This document shows positions 1 through 64,000 of a stretch of 64,000 nucleotides of DNA, piece by piece. Positions within the stretch are counted from its first letter, which is position 1, and every line of letters starts with the position of its first letter. A program made the position numbers and the translations under genes. A model generated the notes under the pieces. It was not told the origin of the DNA and made no database searches. It saw only the letters and a list, made by a program, of their open reading frames with translations. The DNA is from SAR86 cluster bacterium (GTDB taxonomy: Bacteria; Pseudomonadota; Gammaproteobacteria; Magnimaribacterales; TMED112): assembly GCA_003331605.1 (NCBI GenBank), contig QOPD01000001.1, forward strand, positions 147,936 through 211,935. The letters run 5' to 3'.

Positions 1-2
1 TA

Positions 3-1268
3 AGGAACAGAGTTTCCAGCCTTAACTCTTATGATAGATCGATGTTTTATTACTACCAGGCATACGTTAATTTGGCATACAAAGATAATTTAGTTGGAGC
101 AAGAAACGATTATTTGAACCTCATTAAAGAGAAAGATGCTCAACCAAGAATTAAGCTCTCTTCTTACTATACTATTTCCCAGCTTTATTTATCTGATGAA
201 GATTTTGACAATGGCATTAAATATTTAAAGTTGTGGTTTAAGACAACAGATGAGGTGACAGCACAGGCCTATGTTTTATTAGGGCAAGCATATTTCCTAC
301 AAGACCAATTTCAAAAAGCTTACAACGTGATGATGGAAGCAAAAAGAATTTCTAATGAAACGGGGACTACGTTCAGGGAGAACTGGTATTCAATCTTGCT
401 GGCTACCATGGGAGAGCTGAACTTGAAAAAAGAACAGGTCCCATATTATGAGGAAGTTTTAGAACTCTACCCAAAGAAAAGATACTTCGTTAATTTGGCT
501 GGCTTATATAACGAGCTTGATAGAAGCAGAGACTACACCTCGCTACTAAAAACAGCTTTTCAAAAAGAGCTTCTTGATAAAAGCACAGAATTTCAATCGC
601 TCTCTCAGATGTTATTGGCTGCTGGAAATCCTTACTGGGCTGCAGAAGTTATGTTAACTGGCATGACATCTGTTGCAGGGCAAAAAGTAATCGATCAAGA
701 GTGTGCTCTAGGAAAAGTTTTGGATGAAGACGGTAATTTAGTTGTTGATAAGGATGGCATTCCTGTAGAGGAAATGACTTGTTTGGATATTTTAGGACCA
801 GCATTTGTCAAAGCTGGTTCTGCTGAAGCTCTAGATAGAGACGCCGCACCATTTTTGGATGAAAGTGAAAGAAACTTAACTATCTTAGCTGAATCACTCA
901 GAGCTGCACAAGAAAGAGAAGCAGCGGTTGATGTTTATAGAAAGCTCGATAAAGTTATAAGCAATGGTGAAGCACTCATTGCTATTGGCAATCTTCTGTA
1001 CTTAGACAACAATATCAGCGAAGCTATTGAAGCTATAAATAAGGGCATCAAAAAAGGTAACCTTAAGAACCCAGGTTTTGCTCAATTAACCCTTGGACAA
1101 GCATTGTTTGAACTACAGAGGTTTGATGAAGCCAGAGATGTTTTTACCAAAGCATCGCAAAGTAAGAAAGATGCAGTTAAAAAGTCGGCAAGAGCTTGGT
1201 TGCAGTATACAGATAGTGAGCAACAGAGAGTTAAGAATTTAAATCTCAGAAGAGAGTCTATTTCTTAA
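3..1268 (+). CDS. Tetratricopeptide-repeat protein, 5' partial (frame is open to the window edge)
   Basis: Helical repeats with Y/A/L/G spacing typical of TPR (e.g. AQLTLGQALFELQRFDEARDVF). Frame 3 is open from nt 3 (RNRVSSLNSYDRSMFY), so the true start lies upstream of the window. Confidence 0.8.
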   Translation, partial: RNRVSSLNSYDRSMFYYYQAYVNLAYKDNLVGARNDYLNLIKEKDAQPRIKLSSYYTISQLYLSDEDFDNGIKYLKLWFKTTDEVTAQAYVLLGQAYFLQDQFQKAYNVMMEAKRISNETGTTFRENWYSILLATMGELNLKKEQVPYYEEVLELYPKKRYFVNLAGLYNELDRSRDYTSLLKTAFQKELLDKSTEFQSLSQMLLAAGNPYWAAEVMLTGMTSVAGQKVIDQECALGKVLDEDGNLVVDKDGIPVEEMTCLDILGPAFVKAGSAEALDRDAAPFLDESERNLTILAESLRAAQEREAAVDVYRKLDKVISNGEALIAIGNLLYLDNNISEAIEAINKGIKKGNLKNPGFAQLTLGQALFELQRFDEARDVFTKASQSKKDAVKKSARAWLQYTDSEQQRVKNLNLRRESIS

Positions 1269-1764
1269 GAAGATACTCTTTTATAACGAAGTCATAATCA
1301 TTATCTGCATTTTTTTTAAATGATTTTTGTGACTGCTCAATCCAGTTTTTTAAATTAAATCTAGGATAGTAAACATCACCAACCAATTCATTTGCTTCGA
1401 CCCAAGTAATCACGAGCTTATTAATCATGTCTTTTGCAAGAGCAAAGATTTTAGCACCACCAATGATAACGATTTCATTTTGATTGCTTGCTAGGCAATA
1501 TTTTTTTGCAGCTTCGATAGCATCAAGGAAGTTATTTACTACTACAGCACCATCTAACTCATTGATTGTTGTAGTTATTACAATATTGTGTCTATTAGGT
1601 AGTGGTCTTCCAATTGATTCATAAGTATTTCTCCCCATTATTATAGGCTTATTCATCGAATAATTTTTGAAATGAGCTAAATCATCTTTGAGATGCCATG
1701 GTAAATCATTGTCTTTCCCAATCAATAAAGAACTATTCATGGCCACAAGGCTTGAGATGATCAT
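1258..1764 (-). CDS. folA: Dihydrofolate reductase
   Basis: [32 protein letters not shown] and IIGGAKIF motifs; directly downstream of thyA. Confidence 0.97.
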
Positions 1765-2549
1765 ACTGCTACTGGTGCCGGAATATGAGGATGATGTTCA
1801 TAGCCGATCAATTCGAAATCTTCATAAACGTATTCATCTATGTTTTGTTTTTTTGCCACTTTAATCTGAGGTGGCGACAAAGGTTGTCTAGTTAGTTGTT
1901 CATCGGCTTGTTCGAGATGATTTGTATAAAGGTGAACATCACCAAACGAATGTACAAAGTCACCAACTTCTAAGCTACATACCTCAGCAACCATATGCGT
2001 TAACAAGGCATAGGACGCAATATTAAAAGGAACACCAAGAAAAATATCTGCACTACGTTGATAGAGCTGACATGAGAGCTTATTGTCTTGTACATAGAAC
2101 TGAAACATGTTGTGGCAAGGGGCTAAAGCCATGCTGGGTATATCTCCAACATTCCATGCGCTGACAATATGCCTTCTGCTATCGGGATTTGATTTAATTT
2201 GTTCAATAACTTCATTTATTTGATCGTAAGACTTACCATTGGATTCCCAATTACGCCATTGTTTCCCATAAACTGGCCCTAAGTCTCCATTGTCATCTGC
2301 CCACTCATCCCAAATTTTGACACTATTTTCTTTAAGAAACTTTATATTTGTCTCACCTCTTAGGAACCAAAGCAGTTCATATGCAACTGACTTAAAGTGA
2401 ACTTTTTTAGTGGTAATTAGAGGAAATGATTCCTGTAGGTTGAACCGCATCTGATAACCAAAAACAGACAAGGTTCCTGTTCCTGTTCTGTCGCCTTTAT
2501 GAGAGCCTTCGGTGCGTACTTTTTTTAGTAGATCAAGGTACTGTTGCAT
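1761..2549 (-). CDS. thyA: Thymidylate synthase
   Basis: DRTGTGT, MALAPCH and [19 protein letters not shown] motifs. Confidence 0.98.
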
Positions 2550-3351
2550 TATTTTTTCTTAGTATAAAGAGTCCTAATATTATCATAGGTATACATAATA
2601 ATTGTCCCTGAGTTATGAAACTAAATAATAAAAAATCGTTACCGTAAACAAAATCTGGGGTTCTAAAAAGTTCTGCAATTGACCGAAGCACACCATAACC
2701 AATTAGAAAAAAAGCGGTATGCCTGCCATGATAGCCTCTTCTTTTAACGAATAAATTAAGGAAAATAAATAGAACTATACCCTCTAGAAAGGCTTCATAT
2801 AATTGGGATGGATGTCTTACAATTTGCAAAGGATCTGTGGGAAAAATCATTCCCCATGGCATTTCGGTTGCTCTGCCATAGAGCTCTGCATTAATGAAAT
2901 TGGCAATTCTACCAAGAAAAAGTGCTATAGGTATTGATGGCACCAACCAATCAGTAATTGCTAGAAATTTCAAGTTATGCTTCTTTGCAAATATAAACAT
3001 GGTAATCATTACTCCAATCAAACCACCATGAAATGCCATACCACCCTGCCAAATTTTAAAAACATAAAAGGGGTCTTGTAGCTGTAGATGAAGATCATAA
3101 AATAGAACGCTACCTAACCGTCCACCAACCACTGCGCCTAAAAACAACCCGTAGAAAAAAACGAGGTCTTCCGTTTGGTTTTTGTCAAGGTCGATGCCAA
3201 ATTGAAATCTATTAGTAACCATATGCCAATAAACAAGGTAGGCACCCAAAACATAAGAAATTCCATACCATGCAATGTCAATTGAATCTCCCCAAAAGCC
3301 TGCAATGGGGATAGAAATAGCGATTGGATTAATAAACTCAGGATATTCCAT
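2533..3351 (-). CDS. lgt: Prolipoprotein diacylglyceryl transferase
   Basis: [34 protein letters not shown] and RHPSQLYE motifs. Likely start is ATG 3351, overlapping the upstream stop (TAATG). Confidence 0.96.
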
Positions 3352-4142
3352 TATGCTAACAACCAATAAATAAATACCGGTAGGAGTTGTAAAGCGTAAA
3401 GAGTCTGATAAACATTGTCATTAACTTTTTGTGTCAGTTGTGCCCCAATTCTTGAAAATATTGAACTAAATATTGCTATAAAAAATAAACTTAGATAGTT
3501 TACATAGCCAACTGAATAGTCAGGTAAATCTTGTGTATTTATTCCTAGATACATATACGACAATGCTCCAATGATGCCGACAGGAAGAGTGCACACCAGT
3601 GAGGTGCCAGCGGCTCTTTTAATGTTTTCCCCCATGAAACGTAAAAATGGGCCAATAAAGATCCCTCCTCCAACTCCAAATAGTGAAGACAGAGCTCCTA
3701 CAACCCCACCAAATGGCAATGCGACTGTGTACGAAATGTTCTTCTCTGTTTTGGATTCGCTGGATTTAAAGAAAAGTCGCAATGAAATTAGAAAGATAAA
3801 TAAAGCAAATATTTTTTTAAATAATTCTTTATCTAGCTCAACAGATATTAGGGCACCGATAACAGGACCGACAACTATTCCAAGTAAAAGTTTGCGAAAA
3901 TTGCTCCAAGATATTGTCCCACCCTTGTGGTGTATAGGTATTGCTGAAAGCGCATTTACAATGATGCATGCTAAAGCAGTTCCAAGAGAAACTGGGATAG
4001 CAATTTCATCTGAGTAGCCCAAACTTTTATAGAGGAAGTGCAACGATGGAACAATGATTATTCCACCGCCAACACCAAAAAATCCAGATAAAAATCCTGA
4101 TAAAATTCCTATTAGCGGATACAAGAAAAACTCAATTGTCAT
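3351..4142 (-). CDS. Sulfite exporter TauE/SafE family membrane protein
   Basis: Duplicated G-x-x-S-x-x-FG(V)GGG motifs (SGFFGVGGGII, SSLFGVGGGIF); multiple TM helices. Confidence 0.88.
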   Translation of the reverse strand: MTIEFFLYPLIGILSGFLSGFFGVGGGIIIVPSLHFLYKSLGYSDEIAIPVSLGTALACIIVNALSAIPIHHKGGTISWSNFRKLLLGIVVGPVIGALISVELDKELFKKIFALFIFLISLRLFFKSSESKTEKNISYTVALPFGGVVGALSSLFGVGGGIFIGPFLRFMGENIKRAAGTSLVCTLPVGIIGALSYMYLGINTQDLPDYSVGYVNYLSLFFIAIFSSIFSRIGAQLTQKVNDNVYQTLYALQLLPVFIYWLLA

Positions 4143-5250
4143 GTTTTATTTTCTCTGATTCTTTTTTCCCAATTGAAATTAATTTGTTTACTCTTGCTTC
4201 AATTGAACCTTTTCCAGTTGACAGCTTATTCATTGCATCTTCAAATTTCTTTTGTGAAAGTTCTATTGAATGTCCAAGGCTATTTACAGTTTCTATAAAC
4301 CCCCCAAGTTTATCAACTAGTTTTTGAGCTTCCTCATAAATGACCTTTGCGCCCTCTCTTTGTCCATCTATTCGCCATAAGTTTTCAATCATTTTTATTG
4401 ATATATGAAGTTGGGTTGGGCTGAGTAAAGCTATACGTTTTTTGGTTGCATATGACAAAAGCTCTTGATCGTACTTAAGTGCAACATTTAATGCATCATC
4501 AATTCCTAAGAATAAGAAAGTCATATCCGGCGAGTTTAGATCGGCAATGTCATTATATTTTGTATCACTTAATTCTTTAATGCGTTCTTTAACATTCACA
4601 ACGTGATGTTTGCCATTCCTGTCTTTATCTTCAGCTTTTTCACTGCTGCTGTAATCGTGGTACGCTCTAAAAGAAAACTTGGAATCAATAATTATTTGCC
4701 TATCGTCTGGTAAATACACTATGGCATCCGGTCTTTTGTTCTTTAATCCATCCTCTCCCTTAACAACAAAATTTTCTTGCAATTTATAGTGAATATTCTC
4801 CTGTAATCCTGAGTTTTCAAGCAACATTCGAAGCTTCATTTCTCCATAATCGCCTTGTGTCTTACTGTCTCCTCGTAAAGCATCGGCAAGGTTAGCAGTA
4901 TCGCTAGTGATTTGATTTGTTTTTTCTATTAACCCATCAATCGTAGTTTTAGTTTCGACATGCAGTTTAAGTTGTTGTTCTGTATTTTTCTTAACCTCGT
5001 CCTCAAATTCCTTAATCCTTGTCCTGAATGGATCGATAATTTTTTCAATGCTGTCTTTAGATGATGTTTTAAACTCAGCTTCACGTTCTTTGTAAACTGT
5101 TTCAATTATTTTTTTTATCTCTTCAGTGAGGATAGAAGTGTCATCTTCAGAGTTGGAGCTTTGGTTGTTAATTAACTTAAGAATCAAAAAAGTTAACAAG
5201 CCCAAAGATATAGTTAAAAAAATTGATAGAATTAATACTGCTGAATCCAC
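4132..5250 (-). CDS. rmuC: DNA recombination protein RmuC
   Basis: N-terminal TM helix, coiled coil, LRGDSKTQGDYGE, RPDAIVYLP, IIIDSK and LLSPT motifs; GTG start. Confidence 0.93.
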   Translation of the reverse strand: MDSAVLILSIFLTISLGLLTFLILKLINNQSSNSEDDTSILTEEIKKIIETVYKEREAEFKTSSKDSIEKIIDPFRTRIKEFEDEVKKNTEQQLKLHVETKTTIDGLIEKTNQITSDTANLADALRGDSKTQGDYGEMKLRMLLENSGLQENIHYKLQENFVVKGEDGLKNKRPDAIVYLPDDRQIIIDSKFSFRAYHDYSSSEKAEDKDRNGKHHVVNVKERIKELSDTKYNDIADLNSPDMTFLFLGIDDALNVALKYDQELLSYATKKRIALLSPTQLHISIKMIENLWRIDGQREGAKVIYEEAQKLVDKLGGFIETVNSLGHSIELSQKKFEDAMNKLSTGKGSIEARVNKLISIGKKESEKIKHDN

Positions 5251-5252
5251 TA

Positions 5253-6449
5253 ATGAATATTTTAGACCAAATCAAACAAGAACTCCCTTGGTTAGGAGAT
5301 AATGAGTTATATGATTTAACAAGGGGCAAGCCCTCTCCTAATCAATTGCTTTTATCGCAGAAATTAATTGAAAGCATAAGTCAGCCATTTGAGATGGATG
5401 GAGTTGATCTCAGAAACTACGGCACACCAGAAGGTATAAATTCAGCAAGAGCTCTTGGCAGCATAATACTAAACACCGAAGAAGATAAAACATTAGCGCT
5501 TGATAATTCCTCTCTTACCTTAATGCACCAAATATTAGCATGTTCATATTTTTTAGGTTTCAGCTCATCTAAGCTAACTCCAGAAAGCAAGTTTATTTGT
5601 TTGGTGCCTGGATACGATAGGCACTTCAAGCTATTGGAAAATTTTGGCATCGAAATGATTAGTGTGCCCTTTCTTGAGAATGGCCCTGATATAGAGAAAA
5701 TTAAAGAATATATTTCAAAGGATAATAGCATTCATGGCATAGTCTGCGTCCCTCGACATTCAAACCCCACAGGCCATACATTTACAGATGAACAGGTTGA
5801 TCACATATTTAAAGCCATCCAACCAAATAAAGATAACTTTATGATTATTTGGGATAATGCCTACGCTTGTCACGATTTAAAAGAAACAATTAAACAAAGT
5901 TCTGCAAGCTCTATTGCCCACACAAATGGAGTTGAGAACAACCTATTCATTCTTGGGTCAACTTCAAAAATAACACTAGCAGGAGCTGGCATTTCATTTA
6001 TATCTTCGGCTGCAAAGAATTTAGATTGCTTCATTAGTTACCGTAATTCACTTACACCTGCACCAAATAAAATGAATCAAGGCTTGCATACAAAGATTTT
6101 CTCTAAGGTATCAATAACTGATCATATGACAGAGCTTAAAAAGCTTATATTGCCAAAATTTGAATTGGTTGAATCATATTTATTGAATTTAAAGAAAATG
6201 AATCTCTGTGAGTTTACATCACCTACTGGTGGCTACTTTTTTTCATTTGAATCTACTAATAATAATGCTGAGGAAATTATAAATGCTTGCGGAGAGGTTG
6301 GTTTAAAGCTCTTACCTGTCGGTTCATGTTTTCCTTATTTAAGAGATCCCAATAACTCTAATATCAGGATAGCTCCTACCTTTCCTAATATCGAAGACTT
6401 AGAGAAATGCATGGAAATTTTTTCTAAAGTCGTAATTAAGTTGAACTAA
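5253..6449 (+). CDS. PLP-dependent aminotransferase class I/II (actinobacterial AspAT-like family)
   Basis: DLTRGKP, PGYDRHF, CVPRHSNPTG, WDNAY, STSKIT (PLP lysine), GGYF and IRIAPT motifs. Likely start is ATG 5253. Confidence 0.88.
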   Translation: MNILDQIKQELPWLGDNELYDLTRGKPSPNQLLLSQKLIESISQPFEMDGVDLRNYGTPEGINSARALGSIILNTEEDKTLALDNSSLTLMHQILACSYFLGFSSSKLTPESKFICLVPGYDRHFKLLENFGIEMISVPFLENGPDIEKIKEYISKDNSIHGIVCVPRHSNPTGHTFTDEQVDHIFKAIQPNKDNFMIIWDNAYACHDLKETIKQSSASSIAHTNGVENNLFILGSTSKITLAGAGISFISSAAKNLDCFISYRNSLTPAPNKMNQGLHTKIFSKVSITDHMTELKKLILPKFELVESYLLNLKKMNLCEFTSPTGGYFFSFESTNNNAEEIINACGEVGLKLLPVGSCFPYLRDPNNSNIRIAPTFPNIEDLEKCMEIFSKVVIKLN

Positions 6450-6476
6450 TTTTCTTAGCAACGGTCAAAAATTATT

Positions 6477-6896
6477 ATGAGAAACATATTTTTGATTGTA
6501 TCTGTCTTTTTTTACACTGGTTTATTTTTTGCTGACCACCATGGTGAAAAAATGAAGCAAAAAGTGGGAATGGAAAATAGGGCTATGATGGCAAGGCTGA
6601 AATTAGATCTTGCCGAACTTAAAGGACCACCATCGGTAGCAGAGTTTGCTGAGAAAAAAGTAGAAAGATTATCCAATCTTGATCTATTAATTGCTTCTGG
6701 CAAATACGATGGTATGAGATTAAGAAGGCTAGAAATGTTGCGGAACAAGATTGCTAACGAAGAAATTCCAGGCCAAGAAGCTATAAACCAGCGATATGAA
6801 GAAAGATTAAAAAAAGCCAATAAGAAGTTGCAACAAAACAATAACAGACAAGAAAAGGCTCGAAAGCAAAAACGCAAATATAGAAAAAAAGATTAA
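6477..6896 (+). CDS. Hypothetical secreted helical protein with basic C-terminus
   Basis: Signal-peptide-like N-terminus followed by ADHH; fills the space between neighbouring genes; no family recognised. Confidence 0.7.
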   Translation: MRNIFLIVSVFFYTGLFFADHHGEKMKQKVGMENRAMMARLKLDLAELKGPPSVAEFAEKKVERLSNLDLLIASGKYDGMRLRRLEMLRNKIANEEIPGQEAINQRYEERLKKANKKLQQNNNRQEKARKQKRKYRKKD

Positions 6897-6897
6897 T

Positions 6898-7494
6898 TTA
6901 GTCGTAATCTGCCCATATGATATTTGCTGCAATGGACCTGAAAGGACGCCAGTCACTTGCTATCGAAGTCATATCCTCAATGGTTGGCCGTTCTTTCAGG
7001 TGTTTAAGTCTCCTTACTCCTTCTTGCAAGCCAATGTCGCCTACTGGCCAAATATCTGGTCGTCTTAAACATGCCATAAGGTAACAATCTGCCGTCCATG
7101 GACCTATGCCTTTAAGTTTGCATAGTTCTTGTTGTGCATCAGTGTCAGACATTATTGAAATTATTTCGTAATTTAGATCTCCATTAATCTCAGCGTTAGC
7201 AACTATGCCAAGGTAGTTAATTTTTTGGCGACTGAGACCACAAGCCTTTAATGAATCCTGCGATAAGTTGAGGTAATTTGTACTATCTATTTTTGTCATT
7301 AAGTCAAAGACTCTTTTTTTAATCGTGTTCGCTGCTTTAACAGAAAGTTGTTGCTCAATGATCAGCGAAGCCATTCCCTCAAAACCCTCTGGCCGCAGAA
7401 AAAAAGAAATTTCAGTTTTAGGAATAATGCTTTTAAAAGCAGGCTCAACTTTTAGAAGGTGCTTAACTCCTTCTTCATAGTCTAATGAATTCAT
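6898..7494 (-). CDS. alkA: DNA-3-methyladenine glycosylase II (HhH-GPD family)
   Basis: IIEQQLSVKAA, GLSRQK, HhH motif LKGIGPWTA, and PVGDIG (catalytic Asp). Confidence 0.88.
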   Translation of the reverse strand: MNSLDYEEGVKHLLKVEPAFKSIIPKTEISFFLRPEGFEGMASLIIEQQLSVKAANTIKKRVFDLMTKIDSTNYLNLSQDSLKACGLSRQKINYLGIVANAEINGDLNYEIISIMSDTDAQQELCKLKGIGPWTADCYLMACLRRPDIWPVGDIGLQEGVRRLKHLKERPTIEDMTSIASDWRPFRSIAANIIWADYD

Positions 7495-8135
7495 CTTCTT
7501 TGCAAGCCTTCTTGAAGCAACAGTTCTTTGAACTCATCAAACCTATCCTGCCCAAAGAAAGTTTTGTCTTTATAGACCATGAGAGGTACGCCATGATGTC
7601 CTGCTTGTTGCTGTAGGCTTTGATTGGTTTTTATTGCTTTTACAATTGCATCTTCACCTTCAGCAACTTCTTGCTTTATCCTATTAAAATCTAAACCAAC
7701 ATTTGCAGCTGCTCGACTTAAGTTTGATTCATCGTTCCAACCACTTTTAGTGCCAAATATAAGATGTGAAACCTCATGTGCAAATTCAATGCCTTTGTTG
7801 TGGAATTCTGCCACCATGCCTAGGTGGCAAATATCAAAGATGTAGGGTTGATCTTTATTAATCTTTCCTGTTATGTAGCTTTGTTGAATTGGGTCTGGAT
7901 TCGGCATGTAGAACGGCATATTAAGTCTTCTGGCCTTTGATCTGATATCAATAGTTTTGAGTAGAAAAAAACTAAAGAAGTTTTTACCTTTGAAAAATTC
8001 TGGTTGTCTGATTGCCAGTGGGTAAACAAGCTTAAACTGAATATCAATATCGTACTCCTTTTTGAGTTTTAATATTCTTGGCAATACCAAATACGAGTAT
8101 GGACTTCGATAGGAAAAAAAGAAATCTGCCTTCAT
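7491..8135 (-). CDS. DsbA-family / 2-hydroxychromene-2-carboxylate isomerase (GST kappa-like)
   Basis: FFFSYRSPYSY, GHHGVP and FFGQDRF motifs. Confidence 0.85.
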   Translation of the reverse strand: MKADFFFSYRSPYSYLVLPRILKLKKEYDIDIQFKLVYPLAIRQPEFFKGKNFFSFFLLKTIDIRSKARRLNMPFYMPNPDPIQQSYITGKINKDQPYIFDICHLGMVAEFHNKGIEFAHEVSHLIFGTKSGWNDESNLSRAAANVGLDFNRIKQEVAEGEDAIVKAIKTNQSLQQQAGHHGVPLMVYKDKTFFGQDRFDEFKELLLQEGLQRR

Positions 8136-8190
8136 AAAAATATCCTACATTAAAATTTAATAAGACTCAGATAATCATGCAGTAAAGAGA

Positions 8191-9801
8191 TTAATTTGCA
8201 ACTACAACAACCTCACCTTCATTATCGGGATCTTCAATAGATTCTTTAAGAGTTCGATCAACCTCTATTTTTGCTCGTAACGGCGCTTTATATATTGCCT
8301 CTCGGCCTCCCTCAGAGTGTTGGTTAATCAAAGTTAACAGCTCTGCCACTTTATCAGGATATGAACCGGAAAGCTCAATTTGCTCTGTTGGGTCATTATT
8401 CAGATTAAACAGCCATTGTTTATCTGGATATTCAGCTATTTGAAGTTTCCAGCCATCTTTAATGACAACTTTGTTATGGTCCGTTTTCCAAAATATTGGC
8501 CTTTTGCTCAGATCCAAAGAATTATTAAATAGGTCTATACCATCGACTTGATGAGTTAGGTCTTCATTAACCAGGCCGTGTATTGTGGGCATAATATCAA
8601 TGTGTGTTGCACGTTCAGAAATTACTTGTGCATCTATACCTTCCTTCCAAAAAATTAGAGGCACCTTAATGCCGCCTTCAAAAAGTGTCAATTTCCAGCC
8701 TCGATAAGGAGAGTTTATATACCTTAAGCCAATGTATCCCGCACCACCATTATCACTTGTGAAAATGATCCATGTGTTGTCGTCTAAATTATGCTCCTTT
8801 AGCGATTCAACAATTCGACCAACACTACGATCTAATGCTTTAATCATTGCTGCATATACTCTTTCAGTATGGTCTTCGATATAAGCAAGCTCTTCGTAAT
8901 CTGACTTAAGTGCTTGCATTGGTGTGTGCACACCCCAATGCGCCAAATAAAGGAAAAATGGTCTATTTTTGTTTGCTTCAATAACCTTGATGGCTTCATC
9001 GGTATAGTAATCGGTTAAATAGCCATCGGGCTCAAACCAATTATCCATGTAAGTTGTTTGGTTGAATTGCGCGGCATAATCCATAGTAGCCCACAGAAAT
9101 TTATCAATGGGATCAAAGTCAAGGAAGGCATTTACTACACGCGGATCGTCTTTAGGTAAGAACAATCCACTCGACATTAATAAACTTTCATCAAAGCCTT
9201 GGTTAAGAGCAGCAAAGTGCGTATCACGCCCTAAGTGCCATTTACCAATATGAGCTGTGTAGTACCCTGCCTGACCTAAAGTCTCAGCAAATGTTATTTC
9301 TTCGTTAGGCAAGCCTGCCAAGTCGAAAGGTGTATTGTCGTTTTCTGGAATATATTCAGCAGCACCATCAGAAAATAGGGCGATTGCTCTTGCCATACCA
9401 ACAGGCACAGGTGTAAATTCAAAACCAGTAGTTGTGGCATATCTGCCCGTTACAATCATACCTCTTGAAGGTGCACATGTAGCACTACCTGAGTAGGCAT
9501 TTTTAAATTTGATACCACTGTTCGCTATAAAGTCGATATTGGGCGTATTAACGGTTCCACCAGGTTTAAGATCATCGTAATTGGTCATATCATTGATGCC
9601 TAGATCATCGGCTACAATAACAATGATGTTCGGACGACCATCCGTTCTTTCTGCTGGGCCCTCTTGCCATACGATCTCTTGATTGGGCCCAATCTGATAA
9701 TCAGGCCTGACAAAATTTACAATAATGAAAAAAAGAACATCACGCCAAAAAAATACAAGCACACCTAGAACAGCGACAATAGCAAATATTATCTTTTTCA
9801 T
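8191..9801 (-). CDS. Sulfatase (Cys-type) with N-terminal hydrophobic anchor
   Basis: PNIIVIVADDLG, CAPSR (formylglycine motif), GKWHLG, FTSDNG, KLTLFEGGIKVP and LFNLNNDPTE motifs. Confidence 0.93.
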   Translation of the reverse strand: MKKIIFAIVAVLGVLVFFWRDVLFFIIVNFVRPDYQIGPNQEIVWQEGPAERTDGRPNIIVIVADDLGINDMTNYDDLKPGGTVNTPNIDFIANSGIKFKNAYSGSATCAPSRGMIVTGRYATTTGFEFTPVPVGMARAIALFSDGAAEYIPENDNTPFDLAGLPNEEITFAETLGQAGYYTAHIGKWHLGRDTHFAALNQGFDESLLMSSGLFLPKDDPRVVNAFLDFDPIDKFLWATMDYAAQFNQTTYMDNWFEPDGYLTDYYTDEAIKVIEANKNRPFFLYLAHWGVHTPMQALKSDYEELAYIEDHTERVYAAMIKALDRSVGRIVESLKEHNLDDNTWIIFTSDNGGAGYIGLRYINSPYRGWKLTLFEGGIKVPLIFWKEGIDAQVISERATHIDIMPTIHGLVNEDLTHQVDGIDLFNNSLDLSKRPIFWKTDHNKVVIKDGWKLQIAEYPDKQWLFNLNNDPTEQIELSGSYPDKVAELLTLINQHSEGGREAIYKAPLRAKIEVDRTLKESIEDPDNEGEVVVVAN

Positions 9802-11507
9802 TTTCTTCTATAGAGAATAAAAGCCCCTAACCCAATAATAATTATAAGCAATCCCCACGGCAGATATTCATAAACTCTTCTTTTGAATGTATTAACTGTC
9901 ATTTCATTTGCCCAAAAGTAATCTTCAGGCAATTCAACCACTCCATTTACTTCAACATACTCTTCATAGGAGCTTAAAAGATCTTGGAAAATGTCTGGGT
10001 AAGTTTTGGATAAATCTTTGGTCTCTCCAGGGTCTATTTTCAAGTCATACATGCGCCAAACATTGTCTCCAGATGGTGGTCTGTTTCTCAAAATCTTATA
10101 CCTGCCCTTAAAAAGTGCAGAATTACCCGTGACCTCAAGACCTATGTATTCATCATCTGAGTAAATTGGCGTCCTATTTCCTGCCATTATGTCTTTAAGA
10201 GACTTGCCAATCATTTGATTATGCACTTGACCGCCAACAATATCTGTAATCGTTGAGGCAATGTCCGTGACGTATGAAAACTCATGATAGATGCCTTGTT
10301 TTATATTTGGTCCAGATATTATTAATGGCACCTTAATGCCGCCTTCATTCATATGGAATTTATACATGTGGTGGGGCGATGCCATTGCTTGAGCAAACTC
10401 GGTACCAATATAAACGTAGCTGTTTTCTTCCCCTAAAGTTTCATAGTTTGTATTGTAGTTGGTTGTGCCAATCCACTGCTTCCAGACATCATGATTGGAC
10501 GGATCATTACCTTCAGGCCCGTTATCCGATGTGATGATAAATATTGTGTTGTCATAGAGATCATTCGCTTTTAAATAATTAATAAACCTGCCAATGTGAT
10601 AATCCATAGCATTAAGCATGCCAGCAAAAACCGCTGCACTTTTAACCTTATGCGCTCTGTCTTCCTCTTCTAAATCTTCCCAGGCATCAAATTTTTTCAA
10701 TGAATCGACTATGGATGCTTCAGAAGCAAAAATACCTTTTTCAATGGCAGCATTTTTTCGGTCTTCTCGTAAGCTTACCCAGCCATCGCGATATAGGTCT
10801 AAGTACTTATCTGTATATTTTTTTGGTGCTTGGAGTGGAATATGTTGGGCTTGAAATGAGATGTAAGAAAAAAATGGACCTTCCTTTTGAATATCCTCAT
10901 CAATGTATTTAATCATTTCGTCAATAAAAAACCTTGATGAGTAAAAGTCCTCAGGCAGTGTTGCTGGTTTGCCATTCTTGAACCAGGGAGCTTTTGAATA
11001 GTAGGGCAAGTAAGAGTGATTGGAATAGTTGTCTCCCCCTGTTGCATCAAGGATAAATGTCTTTGCAAAGCCACGATTATGTGGCAGGGCTGCAGTTTCT
11101 TTTCCACCAAAACCCAAATGCCATTTTCCTGTCATATAGGTTTTGTACCCGTGTGGCTTTAGAAGTTCAGCCAGTGTTAGTGCTTCAGGGATTAAATATC
11201 CTTCATAGCCAGGAATATTTCTTAAATTTCTAGGCATAACTTCTGGGATCATTGGAATTCCAACATTGTGGTTATCCATACCTGTTAAAAGCATGGCTCT
11301 TGAGGGCGCACACTCTGGTGATGTATGGTAATTGGAGAAGATTAGACCCTCTCCAGCTAACATATCCATATTTGGTGTATCGATTTCGCTACCAAAAGCG
11401 CCAATATCTGTTAGCCCAAGATCATCAATTAAAATTAAAACAATATTTGGTTTATTCGTTCCTAAAGAATTTAAGCTAAGAAGCAGAACTAAAAACAGTT
11501 TACGCAT
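9798..11507 (-). CDS. Arylsulfatase (Cys-type) with signal peptide and C-terminal TM helix
   Basis: PNIVLILIDDLG, CAPSRAMLLTG, GKWHLG, SDNG and EGGIKVP motifs; ends in WGLLIIIIGLGAFILYRRK. Confidence 0.93.
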   Translation of the reverse strand: MRKLFLVLLLSLNSLGTNKPNIVLILIDDLGLTDIGAFGSEIDTPNMDMLAGEGLIFSNYHTSPECAPSRAMLLTGMDNHNVGIPMIPEVMPRNLRNIPGYEGYLIPEALTLAELLKPHGYKTYMTGKWHLGFGGKETAALPHNRGFAKTFILDATGGDNYSNHSYLPYYSKAPWFKNGKPATLPEDFYSSRFFIDEMIKYIDEDIQKEGPFFSYISFQAQHIPLQAPKKYTDKYLDLYRDGWVSLREDRKNAAIEKGIFASEASIVDSLKKFDAWEDLEEEDRAHKVKSAAVFAGMLNAMDYHIGRFINYLKANDLYDNTIFIITSDNGPEGNDPSNHDVWKQWIGTTNYNTNYETLGEENSYVYIGTEFAQAMASPHHMYKFHMNEGGIKVPLIISGPNIKQGIYHEFSYVTDIASTITDIVGGQVHNQMIGKSLKDIMAGNRTPIYSDDEYIGLEVTGNSALFKGRYKILRNRPPSGDNVWRMYDLKIDPGETKDLSKTYPDIFQDLLSSYEEYVEVNGVVELPEDYFWANEMTVNTFKRRVYEYLPWGLLIIIIGLGAFILYRRK

Positions 11508-11510
11508 TTC

Positions 11511-12197
11511 TTATGATATGCCGCAGTTTTTATTAGCTGTCACGGCAGCATCCATTAATTTTGGGTCAGGCAAGTTTAGATTGTCCATAAATTCAATGAA
11601 CTCTTCTCTGTTTGAAAAGTTAAGTCTTGGATTGTTCTCAAATTCATGGCCTAATGTTGATTGCAATTTTCCGTTGTAATCATGTGCGGGCAAGACTATT
11701 GTTTTTGAATCATGCTTTCTAAGGGTGGTGAAAAGACTGGCATACAGATCAGCTGAACTCCCATTCTGAAAATCTGTTCTGCCGCAACCATTAATCAGTA
11801 AAGTGTCTCCTGTAAATAAGTACTTCATACTATCCATTTCCATGTAATAGCAATAGCTATCATCGGTATGACCTGGTGTGAATAAAGCCTTGATTTTAAG
11901 ATCTGCAAACTCTATAACATCATCACACCGAATAGGCTGTGAGACACAAGCAGCTTGAGATTGCTCACCCATAACTGTGATACAGCCATGTCTTTCTCTG
12001 AGCTCACCAAGTGCAGTTATATGATCGGCATGAATGTGCGTATCAATTGCATAAGCTAATTTTAGATTTTGTGCTTTAATCAAATCTGAGTATTGGTCCA
12101 CATCATCCAACACAGGATCAATTATCACGCATTCATTACCCCTAATAATTAGGTATGTATGAGTTGATGACTCAGCATGAAAAAATCTTTCAATCAT
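11511..12197 (-). CDS. MBL-fold persulfide dioxygenase (ETHE1/Sdo-like)
   Basis: DTHIHADHITA, TPGHT, FTGDTLLINGCGRTDFQNG, PAHDY and NLNLPDPK motifs. Confidence 0.88.
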   Translation of the reverse strand: MIERFFHAESSTHTYLIIRGNECVIIDPVLDDVDQYSDLIKAQNLKLAYAIDTHIHADHITALGELRERHGCITVMGEQSQAACVSQPIRCDDVIEFADLKIKALFTPGHTDDSYCYYMEMDSMKYLFTGDTLLINGCGRTDFQNGSSADLYASLFTTLRKHDSKTIVLPAHDYNGKLQSTLGHEFENNPRLNFSNREEFIEFMDNLNLPDPKLMDAAVTANKNCGIS

Positions 12198-12985
12198 TTT
12201 TCAGGTTTTTTAAAAAGAAGTGTAAATCTATCGCTTTCACCAATTGCTAGATATTTGTCTTTATCAATTTCTTTCAATCGCAAGCTTGGCGGAAGTGTCC
12301 AAACACCATTTTGATAGTCAGCTGTATCTTTACTATTGGCATTTATTTCACTTGATGCGACAAGAATGAAACCAGCTTTTTCAGCAACAGAAATAGCATA
12401 CTCTTCTGTTATATAGCCAGATTTTTTCATTGCCTCAAGAGAAGTGCCAGGCTTTGCTCTATGGTCCACAACTCCAAAAGAGCCACCAGGTTTTAAGACT
12501 TTGTAAGCTCGACTTAATATGTCGTCACCTTGTTGGCCTATCCAATTGTGAAGGTTGCGAAAAGTTACTACCAAATCGGCAGAGTTTTCTACACCATAAC
12601 TTTTATCCAGTTCAACAACCCTTACCTCCGAGAACATATTGTTTGATGCAATCTTCTTATCAAATGCTGTTCTTGATCGGGCATAATAGGCGCTAGTTTC
12701 TGGATTGTAATGTGCAGCAATGAGCTCACCTTTTTTCTTGAGGTAGGGCGCTAGTATTTCGGTATACCAACCTCCACCTGGTGAGAGTTCAACCACCACT
12801 TGATTGTCTTTCAAACCAAAGAATTTAAGCGTTTCATATGGATTTCTATATTGATCCCTTTCTTTAAAGGTTACTGTTCTGAGATCATTTTCTATAGCGG
12901 CTTTAAGGCTATCAAAATCCGAATCTGTGTGATGAGCTTTGCTTAGCAATGCCATTAAAAATAAAACAAATAATTTCAACTTCAT
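12194..12985 (-). CDS. Class I SAM-dependent methyltransferase with signal peptide (COG4798-like)
   Basis: RDQYRNPYETLKFFG, VVELSPGGGWYTEILAP, TFRNLHNW and IGESDRFTLLF motifs. Likely start is MKLKLF at 12985. Confidence 0.85.
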   Translation of the reverse strand: MKLKLFVLFLMALLSKAHHTDSDFDSLKAAIENDLRTVTFKERDQYRNPYETLKFFGLKDNQVVVELSPGGGWYTEILAPYLKKKGELIAAHYNPETSAYYARSRTAFDKKIASNNMFSEVRVVELDKSYGVENSADLVVTFRNLHNWIGQQGDDILSRAYKVLKPGGSFGVVDHRAKPGTSLEAMKKSGYITEEYAISVAEKAGFILVASSEINANSKDTADYQNGVWTLPPSLRLKEIDKDKYLAIGESDRFTLLFKKPEK

Positions 12986-13038
12986 ATGGATATTATCTAT
13001 TTTGCAAAATGAGTTAGCAATCAAGTTATGATATTAAA

Positions 13039-13713
13039 ATGATAAAGCTATATACAGCTCCGACTCCTAACGGCTATAAAGTTTCATGCTTGCTTGAAAT
13101 GTTGCAGATGCCTTATGAATACGAGCTGGTTAATTTGCTTGAGAAAGAACAGTTCTCAGATCAGTTTAAAAACATTAGTCCGAACTCAAAAATACCAGCT
13201 ATTGAAGATACTGAAAATAATTTTGCCTTGGCTGAATCAGGAGCAATTATGATTTATCTGGCAGATAAAGCTGGGAAAATGTTGCCTAAATCTGGCAAAG
13301 AAAGGTATGAGGTCCTGCAATGGATAATGTTTCAAATGGGTCACATTGGACCAATGATGGGACAAGCCAATGTCTTTTATAGATATCTCCCTGAAAAAAT
13401 CCCTGCTGCTATCAGTAGATATCACAATGAATGTAGAAGGCTTTTTGAAGTTATGAACAATCGGCTATCAATTCAGCAATGGTTGTGTAAGGAATTTTCT
13501 ATAGCTGATCTGGCTAATTGGTGCTGGGTTAGAACTTATAGCTGGTCTGGTATCAAGATGGATGGGCTTGATCATTTGGAAAGGTGGCTCAAGGAAATTA
13601 AAACCATGCCAGGCATTAAAGAGGGGCTAGACATTCCAATTCCACTTACTGAATTAAAAAAAATAAGAGATGAACAAAGAGCAAAAAATGCTGATGCTAT
13701 TGTTCAAAAATAA
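13039..13713 (+). CDS. Glutathione S-transferase (YfcG/YghU-like, Nu class)
   Basis: TAPTPNGYK, SPNSKIPAI, ESGAIMIYLA and WIMFQMGHIGPMMGQAN motifs. Confidence 0.92.
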   Translation: MIKLYTAPTPNGYKVSCLLEMLQMPYEYELVNLLEKEQFSDQFKNISPNSKIPAIEDTENNFALAESGAIMIYLADKAGKMLPKSGKERYEVLQWIMFQMGHIGPMMGQANVFYRYLPEKIPAAISRYHNECRRLFEVMNNRLSIQQWLCKEFSIADLANWCWVRTYSWSGIKMDGLDHLERWLKEIKTMPGIKEGLDIPIPLTELKKIRDEQRAKNADAIVQK

Positions 13714-13714
13714 A

Positions 13715-13741
13715 AAAAGGCACCAGGAACAGGTGCCTTTT
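13715..13741. terminator. Intrinsic terminator between GST and the small ORF; strongest on the minus strand
   Basis: Perfect stem AAAAGGCACC-(7 nt)-GGTGCCTTTT. The plus-strand A-run upstream gives a long U-tail on the minus-strand transcript. Confidence 0.85.
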
Positions 13742-13768
13742 CAAAATGCTTAAACTAAGCAATACCAA

Positions 13769-13900
13769 TTAGTGGGCCTTAGATTTTTCTTTAATCAAAA
13801 GATTTTTCTGTAAAAACAGATTAAATCGGTACTTTTTAAGCGTTAGCCTTTTATTAGATTTAATAGCAGCTTTATGCTGTATTAATTGCAGATTTGTCAT
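13769..13900 (-). CDS. Unannotated 43-aa basic protein MTNLQLIQHKAAIKSNKRLTLKKYRFNLFLQKNLLIKEKSKAH, downstream of a tandem glutamine riboswitch
   Basis: AAGGAG (13907-13912) lies 6 nt before ATG 13900; stop TAA at 13769-13771; promoter and riboswitch upstream, terminator downstream. Too short for the ORF track. Confidence 0.75.
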   Translation of the reverse strand: MTNLQLIQHKAAIKSNKRLTLKKYRFNLFLQKNLLIKEKSKAH

Positions 13901-13922
13901 AAACATCTCCTTTTAAAAAGAT

Positions 13923-13973
13923 GCGTTCCTTCGGTACCATTACCTACTTCCGTCTTCTTGCGAAGATGAACGA
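13923..13973 (-). ncRNA. glnA-type glutamine riboswitch aptamer (3' copy of tandem 1)
   Basis: UCGUUCAUCUUCGCAAGAAGACGGAAGUAGGUAAUGGUACCGAAGGAACGC: P1 CGUUC/GAACG, P2 UCUUC-GCAA-GAAGA, GGAAGUA junction, P3 GGUA/UACC, GAA E-loop strand. Matches the glnA motif as I recall it; no covariance search run. Confidence 0.85.
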
Positions 13974-13977
13974 GGGT

Positions 13978-14024
13978 ACGTTCCTTCAGCCTTAGCCTAC
14001 TTCCGTCCCTTGCGGGATGAACGA
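13978..14024 (-). ncRNA. glnA-type glutamine riboswitch aptamer (5' copy of tandem 1)
   Basis: UCGUUCAUCCCGCAAGGGACGGAAGUAGGCUAAGGCUGAAGGAACGU: same core, P2 UCCC-GCAA-GGGA, P3 GGC/GCU. Confidence 0.83.
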
Positions 14025-14069
14025 GTAGTCTTTTAACCCATGACAAATGGAGAGAAAATTCCCAATTTC

Positions 14070-14098
14070 AATATACCAAAATGGCCAAAATTTAGCAA
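14070..14098 (-). promoter_or_regulatory. sigma70-like promoter for the riboswitch/small-ORF transcript
   Basis: Minus strand TTGCTA-N17-TATATT with TG of an extended -10. Confidence 0.6.
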
Positions 14099-14368
14099 TT
14101 AGTTATTTACTTTGCAGTAAGTGTTGAAATTAATAGCATGATTTTCTGCCAATTCGGACAAAAAGTATGCTTCTTCTGTAAGTTTTTTAGCTTCTTCAAC
14201 TTTGCCATTTTTTTCAGCTTCATCAGCTTTTTTCAAAAGCTCTCCAGAGTAGTATAAAAATACTCCCGAAGCTTCACTTATTTTTTTACAATCTTCTATC
14301 TTCCAGTAACCTAGGGATGTACAAGATCCTAAAACCCCAGTTAACAGAATAATAACCAAATTTTTCAT
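14099..14368 (-). CDS. Hypothetical small lipoprotein
   Basis: MKNLVIILLTGVLGS-C lipobox-like signal; helical mature part with two further Cys. Confidence 0.7.
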   Translation of the reverse strand: MKNLVIILLTGVLGSCTSLGYWKIEDCKKISEASGVFLYYSGELLKKADEAEKNGKVEEAKKLTEEAYFLSELAENHAINFNTYCKVNN

Positions 14369-14428
14369 GTGCTCCCTATCAATAAATATTACTCATTATC
14401 CCAAAAAAAAAGCTATCATCATAATCAG

Positions 14429-15094
14429 GTGAAATTTTTTGTAAGAAACATTCATAAATACTTAAGTTTTTTAATTTCAATTCAACTTCTTTTATGGACA
14501 GTTTCAGGAATATATTTTGCTTTCAATAAAATTGAAAACGTCCGAGGAGAGCAATACAGAGAGGAACCAAACTTTAATGTAGATTTTTCAAAACTCAATT
14601 TTCAAATAGATGGCGCTCAAAATATAAGAGTTATAGATAGAATGGACCAGGAGATTTTAGTAGTCGATGGTATTTACGGTCGTGAGTATTTAAATTTTGA
14701 AGGCAAAGATGTAGAGCAAATAAAGGTAGAAGAGGCTAAGGCCTTATCAGCAAAGCAAACATCACTTATTCCTGAAAGTGTTGATCTTATTACTGAAAAT
14801 ACTATTGGATCTGAGTATCGTGGAAGAGCTTTGCCTATTTATAGAGTTACATCAGTCAACGAGGCGGGACAAAGCATAAATGTCTACCTAAATGTTTACA
14901 CTGGTGAGGTTGAAGCCGTGCGATCCAATCAATGGCGAATATGGGATTTGATGTGGGGGTTTCATATTATGGATTGGGAAACTCGTGAAGATATAGACAA
15001 TCTTCTTTTAAAAATATTTTCAATTTTAGCTCTTGTTAGCTCAATTACTGGTGTTCTCTTGTTTTTTAAAGTGGATATAAGAAATAAAGTTTAG
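14429..15094 (+). CDS. PepSY domain / PepSY-associated TM helix protein
   Basis: RNIHKYLS..IQLLLWTVSG, YLNVYTGEV and WRIWDLMWGFHIMD motifs. Likely start is GTG 14429. Confidence 0.8.
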   Translation: MKFFVRNIHKYLSFLISIQLLLWTVSGIYFAFNKIENVRGEQYREEPNFNVDFSKLNFQIDGAQNIRVIDRMDQEILVVDGIYGREYLNFEGKDVEQIKVEEAKALSAKQTSLIPESVDLITENTIGSEYRGRALPIYRVTSVNEAGQSINVYLNVYTGEVEAVRSNQWRIWDLMWGFHIMDWETREDIDNLLLKIFSILALVSSITGVLLFFKVDIRNKV

Positions 15095-15110
15095 GCTTTT
15101 TGGGCTTGGG

Positions 15111-15186
15111 TGGTGCCCAGAGGTGGAATCGAACCACCGACACAAGGATTTTCAGTCCTTTGCTCTACCAACTGAGCTATCTGGGC
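15111..15186 (-). tRNA. tRNA-Phe (GAA)
   Basis: GCCCAGATAGCTCAGTTGGTAGAGCAAAGGACTGAAAATCCTTGTGTCGGTGGTTCGATTCCACCTCTGGGCACCA: 76-nt cloverleaf with encoded CCA. Confidence 0.98.
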
Positions 15187-15201
15187 ACAAGAGTGAATAT
15201 A

Positions 15202-17280
15202 TTACTTCGTAATATTTTTCAAAGCAAAAGATTGTTCGATCGAAAACAGCTCAATTCGTTTCCATTTTGGCATAGCAACCCCGTTGCCTGAACCATGTCC
15301 TGCACGAGGTGTATCATAAAGCATCACTGGGTTATCGCATCCTTGATATTCTTGTATTCTTGCAGTGAATTTATACGAATGCGATGGCACAACACGATCG
15401 TCTCTGCGTGCAGTGGTTGTTAAAGTTGGAGAATAGCATTCGCCAATTTTGAGTTGATGGTAGGGTGATATTTGAAGATTGCGTTTAAAGTCATCGAGAT
15501 TTTCAAGCGGGCTGCCATAATCTCCACGCCAACCCCAGCCTTCGGTAAATTCTGTGAATCTCAACATATCGAGAACACCGACCGCAGGTAGCGTTGCACC
15601 AAAATAATCAGGGTTTTGAATAAGGGTTGTCCCAACCAATAAACCACCATTAGATCTACCACTTATTACGGTAGATTTTCTATTGCCAATATTTTGTTCT
15701 TCTAAAAATTTTGATGCATAAAGAAAATCGTCAAATACGTTTTGCTTAGTATCAAGGCGACCAGCATTATGCCATGCTTTTCCAAGCTCTCCACCACCTC
15801 TAAGGTTAGCTATAGCCAGCACGCCGCCCATCTCAAGCCATGCAACATATTTTGGAGTAAAGGAAGGGCGAATAGAAATATTGTAACCACCATAACCATA
15901 CAAAAAGACTGGAGTATTGCTATTCAATTTAGCTGATTTTTTGTAGGAGTAAGTTATCGGAATCATGGTGCCATCTTTGCTTGGATAGTAGGTACTAACT
16001 TCCTTATAAGCCGATGGGTCAAATCCTGGGATCTCTTCTTCCCAAACCTTAACTGCTTCTGCCGTTTCGGTATTAAAGTTGTAATATCGATCTGGTTGCG
16101 TGAAGCTGCTTGATGAGAACATTATTGTTTTTTCATCGATGCTTTGAAAGCCACTTTGGGTACCAGTAATTTCTTTAGGTATAGTTAAATCGAGGGCTTC
16201 TCCTTGTTCAGTTAAAAAGACAATTTTTGAGTGCATATTGGTATCAATGTAATCGGCAATAATCATATCGTTAACTAAAGATACACCTTTGAGTGCTAGA
16301 TTTGATTCAGGAATCACTTCAGTCATAGAAAAATCATCAAACAGTATCTTCACAAGACGATATTTTGGCGCTTTATAATTGGTAATGAAGAAAAAACCTT
16401 CAGTATCTGAACTTACGTAACTAAAACTTGCTTCGTTTATTGGAGTAACTACCTCTAAGGCGTCAACATCAACCCCAAAAAGATAAAAATTTTCTTCTTC
16501 GGAGCCAGTTATTACCTTAATGAGCACATTTTCGTCATCTCCAATAAAGCTAACTGTATAGTTTTCTTCTGAGTTAACTTCTCCATAGAAAAGCTCTTCT
16601 TTTCCTGTTTCGATATTAAAAAAATAAATGGCTGCATCATAACTTTGTTGACTTAAACGCAACCTATCCTCTGGTTTTGGGTATTTGTTATAAAAGAAAC
16701 CTGATGAATCTGATTTCCACGTAATATCTGAAAATTTAACCTCTGTCACCTTATGAACTAGATTTAGTCCAGATTCCATATCAAGGATTTTTATTGTTCT
16801 CCAATCAACTCCACCGTCAGTAACTGAATAAGCAAGGTATTTCTTATCGGGGCTTAGAGATGTTTTATCGAGATTTAATGTTTGATCGTTTGACCATGTG
16901 TTTGGGTCCAATATTACTTTATTGGTATCACCCTTTTTTATGTAAAGATGATGTTCATCTTGGCCTGAGTTGTAGAAATAAAAATCACTGTTTGGGTTGA
17001 AATAGGACGCTGAAAAATACTCCGAGCTGTATGCATTTTTAAGAACTGACTTGATCTCTGCGAAGCTTGAGTCTTGCAAGTAATCAATAGTCAATGCATT
17101 TTGTTTTTCTGACCAGTTGACAACCTCTTTAGACTGAAAATCTTCCATGTAAATATAAGGATCGTAAATTGTTGTGCCACCAACGTTGTAGCTGCCTCTT
17201 TTCTTTTCACTCTCTGGATACTCAAAGTCTGAGCTACATCCAATTAGTACGATTGCTAGGGCTAAATATCTTGTCATCAT
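15202..17280 (-). CDS. Prolyl oligopeptidase (S9A), lipoprotein-like N-terminus
   Basis: DPYIYME, SKDGTMIP, YGYGGYN, ANLRGGGELG, GRSNGG (nucleophile), DDRV and GHG motifs. Confidence 0.93.
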   Translation of the reverse strand: MMTRYLALAIVLIGCSSDFEYPESEKKRGSYNVGGTTIYDPYIYMEDFQSKEVVNWSEKQNALTIDYLQDSSFAEIKSVLKNAYSSEYFSASYFNPNSDFYFYNSGQDEHHLYIKKGDTNKVILDPNTWSNDQTLNLDKTSLSPDKKYLAYSVTDGGVDWRTIKILDMESGLNLVHKVTEVKFSDITWKSDSSGFFYNKYPKPEDRLRLSQQSYDAAIYFFNIETGKEELFYGEVNSEENYTVSFIGDDENVLIKVITGSEEENFYLFGVDVDALEVVTPINEASFSYVSSDTEGFFFITNYKAPKYRLVKILFDDFSMTEVIPESNLALKGVSLVNDMIIADYIDTNMHSKIVFLTEQGEALDLTIPKEITGTQSGFQSIDEKTIMFSSSSFTQPDRYYNFNTETAEAVKVWEEEIPGFDPSAYKEVSTYYPSKDGTMIPITYSYKKSAKLNSNTPVFLYGYGGYNISIRPSFTPKYVAWLEMGGVLAIANLRGGGELGKAWHNAGRLDTKQNVFDDFLYASKFLEEQNIGNRKSTVISGRSNGGLLVGTTLIQNPDYFGATLPAVGVLDMLRFTEFTEGWGWRGDYGSPLENLDDFKRNLQISPYHQLKIGECYSPTLTTTARRDDRVVPSHSYKFTARIQEYQGCDNPVMLYDTPRAGHGSGNGVAMPKWKRIELFSIEQSFALKNITK

Positions 17281-17353
17281 TGCTCCTTATTAATTATTTG
17301 AAGATAATCTCCAAATACAGTATTTTTTTAATTTGTAGATACTTTGTTTATCA

Positions 17354-18466
17354 ATGTTAAATAATTTGCTCCAAAAAATAAAAGAAATTCATAGCTCGGA
17401 TTACAAATTCGTGATCGTATCTAGTGGTGGAGGCAGCAATGCCATTGCATCGCTTTTAGAAGTGCCCGGAGCCAGCAACTCTGTGTTGGAGGTATACATT
17501 CCTTATGCCAAAGAATCGCTCGATTTTTATCTGTTAAAAAAACCTGATTTTTATTGCTCAAAAGAAACTGCGCTCCGAATGGCAGCTAAAGCTTACAGCG
17601 CTGCAAAAAAGATAGATGCTGAATCATCAAGAAAGAAGTTGCTAGGTGTTGCTATTACAGCTGCCTTAGCAACGAACTATAAAAAAAGAGGCGACCATAA
17701 ATTTCATATTGCCTTGCAAACTGAGGATTACTCTAAAAGCATCTCATGCGTTTTAGAGAAGGGAGCTCGGTCGCGAAAGGAGGAAGAGCAGCTTGTCACA
17801 GAATATGTGGTTAACTTGATATCAGAATCATTGGGGCTTGATTTTCGTTATCCAGAAATTAAAGAACAAAGTGTTATTGATAGAGTTGAAGCAAAGGAAG
17901 GTTGGCAAAAACTTATGAGAGAAGAAATTAGTTTTATTACTAAAGAAGGGCAAAAGCCAAAGCTCATTTTTCCCGGATCATTTAATCCCATTCATGATGG
18001 ACACAAAAAAATGTCTAAATTAGCTGAGGACAAAGTTAAGGAGCAGGCTTTTTTTGAGATTTGTATTCAGAATGCAGACAAGCCACCACTTAGTTACCAT
18101 CAAATCGAATCAACATTGAGTCAATTTACCTCAGGCAACTGGCTTCTAACAAAAGCAGGTAAATTTTCAGATAAATCAAAAATATTCCCGGAAGCAACAT
18201 TTATTATTGGTGCCGATACCTTGATGAGAATTCTCGATGAAAAGTTCTATAGCAGCCACAAAGCAATGATTGAAGAATTTGAGATTTTTAATGAGAACAA
18301 TACGCGATTTTTGGTTTTTGGGAGAATTTTTAAGGAAAATTTCATGACGCTTTCTGATATTGAATTGCCAAGCAATATTGCCGATAGATTTGAGGGTTTT
18401 GGTGAAGACATCTTTCGTGACGACATATCTTCAACGACTTTAAGAGTAGCTAGAGGCGAGGACTAA
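17354..18466 (+). CDS. CinA/PncC-like domain fused to a NadD-like nucleotidyltransferase
   Basis: N-terminal LLEVPGASNSVLE..PYA and TALRMA resemble the CinA C-terminal fold. C-terminal FPGSFNPIHDGH, IIGADT and DISSTTLR are HxGH nucleotidyltransferase motifs. Confidence 0.7.
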   Translation: MLNNLLQKIKEIHSSDYKFVIVSSGGGSNAIASLLEVPGASNSVLEVYIPYAKESLDFYLLKKPDFYCSKETALRMAAKAYSAAKKIDAESSRKKLLGVAITAALATNYKKRGDHKFHIALQTEDYSKSISCVLEKGARSRKEEEQLVTEYVVNLISESLGLDFRYPEIKEQSVIDRVEAKEGWQKLMREEISFITKEGQKPKLIFPGSFNPIHDGHKKMSKLAEDKVKEQAFFEICIQNADKPPLSYHQIESTLSQFTSGNWLLTKAGKFSDKSKIFPEATFIIGADTLMRILDEKFYSSHKAMIEEFEIFNENNTRFLVFGRIFKENFMTLSDIELPSNIADRFEGFGEDIFRDDISSTTLRVARGED

Positions 18467-18730
18467 TTATTCTGGAATGTATCCCGACGGGCGTTGATAA
18501 TCTTTATTGTCTAGAAAGAACCCCATTTGTTTGTTAAGCCATTTTCTATTTGATTTATCTGAAAGATCGAGGTGATTTTCATTAATTAGCATTGTTTGTA
18601 AATCAATCCATGCTTCCCAAGCTTTTTTTGAGTAGTTTTTGAAGATATGCATTCCTTTTTCACCTGGTAATGGAGGGGCATCCAAACTTGGCAACTCCTC
18701 TTGATATTTTTTACATAAAATTATTTGCAT
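18467..18730 (-). CDS. yggX: Fe(II)-trafficking / oxidative damage protection protein
   Basis: CKKY, PPLPGEKG, SKKAWEAW and QTMLINE motifs; follows mutY. Confidence 0.93.
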   Translation of the reverse strand: MQIILCKKYQEELPSLDAPPLPGEKGMHIFKNYSKKAWEAWIDLQTMLINENHLDLSDKSNRKWLNKQMGFFLDNKDYQRPSGYIPE

Positions 18731-19653
18731 ATCTCTAATAATTTATCAGATATTGGCTTCGGAGTCGTTAAATTTAGTACTTCTTTGAAACTAAAAAAGG
18801 TCATGTTTTCTGCTTCAGGCAATGATACGAATTCCAAGTTTAGTTGTCGATGCGATAAGTTATGCACAGTGGTTGGTTTATTTTCTTTAACTATTTCATG
18901 TGGAAGTAACCACAAATTTTTCCAAAAGCCCAGGGTGCTATTTTTTGTCATTGCTATTGTTTTGCCTTTTACGATAACTTGAAAATTAATATTCACTTGC
19001 TTTTTAGCAACTCTTTTCCTTCTCAGAGTAGGAAATGAGTTAAGTTTAAATGACTTACAACCTTTCTTTAATGGGCATTGGTTACATAGAGGCTTTATAG
19101 GAACGCATATTGTTGCTCCAATATCCATGGCCCCTTGTTGGAATGAGTAAGGGTCGTCTTGATCAATTGATTGTTTTGATAAGCCCCAAAAAACTTTTTC
19201 ATCAAAATTCTTTTTATAAAAATATCTAGAAATTAGTCTTTTTACATTGCCGTCAAGAATGGGAAAAGGTTTATTGTAAGCAATCGATAGTATTGCGCCT
19301 GCTGTCGATTGACCTACACCAGGAAGTCGGATTAAATCATCATAACTTTCGGGGAAAATACCATTAAAGGTTTTAAATATTATTTCTTTAGCTTCGAAAA
19401 TATAATTTGCTCTTCTGTAGTAACCTAAACCCTTCCAGAGCGCTAAAATATCATCCTCGCTAGCGGATTTAATAGAGTCTAGAGTGGGATATTTTTCAAT
19501 AAATCTATGAAAATACTCTGTTCCAGTTTTTACTTTGGTTTGTTGCAGAATTAGTTCAGAAATCCAAACTTTATATGGTGTTATATTAAGACGCCAAGGC
19601 AGATCTTTGCGGCCATGCTTTTTATACCAGTTGGATATGTTTTTACCGATCAA
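18721..19653 (-). CDS. mutY: A/G-specific adenine glycosylase
   Basis: GRKDLPWR, SELILQQT, WKGLGYYRRA, LPGVGQSTAGAI, DGNVKR motifs and 4Fe-4S C-x6-C-x2-C-x5-C. Confidence 0.96.
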   Translation of the reverse strand: MIGKNISNWYKKHGRKDLPWRLNITPYKVWISELILQQTKVKTGTEYFHRFIEKYPTLDSIKSASEDDILALWKGLGYYRRANYIFEAKEIIFKTFNGIFPESYDDLIRLPGVGQSTAGAILSIAYNKPFPILDGNVKRLISRYFYKKNFDEKVFWGLSKQSIDQDDPYSFQQGAMDIGATICVPIKPLCNQCPLKKGCKSFKLNSFPTLRRKRVAKKQVNINFQVIVKGKTIAMTKNSTLGFWKNLWLLPHEIVKENKPTTVHNLSHRQLNLEFVSLPEAENMTFFSFKEVLNLTTPKPISDKLLEICK

Positions 19654-20254
19654 CTCTCTTTAGTTTGCCATTCTTGTATTCGTAGAACAGTGGTTCTCCA
19701 GTAGCAATTTCGAATTTCAAAATATTTTCCTCAGAAATGTTTTCAATGTATTTCACCAATGATCTTAGTGAGTTACCATGAGCTGCAATTAGGATATTTT
19801 TACCACTTTCTAATTGAGCAAAAACCTTTTCTTTGAAATAAGGCACAACCCTATCATAGGTATTTTTTAAACTTTCTCCTCCTGGAGGGGGAACATCATA
19901 GGAACGTCGCCATATATGAACTTGTTCTTCACCAAACTCTGCTCGTGCCTGGTCTTTGTTCATCCCTGTTAGATCACCATAATCTCTTTCATTTAAAGTA
20001 ACATTCTTTTCTACAGGAATATTGAGTTGATCTAATTTCTCTAAAATTATTGTTCCTGTAAGTTGCGCTCTTTGAAGTACAGATGTGTACATTAAATCAA
20101 ACTTTATTGACATATCTTTCAACTTTTCTCCAGCTTGACTAGCTTCAGCTATTCCCTGCTGAGTCAGATTAGGGTCTTTCCAGCCAGTAAATAAATTGAG
20201 CTTATTCCATTCACTTTGCCCGTGCCTGATTAAGACTAGAATATTAGATTTCAT
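19643..20254 (-). CDS. gpmA: 2,3-bisphosphoglycerate-dependent phosphoglycerate mutase (short type)
   Basis: LIRHGQSEWN, NLFTGW, LNERDYGDL, WRRSYDVPPPGGESL and AHGNSLR motifs. Confidence 0.96.
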   Translation of the reverse strand: MKSNILVLIRHGQSEWNKLNLFTGWKDPNLTQQGIAEASQAGEKLKDMSIKFDLMYTSVLQRAQLTGTIILEKLDQLNIPVEKNVTLNERDYGDLTGMNKDQARAEFGEEQVHIWRRSYDVPPPGGESLKNTYDRVVPYFKEKVFAQLESGKNILIAAHGNSLRSLVKYIENISEENILKFEIATGEPLFYEYKNGKLKRVDR

Positions 20255-20308
20255 GATTTATCTTTAAAATAAGTTATATATTGTATAAGCTTAAAAAAAA
20301 TTTTATAT

Positions 20309-20713
20309 ATGGATTTATTCGATTTTTTATTTTCTAGATGGTATCTATCACTTCCATTGTTCATAACTTTGGTTTCTTGGTGGATATACGAAAATAATAA
20401 AGGCGGCAAAAAGATTGGTCCAACAGAGGCAACACAATTGGTCAATCAAAGCTCTGCATTTTTCTTGGATATTAGAGATAGAGATTCTTTCGAGTCAGGT
20501 CATATACATGGATCTATAAATGTCCCAAAGGAGAGTTTCAAGCAACAAGAACATCTTCTAGTGAATGATAAAGCGGTAATCATAGTTTCGGAAAATGGCT
20601 TGGATGCTGGTGGAGCAGGTGTTGAGCTCAAGCAATTAGGTGTCAAACAAGTATTTCTTTTGAAGTATGGCCTAGTTTCTTGGGCAGAAGAGAGCCTCCC
20701 ACTTGTAAAGTAG
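20309..20713 (+). CDS. Rhodanese-like domain protein (YibN-like)
   Basis: N-terminal TM helix, LDIRDRDSFESGHIHGSINVP and LKYGLVSW motifs. Confidence 0.85.
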   Translation: MDLFDFLFSRWYLSLPLFITLVSWWIYENNKGGKKIGPTEATQLVNQSSAFFLDIRDRDSFESGHIHGSINVPKESFKQQEHLLVNDKAVIIVSENGLDAGGAGVELKQLGVKQVFLLKYGLVSWAEESLPLVK

Positions 20714-20727
20714 AAGGCTCAATTAGT

Positions 20728-22134
20728 TTAGACACTATAGTACATATCGAATTCGACTGGATGAGTCGACATTCTTAGTCTATCAACTTCTTCCATTTTC
20801 AGTGAAATATAGTCATCAATTAAATTATCGGTAAAAACACCACCTTCTTTTAAGAAAGCTCGATCTTTATCCAAGGCTTGCAAGGCTTCATCAAGAGAAC
20901 TGCAAACGGTTTTAAATCTTCTTAGTTCTCTAGTAGATGCTTCATAGAGATCAAGATCACCCGGTTTCCCTGGATCAATTTTATTTCGTATTCCATCGAG
21001 TCCAGCCATAAGCATTGCTGCAAAAGTAAAGTAAGGGTTGCCTGATGCATCAGGGAATCTAACTTCTATTCTGGCTGCTTTTGGATTGCTTTCATAAGGG
21101 ATCCTGATAGAAGCCGATCTATTCTTATTTGAATAGGTAAGAATCACTGGGGCTTCGAAACCAGGCACGAGCCTTTTATAACTATTTGTGGTGGCATTGG
21201 AAAAGGCATTGATTGCTCTCGCATGCTTCATAATTCCACCAATGTAATAGAGAGCGTTTTGACTTAAACCACCATATTCTTTACCTGTGAATAAATTGAC
21301 TCCATCTTTTACAAGAGATTGGTGGCAATGCATCCCACTTCCGTTATCCCCAACCAATGGTTTTGGCATAAAAGTTGCTGTTTTCCCATAGTTAAATGCA
21401 GTGTTATGAACACAGTACTTAAATGTTTGAATATCGTCAGCCTTTTTTGTTAACGAATTAAATTTCACCCCTATTTCACACTGTCCAGCAGTACCAACTT
21501 CGTGGTGATGAACTTCCGTCTCAAGACCAAAATCTTGACAGGCCTTACAAGCTGCAGCTCTAAGATCTGCAAGAGAGTCAACAGGTGGGACAGGGAAGTA
21601 ACCACCTTTTACTCCTGGCCTATGACCAAGGTTGCCTTCTTCGTATTCAGTATCTGTTTCCCATGCACCTTCTTCAGAAGAAATTTGGTATGACATTTTT
21701 TGCATTTCAGTTGACCATCTGATGTCATCAAAGACAAAGAACTCAGGCTCTGGTCCAAAGAATGCCTCATCGGCAATACCTTCAGATCTCATAAAGTCTT
21801 CTGCCTTTTTTGCGACTGATCTAGGGTCTTTTTCGTACCCTTTTCCATCGCTTGGTTCAACGATATCGCATCTTAATATTACAAGAGGGTCATCGGAGAA
21901 AACATCAAGAACACAAGTACTATCATCTGGCATGAGAATCATGTCTGATTCATTGATTGGTTTCCAGCCTGCTATGGAAGAACCATCAAACATTTTTCCA
22001 TCGGTGAAGAAGCTTTCATCTACTGTGCTAGTAGATACTGTTACGTGCTGCTCTTTACCTTTGGTATCGGTAAAGCGTAGGTCAACCCATTCAGCTTTTG
22101 AATCGGCAATGAGTTTTAAAGTATTTTTTGACAT
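20728..22134 (-). CDS. glnA: Glutamine synthetase type I
   Basis: [46 protein letters not shown] and NRSASIRIP motifs; the adenylylation-site Tyr region (DLYE) is present. Confidence 0.99.
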
Positions 22135-22221
22135 AAAAATGCTCCAATTAAATTAATTTAAAATTTTGCATTTTTGATCTGCAGGATATTTAGAAATTAA
22201 ACTCGGTCCTGTTTAACGGGC

Positions 22222-22270
22222 GCGTTCCTTCAGCTTTCGCTTACTTCCGTCTTCTTACGAAGATGAACGA
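22222..22270 (-). ncRNA. glnA-type glutamine riboswitch aptamer (3' copy, glnA leader)
   Basis: UCGUUCAUCUUCGUAAGAAGACGGAAGUAAGCGAAAGCUGAAGGAACGC; P3 AGC-GAAA-GCU; lies in the glnA 5' region. Confidence 0.88.
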
Positions 22271-22291
22271 TTTACGTTTCCTGTAAACGGC

Positions 22292-22340
22292 GCGTTCCTT
22301 CAGTTTTAACCTACTTCCGTCTTCTTACGAAGATGAACGA
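22292..22340 (-). ncRNA. glnA-type glutamine riboswitch aptamer (5' copy, glnA leader)
   Basis: UCGUUCAUCUUCGUAAGAAGACGGAAGUAGGUUAAAACUGAAGGAACGC; P3 GGU-UAAA-ACU. Confidence 0.88.
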
Positions 22341-22410
22341 TTTAACTCTTACCTTATTAAAGGCACCTTTCTAACCATGGAGTATGGTGCAAAAATAAAA
22401 ATGCTTTTTA

Positions 22411-22439
22411 AATTTAGCTTTTTTCTGCCAAAATGGCAA
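22411..22439 (-). promoter_or_regulatory. sigma70-like promoter for glnA
   Basis: Minus strand TTGCCA-N17-TAAATT. Confidence 0.45.
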
Positions 22440-22443
22440 TAAT

Positions 22444-23037
22444 TTATTGATTTTTACCAAAATGATTCAAAATACTTGCTATTTTTAACTCAAGATTATC
22501 AAAACTATGGGATCCGCCTTCATCAATAACAATGTTAGTACCATCAAAGTATTTCTCAGCATAACGATAATTTAAAGTTTCATCTGCCGTTTGAAGTAGC
22601 ACCAAGAAGTTGGATTTAAATTTTAATTTTTCTATGAAAATCTCTTCAAGACTATCTATCCACTCTTGGTCTATGAAGTATTGTTCACCTGTATTTGGAT
22701 TTTCATTATCACCACGGTTATTTTCAAAAATTTTGTATGCCCATACTGCAGGGTTTATCATCACAGCCTTTAGATTGTATTTTTCTGAAAGGTAAGTTGA
22801 ATAATAGCCGCCGAGGGAGCTGCCAATTAAATGAACGTTACGGTGCGACATCTCTGATTCAATTAATTTCGAAAGTTGAGCAATAGCATTTCTGGGATGT
22901 GCTTCTAGAGTTATCGAGATGACCTCAAAATGTACATTGTCGATCAACTCTTTTAACAGTTTTGCCTTCCTTGCACCCTTAAAAGAATTCCAGCCGTGCA
23001 CATAGATGATTAAATCTTTATTTTTCATAAAACCCAC
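22444..23037 (-). CDS. yqiA: YqiA/YcfP family alpha/beta-hydrolase (esterase)
   Basis: YVHGWNS, GSSLGGYY, AVMINPAV, QTADETLNY and GGSHSF motifs. Confidence 0.88.
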   Translation of the reverse strand: MGFMKNKDLIIYVHGWNSFKGARKAKLLKELIDNVHFEVISITLEAHPRNAIAQLSKLIESEMSHRNVHLIGSSLGGYYSTYLSEKYNLKAVMINPAVWAYKIFENNRGDNENPNTGEQYFIDQEWIDSLEEIFIEKLKFKSNFLVLLQTADETLNYRYAEKYFDGTNIVIDEGGSHSFDNLELKIASILNHFGKNQ

Positions 23038-23431
23038 TGGTAAGAATCATATCAAGAACTTCTGTTAAAAACCGATTTTGTTGTAATTTTTCATCAGCAG
23101 ATTTAGGAAAGTTTTCATGACTAAAGGGATATTTATTTGGTGCATGACCATTAAATGAAGCAACCTCACATAGCTCGACATCATGATAGATGTTGAGAAC
23201 AAACTGTAATGAATTTAATAGCTTATGGTTGAGGTTGGAGAAAACTAAGTGACATATCCAGGTATGGTTTGATAATTTTTGTGTATCAATTTGAGCACTA
23301 TAGATTGTCTCTTTAATTTTATTCCTAAGAGTTAAAGATCTTTTTTCAGAAGCATTAAGCAATTTACTTATTCTTAAATAATTTGCTGAACAGACAGAAA
23401 TGTGGCCATTGGTCTTGGAATATTCAGACAT
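23018..23431 (-). CDS. DUF1249 (YqiB-like) protein
   Basis: CSANYLRISKLL, IYHDVELCEV and DEKLQQNRFL motifs; next to yqiA as in enterobacteria. Likely start 23431. Confidence 0.72.
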   Translation of the reverse strand: MSEYSKTNGHISVCSANYLRISKLLNASEKRSLTLRNKIKETIYSAQIDTQKLSNHTWICHLVFSNLNHKLLNSLQFVLNIYHDVELCEVASFNGHAPNKYPFSHENFPKSADEKLQQNRFLTEVLDMILTSGFYEK

Positions 23432-24512
23432 TTTTAAACGGGAGTTGTTTCTTGGCATTTTCTAGATATTCCAACACATGTCTTCCTTCTTCTTTGCAGT
23501 AATTAATTATTGCCTTTCTAAATTCAGGGTGTTTTATCCAGTGATATGATCTATTTATTACAGGCTCAAAACCGCGTTTTAATTTGTGTTGTCCTTGAAT
23601 GCCTGGATCAAATGTCTTGATACCTCTTTCAACAGCTAGTTCAATCCCTTGATAGTAGCAGGTTTCAAAATGTAAAAAATCTATATCTTCCTTTGCGCCC
23701 CAGTATCTGCCATACAAGCTATCTTTTTTAATAAAAAAAAGTGCAGCTGCAACTTTTTCCTGTTTTCTATGTGCAAAGAGAATAATTGGATTGAGTGAAT
23801 TAATTTGTTTGAAAAAGTCCAAATTTAAATAAGGATTTTGCCCTCTCCTTACATATGTAAGAGCATAAAACAGATAGAACTCTTCCCAGTCTTTATCCGA
23901 AGGCTGCTGAATAACATTGAATGTAATGCCTTGTTCATTAATGGACTGTCGCTCTTTAAGTATATTTTTTCGGTATCTTGATTTAAGAGATATTAGATAA
24001 TCATCAAATGTTTTGTAATTGTGATTATGCCATTTGTAGTTACAGTCAATACGCTCAATATAGTCATTTGCCAAAAAAGGATTGGCTGATTCCTTTTCAA
24101 CGTAAAGTGCATGGATAGATGAAAAATTGCTTTCATTTACATAATTTGTGAAATCTTTTAATGCCTCTTCACCTTTTTTATCATCTGAACAAAAAATTCT
24201 TTCGCCCTCAACAGGGGTGAAAGGAACACTTAACACAATTTTAGGGTAATACTTTATTCCACTCCTAAAGTACGCATTGGCCCATGCATAATCAAAAACA
24301 AATTCGCCTTGGCTGTTATTTTTTTTGTAAAAAGGAATAATACTTCCATTTTGATGCTTAAATGAATGAGGCATCCAGCCAGTATTTGGGTTTAAGGAGT
24401 TGCTTGTTTCTAATGCACTTAAAAAATCGTAATTAAAGAAAACATTGTCTTTTGACAATGCTTTAATTGATCTTTTGTGTGGCTTGCAGCTCTTTTCAAC
24501 TGAAAAATTCAT
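23424..24512 (-). CDS. GNAT / FemAB-like peptidoglycan-related protein (DUF482)
   Basis: NSQGEFVFDYAWA, YYPK...PFTP, LYGRYWG, LHFETCYYQGIE and GQHKLKRGF motifs. Confidence 0.88.
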   Translation of the reverse strand: MNFSVEKSCKPHKRSIKALSKDNVFFNYDFLSALETSNSLNPNTGWMPHSFKHQNGSIIPFYKKNNSQGEFVFDYAWANAYFRSGIKYYPKIVLSVPFTPVEGERIFCSDDKKGEEALKDFTNYVNESNFSSIHALYVEKESANPFLANDYIERIDCNYKWHNHNYKTFDDYLISLKSRYRKNILKERQSINEQGITFNVIQQPSDKDWEEFYLFYALTYVRRGQNPYLNLDFFKQINSLNPIILFAHRKQEKVAAALFFIKKDSLYGRYWGAKEDIDFLHFETCYYQGIELAVERGIKTFDPGIQGQHKLKRGFEPVINRSYHWIKHPEFRKAIINYCKEEGRHVLEYLENAKKQLPFKNV

Positions 24513-25362
24513 TTTGATTTTCTATAAAAAATATCATAGCAACCACCAAACCGACATGACTATTCGATTTAAATGCTTGAATGTATTGGTGATCTAGGCC
24601 TAGTTGGTATTGGTAATAACCCTGATAAATTAAGAATAAGACACCAATCTTTAAAATTTCGTAACCATTATGAAAAGCAAATAGAGCAATCATTAAAACA
24701 AATAAACTATAAAACACATTAATTACTTTTAGAGTTGAAGCACCAAAAAGCTGAGGCAGTGAATTAATATTTATTTTTACATCGTCTTCTAGATCAGATA
24801 AAGCGTAGAAGCTGTCGTAAGCAATTATCCAAAAAATGCACGCTAGGTAAAGAAATAAAGCATCAGCATTGATGTTGCTATGAACAATGGCATAGCTTAT
24901 TGGTAAAGACAAACCAAATGTGATTCCTAGTATAAGTTGTGGGGCGCCAATGAATCTTTTAGCTAATGGGTAAAAGATGATTAGAGGTATGGCCAAAGTA
25001 AAAACAAAGGTAATTGTGAATGAATTAGTTTGCAGTAAGAGAACAATACAAGCTATGCCCATTAATATTGTGAATATCAGTGCTTGCATCAAGCTTAGAT
25101 CTCCATTTGCTAGTGGTCTTCCTTTTGTTCTTTCCACCTTGTTATCGTAGTTTCGGTCAAGAATATCGTTTATTGCACAGCCTAGTGATCTTGTTAGAAA
25201 TGCACCTAAGGTCACTATTGCAAAATGTTTCAGCTGAAAACCGGGCTCAATGAAAACACCCCAAAGTGCAGGCCACAACAACAACCAAAAACCTACAGGA
25301 TTAAAAAATCTTATGAGATTTAGATACGGCCCCAACTTACTCATCAAATAAAAATACTTCAA
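24496..25362 (-). CDS. ubiA: 4-hydroxybenzoate octaprenyltransferase
   Basis: LLLWPALW, GCAINDILDRNYDNKVERTKGRPLA and AYDSFYA..D..DD motifs. Confidence 0.93.
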   Translation of the reverse strand: MKYFYLMSKLGPYLNLIRFFNPVGFWLLLWPALWGVFIEPGFQLKHFAIVTLGAFLTRSLGCAINDILDRNYDNKVERTKGRPLANGDLSLMQALIFTILMGIACIVLLLQTNSFTITFVFTLAIPLIIFYPLAKRFIGAPQLILGITFGLSLPISYAIVHSNINADALFLYLACIFWIIAYDSFYALSDLEDDVKININSLPQLFGASTLKVINVFYSLFVLMIALFAFHNGYEILKIGVLFLIYQGYYQYQLGLDHQYIQAFKSNSHVGLVVAMIFFIENQNEFFS

Positions 25363-25813
25363 TTACTGAAAATAGCTCTTCATTTAATGAGTATATGCAT
25401 TTTCTTGCAATGTATTCTTTATTTTTAAGCTGGTATAGGGCCACATAGGTTTCAACTTTGTCTATGTTTTTATGTGAGAAGAGATATTTGCCAAGAGCCT
25501 CGTTGCCGAGTGCTCCAAATTTTTTGAATTGATTAATAACGCCTTCACTAAAAAAAGATTCTGCATAAACAATATTCGAATTAGCTTTTAGAAATATCTT
25601 TCTAAGGTTTCCACTTATTTCTTGGGATGATATTTGTTGATCGCAGTGAAGGCAGATTTTTTCTGATATGAGCTCTAACCTGATAGAGCCATGCTTTTCA
25701 GTCAGTCTTCCAATCAGTGAAGTATCTTCAAGAATCCATGATTCCATATGATTGAAATTGCCTAGCTCCTCTTTTGCAAAAAGCTGCCAGTTTGTTTGGA
25801 TTAAAGGTGTCAT
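25337..25813 (-). CDS. ubiC: Chorismate pyruvate-lyase
   Basis: WILEDTSL, LGNEALGKYLF, ARK and IEVFL motifs; directly upstream of ubiA. Likely start 25813. Confidence 0.72.
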   Translation of the reverse strand: MTPLIQTNWQLFAKEELGNFNHMESWILEDTSLIGRLTEKHGSIRLELISEKICLHCDQQISSQEISGNLRKIFLKANSNIVYAESFFSEGVINQFKKFGALGNEALGKYLFSHKNIDKVETYVALYQLKNKEYIARKCIYSLNEELFSVIEVFLFDE

Positions 25814-25862
25814 TTCTAAGTGATGAATGATTATAATACTTCCCTTTAAAAGAGGACATAAA

Positions 25863-26033
25863 ATGGAATACAAAAAATGGGAATGCATAGTTTGTGGATG
25901 GATCTACGATGAAGAAAAAGGCCATCCAGAGGAGGGTTTAGCCCCTGGAACAAGATGGAAAGATGTTCCTGATGACTGGGTTTGTCCTGAATGTGGTGTA
26001 GGCAAAGAAGATTTTGATATGATGGAGATATGA
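25863..26033 (+). CDS. Rubredoxin
   Basis: CIVCG...W..VPDDWVCPECG; RBS GAGG before ATG 25863; 56 aa. Confidence 0.96.
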   Translation: MEYKKWECIVCGWIYDEEKGHPEEGLAPGTRWKDVPDDWVCPECGVGKEDFDMMEI

Positions 26034-27289
26034 CAGAACTAGCAGCACCAAAAAACCTTACAAGGAATGTACTTATTGGAATGGGTGCAGGCTTCGTTAT
26101 TGGAGCCTTCATTTTTTATACTACTATTGCTCCAAAGTTTATAGAGGAATTTTTTTCAACATACATATTTACTTTAGGCGGAGATATTTTTAAGAACCTC
26201 TTAAGGCTTATAGTTGTGCCTCTAGTATTTTTTTCATTGGTTTCAGGCATTTCATCTTTAAACGATATGGCCAGACTAGGCTCCATTGCCTATAAAACGG
26301 TTGGCTTATATCTGCTAACAACAGCTTTTGCTGTTTCTCTAGCACTTTTCTTTGGATGGCTAACCAATTTGGGTACTGGGTTTTCTGGTGATGTAGCTCC
26401 AACAGAACTTGCAGGCGGCGAGGCAAGCTTTTATGACACAGTGATGAGAATATTTCCAAGCAATATGTTTGGTGCTTTTGTTGAGAATAATATGTTAGGT
26501 ATTGTCTTTATAAGTATATTATTTGGGATTGCGCTTAATGCAACAGATTCTATAACTGGCGGATTATCCAAAAGCTTTGAAAAACTTAATACAGTATTTT
26601 TAAAAATAGTGCTTATGGTGATGCAGTTTGCTCCCTATGGAGTTTTCTGCTTAATTGGAGCTTATGTAGCCTCCAAAGGCCTAGATATTTTCGGTGATGT
26701 AGCACAATATGTAATTCTGTTAATTTTTGTCTTAGTTTTTCACTTGCTTTTTACTTACTCGCTGATATTGACTATTTTTGCAAGATTAAATCCTATTAAG
26801 TTTTTTAATAAGATGAAGGATGTAATGCTGTTTGCATTTTCCACTTCCTCTAGTGCAGCAACTATTCCTGTAACCTTGAAAACTGTCACACAAGATTTGG
26901 GTGTAAAAAAAGATGTTGGATCTTTTGTTGTTCCAGTTGGAGCAACAATCAATATGGATGGAACAGCAATTATGCAGGGCCTCGCAACGGTATTTATTGC
27001 TGGCATTACCCCCGGCATTGAACTTGGAATTGTTGAGTATGTTCAGATTATTTTTCTGGCTGTAATTACTTCTATAGGTACTGCAGCAGTCCCTTCAGCC
27101 GGCATAGTAACTTTGACAATTATTCTTAGTCAGCTTGGCATACCATTAGAGGCAATTGGCTTGATACTCGCTGTAGATAGAATTTTAGATATGCTAAGAA
27201 CTTCAATAAATGTTTGCGGAGATGCTGCGGTTTCTTGTATAGTAGCTAAAACAGAGGGGGGGCTAGACGAGAAAGTCTTTAATAGTTAA
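26030..27289 (+). CDS. Dicarboxylate/amino acid:cation symporter (DAACS)
   Basis: AFSTSSSAATIP, GATINMDGT, AAVPSAG and AVDRILDMLRT motifs. Confidence 0.94.
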   Translation: MTELAAPKNLTRNVLIGMGAGFVIGAFIFYTTIAPKFIEEFFSTYIFTLGGDIFKNLLRLIVVPLVFFSLVSGISSLNDMARLGSIAYKTVGLYLLTTAFAVSLALFFGWLTNLGTGFSGDVAPTELAGGEASFYDTVMRIFPSNMFGAFVENNMLGIVFISILFGIALNATDSITGGLSKSFEKLNTVFLKIVLMVMQFAPYGVFCLIGAYVASKGLDIFGDVAQYVILLIFVLVFHLLFTYSLILTIFARLNPIKFFNKMKDVMLFAFSTSSSAATIPVTLKTVTQDLGVKKDVGSFVVPVGATINMDGTAIMQGLATVFIAGITPGIELGIVEYVQIIFLAVITSIGTAAVPSAGIVTLTIILSQLGIPLEAIGLILAVDRILDMLRTSINVCGDAAVSCIVAKTEGGLDEKVFNS

Positions 27290-27297
27290 TACAAATT

Positions 27298-29319
27298 ATG
27301 GAAATTTTTGAGAATTTTATTATTGGACCAATGACACCATGGGGTCCATTTATAGTTGGGCTAGTTGGTTTAGTATGTGCTTTTGTACTTTATGGTCTGA
27401 TAATGAAGTACCCAGAAGGCAATGCTAAAGTCGCAAAAATTGGTGACCAGATTCACCTTGGTGCACGAGTTTTCATGATTACTGAATATAAAATTCTGTT
27501 ACCAGTATTGGTAGTTTTAGTTTTAGCTTGCGGGTTTTCGCCTCTGGGATGGAATACAGCACTAGCAATTGCTGTTGGAGCATTATCTTCGGCAATAGCA
27601 GGGTTTATAGGCATGTATTCTGCAACAAAGGCCAATGTGAGAACTGCTACAGCAGCTGAAGAATCTGGACAAGAGAGAGCATTATCAATTTCGTTCTTTG
27701 GTGGCTCAATTATGGGTTTATGTGTTGCATCAATGGGGTTAATTGGTCTTGGTGGGCTTTATATATATTTTGTTGGCACACTAAATGATGATTTCAAATC
27801 TATAGCTTCTGCACTTGAGGGTTTTGGCGTAGGTGCATCTGCTGTTGCACTCTTTTCAAGAGTGGGCGGTGGTATTTTCACTAAAAGTGCTGATGTTGGT
27901 GCCGATCTTGTTGGCAAAGTAGAGGCAGGCATACCAGAAGACGATCCAAGAAATCCTGGAGTTATTGCTGATAATGTCGGCGATAACGTTGGAGATATTG
28001 CTGGAATGGGCTCAGACATATTTGAGTCATATTGTGGAGCAATGATTGCATCAATAGCCATTGCAGCGACACTCAGTAATCCAGACTTAATGTTTTTACC
28101 ACTATGGCTTTCAGCTTCGGGTTTATTTTGTTCCCTAATTGGTATTGGTATTGTGAGATCTCAGGTCTCAAGATCCCCTGCAGTCGCTTTAAGATATGGC
28201 ACATTTTTTTCACCAATCATATTTTTAATATTTGCAGGACTTAGTGTTTACTATTCTCCAAATATTGAAATGAATTATTTTTACTCAATATTAACCGGTG
28301 CTGTGGGCGGGATATTAATTGGTTTAATAACAGAATACTATACTGGAGGCACAACGAATGATTCACCTGTGGGGAAAATTGCAAAATCAGGTGAGACAGG
28401 CCCTGCAACAGTCATAATATCTGGACTCAGTGTAGGAATGGTATCTGTTGTAATGCCTATTTTAGTTATCGCTGGAATCATTGGAGTTTCCACATATTTT
28501 TCAGGGCTTTACGGAGTAGGAATAGCCGCAGTTGGTATGCTATCAACGGTTGGCATAACTATGGCAATAGATGCTTATGGCCCAGTAGCAGACAATGCTG
28601 GAGGGATTGCTGAGATGAGTGGTATGAAAAGCGAAGTTCGAGAAATAACAGATTCTCTTGATGAATTGGGAAATACAACTGCAGCCATCGGCAAAGGATT
28701 TGCTATTGGAGCAGCTGCACTAGCTGCACTAGCGATCATCGCTGCTTTTACTCAGGTTACAAAAGTAGAATTGCTGCTTTCAGACCCAAGAGTTTTAGTA
28801 GGGATGTTCATTGGCGGCACAATTCCATTTCTGGTTTCTTCTATAACGATGACTGCTGTAGGAGATGCTGCTTTTGAAATGATAGAAGAGATTAGAAGAC
28901 AATTTAGAGAAATACCTGGATTGCTTGAAGGAAAAGCAGATCCTGATACAGCAAAATGCGTAGATATAGCAACTAATGCAGCTTTGAAAAAGATGCTGCT
29001 TCCGGGAGCAATAGCAATTTTAAGCCCTATAGTTATTGGTTTTGGTTTGGGTGCTATTGAGCTTGGTGGAATGTTAGCTGGAGCCTTGCTAGGGTGTGTA
29101 TTGCTAGCATTAATGATGGCAAATGCTGGTGGAGCATGGGATAACGCTAAGAAGTTTGTTGAGAAAGGAAACTTCGGTGGAAAAGGAACTGAGACTCATT
29201 CAGCAGCAGTGGTTGGTGATACGGTTGGTGACCCGTTCAAAGACACATCAGGGCCAGCAATGAATATTCTGATCAATGTTATGGCAATCGTGAGCTTAGT
29301 GATTGCCCCTCTACTTTAA
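27298..29319 (+). CDS. hppA: Membrane-integral pyrophosphatase, K+-dependent, probably Na+-translocating
   Basis: [42 protein letters not shown] and [13 protein letters not shown] motifs. Confidence 0.96.
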
Positions 29320-29381
29320 AAATAAATACATCATACGGCTAATCAGTAGCTAGCAGATGTTTGTTAATATTAGTTGGTTTA

Positions 29382-29585
29382 TTAGATTAGTTTTATATCG
29401 CCGACGCCTATTCTTCCTTTGTACTCTTCCACTGTGAACTCAACGTTGTCGTTTTCATTCAGAGTTTCTACGCCACATCTTTGTAAAGAACTGATGTGAA
29501 CGAATACATCTTTAGAACCATCTTCGGGTGCAATAAATCCAAAGCCTTTTGCAGAATTAAAAAATTTTACGACTCCTTTTTGCAT
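29382..29585 (-). CDS. cspA: Cold-shock domain protein
   Basis: [12 protein letters not shown] and DVFVHIS motifs. Start 29585 with RBS CAGGAG; the exact paralog is uncertain. Confidence 0.9.
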
Positions 29586-29647
29586 TGCAATCTCCTGTAG
29601 TTGTTGTCTACAATACAGCAAAATTGTGGTATGTAAACAATTTAGAC

Positions 29648-30460
29648 TTAATACTTGCCGAAACTTCCAGAGTTGAAATCATCTATTGTTTCAAGTATTT
29701 CAGATTTGGTGTTCATAACAAACGGGCCATATTGAAATATTGGTTCATTTATTGGTTTGCCACCAATCAATAGAAATCTTGAGTTTTTATCTGAATGAAC
29801 GTTTATTTTCCCTGAGAAGCATATGCCGCTTCTTGATCGTATACCTATCCCATCTACCAAAACGTCGCCTTCAAAAACATAAATAAAATAGTTTTTATTA
29901 GTGAAGCCATCAAAAGCAAAAGTACCAATTCCCATTGCAATATCCATGTAATCAAGTTGAGTGCTAAGTCCATTTATGGGCCCTATATGATGCTTATAAT
30001 TTCCTGCAATTAGTTTAATTGAAGCATTACCTTCATCTAAATTGATAATTTCATCTGATTTTATATCTCTGTAAGATGGAGCTTTCATTTTCTCTCTAGC
30101 TGGTAGATTGACCCATAACTGAAAACCTTTCATAAGACCATTTTTTTGCAGCGGCATCTCTGAATGGATAATACCTCTGCCTGCTGTCATCCATTGCATT
30201 TCACCTGACTTTAGTTCTCCACTATTACCCATACTATCCTCATGCTGCAAATGTCCTTCAATCATATACGTGAATGTTTCAAATCCTCTATGCGGATGTG
30301 AAGGAAATCCACCAATGTAATCATCTGGATTGTCAGAGCAGAATTCATCTAACATTAAAAAGGGGTCAAGGCGTACATCTTGGGTTTGTCCCAGACTGCG
30401 AAAAATTTTAACTCCTGCACCATCAGAGGTTTCATATGCAGGAATTATCTCTTTATTCAT
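29648..30460 (-). CDS. Pirin family protein
   Basis: [36 protein letters not shown] and GPFVMNT motifs. Confidence 0.94.
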
Positions 30461-31386
30461 AGTTCAATTGGTCCCTGAGGGACAATACGATATGGATTGA
30501 TCTGATCATGACTGTAATAGTAGTGACGTTTGATGTGCTCAATATCACAAGTATGTTTTATTGCAGGTATTTTAAGCATGTCTAGCATGTATCGATATAA
30601 ATTTTTGTAGTCCATGATTCGTCTAATATTGCATTTAAAATGGGTGACATAAACAGGATCAAATCTTAATAGCGTTGGAATCAGCCTTAAATCAGCCTCA
30701 GTGACTTCATCACCAACTAGAAACTTGGTTTTGCTTAGTTTGTTATCGAGAAAATCAAGTGTTTCAAACAGTTTTGAAACAGCGCTATCATAAGCCTCTT
30801 GAGAAAGAGCAAAGCCTGATTTATAGACGCCATTGTTCACACTGTCATAGATGATATCGTTCAGTTCATCTATTAATTCTCTTTTATCTTCAGGGTAGTA
30901 ATCGTTATGGTTGCCAGTTAAATCATTGAATGAAGTATTCAGAATTCTAATTATTTGGGAAGATTCATTGTTAACAATTGTTTCAGTTTTTTTATCCCAC
31001 AGTATTGGTACGGTAACACTGGTGGTAATTGTTGGGTCTGCTTTTTGATATATCTCTCTTAAAAACTTCTTGCCATATAAATGATCCTCAGTAGCACCAG
31101 GAAAGCTTGTATCAAATACCCATCCCTCTTCGAGCATATCTGGGTGAACAACACTGACACTTATGTGATCGTTAAGATCTTTAAGTTGTCTATATATCAG
31201 AGTTCTAGTAGCCCAAGGACATGCGTAACTAACATACAAGTGGTAACGACCTAACTCTGGTTGAAATTTTTCATGGCCTTTTTCAATAGTATCTAAAAAA
31301 GTTCTTGGCAGGCGATCATATGCACCTGAATCGTCTGATGTAATAATGGATTTTACTATCCATTCACCCTCAATTAGTTTACCCAT
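30457..31386 (-). CDS. yqjG: Glutathionyl-hydroquinone reductase (GST Xi/omega-like)
   Basis: YHLYVSYACPWA, TVPILWDKK, VNNESSQII, NNGVYK and HIKRHYY motifs. Confidence 0.9.
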   Translation of the reverse strand: MGKLIEGEWIVKSIITSDDSGAYDRLPRTFLDTIEKGHEKFQPELGRYHLYVSYACPWATRTLIYRQLKDLNDHISVSVVHPDMLEEGWVFDTSFPGATEDHLYGKKFLREIYQKADPTITTSVTVPILWDKKTETIVNNESSQIIRILNTSFNDLTGNHNDYYPEDKRELIDELNDIIYDSVNNGVYKSGFALSQEAYDSAVSKLFETLDFLDNKLSKTKFLVGDEVTEADLRLIPTLLRFDPVYVTHFKCNIRRIMDYKNLYRYMLDMLKIPAIKHTCDIEHIKRHYYYSHDQINPYRIVPQGPIEL

Positions 31387-31403
31387 AGTTGTTTATATCT
31401 ATG

Positions 31404-33464
31404 TTAAACATCTGAAAGTTCAAGGTGTGCTGGAAACCATCGCTCAATAATTTTTCTTTGTTGCTCTATTGGTAGTTCCATTATTTCATCAGTGATTTTA
31501 GTTGCTTCAGATTGTATTTCTTCATCCGCTATCAAATCATAAAAAGTGAAACTTGGTTGTCCAGTTTGAGACAAGCCAAGGATATCACCAGGTCCGCGCA
31601 ATTTAAGATCTTCTTCAGCTATCAAAAAGCCGTCATTGGTTTCTGATATTACACTTAATCTTTTTTCCGATAGTTCTGAGAGATTATCTTCATGCATCAG
31701 TATGCAATAGCTTTCCTTATCGCCACGCCCAACACGACCTCTTAATTGATGCAGTTGCGCCAATCCAAAACGCTCAGAATTTTCAATAACCATAATATTT
31801 GCATCGGGCACATCAATTCCTACCTCTATAACAGTGGTAGCCAACAAAATTTTTGTCGATTTATTTTTAAAACTTTCTAAGATTTGATTCTTTTCTTTAT
31901 CTGGCATTTTGCCATGCAAAATATTGTATTGGTTGTTTTCAAACTCTTTTTTTAAAACTTTTTCTAAATCCTCAATACCTATTAGACTGCTATCGCTTTC
32001 TTCAATTAATGGGCATACCCAATAGACTTGAGAACCAGTGTCAATGGCTTTTTTAATTCTATTGATAAGAGCTTCTCGTCTTTTATTGCTCAATAATGTT
32101 GTGACTATTGGCTTTCTATTTGGTGGCAATGATTTAATGGTAGATACATCCAATCCAGATAAAACACTCATAGCCATAGTTCTTGGTATGGGTGTGGCTG
32201 ATAAAAGTAGTTGGTGAGGGTAATCTTCAGCCTTTTCTTTAAGTTTAAGTCGTTGGGTTACACCAAACCTATGCTGCTCGTCATAGACAACCAGAGACAA
32301 TGATTCATAGACTACATCTTTTTGGAAAACAGCATGTGTACCAATAATAATTTTCACAGTCCCATTTGCAATGCCATTTAATTTTTCTCTACGTTCTTTG
32401 GCAGGAATCTTTGAAGTCAGTAATTCAATTTTAACAGCGCCTCCAAACCAATTAAGAAAGTTTTTATAATGCTGCTTAGCAAGGATGGTTGTTGGAGCTA
32501 ATATAGCCACTTGTTTCCCCTCAGCAACTACACTCGCAGCAATCAGAGCAGCTACTATAGTCTTGCCTGAGCCCACATCCCCTTGCAGAAGTCGCAACAT
32601 TGGTGAGCCAGATGACATATCGTTTTTAATTTCTTGATAAGTTAATTTTTGATCCTTTGTTAAACTAAATGGCAAGGACTCGATTATTTTATTTGCTTGT
32701 AATTCATCAGAAAATATATCAGCTGGTTTATTTTTATTTTGATGTTTAATTGAAAGATAGCTTATTTTATTAGCCACCACCTCTTCTAAACCAATTCGCT
32801 TTCTGTGTGGCGATGTTCCGCCAACCAAATAATCATTAATATTGTCATCTGGCATTGGAGCATGAATTCTTTGAATGGAGTTACTCAAATCAGCTAGATT
32901 ATTTCTTGGAAAATAATCCACTACTTCAATTTCTTGCTTATTCATCATTTGTATAGCTTGAGCTATCGCATTGCGAAATTTTTGATGGGTTAGTCCTCTT
33001 GTAAGACGATATTTTGGAAGTATCTTTGGGGAAAATTTAGAGCTTATACAAAGTTCATAGTCGGGATGGATTGTTTCAAGACCATATCTCCCCAACCTTG
33101 ATGTGCCTGCAATTTCCATAACAGCACCTTCCTTAAAAAGGTTTCTTAAGCCGGGAAAGTAATAAAAAAATCTTAGGTAAATATGTCCTGTACTATCAGC
33201 TACTTTTACGATTAGCATTTTACGAGGCACAAAAGTTTGTGAAACTTTCTCCACAGTACCCCGAATGACAAATTCCCGATCTGGCTTAAGATCTGCAATT
33301 TGAGTTAGTTTGGTTCTGTCTTGATAATCTACAGGAAAGTGAAATAAAAGATCTTCAACACTTTTGATTCCTAGCTTAAGGAATGCAGCACCCATTTTTT
33401 CACCTACACCCTTGATTGTTGTTACCATTACTGAAGAAGCATCAATTTTTGGTGAAGAAGACAT
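31404..33464 (-). CDS. recG: ATP-dependent DNA helicase RecG
   Basis: LLQGDVGSGKT, DEQHRFG, SATPIPRT, ERFGLAQLHQLRGRVGRG and DLKLRGPG motifs. Likely start 33464. Confidence 0.97.
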   Translation of the reverse strand: MSSSPKIDASSVMVTTIKGVGEKMGAAFLKLGIKSVEDLLFHFPVDYQDRTKLTQIADLKPDREFVIRGTVEKVSQTFVPRKMLIVKVADSTGHIYLRFFYYFPGLRNLFKEGAVMEIAGTSRLGRYGLETIHPDYELCISSKFSPKILPKYRLTRGLTHQKFRNAIAQAIQMMNKQEIEVVDYFPRNNLADLSNSIQRIHAPMPDDNINDYLVGGTSPHRKRIGLEEVVANKISYLSIKHQNKNKPADIFSDELQANKIIESLPFSLTKDQKLTYQEIKNDMSSGSPMLRLLQGDVGSGKTIVAALIAASVVAEGKQVAILAPTTILAKQHYKNFLNWFGGAVKIELLTSKIPAKERREKLNGIANGTVKIIIGTHAVFQKDVVYESLSLVVYDEQHRFGVTQRLKLKEKAEDYPHQLLLSATPIPRTMAMSVLSGLDVSTIKSLPPNRKPIVTTLLSNKRREALINRIKKAIDTGSQVYWVCPLIEESDSSLIGIEDLEKVLKKEFENNQYNILHGKMPDKEKNQILESFKNKSTKILLATTVIEVGIDVPDANIMVIENSERFGLAQLHQLRGRVGRGDKESYCILMHEDNLSELSEKRLSVISETNDGFLIAEEDLKLRGPGDILGLSQTGQPSFTFYDLIADEEIQSEATKITDEIMELPIEQQRKIIERWFPAHLELSDV

Positions 33465-33493
33465 ATATTTATTATTATTGCTAAATATCAAAA

Positions 33494-34231
33494 ATGAAAA
33501 TTTTAATTATAGGTGCTGGTCGAATTGCTAATTATTTAATTCGGGAAAATCCTGAATGGCATTTCATTGCTATAAGAAGAACTCAACAGGATTACCCTGA
33601 CAATGTAGCCCAGTGTCCAATGCAAATGAATCTTTCAAGCATTATGAAGTTAAATGCTTTTAAGTCTGATTGGTTAATTTATATGCCGAAAACCCTATCG
33701 GCATCAAATGATTCCTACGAAGAGGCTTATGTTGAAATTCCAGAACAATTAATGAACCTTGAGATAAAAAATAAACTTTTTATTTCATCTACACGAGTAT
33801 TCAATGGTTATAAAAATATCAATGTTGATGAGAAGACAGCTCCCAACCCAAATGATAGTTTGTCAGAGCTTATAGCTAAGTTTGAAAACAATGCAATGCA
33901 ATTTGAAGATAATAAGATCCTGAGATTGTCTGGTATCGTTAATGAGGAAAGCAATTTTATTAAAGCAACACTTAAAAGAGCTGAAAACGATGCGGTTGAT
34001 AACAAATTTATTAATGCTATTCATGTTGAAGATGTAGCAAAGATTATCCAGGAGCAGGTAAATTTATTAAATAAGTCACAAATAATTAATGGAGTAGTGC
34101 CAAGTTCAGAACGATACTCTGACTTTTCCAAACATGTTATAAATAATGACCCAGTGAATGCTAATGTTCAGTCATTGCAATACAATAGTAATTTTGACTT
34201 CAAATACAAGGATATAAAATCATTGCTATGA
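33494..34231 (+). CDS. NAD(P)-binding epimerase/dehydratase-like protein
   Basis: KILIIGAGRIA, FISSTRVF, LRLSGI and IHVEDVA motifs. Confidence 0.75.
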   Translation: MKILIIGAGRIANYLIRENPEWHFIAIRRTQQDYPDNVAQCPMQMNLSSIMKLNAFKSDWLIYMPKTLSASNDSYEEAYVEIPEQLMNLEIKNKLFISSTRVFNGYKNINVDEKTAPNPNDSLSELIAKFENNAMQFEDNKILRLSGIVNEESNFIKATLKRAENDAVDNKFINAIHVEDVAKIIQEQVNLLNKSQIINGVVPSSERYSDFSKHVINNDPVNANVQSLQYNSNFDFKYKDIKSLL

Positions 34232-35073
34232 AAGGAATGACAGGATTTACAGAAATATCTCATGATGAGAAAGGCACACAATACAAATGTATTGGTAAGT
34301 CCCTTAATAGTAGATTCCTTGAAGTATCAGTAAAGCTTCCATCAAACCTTAAAGGGTATGAAGGATGGGTAAGAGATGAAGTCCAAAAAGTTTTTGTGCG
34401 GGGAAAGGTTGAAGTAGAGCTTCATGCTTTTACCTCGCAAGATGACCAGCTTAAAGTTTCTGAAAGTCTAGCTCGAAAAGTGAAGAAGAATGAGGATGAA
34501 TTAAAGAGGAAAGGCATAGAATTTGTTCCCATATCTTACTTCCAGCTTTTAAAACTAAAAGATTCACTAAATACCAGCAGCAGTTTGAGCACTCAAAATT
34601 TTAAAAAAATAATCAGATCAACGCTGAAAAATTTAGCTTATTCGCGATTGCTAGATGGAGATACAACAAAAAAAGATTTGGAATCATTATTAAAACAGAT
34701 GCAAAAGCATATAAATAAAATTACCAAATATGAGAAAAAAAACTCAGAACAAGTATTTAAGAAATATAAGAAATATAAGAAAGAGCTTAATCTAAAGAAT
34801 TCTGAAGTAAACTACCCCGAAATATTTGCAGCTATAAATAAATCTGATATTAATGAAGAGGTCGTTAGATTTATATCGCATCTAGATCAGGTAGGCAAGC
34901 TAATTAAATCTAAAGGACAAGTTGGGAAAAAGCTAGATTTCTTTACTCAAGAACTGCTAAGAGAAACGAATACGATTACTTCAAAAGCGTCTATTTCTGA
35001 AATAAAGATTGAAGCTGTGGAATTAAAATGCTTAATCGAAAAAGTCAAAGAACATGCTCAAAATGTTGAATAG
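34228..35073 (+). CDS. yicC: YicC/YloC family endoribonuclease
   Basis: MKGMTGF, SLNSRFLE, RGKVE, EEVVRFISH, GKKLDFFTQELLRETNTI and [11 protein letters not shown] motifs. Confidence 0.92.
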   Translation: MKGMTGFTEISHDEKGTQYKCIGKSLNSRFLEVSVKLPSNLKGYEGWVRDEVQKVFVRGKVEVELHAFTSQDDQLKVSESLARKVKKNEDELKRKGIEFVPISYFQLLKLKDSLNTSSSLSTQNFKKIIRSTLKNLAYSRLLDGDTTKKDLESLLKQMQKHINKITKYEKKNSEQVFKKYKKYKKELNLKNSEVNYPEIFAAINKSDINEEVVRFISHLDQVGKLIKSKGQVGKKLDFFTQELLRETNTITSKASISEIKIEAVELKCLIEKVKEHAQNVE

Positions 35074-35659
35074 CCAAGAAAAAAATCTATATATCTTTAC
35101 TGCTCCCTCTGGAGCAGGCAAGACCACACTTATTAAACGTCTAATTAGCTATGCCAGAAAACAGCAACACAAAGTTCATCTTTGTGTTTCTCATACAACC
35201 AGAGAGCCAAGAGCGGGAGAAGAATCATCGAAAGATTACTACTTTATTTCTGAGGAAGAATTTAAAAAAAATATCTCAGATAACCAATACCTTGAATACG
35301 CTGTTGTTCATGGCAACCTTTATGGCACTCCCAAAACACAAATTGTACAAAAGCTCTCGGATGACAATAAAGTATTTCTTGAAATAGACTGGCAAGGAGC
35401 ACTAGATATCTTAAAAATTTATCCAAATGCAGAGAGTATATTTATTTCACCTCCATCAATTGACCACCTTAGAAAGCGTCTTGAAGATAGGGGGCTTGAC
35501 ACTAAAGAGGTAATTGAAAAAAGAATTAAAGGTGCAGCATTAGAGATGGAGAAAGCGATTCATTTTAAGCATCAAATAGTTAATATTTCACTTGACACAG
35601 CAACTAAAAACCTTATTAATATCATCTTCGGAGAAAACAATGGCAAGAATTACAGTTGA
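35054..35659 (+). CDS. gmk: Guanylate kinase
   Basis: [32 protein letters not shown] and RLEDRG motifs. Confidence 0.96.
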
Positions 35660-35882
35660 AGGTTGCTTAAAACAGGTTGATAGTAGATTTGATCTAGTAT
35701 TAAAAGCTGCAGAAAGAGCAAGGGATCTTATTTCAACAAGTGCTGAGCCTCTAGTTGAGCCTGAAAATGATAAACCTACCATCATCGCATTAAGAGAAAT
35801 AGAAGAAGGTGTTCTGACTGAAGAAAATCTTGCTTCTAGTGACACCGAAGAGGTTTTTCTCGATAATGAAGATGAGGAGTAG
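35640..35882 (+). CDS. rpoZ: RNA polymerase omega subunit
   Basis: [16 protein letters not shown] and [11 protein letters not shown] motifs; start 35640. Confidence 0.96.
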
Positions 35883-35890
35883 ATTTATTA

Positions 35891-38038
35891 TTGTTTGACA
35901 CACTTAGCATTTTTAAAAAACCGCAAACTTCCAAGTTAAGTGAAGAGCTAGATCAATTATCTAAGATTTATCTTAATCCCTTATCAAGTCAAAAAATAAA
36001 GAAAGCTATTGAGTTTGCCGATAGAGCTCATGAGGGACAATTTAGAAAAAGCGGGGAACCATTTTTAACTCACCCAATTAATGTTGGGCTCATACTTGCA
36101 TCTTTAAAAATGGACGCGGATACCATTATTGCTGGATTATTACATGATGTTGTTGAGGACTGTGATATTTCACTATCTAAAGTTCGGCAAGAATTTGGAA
36201 GAAATGTAAGCTTGCTAGTTAATGGAGTTACTAAACTTCTGCAACTGGATGAGAAAATGAAAGGATCAAGCCAGGCAGAAAACTTCCAAAAAATGGCTCT
36301 AGCAACGGCAGAAGATGTCAGGGTGGTAATCATAAAGCTTGCCGATAGGTTGCATAATCTCAAAACCATAGAACACTTACCAAGAGAGAAACAAATAAAA
36401 AAATGTAAAGAAACAATGGAGTTGTATGCACCACTTGCTCATCAGATAGGAATGCATAAGATGGCAACGGAACTCGAGGATATCTCATTTAAAACCATCC
36501 ATCCCATTAGGAATAAATTGATTTTAGATGCACTAAAAAAGAGCGATCTAGATAAAAAGACATTGGTAAGCAAAGTCAAAAATGCACTTAGAAAGAAATT
36601 TAAAGATGCCAATTTAGAAGTAAAGATTACGGGAAGAGAAAAAAGGATATATAGCATTTATAAAAAGATGAAAAAGAAAAAGAGCTTCTCTAATATCTAT
36701 GATGTCTTTGGATTCAGAATCATAGTGCAAAAGGCAGAGGATTGTTACAAAGCTTTAGGCATAGTGCACAATTTATTCACACCAATTACTGGGAGATTTA
36801 AGGATTATATTGCAGTGCCAAAGATGAATGGTTATCAAGCAATACATACAAGTGTGATGACTTTTGATGCCATTCCATTAGAGGTTCAAATTCAAACCGA
36901 TGCCATGGAAACATTCGCAAGCTTTGGAATAGCATCTCATGGGCTCTATAAAACAAATGTTAGCAATGATTTGATTCAAGCAAAGACAAGACAACTAGTG
37001 CAAAGATTAACAGAAGCAAAAAATAGAAGTGCCACTTCATCTGAATTCTTAGAAAATATCAAGTCAGATTTTAAAGGAAAAGAGGTTTACGTTTTTTCAC
37101 CAAATGGAAGAATATATTCTTTGAAAGCTGGAGCAACACCGGTTGATTATGCCTATGCAGTGCACAGCACTTTGGGTAGTTATTGCCTTACATGTGAAAT
37201 AGATAAGAAGCTTTCGCCACTATCAACTGTATTAAAAAGCGGCCAAACAATTGAAATTATAAAAAGTAAGAAAAAGAATGTTAATCCAGATTGGTTAAAT
37301 TTTGTTGTGACTTCAAAAGCAATAACAGAAATAAAAAAAGATTTAAAAAGCATTAAAATCAGCGATGCAAGAGCCTATGGAAAAGGCCTGCTAGAAGAAT
37401 CTTTGCAAGATTCAGGTATTGATCTTAAAGAGTTTCCTAATGAAAGGCTTAAGGAAGTTTTCAATGTGCTAGGTGCAAGATCCCTTAACCAGCTTATGGT
37501 TGATATAGGTTCAGGAAAAAGAACTAGTAATTTTGTTTCAGAGAGTTTTGCCGAAGCATTGCGTGGAAAAAAACGTAATATCTCTAGAGTTGTTACAGAG
37601 CTTAGGGTTGGTTCATCAAAAAAATATGGAGCTATTAAATATCCTGAATGTTGCTATCCAGTCAGTGGAGATCCTAGCTTGGCAGTTCATAATGAGTCAG
37701 GAATAACTATTCACAGGAGTGAATGCCAGAATCTCCAAAGCTTTTTAAATAAGCCGGGCAAGTGCTCCAATGTGCTTTGGGAAAAAGAAGATGGTTCAAA
37801 TTTCCTCACCTCTTTGTTAATCACCATTAAAAACGAACCGGGCGTTTTGGCTGATATTTCAAAACTTATTGCTGGTGCCTCATCAAACATTGAATCAGTC
37901 AGCACAAAAACCCTTGATGAAAACTTTGTTGAGTTAAACATTAAAACATCTGTAAAGGATTTAGATCACCTTGATCTCATTTTTGCAAAGTTAAAAAACA
38001 ATAAAACAGTAACTAAAATATTGAGGCAAACATCTTGA
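35891..38038 (+). CDS. spoT: Bifunctional (p)ppGpp synthetase/hydrolase
   Basis: HEGQFRKSGEPF, HDVVED, KLADRLHN, RFKDYI, NGYQAIHT, TGS and ACT regions; follows gmk-rpoZ. Confidence 0.95.
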   Translation: MFDTLSIFKKPQTSKLSEELDQLSKIYLNPLSSQKIKKAIEFADRAHEGQFRKSGEPFLTHPINVGLILASLKMDADTIIAGLLHDVVEDCDISLSKVRQEFGRNVSLLVNGVTKLLQLDEKMKGSSQAENFQKMALATAEDVRVVIIKLADRLHNLKTIEHLPREKQIKKCKETMELYAPLAHQIGMHKMATELEDISFKTIHPIRNKLILDALKKSDLDKKTLVSKVKNALRKKFKDANLEVKITGREKRIYSIYKKMKKKKSFSNIYDVFGFRIIVQKAEDCYKALGIVHNLFTPITGRFKDYIAVPKMNGYQAIHTSVMTFDAIPLEVQIQTDAMETFASFGIASHGLYKTNVSNDLIQAKTRQLVQRLTEAKNRSATSSEFLENIKSDFKGKEVYVFSPNGRIYSLKAGATPVDYAYAVHSTLGSYCLTCEIDKKLSPLSTVLKSGQTIEIIKSKKKNVNPDWLNFVVTSKAITEIKKDLKSIKISDARAYGKGLLEESLQDSGIDLKEFPNERLKEVFNVLGARSLNQLMVDIGSGKRTSNFVSESFAEALRGKKRNISRVVTELRVGSSKKYGAIKYPECCYPVSGDPSLAVHNESGITIHRSECQNLQSFLNKPGKCSNVLWEKEDGSNFLTSLLITIKNEPGVLADISKLIAGASSNIESVSTKTLDENFVELNIKTSVKDLDHLDLIFAKLKNNKTVTKILRQTS

Positions 38039-38922
38039 ACAAAATTAAAGATATAAGCTCTCTTTCAAGAGAATTGATAGATCAGCTTTTTCAACGAACA
38101 GCACAGATAAAAGAGCAATGGCCAAATCTATCTCTTAATAAGAACAAGACGGTTTGTCTTTTATTTTGGGAACCTAGTACAAGGACAAAATTGTCTTTTG
38201 AGCATGCAGCAAAAAAATTAGGTTTTAAAGTAATTGATTTTTCACCAGAACATTCGTCAATTAAAAAAGGAGAATCGCTACAAGATACCATTAGAACTTT
38301 ATTAGCACTGAAAGTAGACGGCTTTGTGATAAGACATCCCGAAGATAAAATCATCAATAAAATATCAGAGTGGTTACCAGAAGATGTTTTTCTTATCAAT
38401 GCAGGAGACGGTAATCATGCACACCCAACACAGGCTATGTTAGATGTTTATACAATGCAAGAGCACTATCAAGATCTGAAAAATATGGCTTTGACTATTT
38501 TGGGTGACTCGAAACATTCTCGTGTTATTCCTTCAACGATAACACTGCTACAAAAGATGGGCTGTAATGATGTCAGCTTTCTTGGACCAAAGGAACTAAT
38601 AAAGAATGAATTTACGCCTGCATATCATCAAACCAATGACGGATGTTTGGCAAACAAAGATATTCTTTACATCTTAAGAATACAAAGAGAGAGATTTTTA
38701 AAATCTGAATCAGTTAATGAAGATGATTTCATAGCCGACTTTCAGGTTAATAATGAATTCCTAAAAAAGACTGGTTTTGCTGGGAAATTGATGCATCCTG
38801 GCCCAATTAATGTTGGAATGGAAATCGATGAATCTACAGCTGAATCAGAGCAATCAATTATTCTAGAACAGGTTGAAAATGGCTTGTATGTCAGAACTGC
38901 TCTATTAGACCTTATTGCTTAA
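38035..38922 (+). CDS. pyrB: Aspartate carbamoyltransferase catalytic subunit
   Basis: FWEPSTRT, KKGESL, NAGDG.HAHPTQA, GDSKHSRV, RIQRER and MHPGP motifs. Confidence 0.96.
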   Translation: MNKIKDISSLSRELIDQLFQRTAQIKEQWPNLSLNKNKTVCLLFWEPSTRTKLSFEHAAKKLGFKVIDFSPEHSSIKKGESLQDTIRTLLALKVDGFVIRHPEDKIINKISEWLPEDVFLINAGDGNHAHPTQAMLDVYTMQEHYQDLKNMALTILGDSKHSRVIPSTITLLQKMGCNDVSFLGPKELIKNEFTPAYHQTNDGCLANKDILYILRIQRERFLKSESVNEDDFIADFQVNNEFLKKTGFAGKLMHPGPINVGMEIDESTAESEQSIILEQVENGLYVRTALLDLIA

Positions 38923-39513
38923 CATTCGCTCAGTAGTATCTACTATCGTTATGGTATTTTGATCGAGTTCTAGGTTTACTGTGTCACCATAAATTAGATT
39001 ATCAAGATTTGTTGCGCGCAAAGTTTCAGGTATCAAATGTACATAAAATGTATTTTTTATCACTTTACCAATCGTCAAACTACAACCATTTATGGCTATA
39101 TAGCCTTTCTCAAAAATATATTTGCAGCAATCATCTGGTATCTCAAATAGAATATTTTTTGTATCTCCATTTATTTCAACCTCTTTTATGGTACCTAAAG
39201 CTTGCACATGTCCAGAAACTAAATGACCACCAACTTGCTGACCAAATTCCAGAGAGGTTTCTAGATTGATGACAGAGTTCTTATTGTAGTTAGATATTAT
39301 TGTTCTATTTTGAGTTTCATTTACGACATCAAATGAAACATTAACATCAGATATACTAGTTACTGTTAAACATACCCCATCAACAGCAAGGCTATCCCCT
39401 ATAGTTAATTTCTTTGCTATGGGTTGTGGAACTTTTATATTTAAAGTAAGCACAGAGTTGTTTTTATTGATATCAATAATAGTTCCAGCGCCCTGAACGA
39501 TCCCAGTAAACAT
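38905..39513 (-). CDS. ribC: Riboflavin synthase (alpha chain)
   Basis: MFTGIV, GDSLAVDGVCLTV, GGHLVSGHV and KGYIAINGCSLT motifs (named ribE in some organisms). Confidence 0.95.
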   Translation of the reverse strand: MFTGIVQGAGTIIDINKNNSVLTLNIKVPQPIAKKLTIGDSLAVDGVCLTVTSISDVNVSFDVVNETQNRTIISNYNKNSVINLETSLEFGQQVGGHLVSGHVQALGTIKEVEINGDTKNILFEIPDDCCKYIFEKGYIAINGCSLTIGKVIKNTFYVHLIPETLRATNLDNLIYGDTVNLELDQNTITIVDTTERMLSNKV

Positions 39514-40145
39514 TATACTCCTTGGTATATTTCGCGATACTCCTGCATCTTAATCAAATTGGTTTTATCGATGAGAGACTCTGCATTGATTAAATCATCC
39601 AATGATACTATTTGAAAAATTTCTGTACCCTTTTCTCTTAATTCATCGGCTGCCATTTGATCAGAGTCCTGTCCCTTTTCTTGCCTGTTAAGGGTTACAA
39701 GTGCTCCAGCTATATCTACATCAAAAGGAGCTAAATAGTCGCATGCCTCAGTAATAGCTAGTCCTGATGATAGAACATCATCAATAATTAAAACCCTGCC
39801 ATTTGGTGTAGCACCAATTAATGAGCCACCTTCGCCATGATCCTTAACCTCTTTTCTGTTGAAGCATACTGGCATTGAAGATTGTTTGCTTAACTCAGCT
39901 GCAAGCAGTGAACCTAAAAAAATGCCTTTGTAAGCAGGCCCAAAAATCATATCAAATTTAATGTTTAAGTCTTTGGTTTTCAATAAAAGTATTTCTGAAA
40001 GCTCTGAAATATGGCCAAAGCTTAAAAGAGCTGAGGCATTGAAAAAATATGGGCTATTGCGGCCAGATTTTAAGGTAAAGTCACCAAATTGTAGGGCTTT
40101 AGATTCTATAGCCAGTTTAATGAATCTTAGTTGAAAATCTTTCAC
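39513..40145 (-). CDS. pyrE: Orotate phosphoribosyltransferase
   Basis: FGDFTLKSGRNSPYFFN, GPAYKGI, FNRKEVKDHGEGG and IIDDVL motifs. Confidence 0.96.
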   Translation of the reverse strand: MKDFQLRFIKLAIESKALQFGDFTLKSGRNSPYFFNASALLSFGHISELSEILLLKTKDLNIKFDMIFGPAYKGIFLGSLLAAELSKQSSMPVCFNRKEVKDHGEGGSLIGATPNGRVLIIDDVLSSGLAITEACDYLAPFDVDIAGALVTLNRQEKGQDSDQMAADELREKGTEIFQIVSLDDLINAESLIDKTNLIKMQEYREIYQGV

Positions 40146-40855
40146 AGCGATTCTATAGTTTTCTTTTGAAGTTGTATCAAGTCTTTTATGCCTGCCTCTG
40201 CCAGATCAAGCAGAGTATTAAACTCTTTTTTGCTAAAAGCTTTTTCTTCAGCTGTGCCTTGAACCTCGATTAGCTCTAGTTGTTCATTCATTACAATATT
40301 CACATCGGCTTGAGCTTGGCTATCTTCGTGATAGTTCAGGTCGAGAATTAACTCGTTATCAAATGTACCTACGCTTATTGCGGCAACCAAGCTGTTTATT
40401 GCATTCTCTTTTGATATCTTTTTAAGCGCCATGCACAGTGCAACTGTGCCACCAGTTATTGATGCAGTCCTTGTTCCTCCATCGGCTTGAAGAACATCGC
40501 AGTCTACAGTAATTGTATATCCTGTGAGCTGATCAAGGTTTACAACTTGTCTCAGCGATCTACCAATAAGTCTTTGTATTTCTTGTGTACGACCCGATTG
40601 TTTGCCTCTCTGAGCTTCTCTTGCCATGCGTTCGTTTGTTGATCTAGGTAGCATGCCATATTCTGCAGTGATCCATCCTGTTTTTTTGTCCTGCATCCAT
40701 CTGGGCGTTGCCTTTTCAACTGTTGCGTTACATACCACATGAGTGTTGCCAAACTTGATCAAGGCAGATCCCTCAGAGTGAATATTAAATCCAGGAATAA
40801 TACTTACTGCTCTAAGTTGATTATTTTTTCTTTTATCTATTCTTTGTGAACTCAT
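40142..40855 (-). CDS. rph: Ribonuclease PH
   Basis: GWITAEYGMLPRST, SGRTQEIQRLIGRSLR and DCDVLQADGGTRTASITG motifs. Confidence 0.98.
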   Translation of the reverse strand: MSSQRIDKRKNNQLRAVSIIPGFNIHSEGSALIKFGNTHVVCNATVEKATPRWMQDKKTGWITAEYGMLPRSTNERMAREAQRGKQSGRTQEIQRLIGRSLRQVVNLDQLTGYTITVDCDVLQADGGTRTASITGGTVALCMALKKISKENAINSLVAAISVGTFDNELILDLNYHEDSQAQADVNIVMNEQLELIEVQGTAEEKAFSKKEFNTLLDLAEAGIKDLIQLQKKTIESL

Positions 40856-40891
40856 ATTTGCTAGTATTATACATTCAAAGGGGTATTAAAG

Positions 40892-42271
40892 ATGATAAGA
40901 AAATTATTTTTAAGCCTTTTACTCCTTGTTTTATATGGATGTTCTAACGATTCATTTCCATTGATACAAGATGAGGCAGAAGGCTCTGTAACGAAATTTA
41001 GTAATGACACACACGGTACGTATGGTTCCACATATGTTCCACTAAGTTCTGAGAATACTGTGATTAGAAATGCAACAGTATTTGACGGTCTTGGAAACAT
41101 GTACGAAAACTACGATATTCATTTTTCTGACGGAAAAATTAAGGCATTGGGCATGAACTTACAAGTTGATGCTAAAGAGATTGATGGTACTGGGAAGTAT
41201 GTTTCACCAGGAATTATCGATATACATTCACATATGGGCGTCTATCCTGCTCCAGGAGTAAGAACAAGCAGTGATGGTAATGAAGCAACAAGCCCTGTTA
41301 CTGCTGAAGTCTGGGCTGAACACAGTGTATGGTCACAAGACCCACAATACAAGCTAGCACTTGCCGGAGGTATTACAAGCTTCCATGTGTTGCCAGGATC
41401 GGCAAACCTTTTTGGTGGCCGAGGTGTTACTCTAAAGAATGTATCAGCAAATACTGTTACTGCAATGAAATTTCCAGACGCACCGCATACCTTAAAAATG
41501 GCTTGTGGTGAAAATCCAAAAAGAGTTTATAGCTCCAGAGGTCCGTCTACAAGAATGGGAAATGTAGCAGGGTATCGAGATGCTTGGATTGGTGCAGAGA
41601 AATACAAAAAATCTCTCGAAAGAAATCCAAGTTCAAGAAATTTAAGAAACGAAACATTGGTAGGCGTACTTGATGGTGAAATATTGATTCAAAACCACTG
41701 CTATAGAGCAGATGAGATGGCAACAATGATTAATATTTCTAAAGAATTTGATTACAAGATTACAACCTTCCATCATGCGGTGGAGGCATATAAAATTGCA
41801 GACTTACTAGCAGATGAAGGTGTGTGTGCAGCAATGTGGGCTGACTGGTGGGGCTTTAAACATGAAGCTTATGATATGACTATTGCTAATGTGGCAATTG
41901 TAGACCAAGCCAGAGATGGTGCAGGATGTGCTATCGTCCATTCTGATAGTGCCAGCGGTATTCAAAGATTAAATCAGGAAGCTGCAAAGGCACTTGCAGC
42001 TGGAAATAAAGCTGGATTCAATATTTCTGAAGCCAGAGCCATGACTTGGATCACACAAAATCCTGCAAAAGCTGCTGGGATACTTGATCAAACTGGAACT
42101 TTAGAAGCTGGTAAAAATGCTGATATTGTTATTTGGGATGGTAATCCGTTTAGCGTATATACAAAGGCGGAACAGGTGTTTATTGATGGTGCTTTAGCAT
42201 TTGATAAAGCAACGCAATTCATGCCTCATACTGATTTTGATTTAGGTGTTAAAGAGTGGGAGGTAGAATAA
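40892..42271 (+). CDS. Amidohydrolase family lipoprotein with an intact metal site
   Basis: Lipobox LYGC; IIDIHSH, LKMACGENPK, NHCYR, FHHAVE, VHSD and GKNADIVIW motifs. Confidence 0.9.
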   Translation: MIRKLFLSLLLLVLYGCSNDSFPLIQDEAEGSVTKFSNDTHGTYGSTYVPLSSENTVIRNATVFDGLGNMYENYDIHFSDGKIKALGMNLQVDAKEIDGTGKYVSPGIIDIHSHMGVYPAPGVRTSSDGNEATSPVTAEVWAEHSVWSQDPQYKLALAGGITSFHVLPGSANLFGGRGVTLKNVSANTVTAMKFPDAPHTLKMACGENPKRVYSSRGPSTRMGNVAGYRDAWIGAEKYKKSLERNPSSRNLRNETLVGVLDGEILIQNHCYRADEMATMINISKEFDYKITTFHHAVEAYKIADLLADEGVCAAMWADWWGFKHEAYDMTIANVAIVDQARDGAGCAIVHSDSASGIQRLNQEAAKALAAGNKAGFNISEARAMTWITQNPAKAAGILDQTGTLEAGKNADIVIWDGNPFSVYTKAEQVFIDGALAFDKATQFMPHTDFDLGVKEWEVE

Positions 42272-43545
42272 TGAAATATTTTTATTTAATTTTAATTTTA
42301 AGCTTTAGCTATCTATCCCTTGCTGATGCCGAAAATTCAGTTTTAGTTAAAGGTGGAAATGTTTTCTTACCAGACCAAGGGTTTGTTAAAAAAGATTTTT
42401 TAATCGAAGAAGGCAAAATTGTTAGTATTGAAGACCAAATTGATGATGGAGTTACAGGTAAAACGATATATGCTGACGGTAAGTACATTACCCCAGGTCT
42501 TGTTGTTTTTTCTTCACTAGGGTTATTAGAGATTGGGGCTTTAAGTGAAACCAATGATAATTCTTCAGATATTTACAACGCAGGCTTTGATCCTTCAAAA
42601 GCATACAACCCTTTTTCACAAGCGGTGAGCCTTAATAGATCAAAGGGAGTTACATCAACTGTTCATATTCCTGGTGCATCCGGATATTTTTCAGGACTGC
42701 TTGGCCACACTAAAATTAATAACGGTTGGAAGCAGAAGAAACAAGGTCCTCTTGCAGTATTGACAAGTTATGGCCAATCTCGAGGAGATTCAAGAGCTGC
42801 CGAACTTCAATTCATGTCTGACCTTTTCGATTTTGTGCGAAATAGATCCGAAGATAAGGCCAACTATGAAACAGATAATATTCAGTTTTTCTTTGGCACG
42901 CAAAACGATTACCAATTTACAAACAGGGATTTGGTGGCAATAAGAAAACTTCTAAGTAACAAATTGCCTTTGGTTGTCAGGGTCAACAAAGCGACAGATA
43001 TACTTAATGTGATTAAGTTTGCTGATACTGAAGGAATAGAATTAATTCTATGGGAAGCAAATGAGGCACACATGGTCGCAGATGAAATTGCCAAAGCTGG
43101 TGTTCCTGTTGTGCTGGATCCTTTGAATAACATTCCTGGATCTTTTGATTCTCTTAATGCAACTTATGAGAACGTAGCCAGACTAAATGCTGCTGGTGTA
43201 AAAATGGCTTTTTACTACAATCAGGGAGCAGGATCACATAATGCATATCTTGCTACTCAATCTGCCGGGAATGCAGTGGCCATGGGAGTTCCTTACAATG
43301 AAGCTCTAAATGCTATTACCAAAAACCCTGCAGATATTTTTGGTTTAGTGGATGTGGGCCAGGTATCGGTAGGTTTTGAAGGCGACATAGCAATTTGGGA
43401 TGCAGATCCATTGGAACTAACGTCGTTTGTTGAAAAAGTATTAATCGATGGCGTTGAGCAAGATCTGTCAAATAGATATGAAGAATTAACAGACAGATAC
43501 ACTAAAGAAAAAGACCTACCTAACTCGTATAGATCAAGAGAGTAG
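42271..43545 (+). CDS. Amidohydrolase-fold protein lacking the metal ligands
   Basis: GKYITPGL, AITKNPA.IFG and GDIAIWDADP give the fold, but VVFSS replaces DxHxH. Start 42271 is coupled to the upstream stop (TAATG). Confidence 0.85.
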   Translation: MKYFYLILILSFSYLSLADAENSVLVKGGNVFLPDQGFVKKDFLIEEGKIVSIEDQIDDGVTGKTIYADGKYITPGLVVFSSLGLLEIGALSETNDNSSDIYNAGFDPSKAYNPFSQAVSLNRSKGVTSTVHIPGASGYFSGLLGHTKINNGWKQKKQGPLAVLTSYGQSRGDSRAAELQFMSDLFDFVRNRSEDKANYETDNIQFFFGTQNDYQFTNRDLVAIRKLLSNKLPLVVRVNKATDILNVIKFADTEGIELILWEANEAHMVADEIAKAGVPVVLDPLNNIPGSFDSLNATYENVARLNAAGVKMAFYYNQGAGSHNAYLATQSAGNAVAMGVPYNEALNAITKNPADIFGLVDVGQVSVGFEGDIAIWDADPLELTSFVEKVLIDGVEQDLSNRYEELTDRYTKEKDLPNSYRSRE

Positions 43546-43977
43546 TTCTTTAACTGCAGAGCTGGCCTCAGACATTTCGGCATCGGGATGTCTGAGCTTG
43601 ATCTCTTTCATTGCTTGCCCCATGTCTTTCATTTCACTGAGGCCCAAATCTTCAATAATTATCTTTACTGCATCTTTAAGAGCAGCTCCACTTAATGATT
43701 CTGGTAAGTATTGATTAATTAGATCTAGTTCTTTTTGTTCAACTTCTGCTAAATCAGCTCTAGCACCAGCCATGTATTGATCAATGGAATCTTTTCTTTG
43801 TTTTGCCATCCTCTTTAAGATCACAACAATATCTTCCTGAGTTACTTCTACGCGATTATCGACTTCAAATCTTTTGACTTCTGAGGTCACAAGACGCAGG
43901 GTATCTCTAACAAAGACATTTTTAGCAATCATCGCTTGCTTAAGATCATCTTTTATTTGATTGAAAGTATCAGACAA
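43534..43977 (-). CDS. GatB/YqeY domain protein
   Basis: DLKQAMIAK, KQRKDSIDQY, EQKEL..I.QYLP and KDMGQAM motifs; follows rpsU. Confidence 0.93.
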   Translation of the reverse strand: MSDTFNQIKDDLKQAMIAKNVFVRDTLRLVTSEVKRFEVDNRVEVTQEDIVVILKRMAKQRKDSIDQYMAGARADLAEVEQKELDLINQYLPESLSGAALKDAVKIIIEDLGLSEMKDMGQAMKEIKLRHPDAEMSEASSAVKELLS

Positions 43978-43979
43978 AT

Positions 43980-44189
43980 TTATTTGAGTTTGGCAAAAGA
44001 GTCTTTCATCACTCTTTTGTAGTTTCTCTTTACTGCAGCAGCAGCTTTTCTTTTTCTTTCTTCAGTAGGCTTCTCAAAGAATTCTCTTTTTCTTATTTCC
44101 GTGACAATGCCTGCTCTTTCACAAGCTCGTCTGAATTTTCTTAAACCTACATCAAAAGATTCAGTTTCTTTAATTTTTATACTTGGCAT
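43980..44189 (-). CDS. rpsU: 30S ribosomal protein S21
   Basis: [18 protein letters not shown] and [14 protein letters not shown] motifs. Confidence 0.97.
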
Positions 44190-44232
44190 AATGTAAAGTG
44201 TATTTTAAGGATAATTACAAAAGAATCAACAA

Positions 44233-45237
44233 ATGAAAGTTTTAGGCATTGAAAGTTCATGCGACGAGACTGGAGTAGCAGCCTATTGCTCAGAAAAAGG
44301 CCTGCTTGGACATAGAGTTAATTCTCAAATAGATCTATTTACCGAGTACGGTGGTGTGATACCTGAAATTGCAGCTAGAGACCACAGCGTAAAGATAATC
44401 AAACTACTTGAAAAGCTTTTAAGTGAACTAAATCTTTCCCTTGAGAATATAGATTTGATTGCATACACCGTTGGCCCAGGCTTGATAGGTTCACTAATGG
44501 TTGGTGAGACAGTAGCCAAAACAATTGCAAAGACAAAAAATATAGAAATCTTGCCAATACATCACTTAGAAGGACATATTTTAGCACCCGGTCTGGAAGA
44601 TAAAGATGTGCCTCCACCATATTTATGTTTGTTGGTGTCAGGAGGCCATACTCAAATTATAGATTGTAAGTCATATGGTGATTACAAAATTATTGGTGAG
44701 ACAATTGATGATGCGTGTGGGGAAGCATTTGATAAAGTTGGTAAGTTGCTCAATCTTGAATACCCTGGTGGACCAAAAGTTTCAAAATTGGCTGATAGTG
44801 GAGACTCTAGAAGGTTTAAATTTCCAAGAGCTTTAACCAAAGATAGAAATTATAATTTTAGCTTTAGTGGTCTTAAAACTTCTGTACTCTACACAGTGAA
44901 TGATTCAGAGGAGTCAGATTATGCAGATATTGCTGCATCTTTTCAGGAAGCTGTGATTGATGTTTTAGCCAAAAAAGTTACTTGGGCGCTTGAGGAGACT
45001 GGCCATCAAAGACTTATTTGCTCTGGTGGAGTTGCAGCCAACAAAAACCTACGCGAAAGATTGCAGCTATTAAGTGCCGAGAGTAACATCGAAGTTTTGT
45101 ACCCCAGCTTAGAATTTTGCACCGACAATGCTGCAATGATAGCTCATGCTGGATATATTAGAAAAAAATTTAATTTGAGAAACCATCAAACCAACTTTGC
45201 TCGTCCAAGGTGGCCGCTGGGAGAATTTTATGCTTAA
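44233..45237 (+). CDS. tsaD: tRNA N6-threonylcarbamoyladenosine synthase
   Basis: LGIESSCDETG, GPGL, HHLEGH, LLVSGGHT, DDACGEAFDK, SFSGLKT and CTDNAAMI motifs. Confidence 0.98.
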   Translation: MKVLGIESSCDETGVAAYCSEKGLLGHRVNSQIDLFTEYGGVIPEIAARDHSVKIIKLLEKLLSELNLSLENIDLIAYTVGPGLIGSLMVGETVAKTIAKTKNIEILPIHHLEGHILAPGLEDKDVPPPYLCLLVSGGHTQIIDCKSYGDYKIIGETIDDACGEAFDKVGKLLNLEYPGGPKVSKLADSGDSRRFKFPRALTKDRNYNFSFSGLKTSVLYTVNDSEESDYADIAASFQEAVIDVLAKKVTWALEETGHQRLICSGGVAANKNLRERLQLLSAESNIEVLYPSLEFCTDNAAMIAHAGYIRKKFNLRNHQTNFARPRWPLGEFYA

Positions 45238-45601
45238 GGGAGATAAGATTTACGTCGAGGATTTAAGAGTGAAAGCTACTATTGGAATATTTGACTGGGA
45301 AAAGAAAATTAAACAAGAAGTCAGCATTTCTTACGAAATACCCCATGACAATAAAAAAGCTGCAGCAGCAGATGCCATTGAGGCCACAACAGACTATAAA
45401 AGTATCACCAAAGCAATTATTGCGTTTGTTGAAAGCAATAAATTTGAACTTGTAGAAACATTTGCTGAAAGAATTGCAGAGATGGTCATTAAAGATTTCA
45501 ACATCACAGAAATTAGGCTAAGAGTTTCAAAGCCTGGCGCTCTGCGTTATTCCAAAGATGTTGGAGTTATTATCGAAAGAAATAAAAGCTCATATGAATA
45601 A
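45230..45601 (+). CDS. folB: Dihydroneopterin aldolase
   Basis: IGIFDWE, DYK, FELVE and KPGA motifs; start 45230. Confidence 0.92.
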   Translation: MLKGDKIYVEDLRVKATIGIFDWEKKIKQEVSISYEIPHDNKKAAAADAIEATTDYKSITKAIIAFVESNKFELVETFAERIAEMVIKDFNITEIRLRVSKPGALRYSKDVGVIIERNKSSYE

Positions 45602-45998
45602 ATTCTATGTGTTGATAGGTTCAAACATTGACCCACACAACAACATAAACTTATGCTTAGAAAAAATTGCTGCACATTCTGACTTAGAGCAAATCCAGAT
45701 AAGCAGCTTCTATGAATCTGAAGCATTTGGCATGGAAGGTGATAATTTTATAAATGCCGTCATTTATTTGAAAAGTAAAAAAAACCATAAAGAGATTTTA
45801 AGGCTGCTTAAACAAATTGAGCATGAGTGTGGAAGAGTAAGAGACCCTAACAATAAATTTATAGATCGAACACTAGACCTGGATATTATTGATTGGAATG
45901 GTTTTGCAGGCATGCTTGATGATAAGCAATATCCTGATCCGGAAATACAGCAAAGAGATTTTATAAAAATCCCATATTTAGAGTTAAAAGCGACTTAA
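45594..45998 (+). CDS. folK: 2-amino-4-hydroxy-6-hydroxymethyldihydropteridine diphosphokinase
   Basis: IGSNI, SSFYESEA, FINAV, IEHECGRVR and RTLDLDII motifs; start 45594. Confidence 0.92.
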   Translation: MNKFYVLIGSNIDPHNNINLCLEKIAAHSDLEQIQISSFYESEAFGMEGDNFINAVIYLKSKKNHKEILRLLKQIEHECGRVRDPNNKFIDRTLDLDIIDWNGFAGMLDDKQYPDPEIQQRDFIKIPYLELKAT

Positions 45999-47014
45999 CT
46001 GTTATCCGTTACAACGGCAAGTTTATTTTGTTCAAGAAAAACAAATCTTTTTGAGTATGAATCCCAATAAATTAAAGAATCTTGATCAAGAGTTTCATTT
46101 CTTTTGAGAGCAACCTCCTTTTGCATTATGCGGAGTGGCTGATTCTCAGACTTTAGGTATTCCAAGTATAGCTTTAGAGAGTTTTTCTCATAATCTGACA
46201 TATCGTAGTAACCGCCATCACTGTATGTTTCATAGGCATCAAAATCATTTGCTATTACTTGATATTCTGCGATTGCTAGGTCTCCATATGTTTCCAGGAG
46301 ATTAACCGCATCAACGTATTCTACAAATTGAACGTTTGCTTTATCTGCCATAACCAATCCAGCATAAATATCAAAATTGTAGCCTTTTGATGTTAAGCAT
46401 CTAATAATTGCACTTTTAAGAACAAATGCTCTTACTGCATTATCAGATTTAACTTGTCCATCGATTGAAGCCTTTTCGCTTTCAGCCAATATAGCACCCA
46501 AGACAATGGCAGGACCAATTTGTGAGATTGTTGCCGAGGCTGCTGCAGAAAAAGCAGACCCAGCCAATGCTGTTGATGATGTTCCAAGCGCTCCAGCAAA
46601 TGGACCAAGAATTGCAATAGCAATAACTGCTGCTCCTAACCCAACTGCCGCTGCAGTTGAAGTTCCTGCAGCTATGACATCTCCCGCTCCAGCTGCTTCA
46701 CTTTCTTTTTTTGCAATAGCGCCAGTTACTATTTCATTGTGATCAACATCCATGTTCATTCCAAAATCACCACAAAACATCATGTCATCACCAACATTTG
46801 TTTGATCTGTTTCGAATATATAGCCTTCAAATTCAGGTAGTATCTCTAAGATATAGGGTGTTGAAAGTGCAAGTTGCCTTCTTTCTCTGTCTGTTAAGTT
46901 TTCTCTGGCTGATATTTCATCAGTTTCAATAATTCTATTATTGGGTTTGGTTGCAGGGGTAGTTGCGCATCCTGATAGTAAAATTGTGAATGCCAACAAA
47001 AATCTAATGAACAT
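45995..47014 (-). CDS. Hypothetical lipoprotein with an Ala/Gly-rich glycine-zipper-like segment
   Basis: Lipobox LLSGC; a hydrophobic A/G stretch of about 70 aa flanked by Cys (MFCGD ... IIRCLTSKGY). Confidence 0.72.
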   Translation of the reverse strand: MFIRFLLAFTILLSGCATTPATKPNNRIIETDEISARENLTDRERRQLALSTPYILEILPEFEGYIFETDQTNVGDDMMFCGDFGMNMDVDHNEIVTGAIAKKESEAAGAGDVIAAGTSTAAAVGLGAAVIAIAILGPFAGALGTSSTALAGSAFSAAASATISQIGPAIVLGAILAESEKASIDGQVKSDNAVRAFVLKSAIIRCLTSKGYNFDIYAGLVMADKANVQFVEYVDAVNLLETYGDLAIAEYQVIANDFDAYETYSDGGYYDMSDYEKNSLKLYLEYLKSENQPLRIMQKEVALKRNETLDQDSLIYWDSYSKRFVFLEQNKLAVVTDNS

Positions 47015-47045
47015 ACTTTATAAGATAGCCTATCCAAATAAAGAT

Positions 47046-47822
47046 TCAATTATTTTTAAAATTAGTGCTTTCAAATATTTTATCAGCTGATTTGGCGATA
47101 AAGCCTTGGTAGATATTTCCATTTGAATCTTCATACCTTCTTGCAAATTCATAGTAACAGCTCGGAACATTGTGAGCTGTTCCAGAAAAATCTACTTTTT
47201 GAAGATCGGCAACTATTGATGATTGTTCGAGCAGTTCCTCTGGTGTGCCTTTAATCTCTCCACCTGATTTATTTAGCAAGAATCCATTTTGTTTAACTAG
47301 GTCATTTACCTCCTCCAGGCTTTGATAAGAATTAAGATGATTGACAGATACTGTGAAATGGTTTGGACAAAATCCCCATACATATAACCAAGACGCATAT
47401 TCAGACTCATTAGCTAACTGATTATAAGTATGGAAATCAATCTCCCAGCTTCTACCTCCAGTAAAAAGTTCTTGATCCTTTAAGTTGATATTTTTAAATA
47501 TTTCTTGAAAAATTTTTTGTAGACCTGTAGAAAACTGTTCCAATAAAAGCTCAGATAGAAATATCTTTGGCATAACAGGATCCTCATTTTCTAAATGAAT
47601 AGCTTTCAATTTCTTTACTTCAAAATCGTATTGACCCTTCTCTGCATAGCCATATTTGAGCAGATATTCCTTTTGAATCTCTATAGATGTTTCAGGAAGG
47701 TTTAGGGTGCGAAAGGCTATGTGATCATTGGTAATTTCTTCACCAAATAATTGATGTATTTGTTTTGCTGAAGGAGTATAGGATGTGTATTTCTCCCAGA
47801 ATTTATCAATTAAAGCGGTAAT
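47046..47822 (-). CDS. DUF1338 family protein (2-oxoadipate dioxygenase/decarboxylase-like)
   Basis: NDHIAFRT, FLSELL, SEYASW, NHFTVSVN, GGEIKG, LLEQSS and YYEFARR motifs. Likely start 47822. Confidence 0.82.
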   Translation of the reverse strand: MTALIDKFWEKYTSYTPSAKQIHQLFGEEITNDHIAFRTLNLPETSIEIQKEYLLKYGYAEKGQYDFEVKKLKAIHLENEDPVMPKIFLSELLLEQFSTGLQKIFQEIFKNINLKDQELFTGGRSWEIDFHTYNQLANESEYASWLYVWGFCPNHFTVSVNHLNSYQSLEEVNDLVKQNGFLLNKSGGEIKGTPEELLEQSSIVADLQKVDFSGTAHNVPSCYYEFARRYEDSNGNIYQGFIAKSADKIFESTNFKNN

Positions 47823-47827
47823 ATTCA

Positions 47828-48862
47828 TTAAGTTATTCTTCTGGCTTTCTGCCAACCAAGTTCGGCAAAAAACTTTGCTCGTTCTCCCATCTGCTTCGCA
47901 AAATCACTCGATGCAGTGCCATCTCTGACGCGACCGAGGATACCCTGGCATATGCCTGCTAATTTAAACAGAGAAAAAATTATATAAAATTCCCATTCGC
48001 TATCCAGTGCAAAATTGGTGCGAGATAAATACAGATCTACGTATTCCTTTTGGGTGAAGATACCATTCTCTTTGGCAGTATCATCATTGATATTGCCAAT
48101 ATCCCATAACATACAATGGTAACCAAAATCAGCTAAGGGATCTCCTATGGTAGAAAGTTCCCAATCTAGAATAGCAAGACTCTTATCATCGTCGGTGAAA
48201 ATTATATTATCTAATCTGTAATCACCATGAACAATTGACGTGTACTTTTGTTTAGGAATTTTTTTTGGTATCCATTCTATTAAGCTGTGCATGGCATCAA
48301 TTTTTCCTGTTTCTGAATCAAGATATTGCTTACCCCATCTGGAAGTCTGTCTTTCTATGTAGTTTCCTTCTTTACCAAAATCTTTAAGACCTAACTTCTT
48401 ATAATCTTGTTGATGCAATGAAGCTATCCCATTATTCATTTCGTTAAATACTGCTAATCTTCTTGTTTTCTCAATTTCTTTTGCAACTGGGTCCCAGTAG
48501 ATGTTGCCATCACAAAATTCCATTAGATAGAATGCCGTACCTATGACACTGTCATCTTCACATAAATGATAAGTTGAGGGAGTGGGGACTTCAGTACTCA
48601 TTAAAGCCGTCAAAACATGATATTCTCGATCTACTGCATGAGCAGACTTAAGCAGCTTTCCTGGCGGCTTTCGTCTTAAAACATAGCTTTTACTAATGCT
48701 TTTTAATAAATAAGATGGATTGGATTGGCCACCTTTAAATTGCTTGTACTCAATAATCTTATCTATTTCAGGACAACGCTCTTGGAGGTATGAATTTAAA
48801 ACTTTTAAATCGAATTTGAGAAAATCAGCTACAGCTTTGGTTCCTGAAAATTGTTCACTCAT
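47828..48862 (-). CDS. Aminoglycoside phosphotransferase-family kinase (ACAD10/11-like)
   Basis: QFKGGQSNPSY, LRRKPPGKLLKSAHAVDRE, VHGDYRLDN and LDWELSTIGDP motifs. Confidence 0.92.
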   Translation of the reverse strand: MSEQFSGTKAVADFLKFDLKVLNSYLQERCPEIDKIIEYKQFKGGQSNPSYLLKSISKSYVLRRKPPGKLLKSAHAVDREYHVLTALMSTEVPTPSTYHLCEDDSVIGTAFYLMEFCDGNIYWDPVAKEIEKTRRLAVFNEMNNGIASLHQQDYKKLGLKDFGKEGNYIERQTSRWGKQYLDSETGKIDAMHSLIEWIPKKIPKQKYTSIVHGDYRLDNIIFTDDDKSLAILDWELSTIGDPLADFGYHCMLWDIGNINDDTAKENGIFTQKEYVDLYLSRTNFALDSEWEFYIIFSLFKLAGICQGILGRVRDGTASSDFAKQMGERAKFFAELGWQKARRIT

Positions 48863-49034
48863 AGGTTTTTGAGTTTTTAAGAGCTAGGCTTTGATTCTCT
48901 TTCTCTAAGGAGTTGATTTTTCTTTCTTGCTGCTCAACTCTATTTTTTAGTGATTTGGTTTCTGTTTTGAGTTTAAAATTTTGCTCGATCAGTTTATCAA
49001 TCAATGATGATAATTTTTCAATTTTTTCGTGCAT
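48855..49034 (-). CDS. 59-aa coiled-coil protein, ZapB/TIGR02449-like (absent from the ORF track)
   Basis: MHEKIEKLSSLIDKLIEQNFKLKTETKSLKNRVEQQERKINSLEKENQSLALKNSKTYE; heptad pattern; divergent from pepP; stop overlaps the next ATG by 8 nt. Confidence 0.72.
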   Translation of the reverse strand: MHEKIEKLSSLIDKLIEQNFKLKTETKSLKNRVEQQERKINSLEKENQSLALKNSKTYE

Positions 49035-49045
49035 AATATGCTTCT

Positions 49046-50344
49046 ATGAGTAACTTAAGCCCTAATCACTTCAAAGCTAGAAGAGCCGAGGCAGCAAAAT
49101 CTTTGGATAAAGACTCTTTTCTGTTACTAAGTTCTTCAAAAAATCTTATAAGAAATAATGATACTACATTTCCTTTTCGGCAAGATAGTAACTTCTATTA
49201 TTTGACGGGATTTGAAGAGCCAGAATCTGTACTAATGCTAAGTAGTGAGGGGGAATCAACAATCTTTTGTAGAAAAAAGAATCCAGATTTAGAAAAGTGG
49301 GAAGGTTACATGTATGGCATTGAAGGAGCTAAAGATATCTTGAAGTTTGATAATGCTTATAACATTGCCGATATAGCAAATATAGTTCCAGAATTAATTA
49401 GGGGTTCGAAATCGATTTACTCACTTGTTGGCAAAGACAATGCTTTTGATAACAACATTATTGGTTGGATTACCAAAGCCAATAGCCTTGAAAGACATCA
49501 AGGAAATATAGATTTTAAAAATTATTCAAACGCTCTTGGGTATCAACGGCTGATAAAGGGTGATGAAGAGGTTAAATTGATGAGAAATTCTTGTGAGATA
49601 GCAGCACAAGCTCATAAAGAGGTCATGAAAAATGTTCAGGTAGGAATGAGTGAATTTGATCTTGAATCAATGTATTTAAATGAGTTTCGAAAAAGAGGAT
49701 CAAGGTTTCCTTCTTACAATCCTATAGTAGCTGGAGGGAAAAATGCATGCATTTTGCACTATGTTGATAACAATCAATTAATCAATGATGGGGAGCTGGT
49801 TCTTGTTGATGCTGGATGTGAGTATGGGCTTTATGCATCAGATATTACCAGAACCTACCCGATTAATGGAAAATTCTCTTCAGAGCAAAAGGCCATCTAT
49901 GATGTCGTACTAGAGGCTCATGATCAAGCTTGCGAGGCTGCTAAAGTTGGCAATTCATGTCTTGAACCTCAAAGAGTTTCAGAAAGGGCAATATCTCAAG
50001 GACTAAAAGACCTTGGCTTTTTAAAAGAAAGCCTTGATGAAATTCTTGATAAACAGCTCTTCAGAGAATATTACTATCACAAGATTGGCCACTGGATTGG
50101 TTTGGATGTTCATGACGATTGTCCATATTTTCTTGAAGGTAACGAAATAAAGTTTGAAAAAAATATGGCAATGACAATTGAGCCAGGTATCTATGTGAAT
50201 GATTCAGCCCCTATTGATGATAAGTGGAAAGGGATAGGTATTAGAATAGAGGACGACATATTAGTTACCGAGAATGGCTATGAGAATTTAACTGCTTCGG
50301 TACCCTCTTCAGCTGATCAAATTGAAGAATTGATGCAATCTTAA
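49046..50344 (+). CDS. pepP: Xaa-Pro aminopeptidase
   Basis: FRQDSNFYYLTGF, LVDAGCE, YASDITRT, HKIGHWIGLDVHD, TIEPGIY and GIRIEDD motifs. Confidence 0.96.
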   Translation: MSNLSPNHFKARRAEAAKSLDKDSFLLLSSSKNLIRNNDTTFPFRQDSNFYYLTGFEEPESVLMLSSEGESTIFCRKKNPDLEKWEGYMYGIEGAKDILKFDNAYNIADIANIVPELIRGSKSIYSLVGKDNAFDNNIIGWITKANSLERHQGNIDFKNYSNALGYQRLIKGDEEVKLMRNSCEIAAQAHKEVMKNVQVGMSEFDLESMYLNEFRKRGSRFPSYNPIVAGGKNACILHYVDNNQLINDGELVLVDAGCEYGLYASDITRTYPINGKFSSEQKAIYDVVLEAHDQACEAAKVGNSCLEPQRVSERAISQGLKDLGFLKESLDEILDKQLFREYYYHKIGHWIGLDVHDDCPYFLEGNEIKFEKNMAMTIEPGIYVNDSAPIDDKWKGIGIRIEDDILVTENGYENLTASVPSSADQIEELMQS

Positions 50345-51435
50345 TGACAAATCAAATCTTAATTGTAGGATCAGGAGTGAATGGCCTTGTGCTGGCAAAG
50401 GTGCTGCAACAAAGGGATATTCCCTTTTTAATACTAGAGAAGAATAGCCAATTTTTTGAAAACCCAGAAAGAACCGTAGCCCTCACAAACGACTCCATCC
50501 GATTCCTTAATGCTTTAGATAAAAATTTGGACATCAATGCTTGGGCTACCCCTGTGAATAATATGCTTTTATATCAGGATACCGAGTTAAACCTCTCATT
50601 AAACATGGATGAACAAAAAATCTCTACTATTTGTCAGCTTGATACACTTCATTCTCAGATGCGCAAAGGACTTGAAAAAACAATAATTATGGGCCAGGAA
50701 ATAAATGCAATGAAAGAGAGCGAGGGATCTATTACATTGCATACTGTGAGTGAGTCCTACAAGGGGGCTATGGCATTTGGATGTGATGGGATTAACTCAT
50801 CTCTTAGAGGTCTCAGTGAATTTGTTGTTGATGAATGGTATTACGGCCAAAAAGCGTATGTTGCCCTTGTTGAAGCTGAACATAAAAATGAAGCCCATCA
50901 ATTTTTTTCACAATCTGGAACGCTCGCATTTTTACCTCTTTCATTGGATAAACAGTATTACTCAATTATCTTCTGTACCAACGTCACTACAGACCCGTTG
51001 AATGAACTTAATACTTTAATTAAAAATAATGCAAAACATTTAAGTATAGGCGAAGTTAAATCAATCTCTGGGGGGCATGATCTTAAGCATCATAGTGCAA
51101 AGAGCTTGTATTCAGGCCGAGTGGTACTTTGTGGAGATGCTGGCAATTCGTTTCATCCAATGGCAGGACAAGGTTTAAATCTAGGAATAGGCGACGCGAT
51201 GCATATCGCAGACAATCTAGATAAAATTATTTCAGGAAATCTGCCTGCTATGAATGATTACAGTGCAAAAAGAAATGCCAAGAACGCCCAGATGACCTGG
51301 ATAATCCAATCCTTGTTTGGAGCATTTGGAAATTCAGCAGGACTTTCGAAAGCCGTCCTCAATGAGGGAATGAAATTTTTAGATAAGTTTCCAAAAGCTA
51401 AAGAGAAAATAATAGAGTTTGCCAATAAAAACTAA
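50344..51435 (+). CDS. UbiH/UbiI(VisC)-family FAD-dependent hydroxylase
   Basis: IVGSGVNGL, GCDGINSSLR, CGDAGNSFHPMAGQGLNLG motifs; follows pepP. Confidence 0.88.
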   Translation: MTNQILIVGSGVNGLVLAKVLQQRDIPFLILEKNSQFFENPERTVALTNDSIRFLNALDKNLDINAWATPVNNMLLYQDTELNLSLNMDEQKISTICQLDTLHSQMRKGLEKTIIMGQEINAMKESEGSITLHTVSESYKGAMAFGCDGINSSLRGLSEFVVDEWYYGQKAYVALVEAEHKNEAHQFFSQSGTLAFLPLSLDKQYYSIIFCTNVTTDPLNELNTLIKNNAKHLSIGEVKSISGGHDLKHHSAKSLYSGRVVLCGDAGNSFHPMAGQGLNLGIGDAMHIADNLDKIISGNLPAMNDYSAKRNAKNAQMTWIIQSLFGAFGNSAGLSKAVLNEGMKFLDKFPKAKEKIIEFANKN

Positions 51436-52004
51436 ATAATTTTTAAATCGCTCAAAATCTCATAAGTCTCGTGAACAGGAAGGCCTACGACGTTCGTATA
51501 GCTGCCTTCGATTCTTGATATAAATTTGCCAGCTGGCCCATGAATTCCATATCCACCAGCCTTACCTTTGCCTTCATTAGAGTAAACATAAGATTTTATT
51601 TCATCCTCTGAAAGTTTCTTGAATGTTACTAAGGTTTCACAAGTTTTAATCTTGATTTGATCTTGCAGTCTTACCATTACTGAGGAAAAAACGCTGTGGG
51701 TTGTATTGGAAAACTTTTCTAACATCGCAATATTGTCATCATCGTTCATAGGTTTGCCTAATATTTCGCCAGATGGAGTAAATACCAAAGTATCTGACGT
51801 TAATATCGGCAATTTTTTATCCTCTTGATTTAATAAGTTGTACGCACTTTCATTCTTGCCTTTCACTATTTCTTGAGAGTGCATAAAAGGATCAGAATTG
51901 GTAACACTATCTTCGTCAAAATTCTGAGCAACAACTTTATGTTCGATTTTTATGAGATCAAGTAATTCTGTTCTTCTTTGTGATGCAGATGCCAGAAGCA
52001 GCAC
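51432..52004 (-). CDS. maf: Maf family nucleoside triphosphate pyrophosphatase
   Basis: LLLASASQRR, SDT, GKP, GKAGGYGI and GSYTNVVGLP motifs. Confidence 0.94.
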   Translation of the reverse strand: MLLLASASQRRTELLDLIKIEHKVVAQNFDEDSVTNSDPFMHSQEIVKGKNESAYNLLNQEDKKLPILTSDTLVFTPSGEILGKPMNDDDNIAMLEKFSNTTHSVFSSVMVRLQDQIKIKTCETLVTFKKLSEDEIKSYVYSNEGKGKAGGYGIHGPAGKFISRIEGSYTNVVGLPVHETYEILSDLKII

Positions 52005-52240
52005 TAGACTTTGATTCCTTTAGAGCGAATGTCAGATAAGACAACATCGATACCTTTTTTATCAATAATTCTCATCCCTTTTGCCGAAACTGTTAGTGTG
52101 ATGAATTTTTTTTCTGATTCAACCCAAAACTTGTGGCTATGTAGGTTTGGCTTAAAAAGCCTTCTAACACGGTTTTTTGCATGGGAGACATGATTGCCTA
52201 CCATGGCTTTTTTACCTGTTACTTGACATACCTTACTCAT
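52004..52240 (-). CDS. rpmB: 50S ribosomal protein L28
   Basis: [28 protein letters not shown] motif; start 52240. Confidence 0.98.
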
Positions 52241-52297
52241 AAGAACGCATGATAATAAAATAGTAATTAAATTTATGCAATAATTAACACTTAGCAA

Positions 52298-52750
52298 ATG
52301 AAACTTAAATTTAAGATCCTTGATCTCAGAATTGGATCTAATTTCCCAATTCCAAAACACCAAACTAGCGGCTCTGCAGGTATAGATCTCATTGCCTGCA
52401 TTGATGATGAAATGATTCTCGATCCCAATGAATCAGTAATTATTTCATCTGGTATTGCAATTTTTATCGAAGACAGAGGTTATGCCGGCATAGTCATACC
52501 TAGGTCAGGTCTGGGAGCAAAAAAAGGTTTGGTTTGCGGAAATCTAACAGGGCTAATTGATTCAGATTATCAAGGCCCACTTAGCATTTCTCTATGGAAT
52601 CGGTCTGATGAACCAATTTCAATAAATCCAGGCGACAGAGTAGCGCAACTAGTTGTTCTTAAAGTTAATCAAGTTGAATTAGAGCAAGTTGATGAATTTA
52701 CTGAGTCTGAAAGAGGGGAGATGGGTTTTGGTAGTACTGGAAAGAATTAA
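52298..52750 (+). CDS. dut: dUTP diphosphatase
   Basis: [29 protein letters not shown] and [10 protein letters not shown] motifs. Confidence 0.97.
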
Positions 52751-52956
52751 CTGATTGACTTTCCAAATTTTTTCTCAAATCTTTGAACTCTACCACCGGT
52801 ATCAACAATCTTCTGTTGCCCTGTATAAAAAGGATGGCAGTTGGAACAAATATCGACATTAATATCTGAAGCTAAAGTTGAATTAACCTCCATGACATTT
52901 CCGCAACTGCATGTTGCTTTTATTGTTTGATATTTTGGATGCAAATCTTTTTTCAT
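52747..52956 (-). CDS. rpmE: 50S ribosomal protein L31 (Zn-binding type)
   Basis: [23 protein letters not shown] and GGRVQRF motifs. Confidence 0.98.
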
Positions 52957-53012
52957 ATCACCGTGATTTGAATGAGAATAATATCAAATAAATTATCTAT
53001 TACAATAACTAG

Positions 53013-54980
53013 ATGAAATTTGTTGAAGTAGCTCTACCAACTCCAATTAGATCTACTTTCACCTACAAGAATCCATTTTCTTATAGTTTGGTCGGCAAGC
53101 GTGTGGTTGTGCAATTCGGGAGGAGGACACTGATGGGTCTTGTATTGACTGAATCTGATGAGAATTCTTCAGCATTTCAATTAAAAGAAATAACAGAGAT
53201 TCTTGATGAGCAGCCTTTGTTCTCGAAACAACTTCTAAACTCAATAAAAAATCTTTCAGATTATTATTTCCACCCTATTGGAGAGGTGGTGCATGCGTTC
53301 ATCCCAAACCTATTAAGAAAAAGACACAATACTCAATTCTTAAAAAAATACGATGATTTGCATGCGACTCATATCATGGCTGAACCTAAGTTAGTCAAGC
53401 TAACAAACGAGCAAACGCAATGCCTTGATTCGATAAAAAAATTAAAAAATAAGGAATTTCTTTTGTTTGGCGTTACTTCTTCCGGCAAAACCGAAGTTTA
53501 TAAGCATTACATCAAGCAAATGTTGCAGAAGAACAAGAGTAGCCTAGTGATGGTACCAGAAATTTTTTTAACTCCTCAAGTATTTGGAAGTTTTCAAAAA
53601 GATTTTGGTGAGAAAGTGCATGTATTTCATTCAGGATTATCTGACCTTCAGAGATATAAGGTTTGGTTAAGATGTCAAAATGGCGAAGCTTTAGTGGTTA
53701 TTGGAACAAGGTCCTCAATTTTTTTGCCACTTAAAAATTTTGGTGCAATAATCTTTGATGAGGAGCATGATCAGTCTTTCAAACAAAATGAAGGGTTTAG
53801 ATACGATGCCAAATTTCTTGCAAATGAATTAGCACCAGACGGCGCTAAGATAATCTATTCATCCGCTACACCATCTCTGAATCTGCTAAGAAAGTCTGCT
53901 GCACAGGAAATAGATAACTTTCATTTAGAAAAACGTTACGGAAATTTTAAACAACCTAAGATAAATATTCATGCAATAAATAAGCAACAACTCTCAAGCG
54001 GTGTCAGTAATCTATTAATTGATGAAATTAAGAAAACATTAGAGGAGGGTAAACAAGCATTGATACTCTTAAATCGAAGAGGGTATGCCACTGTGTTTTT
54101 CTGCGATGGGTGTGGCTGGGTGGCTAAAAGTAATTGCTGTGATGTTGAGCTCGTTTACCACTCCTCTGATCGAAGGCTAAAGTGCCACAGATGTGACTCT
54201 TCATGGAGATTGCCACCAGTTTGTCCTGAATGTGGCCATGACCATTTTGAATATAAAGGGGTTGGCACACAACAAATAGAAGAGATGTTGCAAGAAAGGT
54301 TTCCAGAATATCAAACAATAAGAATTGATAGAGATTCAGTATCATCTAAATCCAAAAGAGAGATAAGCAGAGAGACCATAATTGACGATAAGCCAAAAAT
54401 CTTTGTTGGGACCCAGTTGCTCGCTAAAGGACATGACTTCACTAACTTATCAACCATTATTGTCTTAAACTTGGATTTTGGTTTTTTTGGTGCAGATCTT
54501 CATATTCAAGAGCAAACAGCACAACTATTAGTTCAAGTTGCAGGCAGAGCAGGCAGGCGCAATAATCAGTCTGATGTCTTCTTGCAAACCAGACTCTCCG
54601 ATCATCCATTACTACAGAAGTTAAAAACGGGAAATTATGCTCAAGTTGCCGAGCTTATGCTTAAGGAAAGAAAGCAGCTGGGATTGCTACCTTACATAAA
54701 TTTAATTTACTTAAAGGCTGAGGATTCAAATCAAGACCGACTTAATGAATTTTTAATAGGCGCTAAAGCACACCTATCAAAAGACCAGATAGAGGTCTAT
54801 GGACCATTTGACAGCCCTATTGGCAAACAAGCTTATAAATTTAGAAAGTTTTGCATTATACAGTCTGAAAATAAAGAAAGGCTATTGCAAGAAGTAAAAC
54901 TGTTCACAGAGCAAATAAAAGAAGAAAAAAAGAATGTCGCCAATTGGGTGTTAGATATTGACCCTATTAATGCAAGCTAA
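53013..54980 (+). CDS. priA: Primosomal protein N'
   Basis: GVTSSGKTEVY, DEEHD..FKQ, SATPS, Cys-rich region and QVAGRAGR motifs. Confidence 0.96.
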   Translation: MKFVEVALPTPIRSTFTYKNPFSYSLVGKRVVVQFGRRTLMGLVLTESDENSSAFQLKEITEILDEQPLFSKQLLNSIKNLSDYYFHPIGEVVHAFIPNLLRKRHNTQFLKKYDDLHATHIMAEPKLVKLTNEQTQCLDSIKKLKNKEFLLFGVTSSGKTEVYKHYIKQMLQKNKSSLVMVPEIFLTPQVFGSFQKDFGEKVHVFHSGLSDLQRYKVWLRCQNGEALVVIGTRSSIFLPLKNFGAIIFDEEHDQSFKQNEGFRYDAKFLANELAPDGAKIIYSSATPSLNLLRKSAAQEIDNFHLEKRYGNFKQPKINIHAINKQQLSSGVSNLLIDEIKKTLEEGKQALILLNRRGYATVFFCDGCGWVAKSNCCDVELVYHSSDRRLKCHRCDSSWRLPPVCPECGHDHFEYKGVGTQQIEEMLQERFPEYQTIRIDRDSVSSKSKREISRETIIDDKPKIFVGTQLLAKGHDFTNLSTIIVLNLDFGFFGADLHIQEQTAQLLVQVAGRAGRRNNQSDVFLQTRLSDHPLLQKLKTGNYAQVAELMLKERKQLGLLPYINLIYLKAEDSNQDRLNEFLIGAKAHLSKDQIEVYGPFDSPIGKQAYKFRKFCIIQSENKERLLQEVKLFTEQIKEEKKNVANWVLDIDPINAS

Positions 54981-55415
54981 AAAATCATCACAGTCAGTTC
55001 TGACCTCTAAATTTCTTTGTTCCTTATCGATTTCAATAGATATTTCAATAACTTTGCCTTCAATATCTTCGGCAATAATTTCTGGCCACTCAACAAACAA
55101 TATTCCAGGATTAGAGTAATTAATATCTAGGCCCAGCATTTCAAAGTCATTTAAACTTTTTAATCTATACAGGTCAGCGTGATAAACATCTTTATTTGGA
55201 AGTGAATATTCCTCAACGATGCTAAAAGTTGGGCTTTTAACTGGTTTCTCCCACCCCAGGTTTTTCAAAATCTCTCTAACTAATGTTGTTTTACCTGTGC
55301 CTAAGTTACCATACAGCAAGAAAGTGTAAAACCCATTGCTATCTTTGATAAAGCTTGCGATTTCCTTTGCAATAATTTGAGTATGCTCAAGCGTTCTAAG
55401 TTTAAATTTCATCAA
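54951..55415 (-). CDS. tsaE: tRNA threonylcarbamoyladenosine biosynthesis ATPase
   Basis: GNLGTGKTT, VKSPTFSIVEEY, HADLYRL and VEWP motifs. Confidence 0.95.
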   Translation of the reverse strand: MMKFKLRTLEHTQIIAKEIASFIKDSNGFYTFLLYGNLGTGKTTLVREILKNLGWEKPVKSPTFSIVEEYSLPNKDVYHADLYRLKSLNDFEMLGLDINYSNPGILFVEWPEIIAEDIEGKVIEISIEIDKEQRNLEVRTDCDDFLACINRVNI

Positions 55416-56065
55416 AAAATTTGCGGAGATAGATTAATATATTCTTTACCAACTATCTCTCTTTTAAGGTGGTTTATCAATGTTTCATAGTCTTTTTGAT
55501 TTGAGACAAAATCAATATCGTCTACATTCAAAACTAACAAAGGTGAATTGGAATAATCAAAGAAAAAGTCGGTATACATTTCACATACCCTCTGAAGGTA
55601 GTTGAATGATAATTTCTCCTCATAGTCTTTAGCTCTGGCTTTAATTTTTTCAAAAATACTCTTTGGTGATGCTTGCAGATAAATTACCAAATCAGGTTTA
55701 GGGTATGAGTTATAAAATTTAGATTTTATAGAAAGAAATGTTTCATATTCAGCTGTAGAGAGATTGAGTTTGGCAAACAAATCTTCCTTTTGAAAAATAA
55801 AATCTGAAATAATTTTTTTATCAATAAGTTCATCAGAAAAATATTTATTAATCTGCTGAGATCTTTGCATTACAAAGTGTATTTGAGTAGTAAAAGCATG
55901 CTTTTCACTATCTAAATAGAAGTCTTTTAAAAAGGGATTTTCATCAGGTTTTTCTAAGCATAGCGCGTATTGAAATTCTCTAGCAATCTTTTCTGCAAGT
56001 GAAGTCTTGCCCACTCCAATAGGCCCTTCAATTGCAAGATATTTTGGTAGTTGTGATGGGATCAT
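55412..56065 (-). CDS. Deoxynucleoside kinase
   Basis: IEGPIGVGKTSL, ENPFL..FY, TQIHF and PDLVIYLQA motifs. Confidence 0.93.
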   Translation of the reverse strand: MIPSQLPKYLAIEGPIGVGKTSLAEKIAREFQYALCLEKPDENPFLKDFYLDSEKHAFTTQIHFVMQRSQQINKYFSDELIDKKIISDFIFQKEDLFAKLNLSTAEYETFLSIKSKFYNSYPKPDLVIYLQASPKSIFEKIKARAKDYEEKLSFNYLQRVCEMYTDFFFDYSNSPLLVLNVDDIDFVSNQKDYETLINHLKREIVGKEYINLSPQIF

Positions 56066-57273
56066 CTTTTACGCTTCGATTTTAGCAGTCTTATTTTTTT
56101 ATCGTAATTAGCAGTTTTAAATTCAGTCCACCAATTGATTCTTTCTTCTAAGTCAGGCTCTAGTTGTTTTCGAATAAGTAGGAAATCATAGGCTGCTCTA
56201 AAGCGTAAACTTTGAGAGAAGCTTATAGATTTTTTACCTATTTTATTGAACCTTATTTGATACATCCAGACGTCTTTAATAAAGCTTGTGAATCTTCTTG
56301 GTATTGCAGTAATTAATTGTTGTCTTCTAATAACATTGGCAGTAGTTTGGTAGAACTTTCTAAAGTTTATCTTTGTCTCAATTTCCGATTCTTCAAATAC
56401 TTTAGGCCAAAGCAACGTAGCAAATAAGAAACCAGGATTAAGTTTTTTATTTTGCTCAAACCGGTTATCGGTATTCCTGAAAGCATTTGTAAAGAAAGTA
56501 TCATACCTCTCATTATTTAAGTTGGTGTGTGGAAAGAGGATTTGCAAAACTCCAAATTCTTTCAGCAAGCTATATGAATTCTCACTGTGACCCAATAGAA
56601 ATAGTTTCGCTATTTCTTCGTACACCCTTGCTGGAGGCATATCTGCAATTTGAGCTCTATATTTTTTAATTGCTAGGAGGGCTCTTTTTTCAATTTTAAA
56701 ATTTAATTTTGCGGCAAACCTTATTGCTCTAAGAATCCTGACGGGATCCTCCATAATTCGCTGCTCTGGATCGCCAATAAATTTAATGACTTTGGACTTA
56801 AGATCTTTAATTCCTGCTGTGTAATCGATAATTTCCTTTGAGAAGGGGTCGTAATAGATAGAGTTAATAGTAAAGTCTCTTCGAAAAACATCCTCCTCTT
56901 GTGTACCCCACACATTATCTCGCAAGATCCTACCACCATCATTAATCTGCATTGAATCATCGTTGCTATCCTTTCCAGATCTAAAGGTTGTAGTCTCGAT
57001 TATTTCGTTTGGAAAAGCGATATGGACAAGTTGAAACCTCCTGCCAATTATTCTTGAATTCTTGAATAATTTTCTAATTTCTTCTGGCTGGCAATTGGTA
57101 GCTATATCAAAATCTTTTGGTTGAATACCTTTTATTAGATCTCTAATTCCGCCCCCTACAATATAGGCATCAAACCCTTTTTTTTGTAGCTTATCTATTA
57201 CTCCGAGGGCATTTTTTGAAAGCTGATCAGAATTTACACCAAATCTTTTTTCACTGTAAATTTGAGGAGCCAC
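56062..57273 (-). CDS. pcnB: Poly(A) polymerase I
   Basis: VGGGIRDL, PKDFDIAT, IIGRRF, RRDFTIN, EDPVRILRAIRF and FRAAYDFL motifs. Confidence 0.95.
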   Translation of the reverse strand: MAPQIYSEKRFGVNSDQLSKNALGVIDKLQKKGFDAYIVGGGIRDLIKGIQPKDFDIATNCQPEEIRKLFKNSRIIGRRFQLVHIAFPNEIIETTTFRSGKDSNDDSMQINDGGRILRDNVWGTQEEDVFRRDFTINSIYYDPFSKEIIDYTAGIKDLKSKVIKFIGDPEQRIMEDPVRILRAIRFAAKLNFKIEKRALLAIKKYRAQIADMPPARVYEEIAKLFLLGHSENSYSLLKEFGVLQILFPHTNLNNERYDTFFTNAFRNTDNRFEQNKKLNPGFLFATLLWPKVFEESEIETKINFRKFYQTTANVIRRQQLITAIPRRFTSFIKDVWMYQIRFNKIGKKSISFSQSLRFRAAYDFLLIRKQLEPDLEERINWWTEFKTANYDKKIRLLKSKRKR

Positions 57274-58256
57274 TAATCTCTCTTAAAGTTTGTAACTATC
57301 TCAGTATATTTTACTTTCGATAATCTAGGACTCTTCTCTTGAACAATAATGGAGGACGCATAGTTTCCAAATTCACAAGCATGAAAAAAACTTTCACCTT
57401 CAATGATTTTATGAAGTGTGGAACCAGCAAATATATCGCCCGCTCCGTTTGAGTCAATTGCCTTAACCTCAAATGGGCTCAATTGTTTAAATTGTCCGTT
57501 GGAAAATACTGTTGATGGCTTCGATCCATTGGTCACAACAAAATTATTAGTTATTTGTTTTAAGCTATCCTCAAAATTATCACCAACTAAAGATTTTGCC
57601 TCTTCTAAATTACAAAACAAATAATCAATACGTTTAAGTTCCAGAATTTTCTCAACACGATCCCTGAAATTTTCAATGACAAATGGGTCAGATAAACTAA
57701 AAGCAAATTTTACTTCTTGGTTCGTAGATTCAAGTATAGAAACAAAAGCCTCGAAATTTTCAGAAGAAGTTAACTGATATCCCTCTGAGAAAATTATCTT
57801 AGAGTTGTTTATATGATCAATGAACCCAGTATCAAACTTTAACTGTTCCGAAGCTCCTAGATATGTCCCCATCGTTCTTTCACTATTCGGCGTTATCAAT
57901 ACCAAGCATCTGCCAGTTTTAAAGTTGTTATGTCGAAATTGATTTAGAGAAATTATGCCATTGTCTATTAGATCTTTTTCATAGACTTGTCCCATTGCAT
58001 CATCACCTAGTTGGCAAATATGCCCACACACTGAACCATAATTTGCAGCTGCTGCAAGGCTATTAGTTGTCGACCCACCACACACTATTTCAGCTGCATT
58101 ATTCTTTTGGGCTGATGAAATTATTGTCTCTTGCTGTTCGTGGGTAACTGGATGAAAGTGATTAAATGGCAAACCAGTTGAGTCTACAAAATCCCTACTT
58201 ACATAATAGGTTTCATCAACCAATGCATTACCAACTCCGACGATATCAAATTTCAT
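57273..58256 (-). CDS. PfkB-family (adenosine-like) kinase
   Basis: VGNALVD, GGSTTNS, NSERTMGTYLGA and DSNGAGDIFAG motifs. Confidence 0.92.
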   Translation of the reverse strand: MKFDIVGVGNALVDETYYVSRDFVDSTGLPFNHFHPVTHEQQETIISSAQKNNAAEIVCGGSTTNSLAAAANYGSVCGHICQLGDDAMGQVYEKDLIDNGIISLNQFRHNNFKTGRCLVLITPNSERTMGTYLGASEQLKFDTGFIDHINNSKIIFSEGYQLTSSENFEAFVSILESTNQEVKFAFSLSDPFVIENFRDRVEKILELKRIDYLFCNLEEAKSLVGDNFEDSLKQITNNFVVTNGSKPSTVFSNGQFKQLSPFEVKAIDSNGAGDIFAGSTLHKIIEGESFFHACEFGNYASSIIVQEKSPRLSKVKYTEIVTNFKRD

Positions 58257-59541
58257 TTTTTATTTTTTTGAATACCTTGTGAGCTATTTTAGCTGTTTTT
58301 GAAAGTTGTTCCTCTGAATGTTCGGTTGACAGAAAACAGCTTTCAAACGCTGATGGCGGAAGATAGACATTTTCTTTTAGCATGCCTTTAAAAAATTGAG
58401 TGAACATACCAATTTCTGATCTCTGCACATCTTCAAAGTTTTTTGGCAATCTATCTGCAAAGAAGTAACCAAACATGCCTCCTCGAATATTTGTAGAAAA
58501 AGGTATGCCAGCTTCTGCAGCAAAGTCTGATAACTCTTTTAAGAATTGACTTCCTTTGTGCTCTAATCTTTTATAGAGATTTTTGTCTTTAAGTTGTTTG
58601 AGCAAAGCTGTGCCTGCACTTACAGCTATTGGGTTGCCTGATAATGTACCAGCTTGATAGACTGGACCATCGGGAGCAATATAACTCATAATTTCTGTTC
58701 TACCGCCATACACCCCAACGGGTAGGCCTCCGCCAACTATCTTACCTAACGCCGTGAGGTCAGGTGTAATATTAAATAATTCTTGAGCACCGCCCCTTGA
58801 AACTCTAAACCCTGTCATAACCTCATCAAATATAAGCAAGGATTGACTCCTTTTACAGAGACTATCTACTTCTTGCAAAAAACTTTCGTCTGGCTCAATG
58901 AATCCCATATTACCTGCAATAGGTTCAATTATGACTGCAGCAATTTGATCTTTGTAAGTTTTAAATGCCTCTTGGATGTCACTGACTGAATTGTATGGCA
59001 GAGAAATTGTCAGTTTGGATAACTCTTCAGGAATTCCGGGTGAATCTGGGATCCCAAGTGTGGCAACTCCAGACCCTGCTTTAACTAGTAAGGAATCTAC
59101 GTGCCCATGATAGCAGCCTGTAAACTTGATAATCAGTTTGCGATTCGTAAAACCTCTAGCAAGCCTAATGCAACTCATGGTTGCTTCAGTGCCCGAATTA
59201 ACCATTCTTATTTTTTCCATACTTGGAAAGTACGATTTAATGATTTTTGCAATTTCGAGTTCGTTTTTAGTAGGTGCACCAAAACTTATACCCTTGCTAG
59301 CTTGCTTCTTTATTGCGTTAATGATGTTTTTATTGGAGTGCCCTAAAACCATTGGCCCCCAAGAACCAACAAAATCAAGATACTTGTTACCGTCTTCATC
59401 ATATAGATAGCATCCTCTAGCTTTCTTAAAAAAGATTGGACTACCTCCAACACTTTTAAATGCTCTTACTGGTGAATTAACTCCGCCGGCTATGTACTCT
59501 TTAGATTTTTTAAATAATGATTCTGAATTTTTTGTTTTCAT
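58246..59541 (-). CDS. hemL: Glutamate-1-semialdehyde 2,1-aminomutase
   Basis: GGVNSPVRAF, SWGP, NSGTEA, GCYHGH, FDEVMTGFR, GKIVGGG and GTLSGNP motifs. Confidence 0.98.
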   Translation of the reverse strand: MKTKNSESLFKKSKEYIAGGVNSPVRAFKSVGGSPIFFKKARGCYLYDEDGNKYLDFVGSWGPMVLGHSNKNIINAIKKQASKGISFGAPTKNELEIAKIIKSYFPSMEKIRMVNSGTEATMSCIRLARGFTNRKLIIKFTGCYHGHVDSLLVKAGSGVATLGIPDSPGIPEELSKLTISLPYNSVSDIQEAFKTYKDQIAAVIIEPIAGNMGFIEPDESFLQEVDSLCKRSQSLLIFDEVMTGFRVSRGGAQELFNITPDLTALGKIVGGGLPVGVYGGRTEIMSYIAPDGPVYQAGTLSGNPIAVSAGTALLKQLKDKNLYKRLEHKGSQFLKELSDFAAEAGIPFSTNIRGGMFGYFFADRLPKNFEDVQRSEIGMFTQFFKGMLKENVYLPPSAFESCFLSTEHSEEQLSKTAKIAHKVFKKIKNEI

Positions 59542-59681
59542 ACAAAAGTTTCTATTTTACAGATTTTATCTTTTTGGTAGAAAGATAGCATCACAACTTG
59601 CCACTATATTGGCTTTGATGGTTTGTCTATTTATATGATTTAATCACCTAATAGCAATACTTAATTGGTTAGACATCACAT

Positions 59682-60101
59682 TTATTGCCACTTAAAAACC
59701 GATAAAAAAACAATCGGAATTAGAATAAGCACAACAACTTCATTAATAACTTTATAGTGAAGAACGGTTCTGATTTTCAGCTGTTTTTGTCTGGTGTGCT
59801 CAATAAATAAGAAAATATTGTATAACACCAACAAACCTACCAATGCCAGCTTAGCTTTAAACCAAAATGTCTCCAAAAGCATCAAGGATTGAGCCAACAT
59901 AAGTGCACCAAAAACAATGCCAAGCAAACCTAAAGGAGAAGTAAAATAGAGCAATCTTTTTTGCTGCTCAATATAAACAGAGGTATTCTTTCTTGCGTTA
60001 TCTTCAGCAACATAAACAAATAATCTTGGGATATAAAACAATCCAGCCATCCAAGAAATTATCAGGATTATGTGCAGTGATTTAAAAACCAAGTAATCCA
60101 T
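59682..60101 (-). CDS. hemJ: Protoporphyrinogen IX oxidase HemJ (CopD family)
   Basis: KSLHI...ISWMAGLFYIPRLFVY and INEV motifs; likely start 60101. Confidence 0.88.
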   Translation of the reverse strand: MDYLVFKSLHIILIISWMAGLFYIPRLFVYVAEDNARKNTSVYIEQQKRLLYFTSPLGLLGIVFGALMLAQSLMLLETFWFKAKLALVGLLVLYNIFLFIEHTRQKQLKIRTVLHYKVINEVVVLILIPIVFLSVFKWQ

Positions 60102-60146
60102 AAATAAATTATAAGAGATAAAGTAATCTGCTAAAATTATAACCTT

Positions 60147-60494
60147 ATGAGCTTCCAATCTAAAAAAGCAAATCCATTCGAGCTTTCATCCACCGCTGTG
60201 GAGAAAATCGTTAATCTGTCTGAACAGGAAAATGGCAAATACTTTCGTGTTTATATCACAGGGGGAGGTTGTTCCGGCTTTCAGTATGGCTTCAAGTTTG
60301 ATGACTACGATCAAGAGGAAGATTCAATGCTTAATTTTGACCATGGTATAAAGGTTCTTTTAGATGAGTTATCTTATCCCTACATTCTCGGCTCAAAAAT
60401 AGATTACATTGAAGACCTAATGGGTGCTAAATTTACGGTCAGCAACCCTAATGCTAAATCCACATGCGGATGTGGTGCATCATTTTCTATTTAA
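60147..60494 (+). CDS. erpA: Fe-S cluster insertion protein ErpA
   Basis: RVYITGGGCSGFQYGF and NPNAKSTCGCGASF motifs. Confidence 0.93.
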   Translation: MSFQSKKANPFELSSTAVEKIVNLSEQENGKYFRVYITGGGCSGFQYGFKFDDYDQEEDSMLNFDHGIKVLLDELSYPYILGSKIDYIEDLMGAKFTVSNPNAKSTCGCGASFSI

Positions 60495-61458
60495 ATATTA
60501 CGCCTAAATTTTTATGGGCTAGATAGGCAAAAGCAGCAGCTTCCATATACTTTGGAGGTAAAATGTTTTCCGACGTTTCAAATTTACCCAATTTGTTGGC
60601 TATTGTTTTCATGATGGCCTTATTAAATACCCCTCCACCATGAAAAATTACTGTTCCTGGTCGATTGCAGTATAAATAAAATTCATAAATTTTTGTTGCG
60701 GTAAGTTCTACCAGTGTGGCAAGTCGGTCGGGAATACCAATAACAGGATTTTCATCAATATGATGCATAAGAGAAGTGTAAAGGCTAATGTCATCGGCTC
60801 TCGGATAATCCAAATTTAACAAGGCATTTTCAAGTTTGGCAAGCAGGTTTAAGTCGACTTTTCCGGTACTTGCTAACTTACCATCTTCATCAAAACTTCC
60901 TAAGTGATTATCTGTCATTACCCTATCCATTAAGCAATTTCCAGGCCCAATATCGCTACCAATATCAATTGAATTATTCTTTAGATAGGTACCATTTGAA
61001 ATGCCACCAATGTTAACAATTAATACTTTATCGAATAATGAACCATAAAGATATTGATGAAAGATTGGGATTAAAGGGGCGCCTCTGCCACCTCTATTTA
61101 TGTCTGCATTTCTAAAGTCAGAATGCACAGGTAAACCGATTTTTTTTGTTATGTAATTAGGGTCTCCTGCCTGAACACTTTTCTTATCACTGTGCGAGAT
61201 AGTTTGTCCTGAAAAAGCAATACCAGCTATATCCTCTGTGTTAACCCCAGACCTATCCATCAAAACTTTGATAAGTTCTACACTTTTTTCACTGATGTGT
61301 TTTTCAACGAAATTTTGATCATTTGAGGTTTTATATTCTTTATCGAAGCTAATAGTTTCACCTTGAAGAAAATTAAAACCATCTTCAAAGCTTACCAAAC
61401 AACCATCAAGAGAATCTCTGCTGGTTCCAGACATTAGACCAATATATTTTTGTGTCAT
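60487..61458 (-). CDS. anmK: Anhydro-N-acetylmuramic acid kinase
   Basis: IGLMSGTSRD, GGRGAPL, NIGGISN, GPGN, GGGVFN and EAAAFA motifs. Confidence 0.93.
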   Translation of the reverse strand: MTQKYIGLMSGTSRDSLDGCLVSFEDGFNFLQGETISFDKEYKTSNDQNFVEKHISEKSVELIKVLMDRSGVNTEDIAGIAFSGQTISHSDKKSVQAGDPNYITKKIGLPVHSDFRNADINRGGRGAPLIPIFHQYLYGSLFDKVLIVNIGGISNGTYLKNNSIDIGSDIGPGNCLMDRVMTDNHLGSFDEDGKLASTGKVDLNLLAKLENALLNLDYPRADDISLYTSLMHHIDENPVIGIPDRLATLVELTATKIYEFYLYCNRPGTVIFHGGGVFNKAIMKTIANKLGKFETSENILPPKYMEAAAFAYLAHKNLGVIFK

Positions 61459-62693
61459 TATATGCCTGAGAGGTTTGCAATAAGTTGCGTTCTTCGCTCA
61501 GCAAGCTGATCAAAATATTCTTTATTGTAAGAGTTTATGGATTGAGCATTTGGTGGTTCGACTTTAACTGGATCTGTATGTTTCCCATTAATATGGAATT
61601 CATAGTGCAGATGAGGCCCTGTTGCAAGACCTGTGGAGCCTACATAGCCAATTGTTTGTCCTTGTTCAACCTTTGCTCCTTTTTTTATGCCCTTTGCAAA
61701 ATTATTTAGATGAGCATACCTGGTCATGTATTTATTGAAATGCATGACATCAATATGATAACCATAGGAATCTGAGTAAGACGCATTTTTAATTACACCA
61801 TCTCCAGTGACCTTCACAGCTGTCCCAGTTTTTGCGGCATAGTCTGTCCCTTTATGTGCTCTTATGGTGTTAAGAATAGGATGCTTTCTTTTTGGATTGT
61901 AATGCGAGCTAATGCGAGCAAATTCAATTGGAGTTCTGAGAAAAGCTTTTCTAATGTTAGAACTGTCTAATGAGTAGTAATCTTTTTTTCCTCTTTGGGT
62001 AAATCTTATAACCGACAGCTTCTCACCTTTATTAATAAAATCTGCGGCCAAAATATCACCATAGGCAATCAGTTTCCCAGCTGAATAGATATTTTCATAA
62101 AGAATTTTTACCTTATCCCCATTTCTTATATCAAAGGCATAATCAATGTCCCAGCCAAAGATATAAACTAGATCACCAAGAACACTATCAGGCACACCTG
62201 CTTTTTTACCAGATGCATATAGTGAATCGGTAATAATAAACTCTCTAAAATATGCAACCCGCTCTAAATTTTCTTTTTCTTTTTCAAATAGGTATTCTTG
62301 GCCTTTCACTTTTAGGACATCTACATAGAAATCCTCATCAAATGTTTTAATTTGAATTTCACCATTCAGCTTCTCAATAAAAAGTTCGTCGTTAATTCTT
62401 AATTTAGTAAAATCCTTAACTTGTTTATCTGCTGCAATTTCATTAATTAGTACTGAATCTACTCCTAATTTAATGAGGATGGAGTAAAAGGTATCACCCT
62501 CTTTAATTTTAACTTTAGATTCACTTGGTAATTGAAAATCATCCATATCACTGCTGGCGGTAAAAACTAATGGTGTAATTTCCTCAGTTGAATCTGTTTT
62601 TCTAAAATCAACATCAGCCGCGAGCAGAAATATAAGGGAAACTGGCAATAACAGTATGCTCAGAAATAATTTAAAATGAGAGCCAACGTACAT
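61458..62693 (-). CDS. M23 family peptidoglycan endopeptidase (MepM/OapA-like)
   Basis: RISSHYNPKRKHPI, HKGTDYA, RYAHL and TGPHLHYEF motifs. Confidence 0.93.
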   Translation of the reverse strand: MYVGSHFKLFLSILLLPVSLIFLLAADVDFRKTDSTEEITPLVFTASSDMDDFQLPSESKVKIKEGDTFYSILIKLGVDSVLINEIAADKQVKDFTKLRINDELFIEKLNGEIQIKTFDEDFYVDVLKVKGQEYLFEKEKENLERVAYFREFIITDSLYASGKKAGVPDSVLGDLVYIFGWDIDYAFDIRNGDKVKILYENIYSAGKLIAYGDILAADFINKGEKLSVIRFTQRGKKDYYSLDSSNIRKAFLRTPIEFARISSHYNPKRKHPILNTIRAHKGTDYAAKTGTAVKVTGDGVIKNASYSDSYGYHIDVMHFNKYMTRYAHLNNFAKGIKKGAKVEQGQTIGYVGSTGLATGPHLHYEFHINGKHTDPVKVEPPNAQSINSYNKEYFDQLAERRTQLIANLSGI

Positions 62694-62721
62694 GTTCTGA
62701 TATTATATATAAAGCTTCGTT

Positions 62722-63915
62722 ATGGATTACAAAAAACAACTGCAAATTATAAAACAAGGCATAGATGAAATCATAGGTGAAGATGATCTTGTTCAAAAGC
62801 TCAAAGATAAGAAAATTCTTACAATTAAAGTCGGATTTGACCCTACTGCACCAGATCTACACTTAGGCCATACAGTAATCCTCAGAAAAATGCGCCAATT
62901 TCAGGATTTAGGCCATAAAGTTATTTTCCTTATTGGTGATTTTACTGGAAGAATTGGTGACCCAAGTGGAAAAAATAAAACCAGACCTCCATTAACCGAT
63001 AATGAAATAAAAGAAAATGCTCAAACCTACAAAGACCAAGTCTATAAAGTACTTGATCCACAAAAAACAATTGTTGATTTCAATTCTAGGTGGGGAGACA
63101 GTATGTCAGCTGCTGATATGATCAAACTTGCAGCGCAATCCACAGTGGCAAGAATGATTGAACGTGATGATTTCTCAAAAAGATATAAAAATAACCAACC
63201 AATCTCAATACATGAATTCTTATACCCTCTAATGCAAGGTTATGATTCCGTGGAGCTTGAAGCAGATATCGAGCTGGGAGGTACCGACCAAAAATTTAAT
63301 TTATTGGTGGGGCGTGACCTTCAAAGAAATAGCGACATCTCACCTCAAACTATTATTACTTTGCCTTTGTTAGAAGGTCTTGATGGTGTAAAAAAGATGT
63401 CAAAAAGTGAGCAAAATTATATTGGCATAACTGAGAGTGCCGATGAGATTTTTGGCAAGACTATGTCTATCTCAGATGAGATTATGTTTAAGTGGTTCGA
63501 TGTTCTTAGTCTTCGCCCACCCTCAGACATCGATGGCTTAAAAAAGAGCATTGATAATGGCGCCAACCCAAGAGATGCAAAAATAGAACTAGCTTATGAG
63601 CTTGCAGAAAGATTTACTTCCAGAAAAGATGCAGAAGAGGCTAAAGAAAATTTCTTTAAAAAGTTTGCTAAAAATGAGTTGCCCACCAATATCGAAGAAA
63701 AAGAAATTCCGTTTTCAGGCGAACTTGCATTGCCAAATATCCTTAAGGATCTAGGTATGGTAACAAGCACATCTGAGGCATTGCGTCTGATCAAACAAGG
63801 AGCAGTTAAAATCGATCAAAATAAAGTAGAATCTAAAGATTTTAAGATTGAGCAAAATAAAAAGACTCTCATCCAGGTTGGGAAAAAGAAGTTTATTTAT
63901 TTAAGTCTTATTTAA
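62722..63915 (+). CDS. tyrS: Tyrosine--tRNA ligase
   Basis: [36 protein letters not shown] motifs and a C-terminal S4 domain. Confidence 0.98.
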
Positions 63916-63927
63916 TAGGGGAGAGCT

Positions 63928-64000
63928 ATCAGTAATAAAGCATATGATTATTTAATTTTTGGTGCCAGTGGGTTCACAGGACGATTGGTCGCTGAGTATT
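63928..64000 (+). CDS. Saccharopine dehydrogenase-like NAD(P)-binding oxidoreductase, 3' partial, apparent ATC start
   Basis: ATC AGT AAT AAA GCA TAT GAT... reads (M)SNKAYDYLIFGASGFTGRLVAEY, a Rossmann GxxGFTG motif; SD-like GGGGAG upstream; runs off the window. Confidence 0.7.
   Translation, partial: MSNKAYDYLIFGASGFTGRLVAEY

What the first reader, a model, noticed from the sequence alone, without database searches (positions are those of the whole stretch)
13715..14098. Hidden 43-aa basic protein under a tandem glutamine riboswitch: candidate glutamine synthetase regulator (GifB/IF-like logic) in a gammaproteobacterium
Seen in sequence: a complete minus-strand unit missed by the ORF track. 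It runs TTGCTA-N17-TATATT promoter, two glnA-type aptamers, AAGGAG RBS, ORF MTNLQLIQHKAAIKSNKRLTLKKYRFNLFLQKNLLIKEKSKAH (9 K, 2 R, 1 E), then a strong intrinsic terminator. Near-identical aptamers precede glnA 8 kb away. Established: in cyanobacteria this riboswitch class switches ON gifB, which encodes IF17, a basic disordered protein that inactivates GS. Inference: the peptide is an analogous glutamine-induced effector acting on GS or another nitrogen-assimilation protein. I see no sequence similarity to IF7/IF17/DUF4278, so it may be a new family.
Basis: partly seen in the sequence, partly recalled or inferred. Interest (0 to 1): 0.9.

Follow-up and report, generated by a model that had tools for sequence, protein, structure and literature searches.

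The report
Glutamine-riboswitch-controlled 43-aa microprotein gene in SAR86
A marine SAR86 bacterium carries a real, selection-maintained gene for a 43-residue basic helical peptide whose translation appears to be switched on by glutamine through two RNA sensors, and it is one of several unrelated small-peptide families wired this way in ocean heterotrophs, which hints that the peptide-based control of nitrogen assimilation known from cyanobacteria is more widespread.

Summary
On the minus strand, 13704-14098 holds an extended -10 promoter, two RF01739 glutamine aptamers (56.8 and 61.4 bits), a hairpin that buries the AAGGAG ribosome-binding site, a 43-codon ORF and a strong terminator.

The ORF behaves as a protein-coding gene. 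All 13 complete related copies are intact. Variable sites split 3/3/10 by codon position. pN/pS is 0.15 in this frame only.

The peptide (pI 10.9, predicted as one helix) has no detectable homolog beyond a narrow SAR86 lineage. It matches no Pfam (DUF4278 included), NCBIfam or PDB entry.

The regulatory cassette is widely shared. The same two aptamers plus the same RBS-sequestering hairpin precede at least five other unrelated basic ORFs of 35-54 aa in SAR86, Betaproteobacteria, SAR116 and Rhodospirillaceae. SAR86 and SAR92 also carry true DUF4278 (IF17-like) ORFs behind tandem aptamers.

The hairpin pairs the aptamer's "linchpin" C, as in cyanobacterial gifB, so glutamine-ON translation is the likeliest logic. 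glnA, 8 kb away, uses a different expression platform.

A glutamine-synthetase target is plausible but untested. Verdict: real gene, new peptide family, known regulatory logic in a new host group.

The parts
14070..14098 (-). Sigma-70-type promoter: -35 TTGCTA (14098-14093), 17-nt spacer, TGn-extended -10 TATATT (14075-14070). The predicted transcription start is near 14063.
   Evidence: 9/12 match, TG present. In one search the -10 and the TG are invariant in five related loci, while the -35 varies (TTGCTA/TTGTCA/TTGCCA).
14026..14063 (-). 5' leader ahead of aptamer 1. It contains AUUUGUCAU (14048-14040), a perfect complement of the start codon plus codons 2-3 (13900-13892).
   Evidence: The MFE and centroid folds pair these segments. 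A 9-nt complement this long was reached in 121 of 20000 shuffles, and the duplex energy is -10.9 kcal/mol. It is found only in this peptide's family. Both sides are invariant, so there is no covariation test.
13975..14025 (-). Glutamine aptamer 1 (RF01739). The position 3' of P1 that is normally the linchpin C is a U here.
   Evidence: 56.8 bits. One search shows GGAACG-U in this family against GGAACG-C in all other cassettes.
13920..13974 (-). Glutamine aptamer 2 (RF01739). It abuts the expression platform.
   Evidence: 61.4 bits. Substitutions among relatives fall in loops.
13903..13924 (-). RBS-sequestering hairpin (expression platform). GCAUCUUUU pairs with AAGGAGAUGU. The linchpin C13923 pairs with G13904, and the SD AAGGAG (13912-13907) lies inside the stem.
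   Evidence: Fold (-7.3 kcal/mol). Across 14 distinct leaders 94% of cells are paired, against 37-67% in slid registers, and two pairs show two-sided changes (U:A to C:G five times).
13769..13900 (-). 43-codon ORF (stop codon included). It encodes a basic peptide (pI 10.9, net charge about +10), predicted as one continuous alpha-helix.
   Evidence: Coding signature. AF2 gives a helix over residues 3-42 at pLDDT 94.5. Composition.
13704..13742 (-). Intrinsic terminator (11-bp stem, 7-nt loop, T run). It ends the monocistronic transcript and abuts the stop codon of the convergent GST gene (13039-13713 +).
   Evidence: It is conserved, with a loop substitution and a stem G:C to G:U change in relatives.
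22219..22341 (-). Comparator in the same genome: the tandem glutamine aptamers ahead of glnA. They are followed by a different, roughly 85-nt expression platform.
20728..22134 (-). glnA, a type I glutamine synthetase (468 aa) and the candidate target of the peptide. It is monocistronic, with no ntrBC downstream.
   Evidence: Gln-synt_C 435 bits, Gln-synt_N 97.5 bits; the neighbours are unrelated genes.

Best explanation
A short mRNA of about 350 nt is made from its own promoter. It carries two glutamine aptamers, a 43-codon ORF and a terminator.

**Low glutamine.** The nucleotides just 3' of aptamer 2's P1 helix (GCAUCUUUU, including the linchpin C13923) pair with AAGGAGAUGU and bury the ribosome-binding site. 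In this lineage a 5' leader segment also pairs with the start codon.

**High glutamine.** Ligand binding draws the linchpin C into the aptamer, weakens the hairpin and frees the RBS. The cell then makes a strongly basic 43-residue helical peptide only when it is nitrogen-replete. This is a translational ON switch with the same logic as cyanobacterial gifB/IF17.

**What the peptide does.** It most likely binds and down-tunes a nitrogen-assimilation protein. The type I glutamine synthetase encoded 8 kb away is the leading candidate.

**My estimates for each step**
- Real protein-coding gene: about 0.9 (shown by comparative evidence).
- Controlled by the riboswitch at translation initiation: about 0.85 (shown by anatomy and covariation).
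- ON rather than OFF: about 0.65-0.7 (inferred by analogy of structure).
- Effector of nitrogen assimilation: about 0.5 (inferred).
- GS specifically: about 0.25-0.3 (inferred).
For: **Aptamers.** Four RF01739 hits far above the gathering score. Substitutions among relatives fall in loops.

**Coding.**
- 13 complete related copies from metagenomes and MAGs (a 14th is cut by a contig end), giving 7 alleles with the window; every copy is an intact 43 codons.
- Variable sites split 3/3/10 by codon position.
- Window against L001: pN/pS 0.15, Fisher p 0.0005. The other two frames give ratios of 1.2-1.3.
- The only indel among relatives lies just after the stop codon.

**Platform.**
- The hairpin forms in 14 distinct leaders from four bacterial groups. 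It always starts within 0-1 nt of P1, and the linchpin C:G pair is invariant.
- There are U:A to C:G double changes, and 94% of cells are paired against 37-67% in shifted registers.
- Published structure: glutamine induces a G23-C60 linchpin pair at the base of P1 (PMC11477058).
- Published function: in gifB this C and its 3' neighbours pair with the RBS, and the switch is ON (PMC6212724).

**Different fate for glnA.** The same genome puts a different platform behind the glnA aptamers. That platform is shared with GSII and porin genes of other SAR86.

**Parallels.**
- The cassette precedes other basic ORFs of 35-54 aa (pI 9.6-10.9), each with a terminator. The five families with a usable comparison have low pN/pS.
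- DUF4278 ORFs follow tandem aptamers in SAR86 and SAR92 (30.2 bits against a gathering score of 25.3).
Against: - There are no expression, translation or binding data of any kind.
- The direction of switching is inferred. No tandem glnA-type riboswitch has been tested.
- Aptamer 1 has U instead of the linchpin C, so its competence is uncertain.
- The peptide has no similarity to IF7/IF17/DUF4278 or to the other cassette-linked families.
- The family is confined to a narrow lineage: two 90% clusters among 5.8 billion proteins and six metagenome loci. That is unusual for a core regulator.
- The coding statistics rest on essentially two diverged lineages and 13 substitutions.
- Neighbouring genes give no functional hint.
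- Proteobacterial GS is classically controlled by adenylylation. Whether this genome has glnE, glnD or PII could not be checked.
Confidence: 0.5

Rival explanations
1. Same gene and same glutamine-ON control, but the peptide acts on something other than GS. Candidates include an ammonium transporter, GOGAT, a transcription factor, the ribosome or nucleic acid (it carries about +10 net charge), or the membrane.
For: No link to GS beyond analogy. The riboswitch regulon in these clades also includes amt, GSII and a porin-like gene, so other nitrogen-related targets exist. The unrelated sequences of the cassette-linked families could mean different targets. The basic amphipathic helix is generic.
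Against: The only characterised products of this riboswitch class are GS inactivating factors (PMC6212724). DUF4278 occupies the same cassette slot in sister lineages.
Confidence: 0.3
2. The switch is OFF. Glutamine stabilises a structure that blocks translation, so the peptide is made under nitrogen limitation. It could then act as an activator or stabiliser, as sP26 does for GS in Methanosarcina mazei.
For: The direction is untested. The leader-to-start-codon pairing encloses both aptamers and could be stabilised when the aptamers fold. Small proteins that enhance GS are known (bioRxiv 10.1101/2020.05.06.080432, listed).
Against: The RBS partner is exactly the segment that the ligand-bound aptamer recruits: linchpin C paired C:G in 14 of 14 leaders (PMC11477058). 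This is the gifB ON design. glnA, which should be OFF at high glutamine, uses a different platform.
Confidence: 0.15
3. The functional product is the RNA, either a riboswitch-gated small RNA or a glutamine 'sponge'. On this view the ORF is incidental or serves only as a translated spacer.
For: The first 13 codons are invariant at the DNA level, which suggests RNA constraint. The peptide bodies of different cassette families are unrelated while the leader is highly conserved across bacterial classes.
Against: Purifying selection is frame-specific on the amino-acid sequence, here and in the five other families with a usable comparison. The SD and start spacing are conserved. There are no frameshifts or stops in the 13 complete related copies. 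Families A and B keep strict C-terminal peptide motifs across more than 100 and more than 40 clusters.
Confidence: 0.05

Closest known systems
gifB (IF17) under the type 1 glutamine riboswitch of Synechocystis sp. PCC 6803 (Klahn et al. 2018, PMC6212724)
   Same: Same aptamer class (RF01739). The RBS pairs with the nucleotides 3' of P1, including the linchpin C. The product is a small basic protein made from a short dedicated transcript. The logic is that high glutamine leads to peptide synthesis.
   Different: There are two aptamers in tandem instead of one. The host is a heterotrophic SAR86 gammaproteobacterium. The peptide is 43 aa, has no DUF4278 and no similarity to IF7/IF17, and is predicted to be helical. 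The same genome also places the riboswitch directly on glnA, which was not seen in any cyanobacterial genome. Neither the function nor the direction has been tested.
Downstream-peptide motif (RF01704, type 2 glutamine riboswitch) with Yfr6/short DUF4278 ORFs in Prochlorococcus and Synechococcus (Weinberg 2010, PMC2864571; Klahn 2018)
   Same: A glutamine aptamer in the 5' UTR of a very short ORF (17-100 aa) that annotation long overlooked. Coding was inferred there too from synonymous substitution patterns.
   Different: A different aptamer class: no RF01704 hit in the window. A different peptide family and a different phylum.
Unnamed SAR86 'hypothetical protein' families found here behind the same cassette: family A (52-54 aa, ...KKDVFFPYYL, more than 100 clusters) and family B (46 aa, ...LPAYVTDNPFYP, more than 40 clusters)
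   Same: The leader is about 86% identical to the window's through both aptamers and the CAUCU...GGAGAUG hairpin up to the start codon. They are monocistronic with a terminator, basic, and have low pN/pS.
   Different: No detectable homology of the peptide or of the ORF DNA. The window peptide scores no better than 14-17% of its own shuffles against the family A and B+C profiles. It lacks the aromatic-proline C-terminal motif. There is no shared synteny. It carries an extra 5' leader with a start-codon complement.
sP26 of Methanosarcina mazei, a 23-aa protein that binds and enhances GS
   Same: A microprotein proposed to modulate GS directly.
   Different: It is archaeal, an activator induced by nitrogen limitation, and not riboswitch-controlled. 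It is cited only as a precedent for the opposite polarity.

Membership tests
Glutamine riboswitch type 1 (glnA RNA motif, RF01739) | Covariance-model match above the curated gathering score (35 bits) | tested here: met
   56.8 and 61.4 bits for the two aptamers at 13920-14025. 68.7 and 71.1 bits for the glnA pair.
Glutamine riboswitch type 1 (glnA RNA motif, RF01739) | P1/P2/P3 three-way junction with the conserved CGGAAGUA and GAAGGAACG junction and P1 sequences | tested here: met
   The alignments to the consensus show all three helices and both conserved strings in each aptamer.
Glutamine riboswitch type 1 (glnA RNA motif, RF01739) | Linchpin C immediately 3' of P1 that pairs with a J2/3 G on ligand binding | tested here: inconclusive
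   Present in aptamer 2 (C13923). Aptamer 1 has U at that position in every member of this lineage. A G-U pair is possible, but its effect is unknown.
Glutamine riboswitch type 1 (glnA RNA motif, RF01739) | Selective binding of L-glutamine and ligand-dependent gene control | not testable with these tools
   Needs in-line probing or ITC, and reporter assays.
GS inactivating factors IF17/IF7 (DUF4278, PF14105, plus the IF7-like C-terminal region) | Match to the DUF4278 profile | tested here: not met
   No Pfam hit at E <= 1 for the window peptide. The SAR86 ORF in L039 scores 30.2 bits (gathering score 25.3) in the same call, so the test had power.
GS inactivating factors IF17/IF7 (DUF4278, PF14105, plus the IF7-like C-terminal region) | Expression switched on by a glutamine riboswitch in the 5' UTR | tested here: inconclusive
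   The riboswitch is present and the platform is of the gifB type. The direction has not been measured.
GS inactivating factors IF17/IF7 (DUF4278, PF14105, plus the IF7-like C-terminal region) | Binds type I glutamine synthetase and inactivates it | not testable with these tools
   Needs a biochemical assay with GlnA from 20728-22134. No complex prediction was available.
SAR86 cassette-linked microprotein family A (FFPYYL) and families B/C | Significant match to a profile built from family members | tested here: not met
   Family A HMM: 3.0 bits, reached by 383 of 2000 and 510 of 3000 shuffles. Families B+C HMM: 3.3 bits, 407 of 3000. Family C alone: 5.8 bits, 56 of 3000, which is only a weak N-terminal resemblance.
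SAR86 cassette-linked microprotein family A (FFPYYL) and families B/C | Same regulatory cassette: aptamer 1, linker, aptamer 2 with GGUAAUGNUACC P3, CAUCU...GGAGAUG hairpin, start codon 2-5 nt after the hairpin, terminator | tested here: met
   The differences are the linker (GUACCCU against GCAUUAUCA) and an added 5' leader.

The most novel reading that the evidence does not exclude
Peptide-mediated, glutamine-riboswitch-gated control of nitrogen assimilation is described in the literature read here as unique to cyanobacteria. It may instead be widespread in the dominant marine heterotrophs.

On this reading, a conserved 'glutamine-ON' tandem-aptamer cassette, shared across SAR86, SAR92, SAR116, Rhodospirillaceae and marine Betaproteobacteria, drives a set of fast-evolving, mutually unrelated basic microproteins. 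These include true DUF4278/IF17-like ones. They would serve as lineage-specific inhibitors of glutamine synthetase or of other nitrogen-uptake proteins.

The window's 43-aa peptide would then be a recently arisen or replaced member of that functional class.
Probability: 0.3. Interest if true: 0.85.

Novelty: new variant of a known kind. Interest (0 to 1): 0.7.

Why it matters
SAR86 is one of the most abundant uncultured bacterial groups in the surface ocean, and how it senses nitrogen is essentially unknown.

Klahn et al. 2018 stated that glutamine riboswitches occur only in cyanobacteria and unassigned marine metagenome sequences. [quoted passage not shown]

The data here assign those riboswitches to named heterotroph lineages. 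In one genome the same sensor is wired to glnA through one platform and to a microprotein through a gifB-like platform. The microprotein slot is filled by DUF4278 in some lineages and by unrelated peptides in others.

If the peptides act on GS or on transporters, this is a compact RNA-plus-peptide nitrogen regulatory circuit in streamlined genomes. It would also be a natural example of rapid turnover of regulatory microproteins behind a conserved switch. The circuit is directly testable with a synthetic 43-mer and one recombinant enzyme.

Tried and rejected
1. **Homology of the peptide to anything known.**
   - The word-indexed search of 5.8 billion proteins found only two clusters, at 91-98% identity.
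   - Exhaustive phmmer over 1.84 billion representatives found only one.
   - Pfam, NCBIfam and PDB gave nothing.

2. **A truncated or diverged member of family A, B or C.** Rejected.
   - The profile scores are no better than shuffles.
   - Pairwise Smith-Waterman gives p = 0.02 at best, against family C, before correcting for 11 comparisons.
   - There is no similarity of the ORF bodies at the DNA level.
   - No FFPYYL, NPFYP or YRG-repeat ORF occurs anywhere in the window in any frame.

3. **Orthology by position.** Family A, B and C loci share none of the window's neighbours. Their own neighbours are not nitrogen genes.

4. **Remnant of a riboswitch-driven GSII gene.** Rejected. The platform is the small-ORF type, not the glnA/GSII type.

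5. **Leader peptide or attenuator for a downstream gene.** Rejected. A terminator follows at once, and the next gene is convergent.

6. **The 45-aa start.** Rejected, because there is no spacer after the SD.

7. **More divergent relatives in metagenomes.** The scan returned only six loci, at 91-98% identity.

8. **Short 'MQSYKIVQF...' ORFs in SAR11 and SAR116 loci.** These appear to be translations of the second aptamer itself and were discarded as artefacts of my ORF filter.

9. **L072 against L106 pN/pS.** This comparison was invalid because the sequences were out of register.

10. **Literature.** Seven full-text searches found no description of these small ORFs in SAR86 or other heterotrophs. 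The supplement of Klahn 2018 is not held.
Full report
**1. What is there**

Reading the minus strand from 14098 down to 13704 gives a compact transcription unit.
- The promoter scan finds TTGCTA-N17-TATATT with a TG extension at 14098-14070. It also finds a single terminator-like site at 13742-13714, with 11 pairs and a T run.
- Rfam places two glutamine aptamers (RF01739) at 13975-14025 (56.8 bits) and 13920-13974 (61.4 bits). The gathering score is 35.
- Rfam places two more at 22219-22341, directly ahead of a 468-aa type I glutamine synthetase.
- AAGGAG (13912-13907) lies 6 nt ahead of the ATG at 13900.
The one correction is that the glnA aptamers match these in P1, P2 and the junctions but differ in P3 and the 3' tail.

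**2. Whose genome**

Near-identical copies of the unit occur in a MAG titled 'SAR86 cluster bacterium BS301-5m-G67' (L009). They also occur in 'Gammaproteobacteria bacterium SD3109...409' (L118), whose contig has the riboswitch-glnA locus 8 kb away (L056), as in the window. G+C is about 36% throughout.

**3. Is the ORF a gene?**

- The protein databases hold only two 90%-identity clusters of this peptide, both called as 43 aa. An exhaustive phmmer run over 1.84 billion representatives adds nothing. A metagenome scan adds six loci at 91-98% identity.
- In all, 13 complete related copies were recovered (a 14th is cut by a contig end), giving 7 distinct alleles with the window. Every one is an uninterrupted 43 codons. 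Variable sites fall 3/3/10 on codon positions 1/2/3.
- Between the two most diverged lineages (window and L001) there are 13 substitutions. pS is 0.31 and pN is 0.048, a ratio of 0.15 with Fisher p 0.0005. The same DNA read in the other two frames gives ratios of 1.2-1.3.
- The only indel among relatives lies in the 26-nt stretch between the stop codon and the terminator.
- The sample is small, effectively two lineages. Within that limit the signature is that of a translated gene under purifying selection.
- The peptide has pI 10.9 and a net charge near +10. AlphaFold2 without an alignment predicts one helix over residues 3-42 at pLDDT 94.5.

**4. The same cassette elsewhere**

I scanned one genome per GTDB species with a pattern that requires two adjacent aptamers. 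What follows the aptamers sorts into two groups.
- **Nitrogen genes.** These are amt in SAR11 and SAR116, type I GS in SAR11 and SAR86, a 326-336-aa GSII in SAR86, and a porin-like 202-aa protein in SAR86.
- **Short ORFs.** Each begins 20-38 nt after aptamer 2, has an SD, and in nearly every case has its own terminator.

The short ORFs fall into these families:
- Family A: SAR86, 52-54 aa, ending KKDVFFPYYL. It has 108 database clusters, all 'hypothetical'.
- Family B: SAR86, 46 aa, ending LPAYVTDNPFYP. It has more than 40 clusters.
- Family C: 53 aa.
- A betaproteobacterial family of 35-48 aa.
- A SAR116/alphaproteobacterial family of 38 aa (for taxonomy).
- A Rhodospirillaceae family of 35 aa.
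- The window's own type.

All are basic, with pI 9.6-10.9. The five with a usable pairwise comparison (A, B, C, Rhodospirillaceae and the DUF4278 ORFs) show pN/pS of 0.00-0.32 in their own frame only.

In addition, SAR86 (L039, L113) and SAR92/Porticoccaceae (L024, L058, L065, L081) carry ORFs of 56-60 aa with three YRG repeats behind tandem aptamers. These match Pfam DUF4278, the domain of the cyanobacterial GS inactivating factor IF17. L039 scores 30.2 bits against a gathering score of 25.3, and L081 scores 22.8 bits.

**5. Relation of the window peptide to those families**

- The leader is clearly homologous. It is about 86% identical to family A leaders across both aptamers and the platform, and the similarity stops at the start codon.
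- The peptide is not detectably related. Against a 99-sequence family A profile it scores 3.0 bits, which 19% of its own shuffles reach. Against families B+C it scores 3.3 bits, reached by 14% of shuffles.
- Against family C alone it scores 5.8 bits, reached by 1.9% of shuffles. This comes from a short N-terminal MT...K.A[IV]K resemblance that does not survive correction for multiple tests.
- ORF DNA outside the start codon shows no similarity. The loci are not syntenic.
- I therefore treat the peptide as a sequence orphan behind a shared switch.

**6. How the switch probably works**

- In 14 distinct leaders from four bacterial groups, the segment just 3' of aptamer 2's P1 helix pairs with the SD region (GGAGAUG, GGGUG or AGUG). 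That segment reads GCAUCU, or GCACCU or GCACU in the beta- and alphaproteobacterial versions.
- I counted a six-pair helix on the alignment. 94% of cells pair, against 37-67% when the 3' partner is slid.
- One pair is U:A in nine leaders and C:G in five. Another changes both sides once. The pair formed by the C directly after GGAACG is C:G in 14 of 14.
- These sequences are related, and the double changes probably reflect only a few events. The covariation is therefore supportive, not conclusive.
- That C is the published 'linchpin'. In the crystal structure, glutamine recruits a J2/3 guanine to pair with it at the base of P1 (review PMC11477058).
- Klahn et al. showed that the Synechocystis gifB riboswitch is ON. 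They proposed that this C and its 3' neighbours pair with the RBS until glutamine melts the duplex (PMC6212724).
- The window has the same design. C13923 pairs with G13904, and AAGGAG lies inside the stem 13903-13924. I therefore infer glutamine-ON translation, at about 0.65-0.7.

Two further points bear on this.
- First, the glnA aptamers in the same genome are followed by a different platform of about 85 nt (CGCCCGUUAAAC...GAGUUUAA...). That platform is shared with GSII and porin leaders of other SAR86. One sensor class is thus wired in two ways that sort by gene class. This is what reciprocal control would need, but I could not deduce the polarity of the glnA platform.
- Second, only the window's lineage has a 37-nt 5' leader. 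In it, AUUUGUCAU (14048-14040) is a perfect complement of AUGACAAAU (13900-13892). A complement that long was reached in 121 of 20000 shuffles, and the duplex energy is -10.9 kcal/mol. The MFE and centroid folds use it to close the whole two-aptamer domain. This may be a second lock on the start codon. It would also explain why the first 13 codons carry no substitution at all.

**7. What the peptide does**

Nothing here tests a target.

The case for glutamine synthetase is by analogy:
- The only characterised outputs of this riboswitch class are GS inactivating factors.
- Sister lineages place a DUF4278 protein in the same slot.
- All the peptides are small and strongly basic.
- The genome's GS gene carries the same sensor.

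The points against are:
- The sequences are unrelated.
- The predicted helix differs from disordered IF7.
- The family's distribution is narrow.
- I could not check for glnE, glnD or PII.

I put GS at 0.25-0.3 and 'some nitrogen-assimilation target' at about 0.5.

**8. Known or new**

The literature available here describes RF01739 as restricted to cyanobacteria and marine metagenomes. It notes links to glnA, amt, PII and GOGAT in metagenomes of unknown taxonomy. It describes short ORFs only in cyanobacteria, as DUF4278, and calls GS control by inhibitory proteins unique to cyanobacteria.

A 2025 long-read study mentions RF01739 inside SAR86 deletions, without discussing downstream genes. A phage paper reports glutamine riboswitches in pelagiphage and OM43-phage genomes. 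I found no description of the small-ORF families.

The regulatory logic is therefore a known kind. The peptide is a new family. The host group, the tandem cassette shared across bacterial classes and the dual wiring in one genome are new variants.

**9. Verdict**

This is a real and well-formed unit. Its functional reading is plausible but untested. Interest is 0.7. That score rests less on this single narrow-lineage peptide than on the broader pattern it exposes, which a synthetic peptide and one enzyme assay could test.

Noticed in passing
L039:4134-4474 (-), L113:1033-1373 (+), L024:7396-7745 (+), L058, L065, L081: ORFs of 56-60 aa with three YRG repeats sit behind tandem glutamine aptamers in SAR86 and SAR92/Porticoccaceae genomes and match Pfam DUF4278, the IF17 domain (30.2 bits against a gathering score of 25.3 for L039; 22.8 bits for L081). 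IF17-like proteins under this riboswitch thus exist outside cyanobacteria. Their platform differs from both the small-ORF type and the glnA type.
   Followed up: partly
L044:5394-5681 (+), L043, L064, L102, L011, L085; L053:6124-6397 (-), L073, L013, L119; L017:2384-2678 (-), L067: Three abundant, unnamed SAR86 microprotein families share the window's cassette: A ends KKDVFFPYYL, B ends LPAYVTDNPFYP, and C ends KPYYLDGSYGL. All three end in an aromatic-proline motif that the window peptide lacks. B and C look related (p = 0.002).
   Followed up: partly
window 22135-22218 (-); L031, L034, L056, L066, L075, L090, L015, L025, L069: glnA, a 326-336-aa GSII and a porin-like 202-aa gene of SAR86 share a second conserved expression platform after the aptamers (CGCCCGUUAAAC...GAGUUUAAC...). 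Its switching logic is unresolved.
   Followed up: partly
window 14040-14048 and 13892-13900 (-): A 5' leader segment is a perfect 9-nt complement of the start codon plus codons 2-3 (121 of 20000 shuffles reach it). It occurs only in this peptide's lineage. It coincides with complete nucleotide invariance of the first 13 codons.
   Followed up: partly
window 13975-13981 (-) and the aptamer 2 P3 loop near 13936-13947: In this lineage aptamer 1 has U instead of the linchpin C, and the inter-aptamer linker is GUACCCU instead of GCAUUAUCA. The aptamer 2 P3 loop also changed (GGUAAUGGUACC). In both versions the linker is complementary to part of that P3 hairpin. This may be an alternative pairing that couples the two aptamers, or it may be chance.
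   Followed up: no
L021, L052, L092 (Betaproteobacteria); L072, L106 (SAR116/Alphaproteobacteria); L048, L095, L099 (Rhodospirillaceae): The small-ORF-type cassette, including the aptamer 2 P3 sequence GGUAAUGNUACC and the GCAUUAUCA linker, is about 80-85% identical across bacterial classes, while the ORFs behind it are unrelated. This suggests horizontal spread of the cassette or very strong constraint.
   Followed up: partly
window 14099-14368 (-): An 89-aa ORF with a lipoprotein-like N-terminus and no Pfam match lies directly upstream, and its stop codon touches the -35 box. It is present in L001-L003 and L006 but has no tblastn match in L118, where the PepSY-like gene ends about 100 nt upstream of the aptamers. 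It is therefore a variable insertion.
   Followed up: partly
window 20309-22134: glnA is monocistronic. The downstream neighbours are rhodanese, histidine phosphatase and HhH-GPD glycosylase genes. There is no ntrB/ntrC next to it, unlike the classical gammaproteobacterial glnA-ntrBC arrangement.
   Followed up: partly
window 15114-15186 (-): A tRNA gene (75.2 bits; the anticodon loop reads as GAA, Phe) lies between the PepSY-like gene and a 692-aa ORF.
   Followed up: no
L004:1-31, L005:1-31: Two independent short-read assemblies break at the same base inside aptamer 2. The likely cause is that the aptamer is repeated in the genome. Riboswitch-linked small genes may therefore be systematically cut off in metagenome assemblies.
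   Followed up: no

Follow-up and report, generated by a model that had tools for sequence, protein, structure and literature searches.

The closest described relative of the RNA considered here is the leader of gifB in Synechocystis sp. PCC 6803, where glutamine raises the synthesis of both IF17 and a reporter (Klähn et al. 2018, PMC6212724). The model postulated for gifB holds that C68 and the nucleotides downstream of it pair with the RBS, and that glutamine melts this duplex (PMC6212724). As far as we found in the literature, the published model of a glutamine-I expression platform has two foundations, a single sequence from Synechocystis and an argument from structure. In the crystallised 61-nt glutamine aptamer construct, which ends ...GCAACGCG, P1 extends from C1-G59 to G5-C55, C60 lies immediately 3' of the G59 of P1, and G22/G23 are the GG of CGGAAGUA (PMC5393176). 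The linchpin pair G23-C60 is ligand-dependent, and both G22 and G23 are disordered without ligand (PMC11477058, PMC5393176). SAR86 glutamine riboswitches have already been mentioned in passing in the literature, in which we found no published description of their platforms or of the peptide discussed below. Here we analyse a candidate platform of this kind in a SAR86 cluster bacterium, where two aptamers precede an ORF for a 43-aa peptide within a 64,000-nt stretch of DNA (the window).

The SAR86 locus and gifB share a glnA-type aptamer with the start codon of a small protein at short range, and in both the linchpin C (C13923 here, C68 in gifB) and the next nucleotides can pair with the RBS. 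They differ in the helix, which is CAUCU/AGAUG with a 4-nt loop in SAR86 and CGCCUC/GAGGCG with a 20-30-nt loop in gifB; in its energy (-6.8 versus about -9 to -15 kcal/mol for the gifB type); in the number of aptamers (two versus one); and in the host, a heterotrophic gammaproteobacterium without GlnE or P-II rather than a cyanobacterium. The products also differ, as the SAR86 peptide has no DUF4278/IF17 match and the locus is not a member of the gifB/DUF4278 regulon. The mechanism considered below is the published gifB model and not a new one; what we add is comparative support from across the family and an unusual tandem context.

Other riboswitches resemble the locus in part. Glutamine-II RNA (RF01704) of marine picocyanobacteria acts as an ON switch in GFP fusions and is thought to free the RBS for translation. 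Its likeness to the SAR86 RNA is that it is a glutamine-sensing class found before small ORFs, but it has a pseudoknot fold. In the add adenine riboswitch of Vibrio vulnificus the aptamer and an SD-sequestering helix share nucleotides and binding frees the SD, with a whole strand of P1 being exchanged. The SAR86 RNA, in contrast, shares only the linchpin C and a terminal G.U between the two structures, and the switch would depend on one long-range pair together with presumed steric effects. Two homologous aptamers in series, as at the SAR86 locus, are also known from the glycine dual aptamer and from glutamine doublets, 157 of which were reported by Sherlock et al. (2022) in a 'pseudo-cooperative' arrangement where each aptamer has its own platform (PMC9481103). 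Unlike in those doublets, 6 nt lie between the SAR86 aptamers, and the platform is contacted by aptamer 2 alone.

The host genome is a SAR86 assembly of 0.94 Mb that is 97.5% complete. At the locus, a promoter, the two aptamers, the hairpin, the 43-codon ORF and a terminator follow one another in a predicted monocistronic transcription unit (Table 1). The distance from P1 to the AUG is 23 nt. A second in-frame AUG (13906-13904) abuts the SD and thus cannot serve as the start, which leaves the AUG at 13900-13898. Transcription termination was rejected as the read-out of the aptamers because we found no terminator-like site between aptamer 2 and the ORF; the sole one in the unit follows the ORF.

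Table 1. Features of the two-aptamer leader and its peptide gene, in window coordinates.
Feature	Position	Strand	Remarks
Sigma-70 promoter, predicted: TTGCTA-17-TATATT with TG extension	14070..14098	-	TSS about 14062
5' leader segment AUUUGUCAU	14041..14049	-	perfect complement of AUGACAAAU (13900-13892)
Glutamine aptamer 1	13975..14025	-	RF01739, 56.8 bits; U13978 at the linchpin-C position
Inter-aptamer linker UACCCU, 6 nt	13973..13978	-	UACC can pair with GGUA (13944-13941)
Glutamine aptamer 2	13920..13974	-	RF01739, 61.4 bits; P1 = C13972-C13968 with G13928-G13924
Linchpin C (C60 equivalent)	13923	-	partner: G13904 in the hairpin, G13950 in the glutamine-bound aptamer
SD-sequestering hairpin, 5' strand (anti-SD) GCAUCUUUU	13916..13924	-	from folding
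Hairpin 3' strand AGGAGAUGU, holding the SD core (AAGGAG = 13912-13907)	13903..13911	-	from folding
Start codon AUG	13898..13900	-	6 nt past the SD
ORF, 43-aa basic peptide MTNLQLIQHKAAIKSNKRLTLKKYRFNLFLQKNLLIKEKSKAH	13769..13900	-	codon changes relative to G028
Intrinsic terminator, predicted	13714..13742	-	closes the unit, 3' of the ORF

Aptamers were detected with Rfam covariance models, for which the gathering threshold of RF01739 (glutamine-I, glnA RNA) is 35 bits. Both matches at the locus exceed this threshold over the full length of the model (1-53), and both fit its three-way junction of P1, P2 and P3 with all conserved junction nucleotides (ACGGAAGUA and GAAGGAACG, junction/E-loop). 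RF01739 was the only class detected there, with no match to RF01704 (Glutamine-II, Downstream-peptide), and it is common in the genus and order of the host. A further RF01739 tandem lies elsewhere in the window, at 22341-22219, upstream of glnA. In the Rfam structure line of aptamer 2, P1 is formed by CGUUC with GAACG, so that G13924 is the last base of P1. Since C60 immediately follows the G59 of P1 in the crystallised construct, C13923 is the linchpin C; G13951 and G13950 correspond to G22 and G23, and G13950 is the junction partner of C13923. We infer that the SAR86 leader RNA binds glutamine.

A sequence-only reading of this DNA had proposed that the RNA upstream of the ORF can fold into a hairpin that buries the SD and competes with the 3' end of the aptamer, placing it at 13898-13925, a segment that spans the hairpin up to the start codon. 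The minus-strand RNA that it quoted is found exactly (...GGAACGCAUCUUUUUAAAAGGAGAUGUUUAUG...). When RNA 13930-13895 was folded alone, the proposed hairpin was both the MFE and the centroid structure, with an energy of -7.3 kcal/mol and a z-score of -2.86; 3 of 200 dinucleotide-shuffled sequences gave a fold as stable. AAGGAG lies within the 3' strand of the hairpin. The hairpin has nine base pairs, three of them G.U, and a 4-nt loop: G13924.U13903, C13923-G13904, A13922-U13905, U13921-A13906, C13920-G13907, U13919-A13908, U13918.G13909, U13917.G13910 and U13916-A13911, with U13915-A13912 as the loop. The same reading held that the helix uses the G and C of AACGC and that these residues close P1 and form the linchpin when glutamine is bound, and both statements agree with the mapping onto the Rfam P1 and the crystallised sequence (PMC5393176): the first two nucleotides of the hairpin, G13924 and C13923, are the last P1 base (G59 equivalent) and the linchpin C (C60 equivalent) of aptamer 2, which the two structures therefore share. 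Between genomes G000 and G028 every substitution in the hairpin region sits in the loop, and 13 of the 43 third positions of the ORF differ.

To place this hairpin in the context of the family, we gathered aptamers from three sources (relatives, a set with one genome per species, and metagenomes) and kept those with a start codon within about 55 nt of P1. The metagenome scan returned 120 matches, most of which were chance occurrences without an aptamer, and 24 real platforms were retained after filtering. In total this yielded 75 distinct short-spacer platforms from cyanobacteria, SAR86 and other gammaproteobacteria, Pelagibacteraceae/SAR11, and unassigned or metagenome contigs. When the segment that starts with the last P1 base and runs to the AUG was folded, the MFE structure had the linchpin C in a base pair in 74 of the 75, within a helix that closes on the SD region. 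Making the G and C unavailable costs an average of 2.8 kcal/mol across the 75 platforms and 3.9 kcal/mol at the SAR86 locus.

The helix occurs in a series of compensated sequence classes, comprising CGCCUC/GAGGCG (most cyanobacteria), CGUCUC/GAGGCG, CGCUU/GAGCG, CACCUC/GAGGUG, CACCU/GGGUG, CACU/AGUG, CUUCU/AGGAG and, added by the metagenomes, CACUC/GAGUG, CAAUCU/AGAUUG and CAUCUCUU/AGGAGGUG. The CAUCU/AGAUG class consists of the SAR86 locus and several SAR86 relatives. Within it only the loop (UAAA, UAAU or UAAC) or the top pair varies, and we found no compensatory change, the covariation being seen between classes only. We then scored six pairs (the linchpin C and five further nucleotides with the SD flank) in an alignment (A1) that MAFFT made of 56 platforms without regard to structure. 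Standard pairs made up 90.8% of the cells, all 56 rows had the linchpin C-G pair, and 22 cells were changed on both sides (G-C to A-U, C-G to U-A). Sliding the registers by 1-3 columns reduced pairing to only 36-63%, and neither the observed pairing nor the covariation score was attained in any of 500 shuffles. Swapping tails and SDs between nine sequence classes likewise gave no match to the real pairing in 5000 permutations, although these shuffle controls take the sequences as independent of phylogeny, with kinship uncorrected. The sequence comparison thus confirms that the helix is conserved with covariation across this riboswitch family, far beyond what would be expected by chance.

Folding models were used to estimate how far the aptamer can release the SD. 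Blocking G13924 and C13923 in the isolated hairpin changed its energy from -6.8 to -2.9 kcal/mol at 37 C (a loss of 3.9), from -9.6 to -5.1 at 25 C, and from -11.9 to -6.9 at 15 C; in the energy model, the C13923-G13904 pair carries more than half of the stability of the helix. With aptamer 2 imposed, the cost of opening AGGAG in the isolated hairpin dropped from 7.1 to 3.3 kcal/mol. For the full leader (14062-13880) we enforced the helices of aptamer 2 and kept its junction and linchpin from pairing, and opening the SD then cost 3.4 instead of 5.6 kcal/mol. The sequence-only reading had expected that glutamine binding frees the SD, with folding under aptamer constraints as one check. The direction of the effect was as it anticipated, but the SD was not freed: with P1 enforced and C13923 blocked, a 7-bp remnant (AUCUUUU/AGGAGAU) is still predicted, at -2.9 kcal/mol at 37 C and about -5 to -7 kcal/mol at 15-25 C, and most of the SD stays paired. 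The modelled effect of aptamer folding is thus ~2-4 kcal/mol and not all-or-none. A switch between simple, mutually exclusive secondary structures was rejected as the whole explanation on account of this remnant, and its persistence implies that full release of the SD needs more than competition between secondary structures, with a steric or tertiary contribution assumed. [quoted passage not shown]

We consider it likely that the hairpin serves the proximal glutamine-I aptamer as its expression platform and makes it a translational ON switch for the 43-aa peptide. Without glutamine, C13923 and the AUCUUUU that follows would pair with the SD region AGGAGAUG in a helix that probably stacks on P1; the 30S subunit could not then reach AAGGAG, and little peptide would be made. 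With glutamine in aptamer 2, G13950 would insert at the base of P1 and become the Watson-Crick partner of C13923. The loss of C13923 would remove the sole strong closing pair of a helix of A-U and G.U pairs, and with it more than half of its stability, while the bound state would put junction residues where the helix would otherwise stack. The SD would then open more often, and the peptide would be translated.

Both the ON direction and the size of the effect are what we infer from these comparisons and models. Because some nucleotides belong to both the sequestering helix and the bound aptamer, with no third element involved, the ligand could only weaken sequestration. The ON direction is further favoured because the homologous gifB design raises translation with glutamine (PMC6212724), and because direct anti-SD platforms precede only small ORFs, with GS and Amt genes never among them. 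The 79 distinct complete ORFs that follow such platforms all encode 31-119 aa (median 56). Genes for GS type I, GS II-like proteins, Amt, porin-like proteins and other large nitrogen-assimilation products have longer leaders and other designs, and in the host itself the aptamers before glnA and a porin-like gene end in GCGCC or GCGGC tails, within leaders of 74-89 nt. Some porin leaders carry an additional anti-anti-SD element with which the modelled response is reversed; the model supports OFF logic in only 3 of 9 porin leaders.

Several alternatives to the ON switch were weighed against these data. If the hairpin were a constitutive translational attenuator or stability element, glutamine would have little effect and any regulation would lie elsewhere, for example in RNA decay or in a candidate long-range helix between AUUUGUCAU and AUGACAAAU, which encloses both aptamers and buries the start codon. 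The residual hairpin predicted in every constrained fold is compatible with such an attenuator. So is the long-range helix, whose nine base pairs appear in the MFE structure of the full leader in all states and could dominate; complementarity of at least 9 bp arose in just 65 of 5000 shuffles, and the 5' strand lies within a 30-nt stretch (14055-14026) that has no substitution relative to G028. The long-range helix is, however, confined to the genus of the host and missing at all other peptide loci examined, and we rejected it as a conserved feature of peptide leaders. An attenuator independent of the aptamer would also leave inexplicable why the linchpin C is the precise starting point of the helix in 74 of 75 platforms and why the helix sequence changes together with that of the SD flank, and gifB, whose architecture is homologous, has been seen to respond to glutamine in vivo (PMC6212724). 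We therefore regard this explanation as unlikely.

An OFF switch, in which glutamine-stabilised P1 would stack coaxially on the hairpin, keep the SD hidden and confine peptide synthesis to low glutamine, appears less probable still. The hairpin abuts P1 without a spacer, which makes stacking geometrically possible, and tertiary effects are beyond the scoring of nearest-neighbour models. Binding, however, would pull C13923 from the hairpin and put the G22/G23 equivalents at the base of P1, and the reported melting of short P1-attached helices and the ON response of gifB, which has the same design (PMC6212724), argue in the same direction. GS, Amt and porin genes, which would be expected to be repressed by glutamine, never use the direct design, and where porin leaders invert the modelled response they do so by adding the anti-anti-SD element. 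The pairing could also be fortuitous, from a conserved aptamer tail (the Rfam consensus ends in GCAuc) that happens to lie beside a strong SD, given that purine-rich SDs pair easily with U/C-rich tails and that the single-sequence z-score is just -2.86. GGAGAUG is not the default RBS of the genome, however, being present at only 12 of 465 GGAG-N5-9-AUG sites, and on this count the 3' strand of the hairpin was rejected as a standard RBS. The three other linchpin-C aptamers of the genome have GCGCC or GCGGC tails and long leaders, and tails and SD flanks covary across classes. A chance origin is therefore effectively refuted and we give it next to no weight.

The ON-switch reading can be extended to the tandem arrangement. 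No separate platform follows aptamer 1, and 6 nt (13978-13973) separate its P1 from that of aptamer 2. Aptamer 1 carries U13978 at the linchpin position, where 218 of 219 distinct aptamers have C, making it the sole exception. In related tight tandems before small peptides, the linker CAUUAUC complements GGUAAUG, the 5' half of the P3 of aptamer 2, over 7 bp, and compensated variants of this pairing occur (CAUUG/CAAUG in L228 and CAUUAC/GUAAUG in L144). The mean energy of the linker duplex is -4.9 kcal/mol with the P3 of aptamer 2 versus -0.8 with that of aptamer 1, and none of 2000 link shuffles did as well as the real pairing. These observations, together with linkers of 6-9 nt that are too short for a separate platform, point to a possible two-step relay that uses aptamer 2 as the platform of aptamer 1: until aptamer 1 has taken up glutamine, aptamer 2 would neither fold nor release the SD, which would give a cooperative response. 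This relay would extend the hairpin-platform explanation and not replace it. We hold it tentatively and think it doubtful for the SAR86 locus, where the linker UACCCU gives only the 4 bp of UACC/GGUA, in another register, a match that is weak, not significant alone and could be due to chance, and where aptamer 1 has U in place of the linchpin C; the CAUUAUC/GGUAAUG cassette may, moreover, be one inherited unit with few independent changes. In a broader and somewhat more speculative form, a domino would run across tight tandems, with each linchpin starting an alternative helix and the linker acting as an 'anti-aptamer', yielding true cooperativity; at the SAR86 locus it would have diverged (U13978, UACC/GGUA) and would drive a lineage-specific basic peptide that takes the place of the absent GlnE and P-II in controlling glutamine synthetase. 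If true, two aptamers with one platform would provide true cooperativity, unlike the 'pseudo-cooperative' arrangement of the literature.

To assess the product of the locus, we compared the ORF with its orthologue in G028. The two differ by 13 synonymous codons and one non-synonymous codon, which indicates that the ORF is translated and under purifying selection. The peptide matched no Pfam family at E <= 1, including DUF4278/IF17, and among 5.8 billion proteins its homologues formed only two clusters, made up of near-identical peptides; its alignment to FFPYYL peptides is weak, at 17-28% identity. Neither GlnE nor P-II was found in the 0.94-Mb genome, and for this reason a role of the peptide as a regulator of glutamine synthetase is plausible, by analogy to IF17.

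Taken together, the 75 platforms indicate that the model postulated for gifB is the general design of the translational ON switches of this family, and they widen its reach from cyanobacteria to abundant marine heterotrophs (SAR86 and SAR11-related lineages). The weak, A-U-rich hairpin of the SAR86 locus provides a convenient natural test of the extent of regulation that one long-range base pair can achieve. In a genome of 0.94 Mb that has neither GlnE nor P-II, the locus for that reason marks a micro-protein, presumably induced by glutamine, as a candidate regulator of nitrogen assimilation.

Across all collected glutamine-I aptamer loci (L001-L291), gene class segregates with platform type. 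Where the linchpin C, the nucleotide directly 3' of P1, and the nucleotides following it form a helix with the SD region (a direct anti-SD platform), the ORF behind it is 31-119 aa long in 79 of 79 cases. In front of genes for GS I (468 aa), GS II-like proteins (326-336 aa), Amt (428 aa) and porin-like proteins (198 aa), the leader is 60-150 nt long and differently structured.

Other SAR86-type peptides found under a GCAUCUUUUUAAAAGGAGAUG platform identical to that of the window (L052, L053, L068, L137 and L255) are 52-54 aa long and end in KK(D/E)(V/L/M)FFPYYL. The window peptide bears a weak likeness to the N-terminal two thirds of these sequences (17-28% identity) and lacks that C-terminus. 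A search of the whole window genome, which is 97.5% complete, gave no match to GlnE (PF03710) or P-II (PF00543); as controls, the two families were matched in 3 and 13 of 14 genomes, respectively.

A candidate long-range helix would enclose both aptamers of the window and bury the start codon. A 9-bp complement arose by chance in 65 of 5000 shuffles, and no helix of this type was present in the other peptide loci examined. The 30-nt leader around its upstream arm has no changes relative to the orthologous peptide locus of the related genome G028, and 13 of 43 third positions of the ORF are changed. Relative to the relatives L035-L037, the leader carries three substitutions, all of which lie within a small 5'-terminal stem-loop whose stem is GGA...UCC in the window and GAGAGAU/AUCUCUC in the relatives, and which may act as a 5' stabilising hairpin.

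Leader and aptamer features of the window discussed in the text.
Feature	Position	Strand	Observation
5'-terminal stem-loop	14062-14049	minus	
Leader substitutions relative to L035-L037	14062, 14059, 14056	minus	
Candidate long-range helix AUUUGUCAU/AUGACAAAU	14049-14041 with 13900-13892	minus	perfect 9-bp complement
Linchpin-C position of aptamer 1	13978	minus	U
Linker-P3 pairing	13978-13975 with 13944-13941		UACC/GGUA only
glnA-type leader	22219-22134	minus	

The SD hairpin GCAUUUUU/AAGGAGAUGU recurs in porin leaders, both in congeners (L042, L044, L046) and in the window's own genome (C4, locus L001). In these leaders it lies behind a stretch, AGCGC, whose potential pairing with the aptamer tail CGCGCU would form an anti-anti-SD. 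With the tail withdrawn, the modelled SD opening cost rises from 0.5 to 3.7, 0.9 to 4.4 and 2.5 to 3.7 kcal/mol, an inverse logic that the models return in only three of nine porin leaders. When the glnA-type leader of the window was compared by eye with L063, L072, L106 and L051, the linchpin C and the next two or three nucleotides covaried with those just past the conserved GUUAAAC (CGAC/GUCG, CGUG/CACG, CCG/CGG, CCA/UGG), and GUUAAAC itself can pair with GUUUAAC further downstream; the platform of such leaders may be pseudoknotted or two-state. In SAR11-type tandems ahead of amt (L059, L074, L076, L085 and about 20 further alphaproteobacterial loci), aptamer 1 has a linchpin tail, CAUGC, complementary to the GCAUG that contains an AUG ~30 nt past aptamer 2, and this tail may act directly on that AUG; the amt ORF start picked by our scan lies ~90 nt past aptamer 2.

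In the window, aptamer 1 is the sole member of 219 distinct glnA-type aptamers collected with a non-C linchpin position; only a G.U 'linchpin' could form there, and its glutamine affinity or role may therefore differ. Among small-peptide tight tandems (L052, L068, L078, L087, L137, L154, L228, L144, L250 and L255), the linker CAUUAUC is complementary over 7 bp to GGUAAUG, the 5' half of aptamer 2 P3, with compensated variants (CAUUG/CAAUG and CAUUAC/GUAAUG); the window has only UACC/GGUA. These complementarities suggest that the two aptamers of tight tandems are linked by a relay.

Follow-up and report, generated by a model that had tools for sequence, protein, structure and literature searches.

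The glutamine riboswitch type 1 (the glnA RNA motif, RF01739) is reportedly described in Weinberg 2010, Ames & Breaker 2011 and Ren 2015; its aptamer is of low affinity. In Enterobacteria and most Gammaproteobacteria the canonical arrangement around glnA is a glnA-ntrBC operon under sigma-54/NtrC control. Few heterotrophs of the surface ocean are as abundant as SAR86 bacteria. For the riboswitch class, 157 doublets have been reported and a tandem arrangement is common (PMC9481103), and marine metagenomes had already linked it to glnA, gltB, amt and PII genes in 2010 (PMC2864571). The aptamer class, its tandem arrangement and its association with glnA are therefore already known from metagenomes. 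Glutamine binding remodels the base of P1 (reviewed in PMC11477058), and in the model proposed for gifB of Synechocystis the aptamer tail blocks the RBS (Klahn et al., 2018, PMC6212724). According to that paper, neither the taxonomic affiliation nor the effect of the glnA-linked examples was known. The SAR11 bacterium 'Ca. Pelagibacter ubique' has a nitrogen response that is independent of PII and NtrBC, with riboswitch-like amt leaders proposed as sensors (Smith et al., 2013, PMC3870248).

We analysed a 64-kb stretch of SAR86 DNA (hereafter the window). Its riboswitches resemble the described type 1 class in their full-length aptamer copies, conserved junctions, covarying helices, nitrogen-gene leaders and tandems, but the host is a heterotrophic gammaproteobacterium rather than a cyanobacterium, and the platform before glnA was previously uncharacterised. 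A second tandem (tandem B) is like gifB (IF17) in that its tail is predicted to pair with the RBS, which glutamine would free, so that a small basic product would be expected at high glutamine; it has two aptamers where gifB has one. The peptide encoded there, unlike IF17 and IF7, lacks a DUF4278 domain and showed no detectable similarity to them, and we do not count it as a member of that family. With the glnA-ntrBC operon the locus has in common a GS gene and a glutamine-status signal, and sister SAR86 lineages hold the operon arrangement at the homologous site; the window locus, however, lacks ntrBC and has a sigma-70-type promoter and an RNA sensor before glnA. SAR11 is likewise a streamlined marine heterotroph without the usual protein regulators, but it belongs to the Alphaproteobacteria, it has other RNA motifs, for which no ligand is known, and it offers no syntenic comparison of ntrBC with a riboswitch. 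What appears new here is such a comparison at syntenic SAR86 GS loci.

Glutamine aptamers in the window

Four full-length minus-strand matches to RF01739 (model 1-53/53; 56.8-71.1 bits) were obtained when the window was scanned with cmscan against Rfam 15 at gathering thresholds (35 bits for RF01739); the sole other Rfam match was a tRNA. The four copies form two tandem pairs in 5' leaders, tandem A upstream of the nitrogen-metabolism gene glnA and tandem B upstream of an ORF for a basic 43-aa peptide (Table 1). Each tandem has a sigma-70-like promoter upstream, and the distance from the end of the Rfam match to the AUG is 84 nt for glnA and 19 nt for the small ORF. In the covariance-model alignments the blocks UCGUUCAUC, GACGGAAGUA and GAAGGAACG are common to all four copies, and the junction blocks CGUUCA, ACGGAAGUA (with G22/G23) and GAAGGAACG are identical throughout, in keeping with the three-helix architecture. 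One copy has UCCC/GGGA as its second helix and the other three have UCUUC/GAAGA, always with a GNRA loop (GCAA, GCAA, GUAA and GUAA), and the third reads GGC/GCU, GGUA/UACC, GGU/ACU and AGC/GCU. Both helices thus vary between copies while pairing is kept, i.e. they covary. The alignments confirm the four copies as type 1 glutamine riboswitch aptamers that look functional, and they would be expected to bind L-glutamine.

The window has a GC content of 36% and also encodes an H+-PPase and an S9 peptidase. Proteins that cluster with these two and with its GlnA at 90% identity or above carry the name SAR86 cluster bacterium. The glnA product was assigned with TIGR00653, the type I GlnA equivalog (cut-off 429 bits). 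Only 14 nt (20714-20727) separate its stop codon from that of the convergent rhodanese gene, leaving no space for ntrBC 3' of glnA; the operon arrangement, with ntrB and ntrC directly downstream on the same strand, is absent. Queries with SAR86 NtrB and NtrC gave no tblastn match within the 64-kb window, and Pfam annotation revealed no PII, GlnD, GlnE, RpoN or Amt in the remainder of it.

A previous sequence-only reading had described four glutamine aptamers in two tandems, with the shared blocks and with covariation in P2 and P3, and had called glnA riboswitch-led. All four matches exceed 35 bits, the blocks and both helices recur exactly in the RF01739 alignments, and tandem A indeed lies upstream of a TIGR00653-positive glnA. 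Its statement that 14 bp lie between the end of glnA and a convergent rhodanese gene, and that glnA is not part of a glnA-ntrBC operon, agrees with the ORF coordinates, PF00581 and tblastn, and none of the ntrB, ntrC, rpoN and glnE genes that it singled out was found within the window by tblastn or Pfam.

Table 1. Features of the two riboswitch loci (positions in the window)
Feature	Position	Strand	Basis or detail
Glutamine aptamer A1	22289..22341	-	RF01739, 68.7 bits, E 3.7e-13
Glutamine aptamer A2	22219..22271	-	RF01739, 71.1 bits, E 8.1e-14
Glutamine aptamer B1	13975..14025	-	RF01739, 56.8 bits
Glutamine aptamer B2	13920..13974	-	RF01739, 61.4 bits
Sigma-70-type promoter of glnA leader, TTGCCA-17 nt-TAAATT	22411..22439	-	Consensus scan; predicted +1 = G at 22404
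P0 5' strands, GCAUUUUU (22404-22397) and UUUGCA (22393-22388)	22388..22404	-	MFE fold, duplex energy, RNAalifold
Small hairpin H1, CCAU-5-nt loop-AUGG	22375..22387	-	RNAalifold consensus
Inter-aptamer linker hairpin, CGUUU-ACAGG-AAACG	22275..22289	-	Read from sequence
Post-aptamer hairpin E, GUUAAAC-8-nt loop-GUUUAAU	22196..22217	-	Conserved in 7/7 group-1 leaders
P0 3' strands, UGCAGA (22183-22178) and AAAAAUGC (22175-22168)	22168..22183	-	MFE fold, duplex energy, RNAalifold
Shine-Dalgarno GGAG (22145-22142) and glnA start (22134-22132)	22132..22145	-	~30 nt A/U-rich 5' of SD
glnA, type I glutamine synthetase, 468 aa	20728..22134	-	TIGR00653, 637.7 bits; PF03951 + PF00120
Convergent rhodanese-domain gene	20309..20713	+	PF00581
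Sigma-70-type promoter of small-ORF leader, TTGCTA-17 nt-TG-TATATT	14070..14098	-	Upstream of tandem B
Tandem B platform hairpin, aptamer 3' tail GCAUCUUUU / AAGGAGAUGU over SD	13903..13924	-	MFE + centroid, -7.3 kcal/mol
Small ORF, 43 aa from second AUG, net charge +10: MTNLQLIQHKAAIKSNKRLTLKKYRFNLFLQKNLLIKEKSKAH	13769..13900	-	Called in public assemblies
Intrinsic terminator 3' of small ORF, 11-bp stem + U run	13714..13742	-	Canonical form

Riboswitch and ntrBC at homologous GS loci

The riboswitch-led syntenic loci (the window and L207-L210 with GSI; L211/L212 and L178 with GSII) have the order YqiA, 250-315 nt containing RF01739, GS and a convergent rhodanese gene, without ntrBC. At L213-L217 and L219 a GSII gene is followed by ntrB-ntrC, and the upstream gaps of 118-138 nt are free of RF01739; the equivalog cut-offs for NtrB (NF008293) and NtrC (TIGR01818) were passed wherever they were scanned (L213, L217 and L219). 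L220 has a 409-nt gap and a Big_7 gene between GSII and an NtrBC-like pair, which is annotated by Pfam domains only. Sigma-54-like -24/-12 boxes occur at L219 and L220, and L217 has an upstream palindrome, TGCAC-N7-GTGCA. As outgroup we used glnA loci among the matches listed in a GlnA scan of a genome collection (identity at most 70%; no SAR86 genomes within it). The aptamer was found at none of the 80 nearest loci listed, all from other gammaproteobacteria, and ntrBC lies downstream of glnA in 58 of 67 loci among the matches listed.

This comparison supports a picture in which riboswitch and ntrBC are alternatives at syntenic SAR86 GS loci. Because flanking proteins are 65-91% identical among the riboswitch loci and only ~35% identical to those of the ntrBC loci, the riboswitch-bearing lineages look like one clade, and the mutual exclusion probably reflects a single evolutionary event. 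In the SAR86 subclade of the window, the riboswitch would hold the slot that NtrB/NtrC and sigma-54/NtrC-type sites occupy in sister lineages, which suggests a functional replacement of Ntr control. The idea that RNA sensing takes the place of Ntr control had been put forward from the window, and the presence of either riboswitch or ntrBC at the same GS now lends it comparative support.

Leaders of the 43-aa ORF and of glnA

The tandem B leader contains an ON-type hairpin in which, as in the gifB model, the ligand-free aptamer tail is predicted to pair with the RBS. Of 79 distinct small-ORF leaders, 94% have this tail-to-SD architecture, with covarying pairs (CAUCU/AGAUG, CACC/GGUG, CGCCUC/GAGGCG); the shuffled-tail control for the small-ORF leaders was fairly high (4.5 vs 6.8 paired SD nucleotides). 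When glutamine is absent, the second aptamer's 3' tail would pair with the Shine-Dalgarno region; glutamine binding would recruit the P1 base, melt the tail-SD hairpin and free the ribosome binding site of the small ORF. The folding models support tandem B as a translational glutamine-ON switch for an orphan basic peptide. Leaders with short spacing (18-60 nt) precede small basic ORFs, including DUF4278 ones, and gltB, and long-spacing ones (78-129 nt) are found ahead of GS, Amt, a TonB receptor and other genes. The 43-aa peptide had no homologue outside its own lineage and none beyond 90% identity: an exhaustive HMMER search of 1.84 billion representatives returned its own cluster only and a word-indexed search of 5.8 billion proteins only two 90% clusters (at least 91% identity). 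There was no match in Pfam or NCBIfam, DUF4278 included, and Smith-Waterman comparison with 11 riboswitch-linked peptide families detected no similarity (p at least 0.23). The neighbours of tandem B showed no synteny with the sampled metagenome loci.

The glnA leader is built differently. Its promoter (TTGCCA-N17-TAAATT) and the G of GCAUU seven nt 3' of it are conserved in L178, L096 and L207-L210, and from the -35 box to the AUG the leader shows 94% conservation between lineages that cannot be aligned in the upstream flank. A platform of ~88 nt is kept in seven distinct leaders and is common to SAR86 GSI, GSII and TonB-receptor leaders. The 5' strand of its proposed long-range helix P0 begins at the predicted mRNA 5' end. 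The P0 duplex of the window leader has an energy of -13.8 kcal/mol, which none of 300 shuffles reached; across six leaders the values range from -10.4 to -14.4 kcal/mol, and in five of them 0-5 of 300 shuffles did as well. P0 was also recovered in the MFE fold and in the RNAalifold consensus of seven leaders. The alignment of these seven contains no compensatory (two-sided) pair changes in P0 or hairpin E, and both could instead be conserved as a protein site or a DNA-level site; where GlnA is identical or 96% identical, the leaders of the loci are too alike to yield covariation. The loop of H1 differs by lineage (ACUCC, CUCC or AUUUU), and the linker hairpin of L096 is CGUUA-GUCGGA-UAACG, its fifth pair changed from U-A to A-U. 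A sequence resembling H1, CCAU-UUGUC-AUGG, stands 5' of tandem B. The 3' strand of E together with the preceding CGA (CGAGUUUAAU) can alternatively pair with GAGUUAAAU-CG (22348-22338) directly 5' of A1; both pairings arise in constrained folds, and the energies of the competing duplexes were computed.

No intrinsic terminator is present on the minus strand of the glnA leader, which sets it apart from a terminating riboswitch; canonical terminators are in use elsewhere in the genome, for instance at 13714-13742. Sequestration of the SD was rejected: SD/AUG accessibility was unchanged in every fold of six homologous leaders (MFE and partition function; unconstrained, P1 enforced, P1 penalised or with a 3-bp holo-like P1). 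Freed segments (the 5' flank X1, the tail plus the E 5' strand, the P0 3' strand and the 5' end) were likewise discarded as pairing partners of the translation initiation region, as none beat shuffles (p 0.11-0.99); a window-specific match of AAAAAUGC to the GCAUUUUU spacer reached -9.2 kcal/mol with p 0.11 against shuffles. These folds and duplex tests gave no gifB-type tail/RBS pairing in the glnA leader. A sigma-54 promoter in the riboswitch leaders was dismissed (no GG/GC pair at the right spacing; variable CCTGCAG...ATGCA spacing), as was an upstream small ORF starting from the AUGCA box, whose frame, length and stop are not conserved and which lacks an SD. The sequence-only reading had seen no obvious terminator or SD-occluding helix before glnA and had predicted ON for the small ORF; the former holds after folding and shuffle tests, and the latter is backed by the covarying tail-to-SD hairpins as modelled.

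For glnA we propose that glutamine would switch a strand exchange between hairpin E and the near-identical GUUAAA copy 5' of the aptamers. Through P0 the mRNA would be anchored, by its predicted 5' end, ~45 nt upstream of the glnA start, and the A/U-rich region before glnA would serve as an unstructured ribosome landing region. The strand exchange would lower glnA expression with glutamine, most likely through mRNA stability or translation efficiency and not through termination or simple SD occlusion. Both sign and step are thus inferred: the OFF sign is presumed from physiology, and the output step is a guess because the leader lacks a terminator and its SD/AUG accessibility did not change with the ligand in any fold or duplex test.

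Overall explanation and its alternatives

Our preferred explanation combines tandem B as an ON switch, tandem A as a control of glnA through its own platform and a riboswitch in the position of ntrBC; we would give it a probability of roughly 0.7. It supplies SAR86 as a taxon in answer to the question of Klahn et al. (2018) of who carries glnA-linked glutamine riboswitches, and a complete glnA leader, with promoter and platform, is now described. The homologous locus provides a natural comparison of a riboswitch without ntrBC and ntrBC without a riboswitch, through which the substitution of RNA for protein regulators in streamlined marine bacteria can be put to a direct test for nitrogen control. 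An ON-type and a presumed OFF-type platform on one aptamer class in one genome would help to explain how it is coupled to opposite outputs, and the 43-aa peptide is a candidate new small-protein regulator of nitrogen assimilation. A bolder version, which we consider doubtful, is that GS glutamine sensing has moved from proteins to RNA: ntrBC/sigma-54 would have been lost from the GS locus, an OFF riboswitch would act on GSI or GSII mRNA through a new type of platform (a 5'-end-closing helix plus strand exchange, in place of termination or SD occlusion), and an ON riboswitch would drive a GS-inactivating 43-aa peptide. If true, the ON/OFF pair would amount to convergence by a heterotroph on the cyanobacterial IF7/IF17 system; inactivation of GS by the peptide is purely hypothetical.

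The riboswitch could instead supplement Ntr control, with ntrBC, PII, GlnD or GlnE encoded elsewhere and the TGCA boxes (TTGCACC, CCTGCAG, ATGCA) acting as DNA operators, e.g. as degenerate NtrC half-sites, and not as RNA helices. The window covers 64 kb of a genome of more than 1 Mb, box 2 (TGCACCA) is a perfect NtrC half-site, ntrBC-positive SAR86 loci have TGCAC/GTGCA motifs upstream of GS, and P0 lacks compensatory pairs. We nevertheless regard this as unlikely: box spacing is variable (3' side, 7-9 nt; 5' side, 6-9 nt), the nested and inverted layout of the boxes is what an RNA helix would give, P0 was recovered by MFE folding and RNAalifold with a significant shuffle test, the GG of the -24 element is missing, and ntrBC appears cleanly deleted from the ancestral slot, leaving the 14-nt gap.

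Somewhat less probable again is that the glnA tandem is not an OFF switch but glutamine-ON, a tuning or insulating structure or a decaying relic. The relic is disfavoured by the conservation of the leader, despite its unalignable upstream flank, and of the platform across GSI, GSII and TonB-receptor leaders. An ON switch would match the experimentally characterised glutamine riboswitches, which are all ON (PMC6212724), and neither modelled state shows an SD-sequestering helix or a terminator; yet glutamine-driven positive feedback on GS would be physiologically odd, the genes with long leaders (GS, Amt, TonB receptor) belong to classes normally induced by nitrogen limitation, and the short leaders of ON type are those of IF17-like and other small ORFs and of gltB. 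We consider it improbable that the 43-aa ORF is not a real gene, such that tandem B would regulate a non-coding transcript or nothing and the SD hairpin would be due to chance. The ORF is an orphan by the searches above and uncalled in most metagenome annotations, and the stability of the hairpin is ordinary for its A/U-rich composition (z = -0.96). Its AAGGAG, however, stands 6 nt ahead of the AUG, the stop is followed by a canonical terminator, and all ten aligned variants keep the length of 43 aa with mostly conservative substitutions (R/K, F/Y, L/I). Moreover, 95 leaders from the 120 sampled metagenomic aptamer loci and the window have a small ORF, in most cases strongly basic, 18-60 nt downstream, and the tandem B platform is nearly identical in sequence to those of two other peptide families.

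Two aptamer tandems and their genes

The whole window was scanned against Rfam at gathering thresholds, giving five matches: one tRNA and four full-length matches to the glutamine riboswitch aptamer (RF01739, the glnA RNA motif), the four all on the minus strand. The sequence-only reading had proposed four covarying glutamine aptamers in two tandems, and the covariance model bears this out. All four copies exceed the gathering score of 35 (56.8–71.1 bits; E-values 8e-14 to 7.5e-10), and the printed RF01739 alignments agree exactly with the shared blocks and helix variants described for them. The ORF coordinates likewise agree with a riboswitch-led glnA lying 14 bp from a convergent rhodanese gene (14 nt, stop to stop).

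Aptamers of tandems A and B and the genes that they precede (window positions)
Feature	Position	Strand	Remarks
Aptamer A1	22341-22289	minus	RF01739, 68.7 bits
Aptamer A2	22271-22219	minus	RF01739, 71.1 bits
glnA, type I glutamine synthetase, 468 aa	20728..22134	minus	above type I GlnA equivalog cut-off; tandem A upstream
Aptamer B1	14025-13975	minus	RF01739, 56.8 bits
Aptamer B2	13974-13920	minus	RF01739, 61.4 bits
Small ORF, 43 aa	13900..13769	minus	tandem B upstream; canonical terminator after it

A 2010 study described the glnA motif in sequences of cyanobacteria and of marine metagenomes, upstream of PII, glutamine synthetase (GS), GOGAT and Amt genes and at times in tandem (PMC2864571); 157 doublets of the class have been reported, and tandems are common (PMC9481103). 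In Synechocystis it is a glutamine-ON switch for IF17, a GS-inactivating factor; for metagenomic copies upstream of glnA, the glutamine effect and taxonomic affiliation were stated as not known (PMC6212724). A 2025 long-read study mentions RF01739 in passing, inside SAR86 MAG deletions (PMC12379486). The window aptamers are ordinary members of this known class, and their tandem arrangement and association with glnA were already known. Papers on nitrogen regulation in SAR86, or on a link of the riboswitch with ntrBC, did not turn up in our literature search. What is new is that a complete glnA-type leader can be assigned to SAR86, that riboswitch and ntrBC alternate at a syntenic locus, that one leader precedes two GS types which are not homologous, and how an uncharacterised platform, presumably of OFF type, is built.

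The window has a GC content of 36%. Contigs with the identical GlnA sequence are numerous in marine metagenomes, TARA samples among them, and members of the at least 90%-identity clusters of GlnA, H+-pyrophosphatase and S9 peptidase carry the name "SAR86 cluster bacterium" (NCBI, UniRef). Pfam annotation of the remainder gave housekeeping genes only, with no PII, GlnD, GlnE, RpoN, Amt, NtrB or NtrC, and tblastn with SAR86 NtrB and NtrC queries gave no match within the 64 kb. Together with the short gap to the rhodanese gene, this upholds the earlier view that there is no glnA–ntrBC operon.

A similar small hairpin (CCAU, 5-nt loop, AUGG; 14033-14045 and 22375-22387) stands upstream of the first aptamer in both window leaders, with GUUA(A/G)AA after it, which points to an accessory element that both share or to their common descent. 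The tRNA (15114-15186, minus), between S9 peptidase and PepSY_TM genes, has anticodon GAA in the Rfam alignment, presumably that of a tRNA-Phe. Next to it, two metagenome contigs that are otherwise nearly identical have a 1.1–1.4 kb insertion with unannotated ORFs (L002:17184-18314, L004:17184-18358), which looks like a strain-variable islet.

Riboswitch and ntrBC at the glutamine synthetase locus

Relatives of the window GlnA (type I, GSI) fall at 96–99% identity, and the next at ≤73% in other gammaproteobacteria, with none between 96% and 73%. The 96% lineage (L207–L210) has the same synteny and tandem. Metagenome contigs were pattern-scanned for the aptamer, and the 120 loci sampled include L096 and L178, whose leaders are homologous to that of the window glnA but precede a GlnII-type GS of 325 aa (GSII). 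Homologues of this GSII were traced to their contigs for locus comparison. A common genomic slot emerged (UbiA, FemAB-like, DUF1249, (YqiA), GS, rhodanese, GpmA, MutY), with two regulatory states. In the first (window, L207–L210, L211/L212, L178), 250–315 nt upstream of GS contain one or two RF01739 aptamers, and the convergent rhodanese gene directly follows GS. L096 shares the YqiA flank, likewise has a tandem, and informs on the upstream side only, since its contig ends inside GSII. In the second (L213/L214, L215/L216, L217, L219), 118–138 nt without RF01739 precede GS, and two genes lie between GS and the same convergent rhodanese gene. In the three loci scanned (L213, L217, L219) these exceed the NCBIfam equivalog cut-offs for NtrB (NF008293, 260–295 bits vs 240) and NtrC (TIGR01818, 648–687 bits vs 558.6). 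Sigma-54-type -24/-12 elements were found in the ntrBC loci L219 and L220, and an NtrC-type palindrome, TGCAC-N7-GTGCA, in L217. L220 has a different context, with a 409-nt upstream gap without RF01739 and a Big_7 gene between GSII and an NtrBC-like pair assigned by Pfam domains only. L218 has neither riboswitch nor ntrBC; an AsnC/Lrp-type regulator gene directly upstream of GSII (L218:3370-4978) is possibly a third regulatory solution.

As an outgroup we took the nearest 80 type I glnA loci of other gammaproteobacteria among the matches listed. None of these 80 has an aptamer, and NtrB- and NtrC-like genes lie downstream in 58 of the 67 with enough downstream sequence. On this comparison glnA–ntrBC is judged ancestral and the riboswitch state derived. 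Alternation at the same slot and the outgroup directly support the suggestion that RNA sensing stands in place of Ntr control at this locus. The riboswitch-bearing loci are probably one clade, and the pattern one event, because their flanking proteins are much more alike (YqiA 65–77%, rhodanese 65–91% identity) than any is to those of ntrBC loci (35% and 34–38%).

Behind the same riboswitch leader in the same slot, the window lineage has a 468-aa GSI and its sisters a 325–327-aa GlnII-type GS (L211:4001-4984, L178:3184-4161, L096), which looks like gene displacement. The ntrBC-positive SAR86 contig L217 also carries a 6S RNA downstream of zapA (L217:559-740; RF00013, 87 bits).

Architecture of the glnA leader

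Seven distinct leaders (window, L207, L211, L178, L096, L128, L203) share one design; L128 precedes a TonB-dependent receptor gene and L203 has three aptamers. A sigma-70-type promoter, TTGCCA-N17-TAAATT with a G 7 nt downstream, is clearest in the window, L207, L178 and L096. The leader begins GCAUU..UUUGCAC, followed by the small CCAU-loop-AUGG hairpin (missing in L203) and AGUUAAA(A)U directly 5' of the first aptamer. CGUUN...NAACG hairpins separate the aptamers of tandem leaders. A hairpin, CGUUAAAC-loop-CGAGUUUAAC, then UUC, lies 3' of the tail, and is followed by the boxes CCUGCAG and AUGCA, an A/U-rich stretch of ~30–45 nt, and the Shine-Dalgarno sequence (SD) and AUG. The window leader and that of the 96% lineage are 94% identical between the -35 box and the AUG, and unalignable upstream of -35.

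The sequence-only reading saw no obvious terminator or SD-occluding helix here and left the mechanism unexplained. Folding and complementarity tests agree: the mechanism is not obvious because the glnA leader has no intrinsic terminator, SD accessibility is unchanged in every modelled state, and no leader segment has significant complementarity to the initiation region. The proposed long-range helix P0 is bipartite, the predicted 5' end pairing with the CUGCAG/AUGCA boxes (GCAUUUUU with AAAAAUGC, UUUGCA with UGCAGA). Of six leaders folded, four have it in the MFE structure, and it recurs in the RNAalifold consensus; its duplex energy (-10.4 to -14.4 kcal/mol) was equalled by 0–5 of 300 shuffles in five of six. 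The leader alignment has no two-sided compensatory change in P0; visual inspection shows one immediately beyond the aligned core, at position 6, where the window has U-A and L178 has A-U.

The CGAGUUUAAC strand, present once, is the object of competition between two GUUAAA copies, one 5' and one 3' of the aptamers. The duplex with the 5' copy, extended by the first two nucleotides of P1, is the stronger (-5.2 to -8.4 vs -3.8 to -6.0 kcal/mol), and in constrained folds of single-aptamer leaders pairing switches between the copies. In these models the arrangement looks like a strand-exchange module, which would be coupled to the P1 base, where glutamine causes remodelling. High glutamine may lower glnA mRNA stability or translation efficiency; this output step is our best guess and is not derivable from the module.

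Inter-aptamer hairpin loops of three lineages contain GGA (ACAGG-A, window 22275-22289; GUCGGA and AACAGGAA, L096 and L203 linkers), and the window post-aptamer loop contains AGGA. These may resemble CsrA-type binding sites, possibly by chance. In L203 (306-480 and 976-1164) three glutamine aptamers in a row precede a platform of the glnA type and the initiation region UUGGAGCAUUUUUU, which has no AUG; an IMES-1 RNA (RF02034, 198 bits) lies nearby on the opposite strand.

The small-ORF leader and two platform classes

The RNA 3' of aptamer B2 reads GAACG-CAUCUUUUUAAAAGGAGAUGUUUAUG. In both the MFE and the centroid structure, GCAUCUUUU pairs with AAGGAGAUGU in a hairpin that buries the SD; the stability of this hairpin by itself is unremarkable (z = -0.96). 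On ligand binding G23 enters the base of P1 and pairs with C60, remodelling the region (PMC11477058), and in the proposal of Klahn et al. C68, which corresponds to C60, blocks the RBS together with the nucleotides after it until glutamine binds (PMC6212724). The predicted fold of tandem B fits an ON switch of this kind, resembling Synechocystis gifB/IF17 in a tail that would block the RBS and be freed by glutamine. Among the sampled loci and the window, a small, mostly strongly basic ORF starts 18–60 nt after the last aptamer in 95 leaders. At least four SD-region nucleotides pair with the first 10 tail nucleotides in 94% of 79 distinct leaders, with covariation between tail and SD (CAUCU/AGAUG, CACC/GGUG, CGCCUC/GAGGCG). 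The ON output anticipated for the small ORF thus gains support, and as a folding model it is general across small-ORF leaders. The 43-aa peptide has a net charge of +10, and its length is kept in 10 of 10 aligned variants. It has no family match in Pfam or NCBIfam, no similarity to DUF4278/IF17 or the other riboswitch-linked peptides compared, and no relative beyond its own cluster in protein searches. That it might inhibit GS as IF17 does is an attractive idea by analogy.

In the sampled loci, leaders with short spacing and a tail-to-SD hairpin precede gltB and small ORFs, DUF4278 among them. Leaders with long spacing (78–129 nt) precede GSI, GSII, four Amt genes, a TonB-dependent receptor gene, and genes for a circularly permuted ATP-grasp protein and for small secreted proteins. 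Genes of the long-leader group are normally induced by nitrogen limitation, which supports, and does not prove, inversion of riboswitch output by the long platform.

Another type of long leader is found mostly before ammonium transporter genes (L134, L140, L188, L152, L103, L199). Here GCAUGC, 3' of aptamer 1, can pair with AAGCAUG, 3' of the hairpin following aptamer 2, so that aptamer 2 would be enclosed in a helix; second aptamers have UCGGAAGUA in place of ACGGAAGUA. In eight further loci (L100, L112, L113, L131, L143, L165, L168, L185) the aptamer is followed by a 21–51-aa ORF and, ~190 nt downstream, a large ORF starting MAI(Y/F)RG(P/A)GG.GDATTDAA. These aptamers are probably phage-borne, since the large ORF looks like a phage structural gene. 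Phage-encoded glutamine riboswitches have been reported (PMC9004378).
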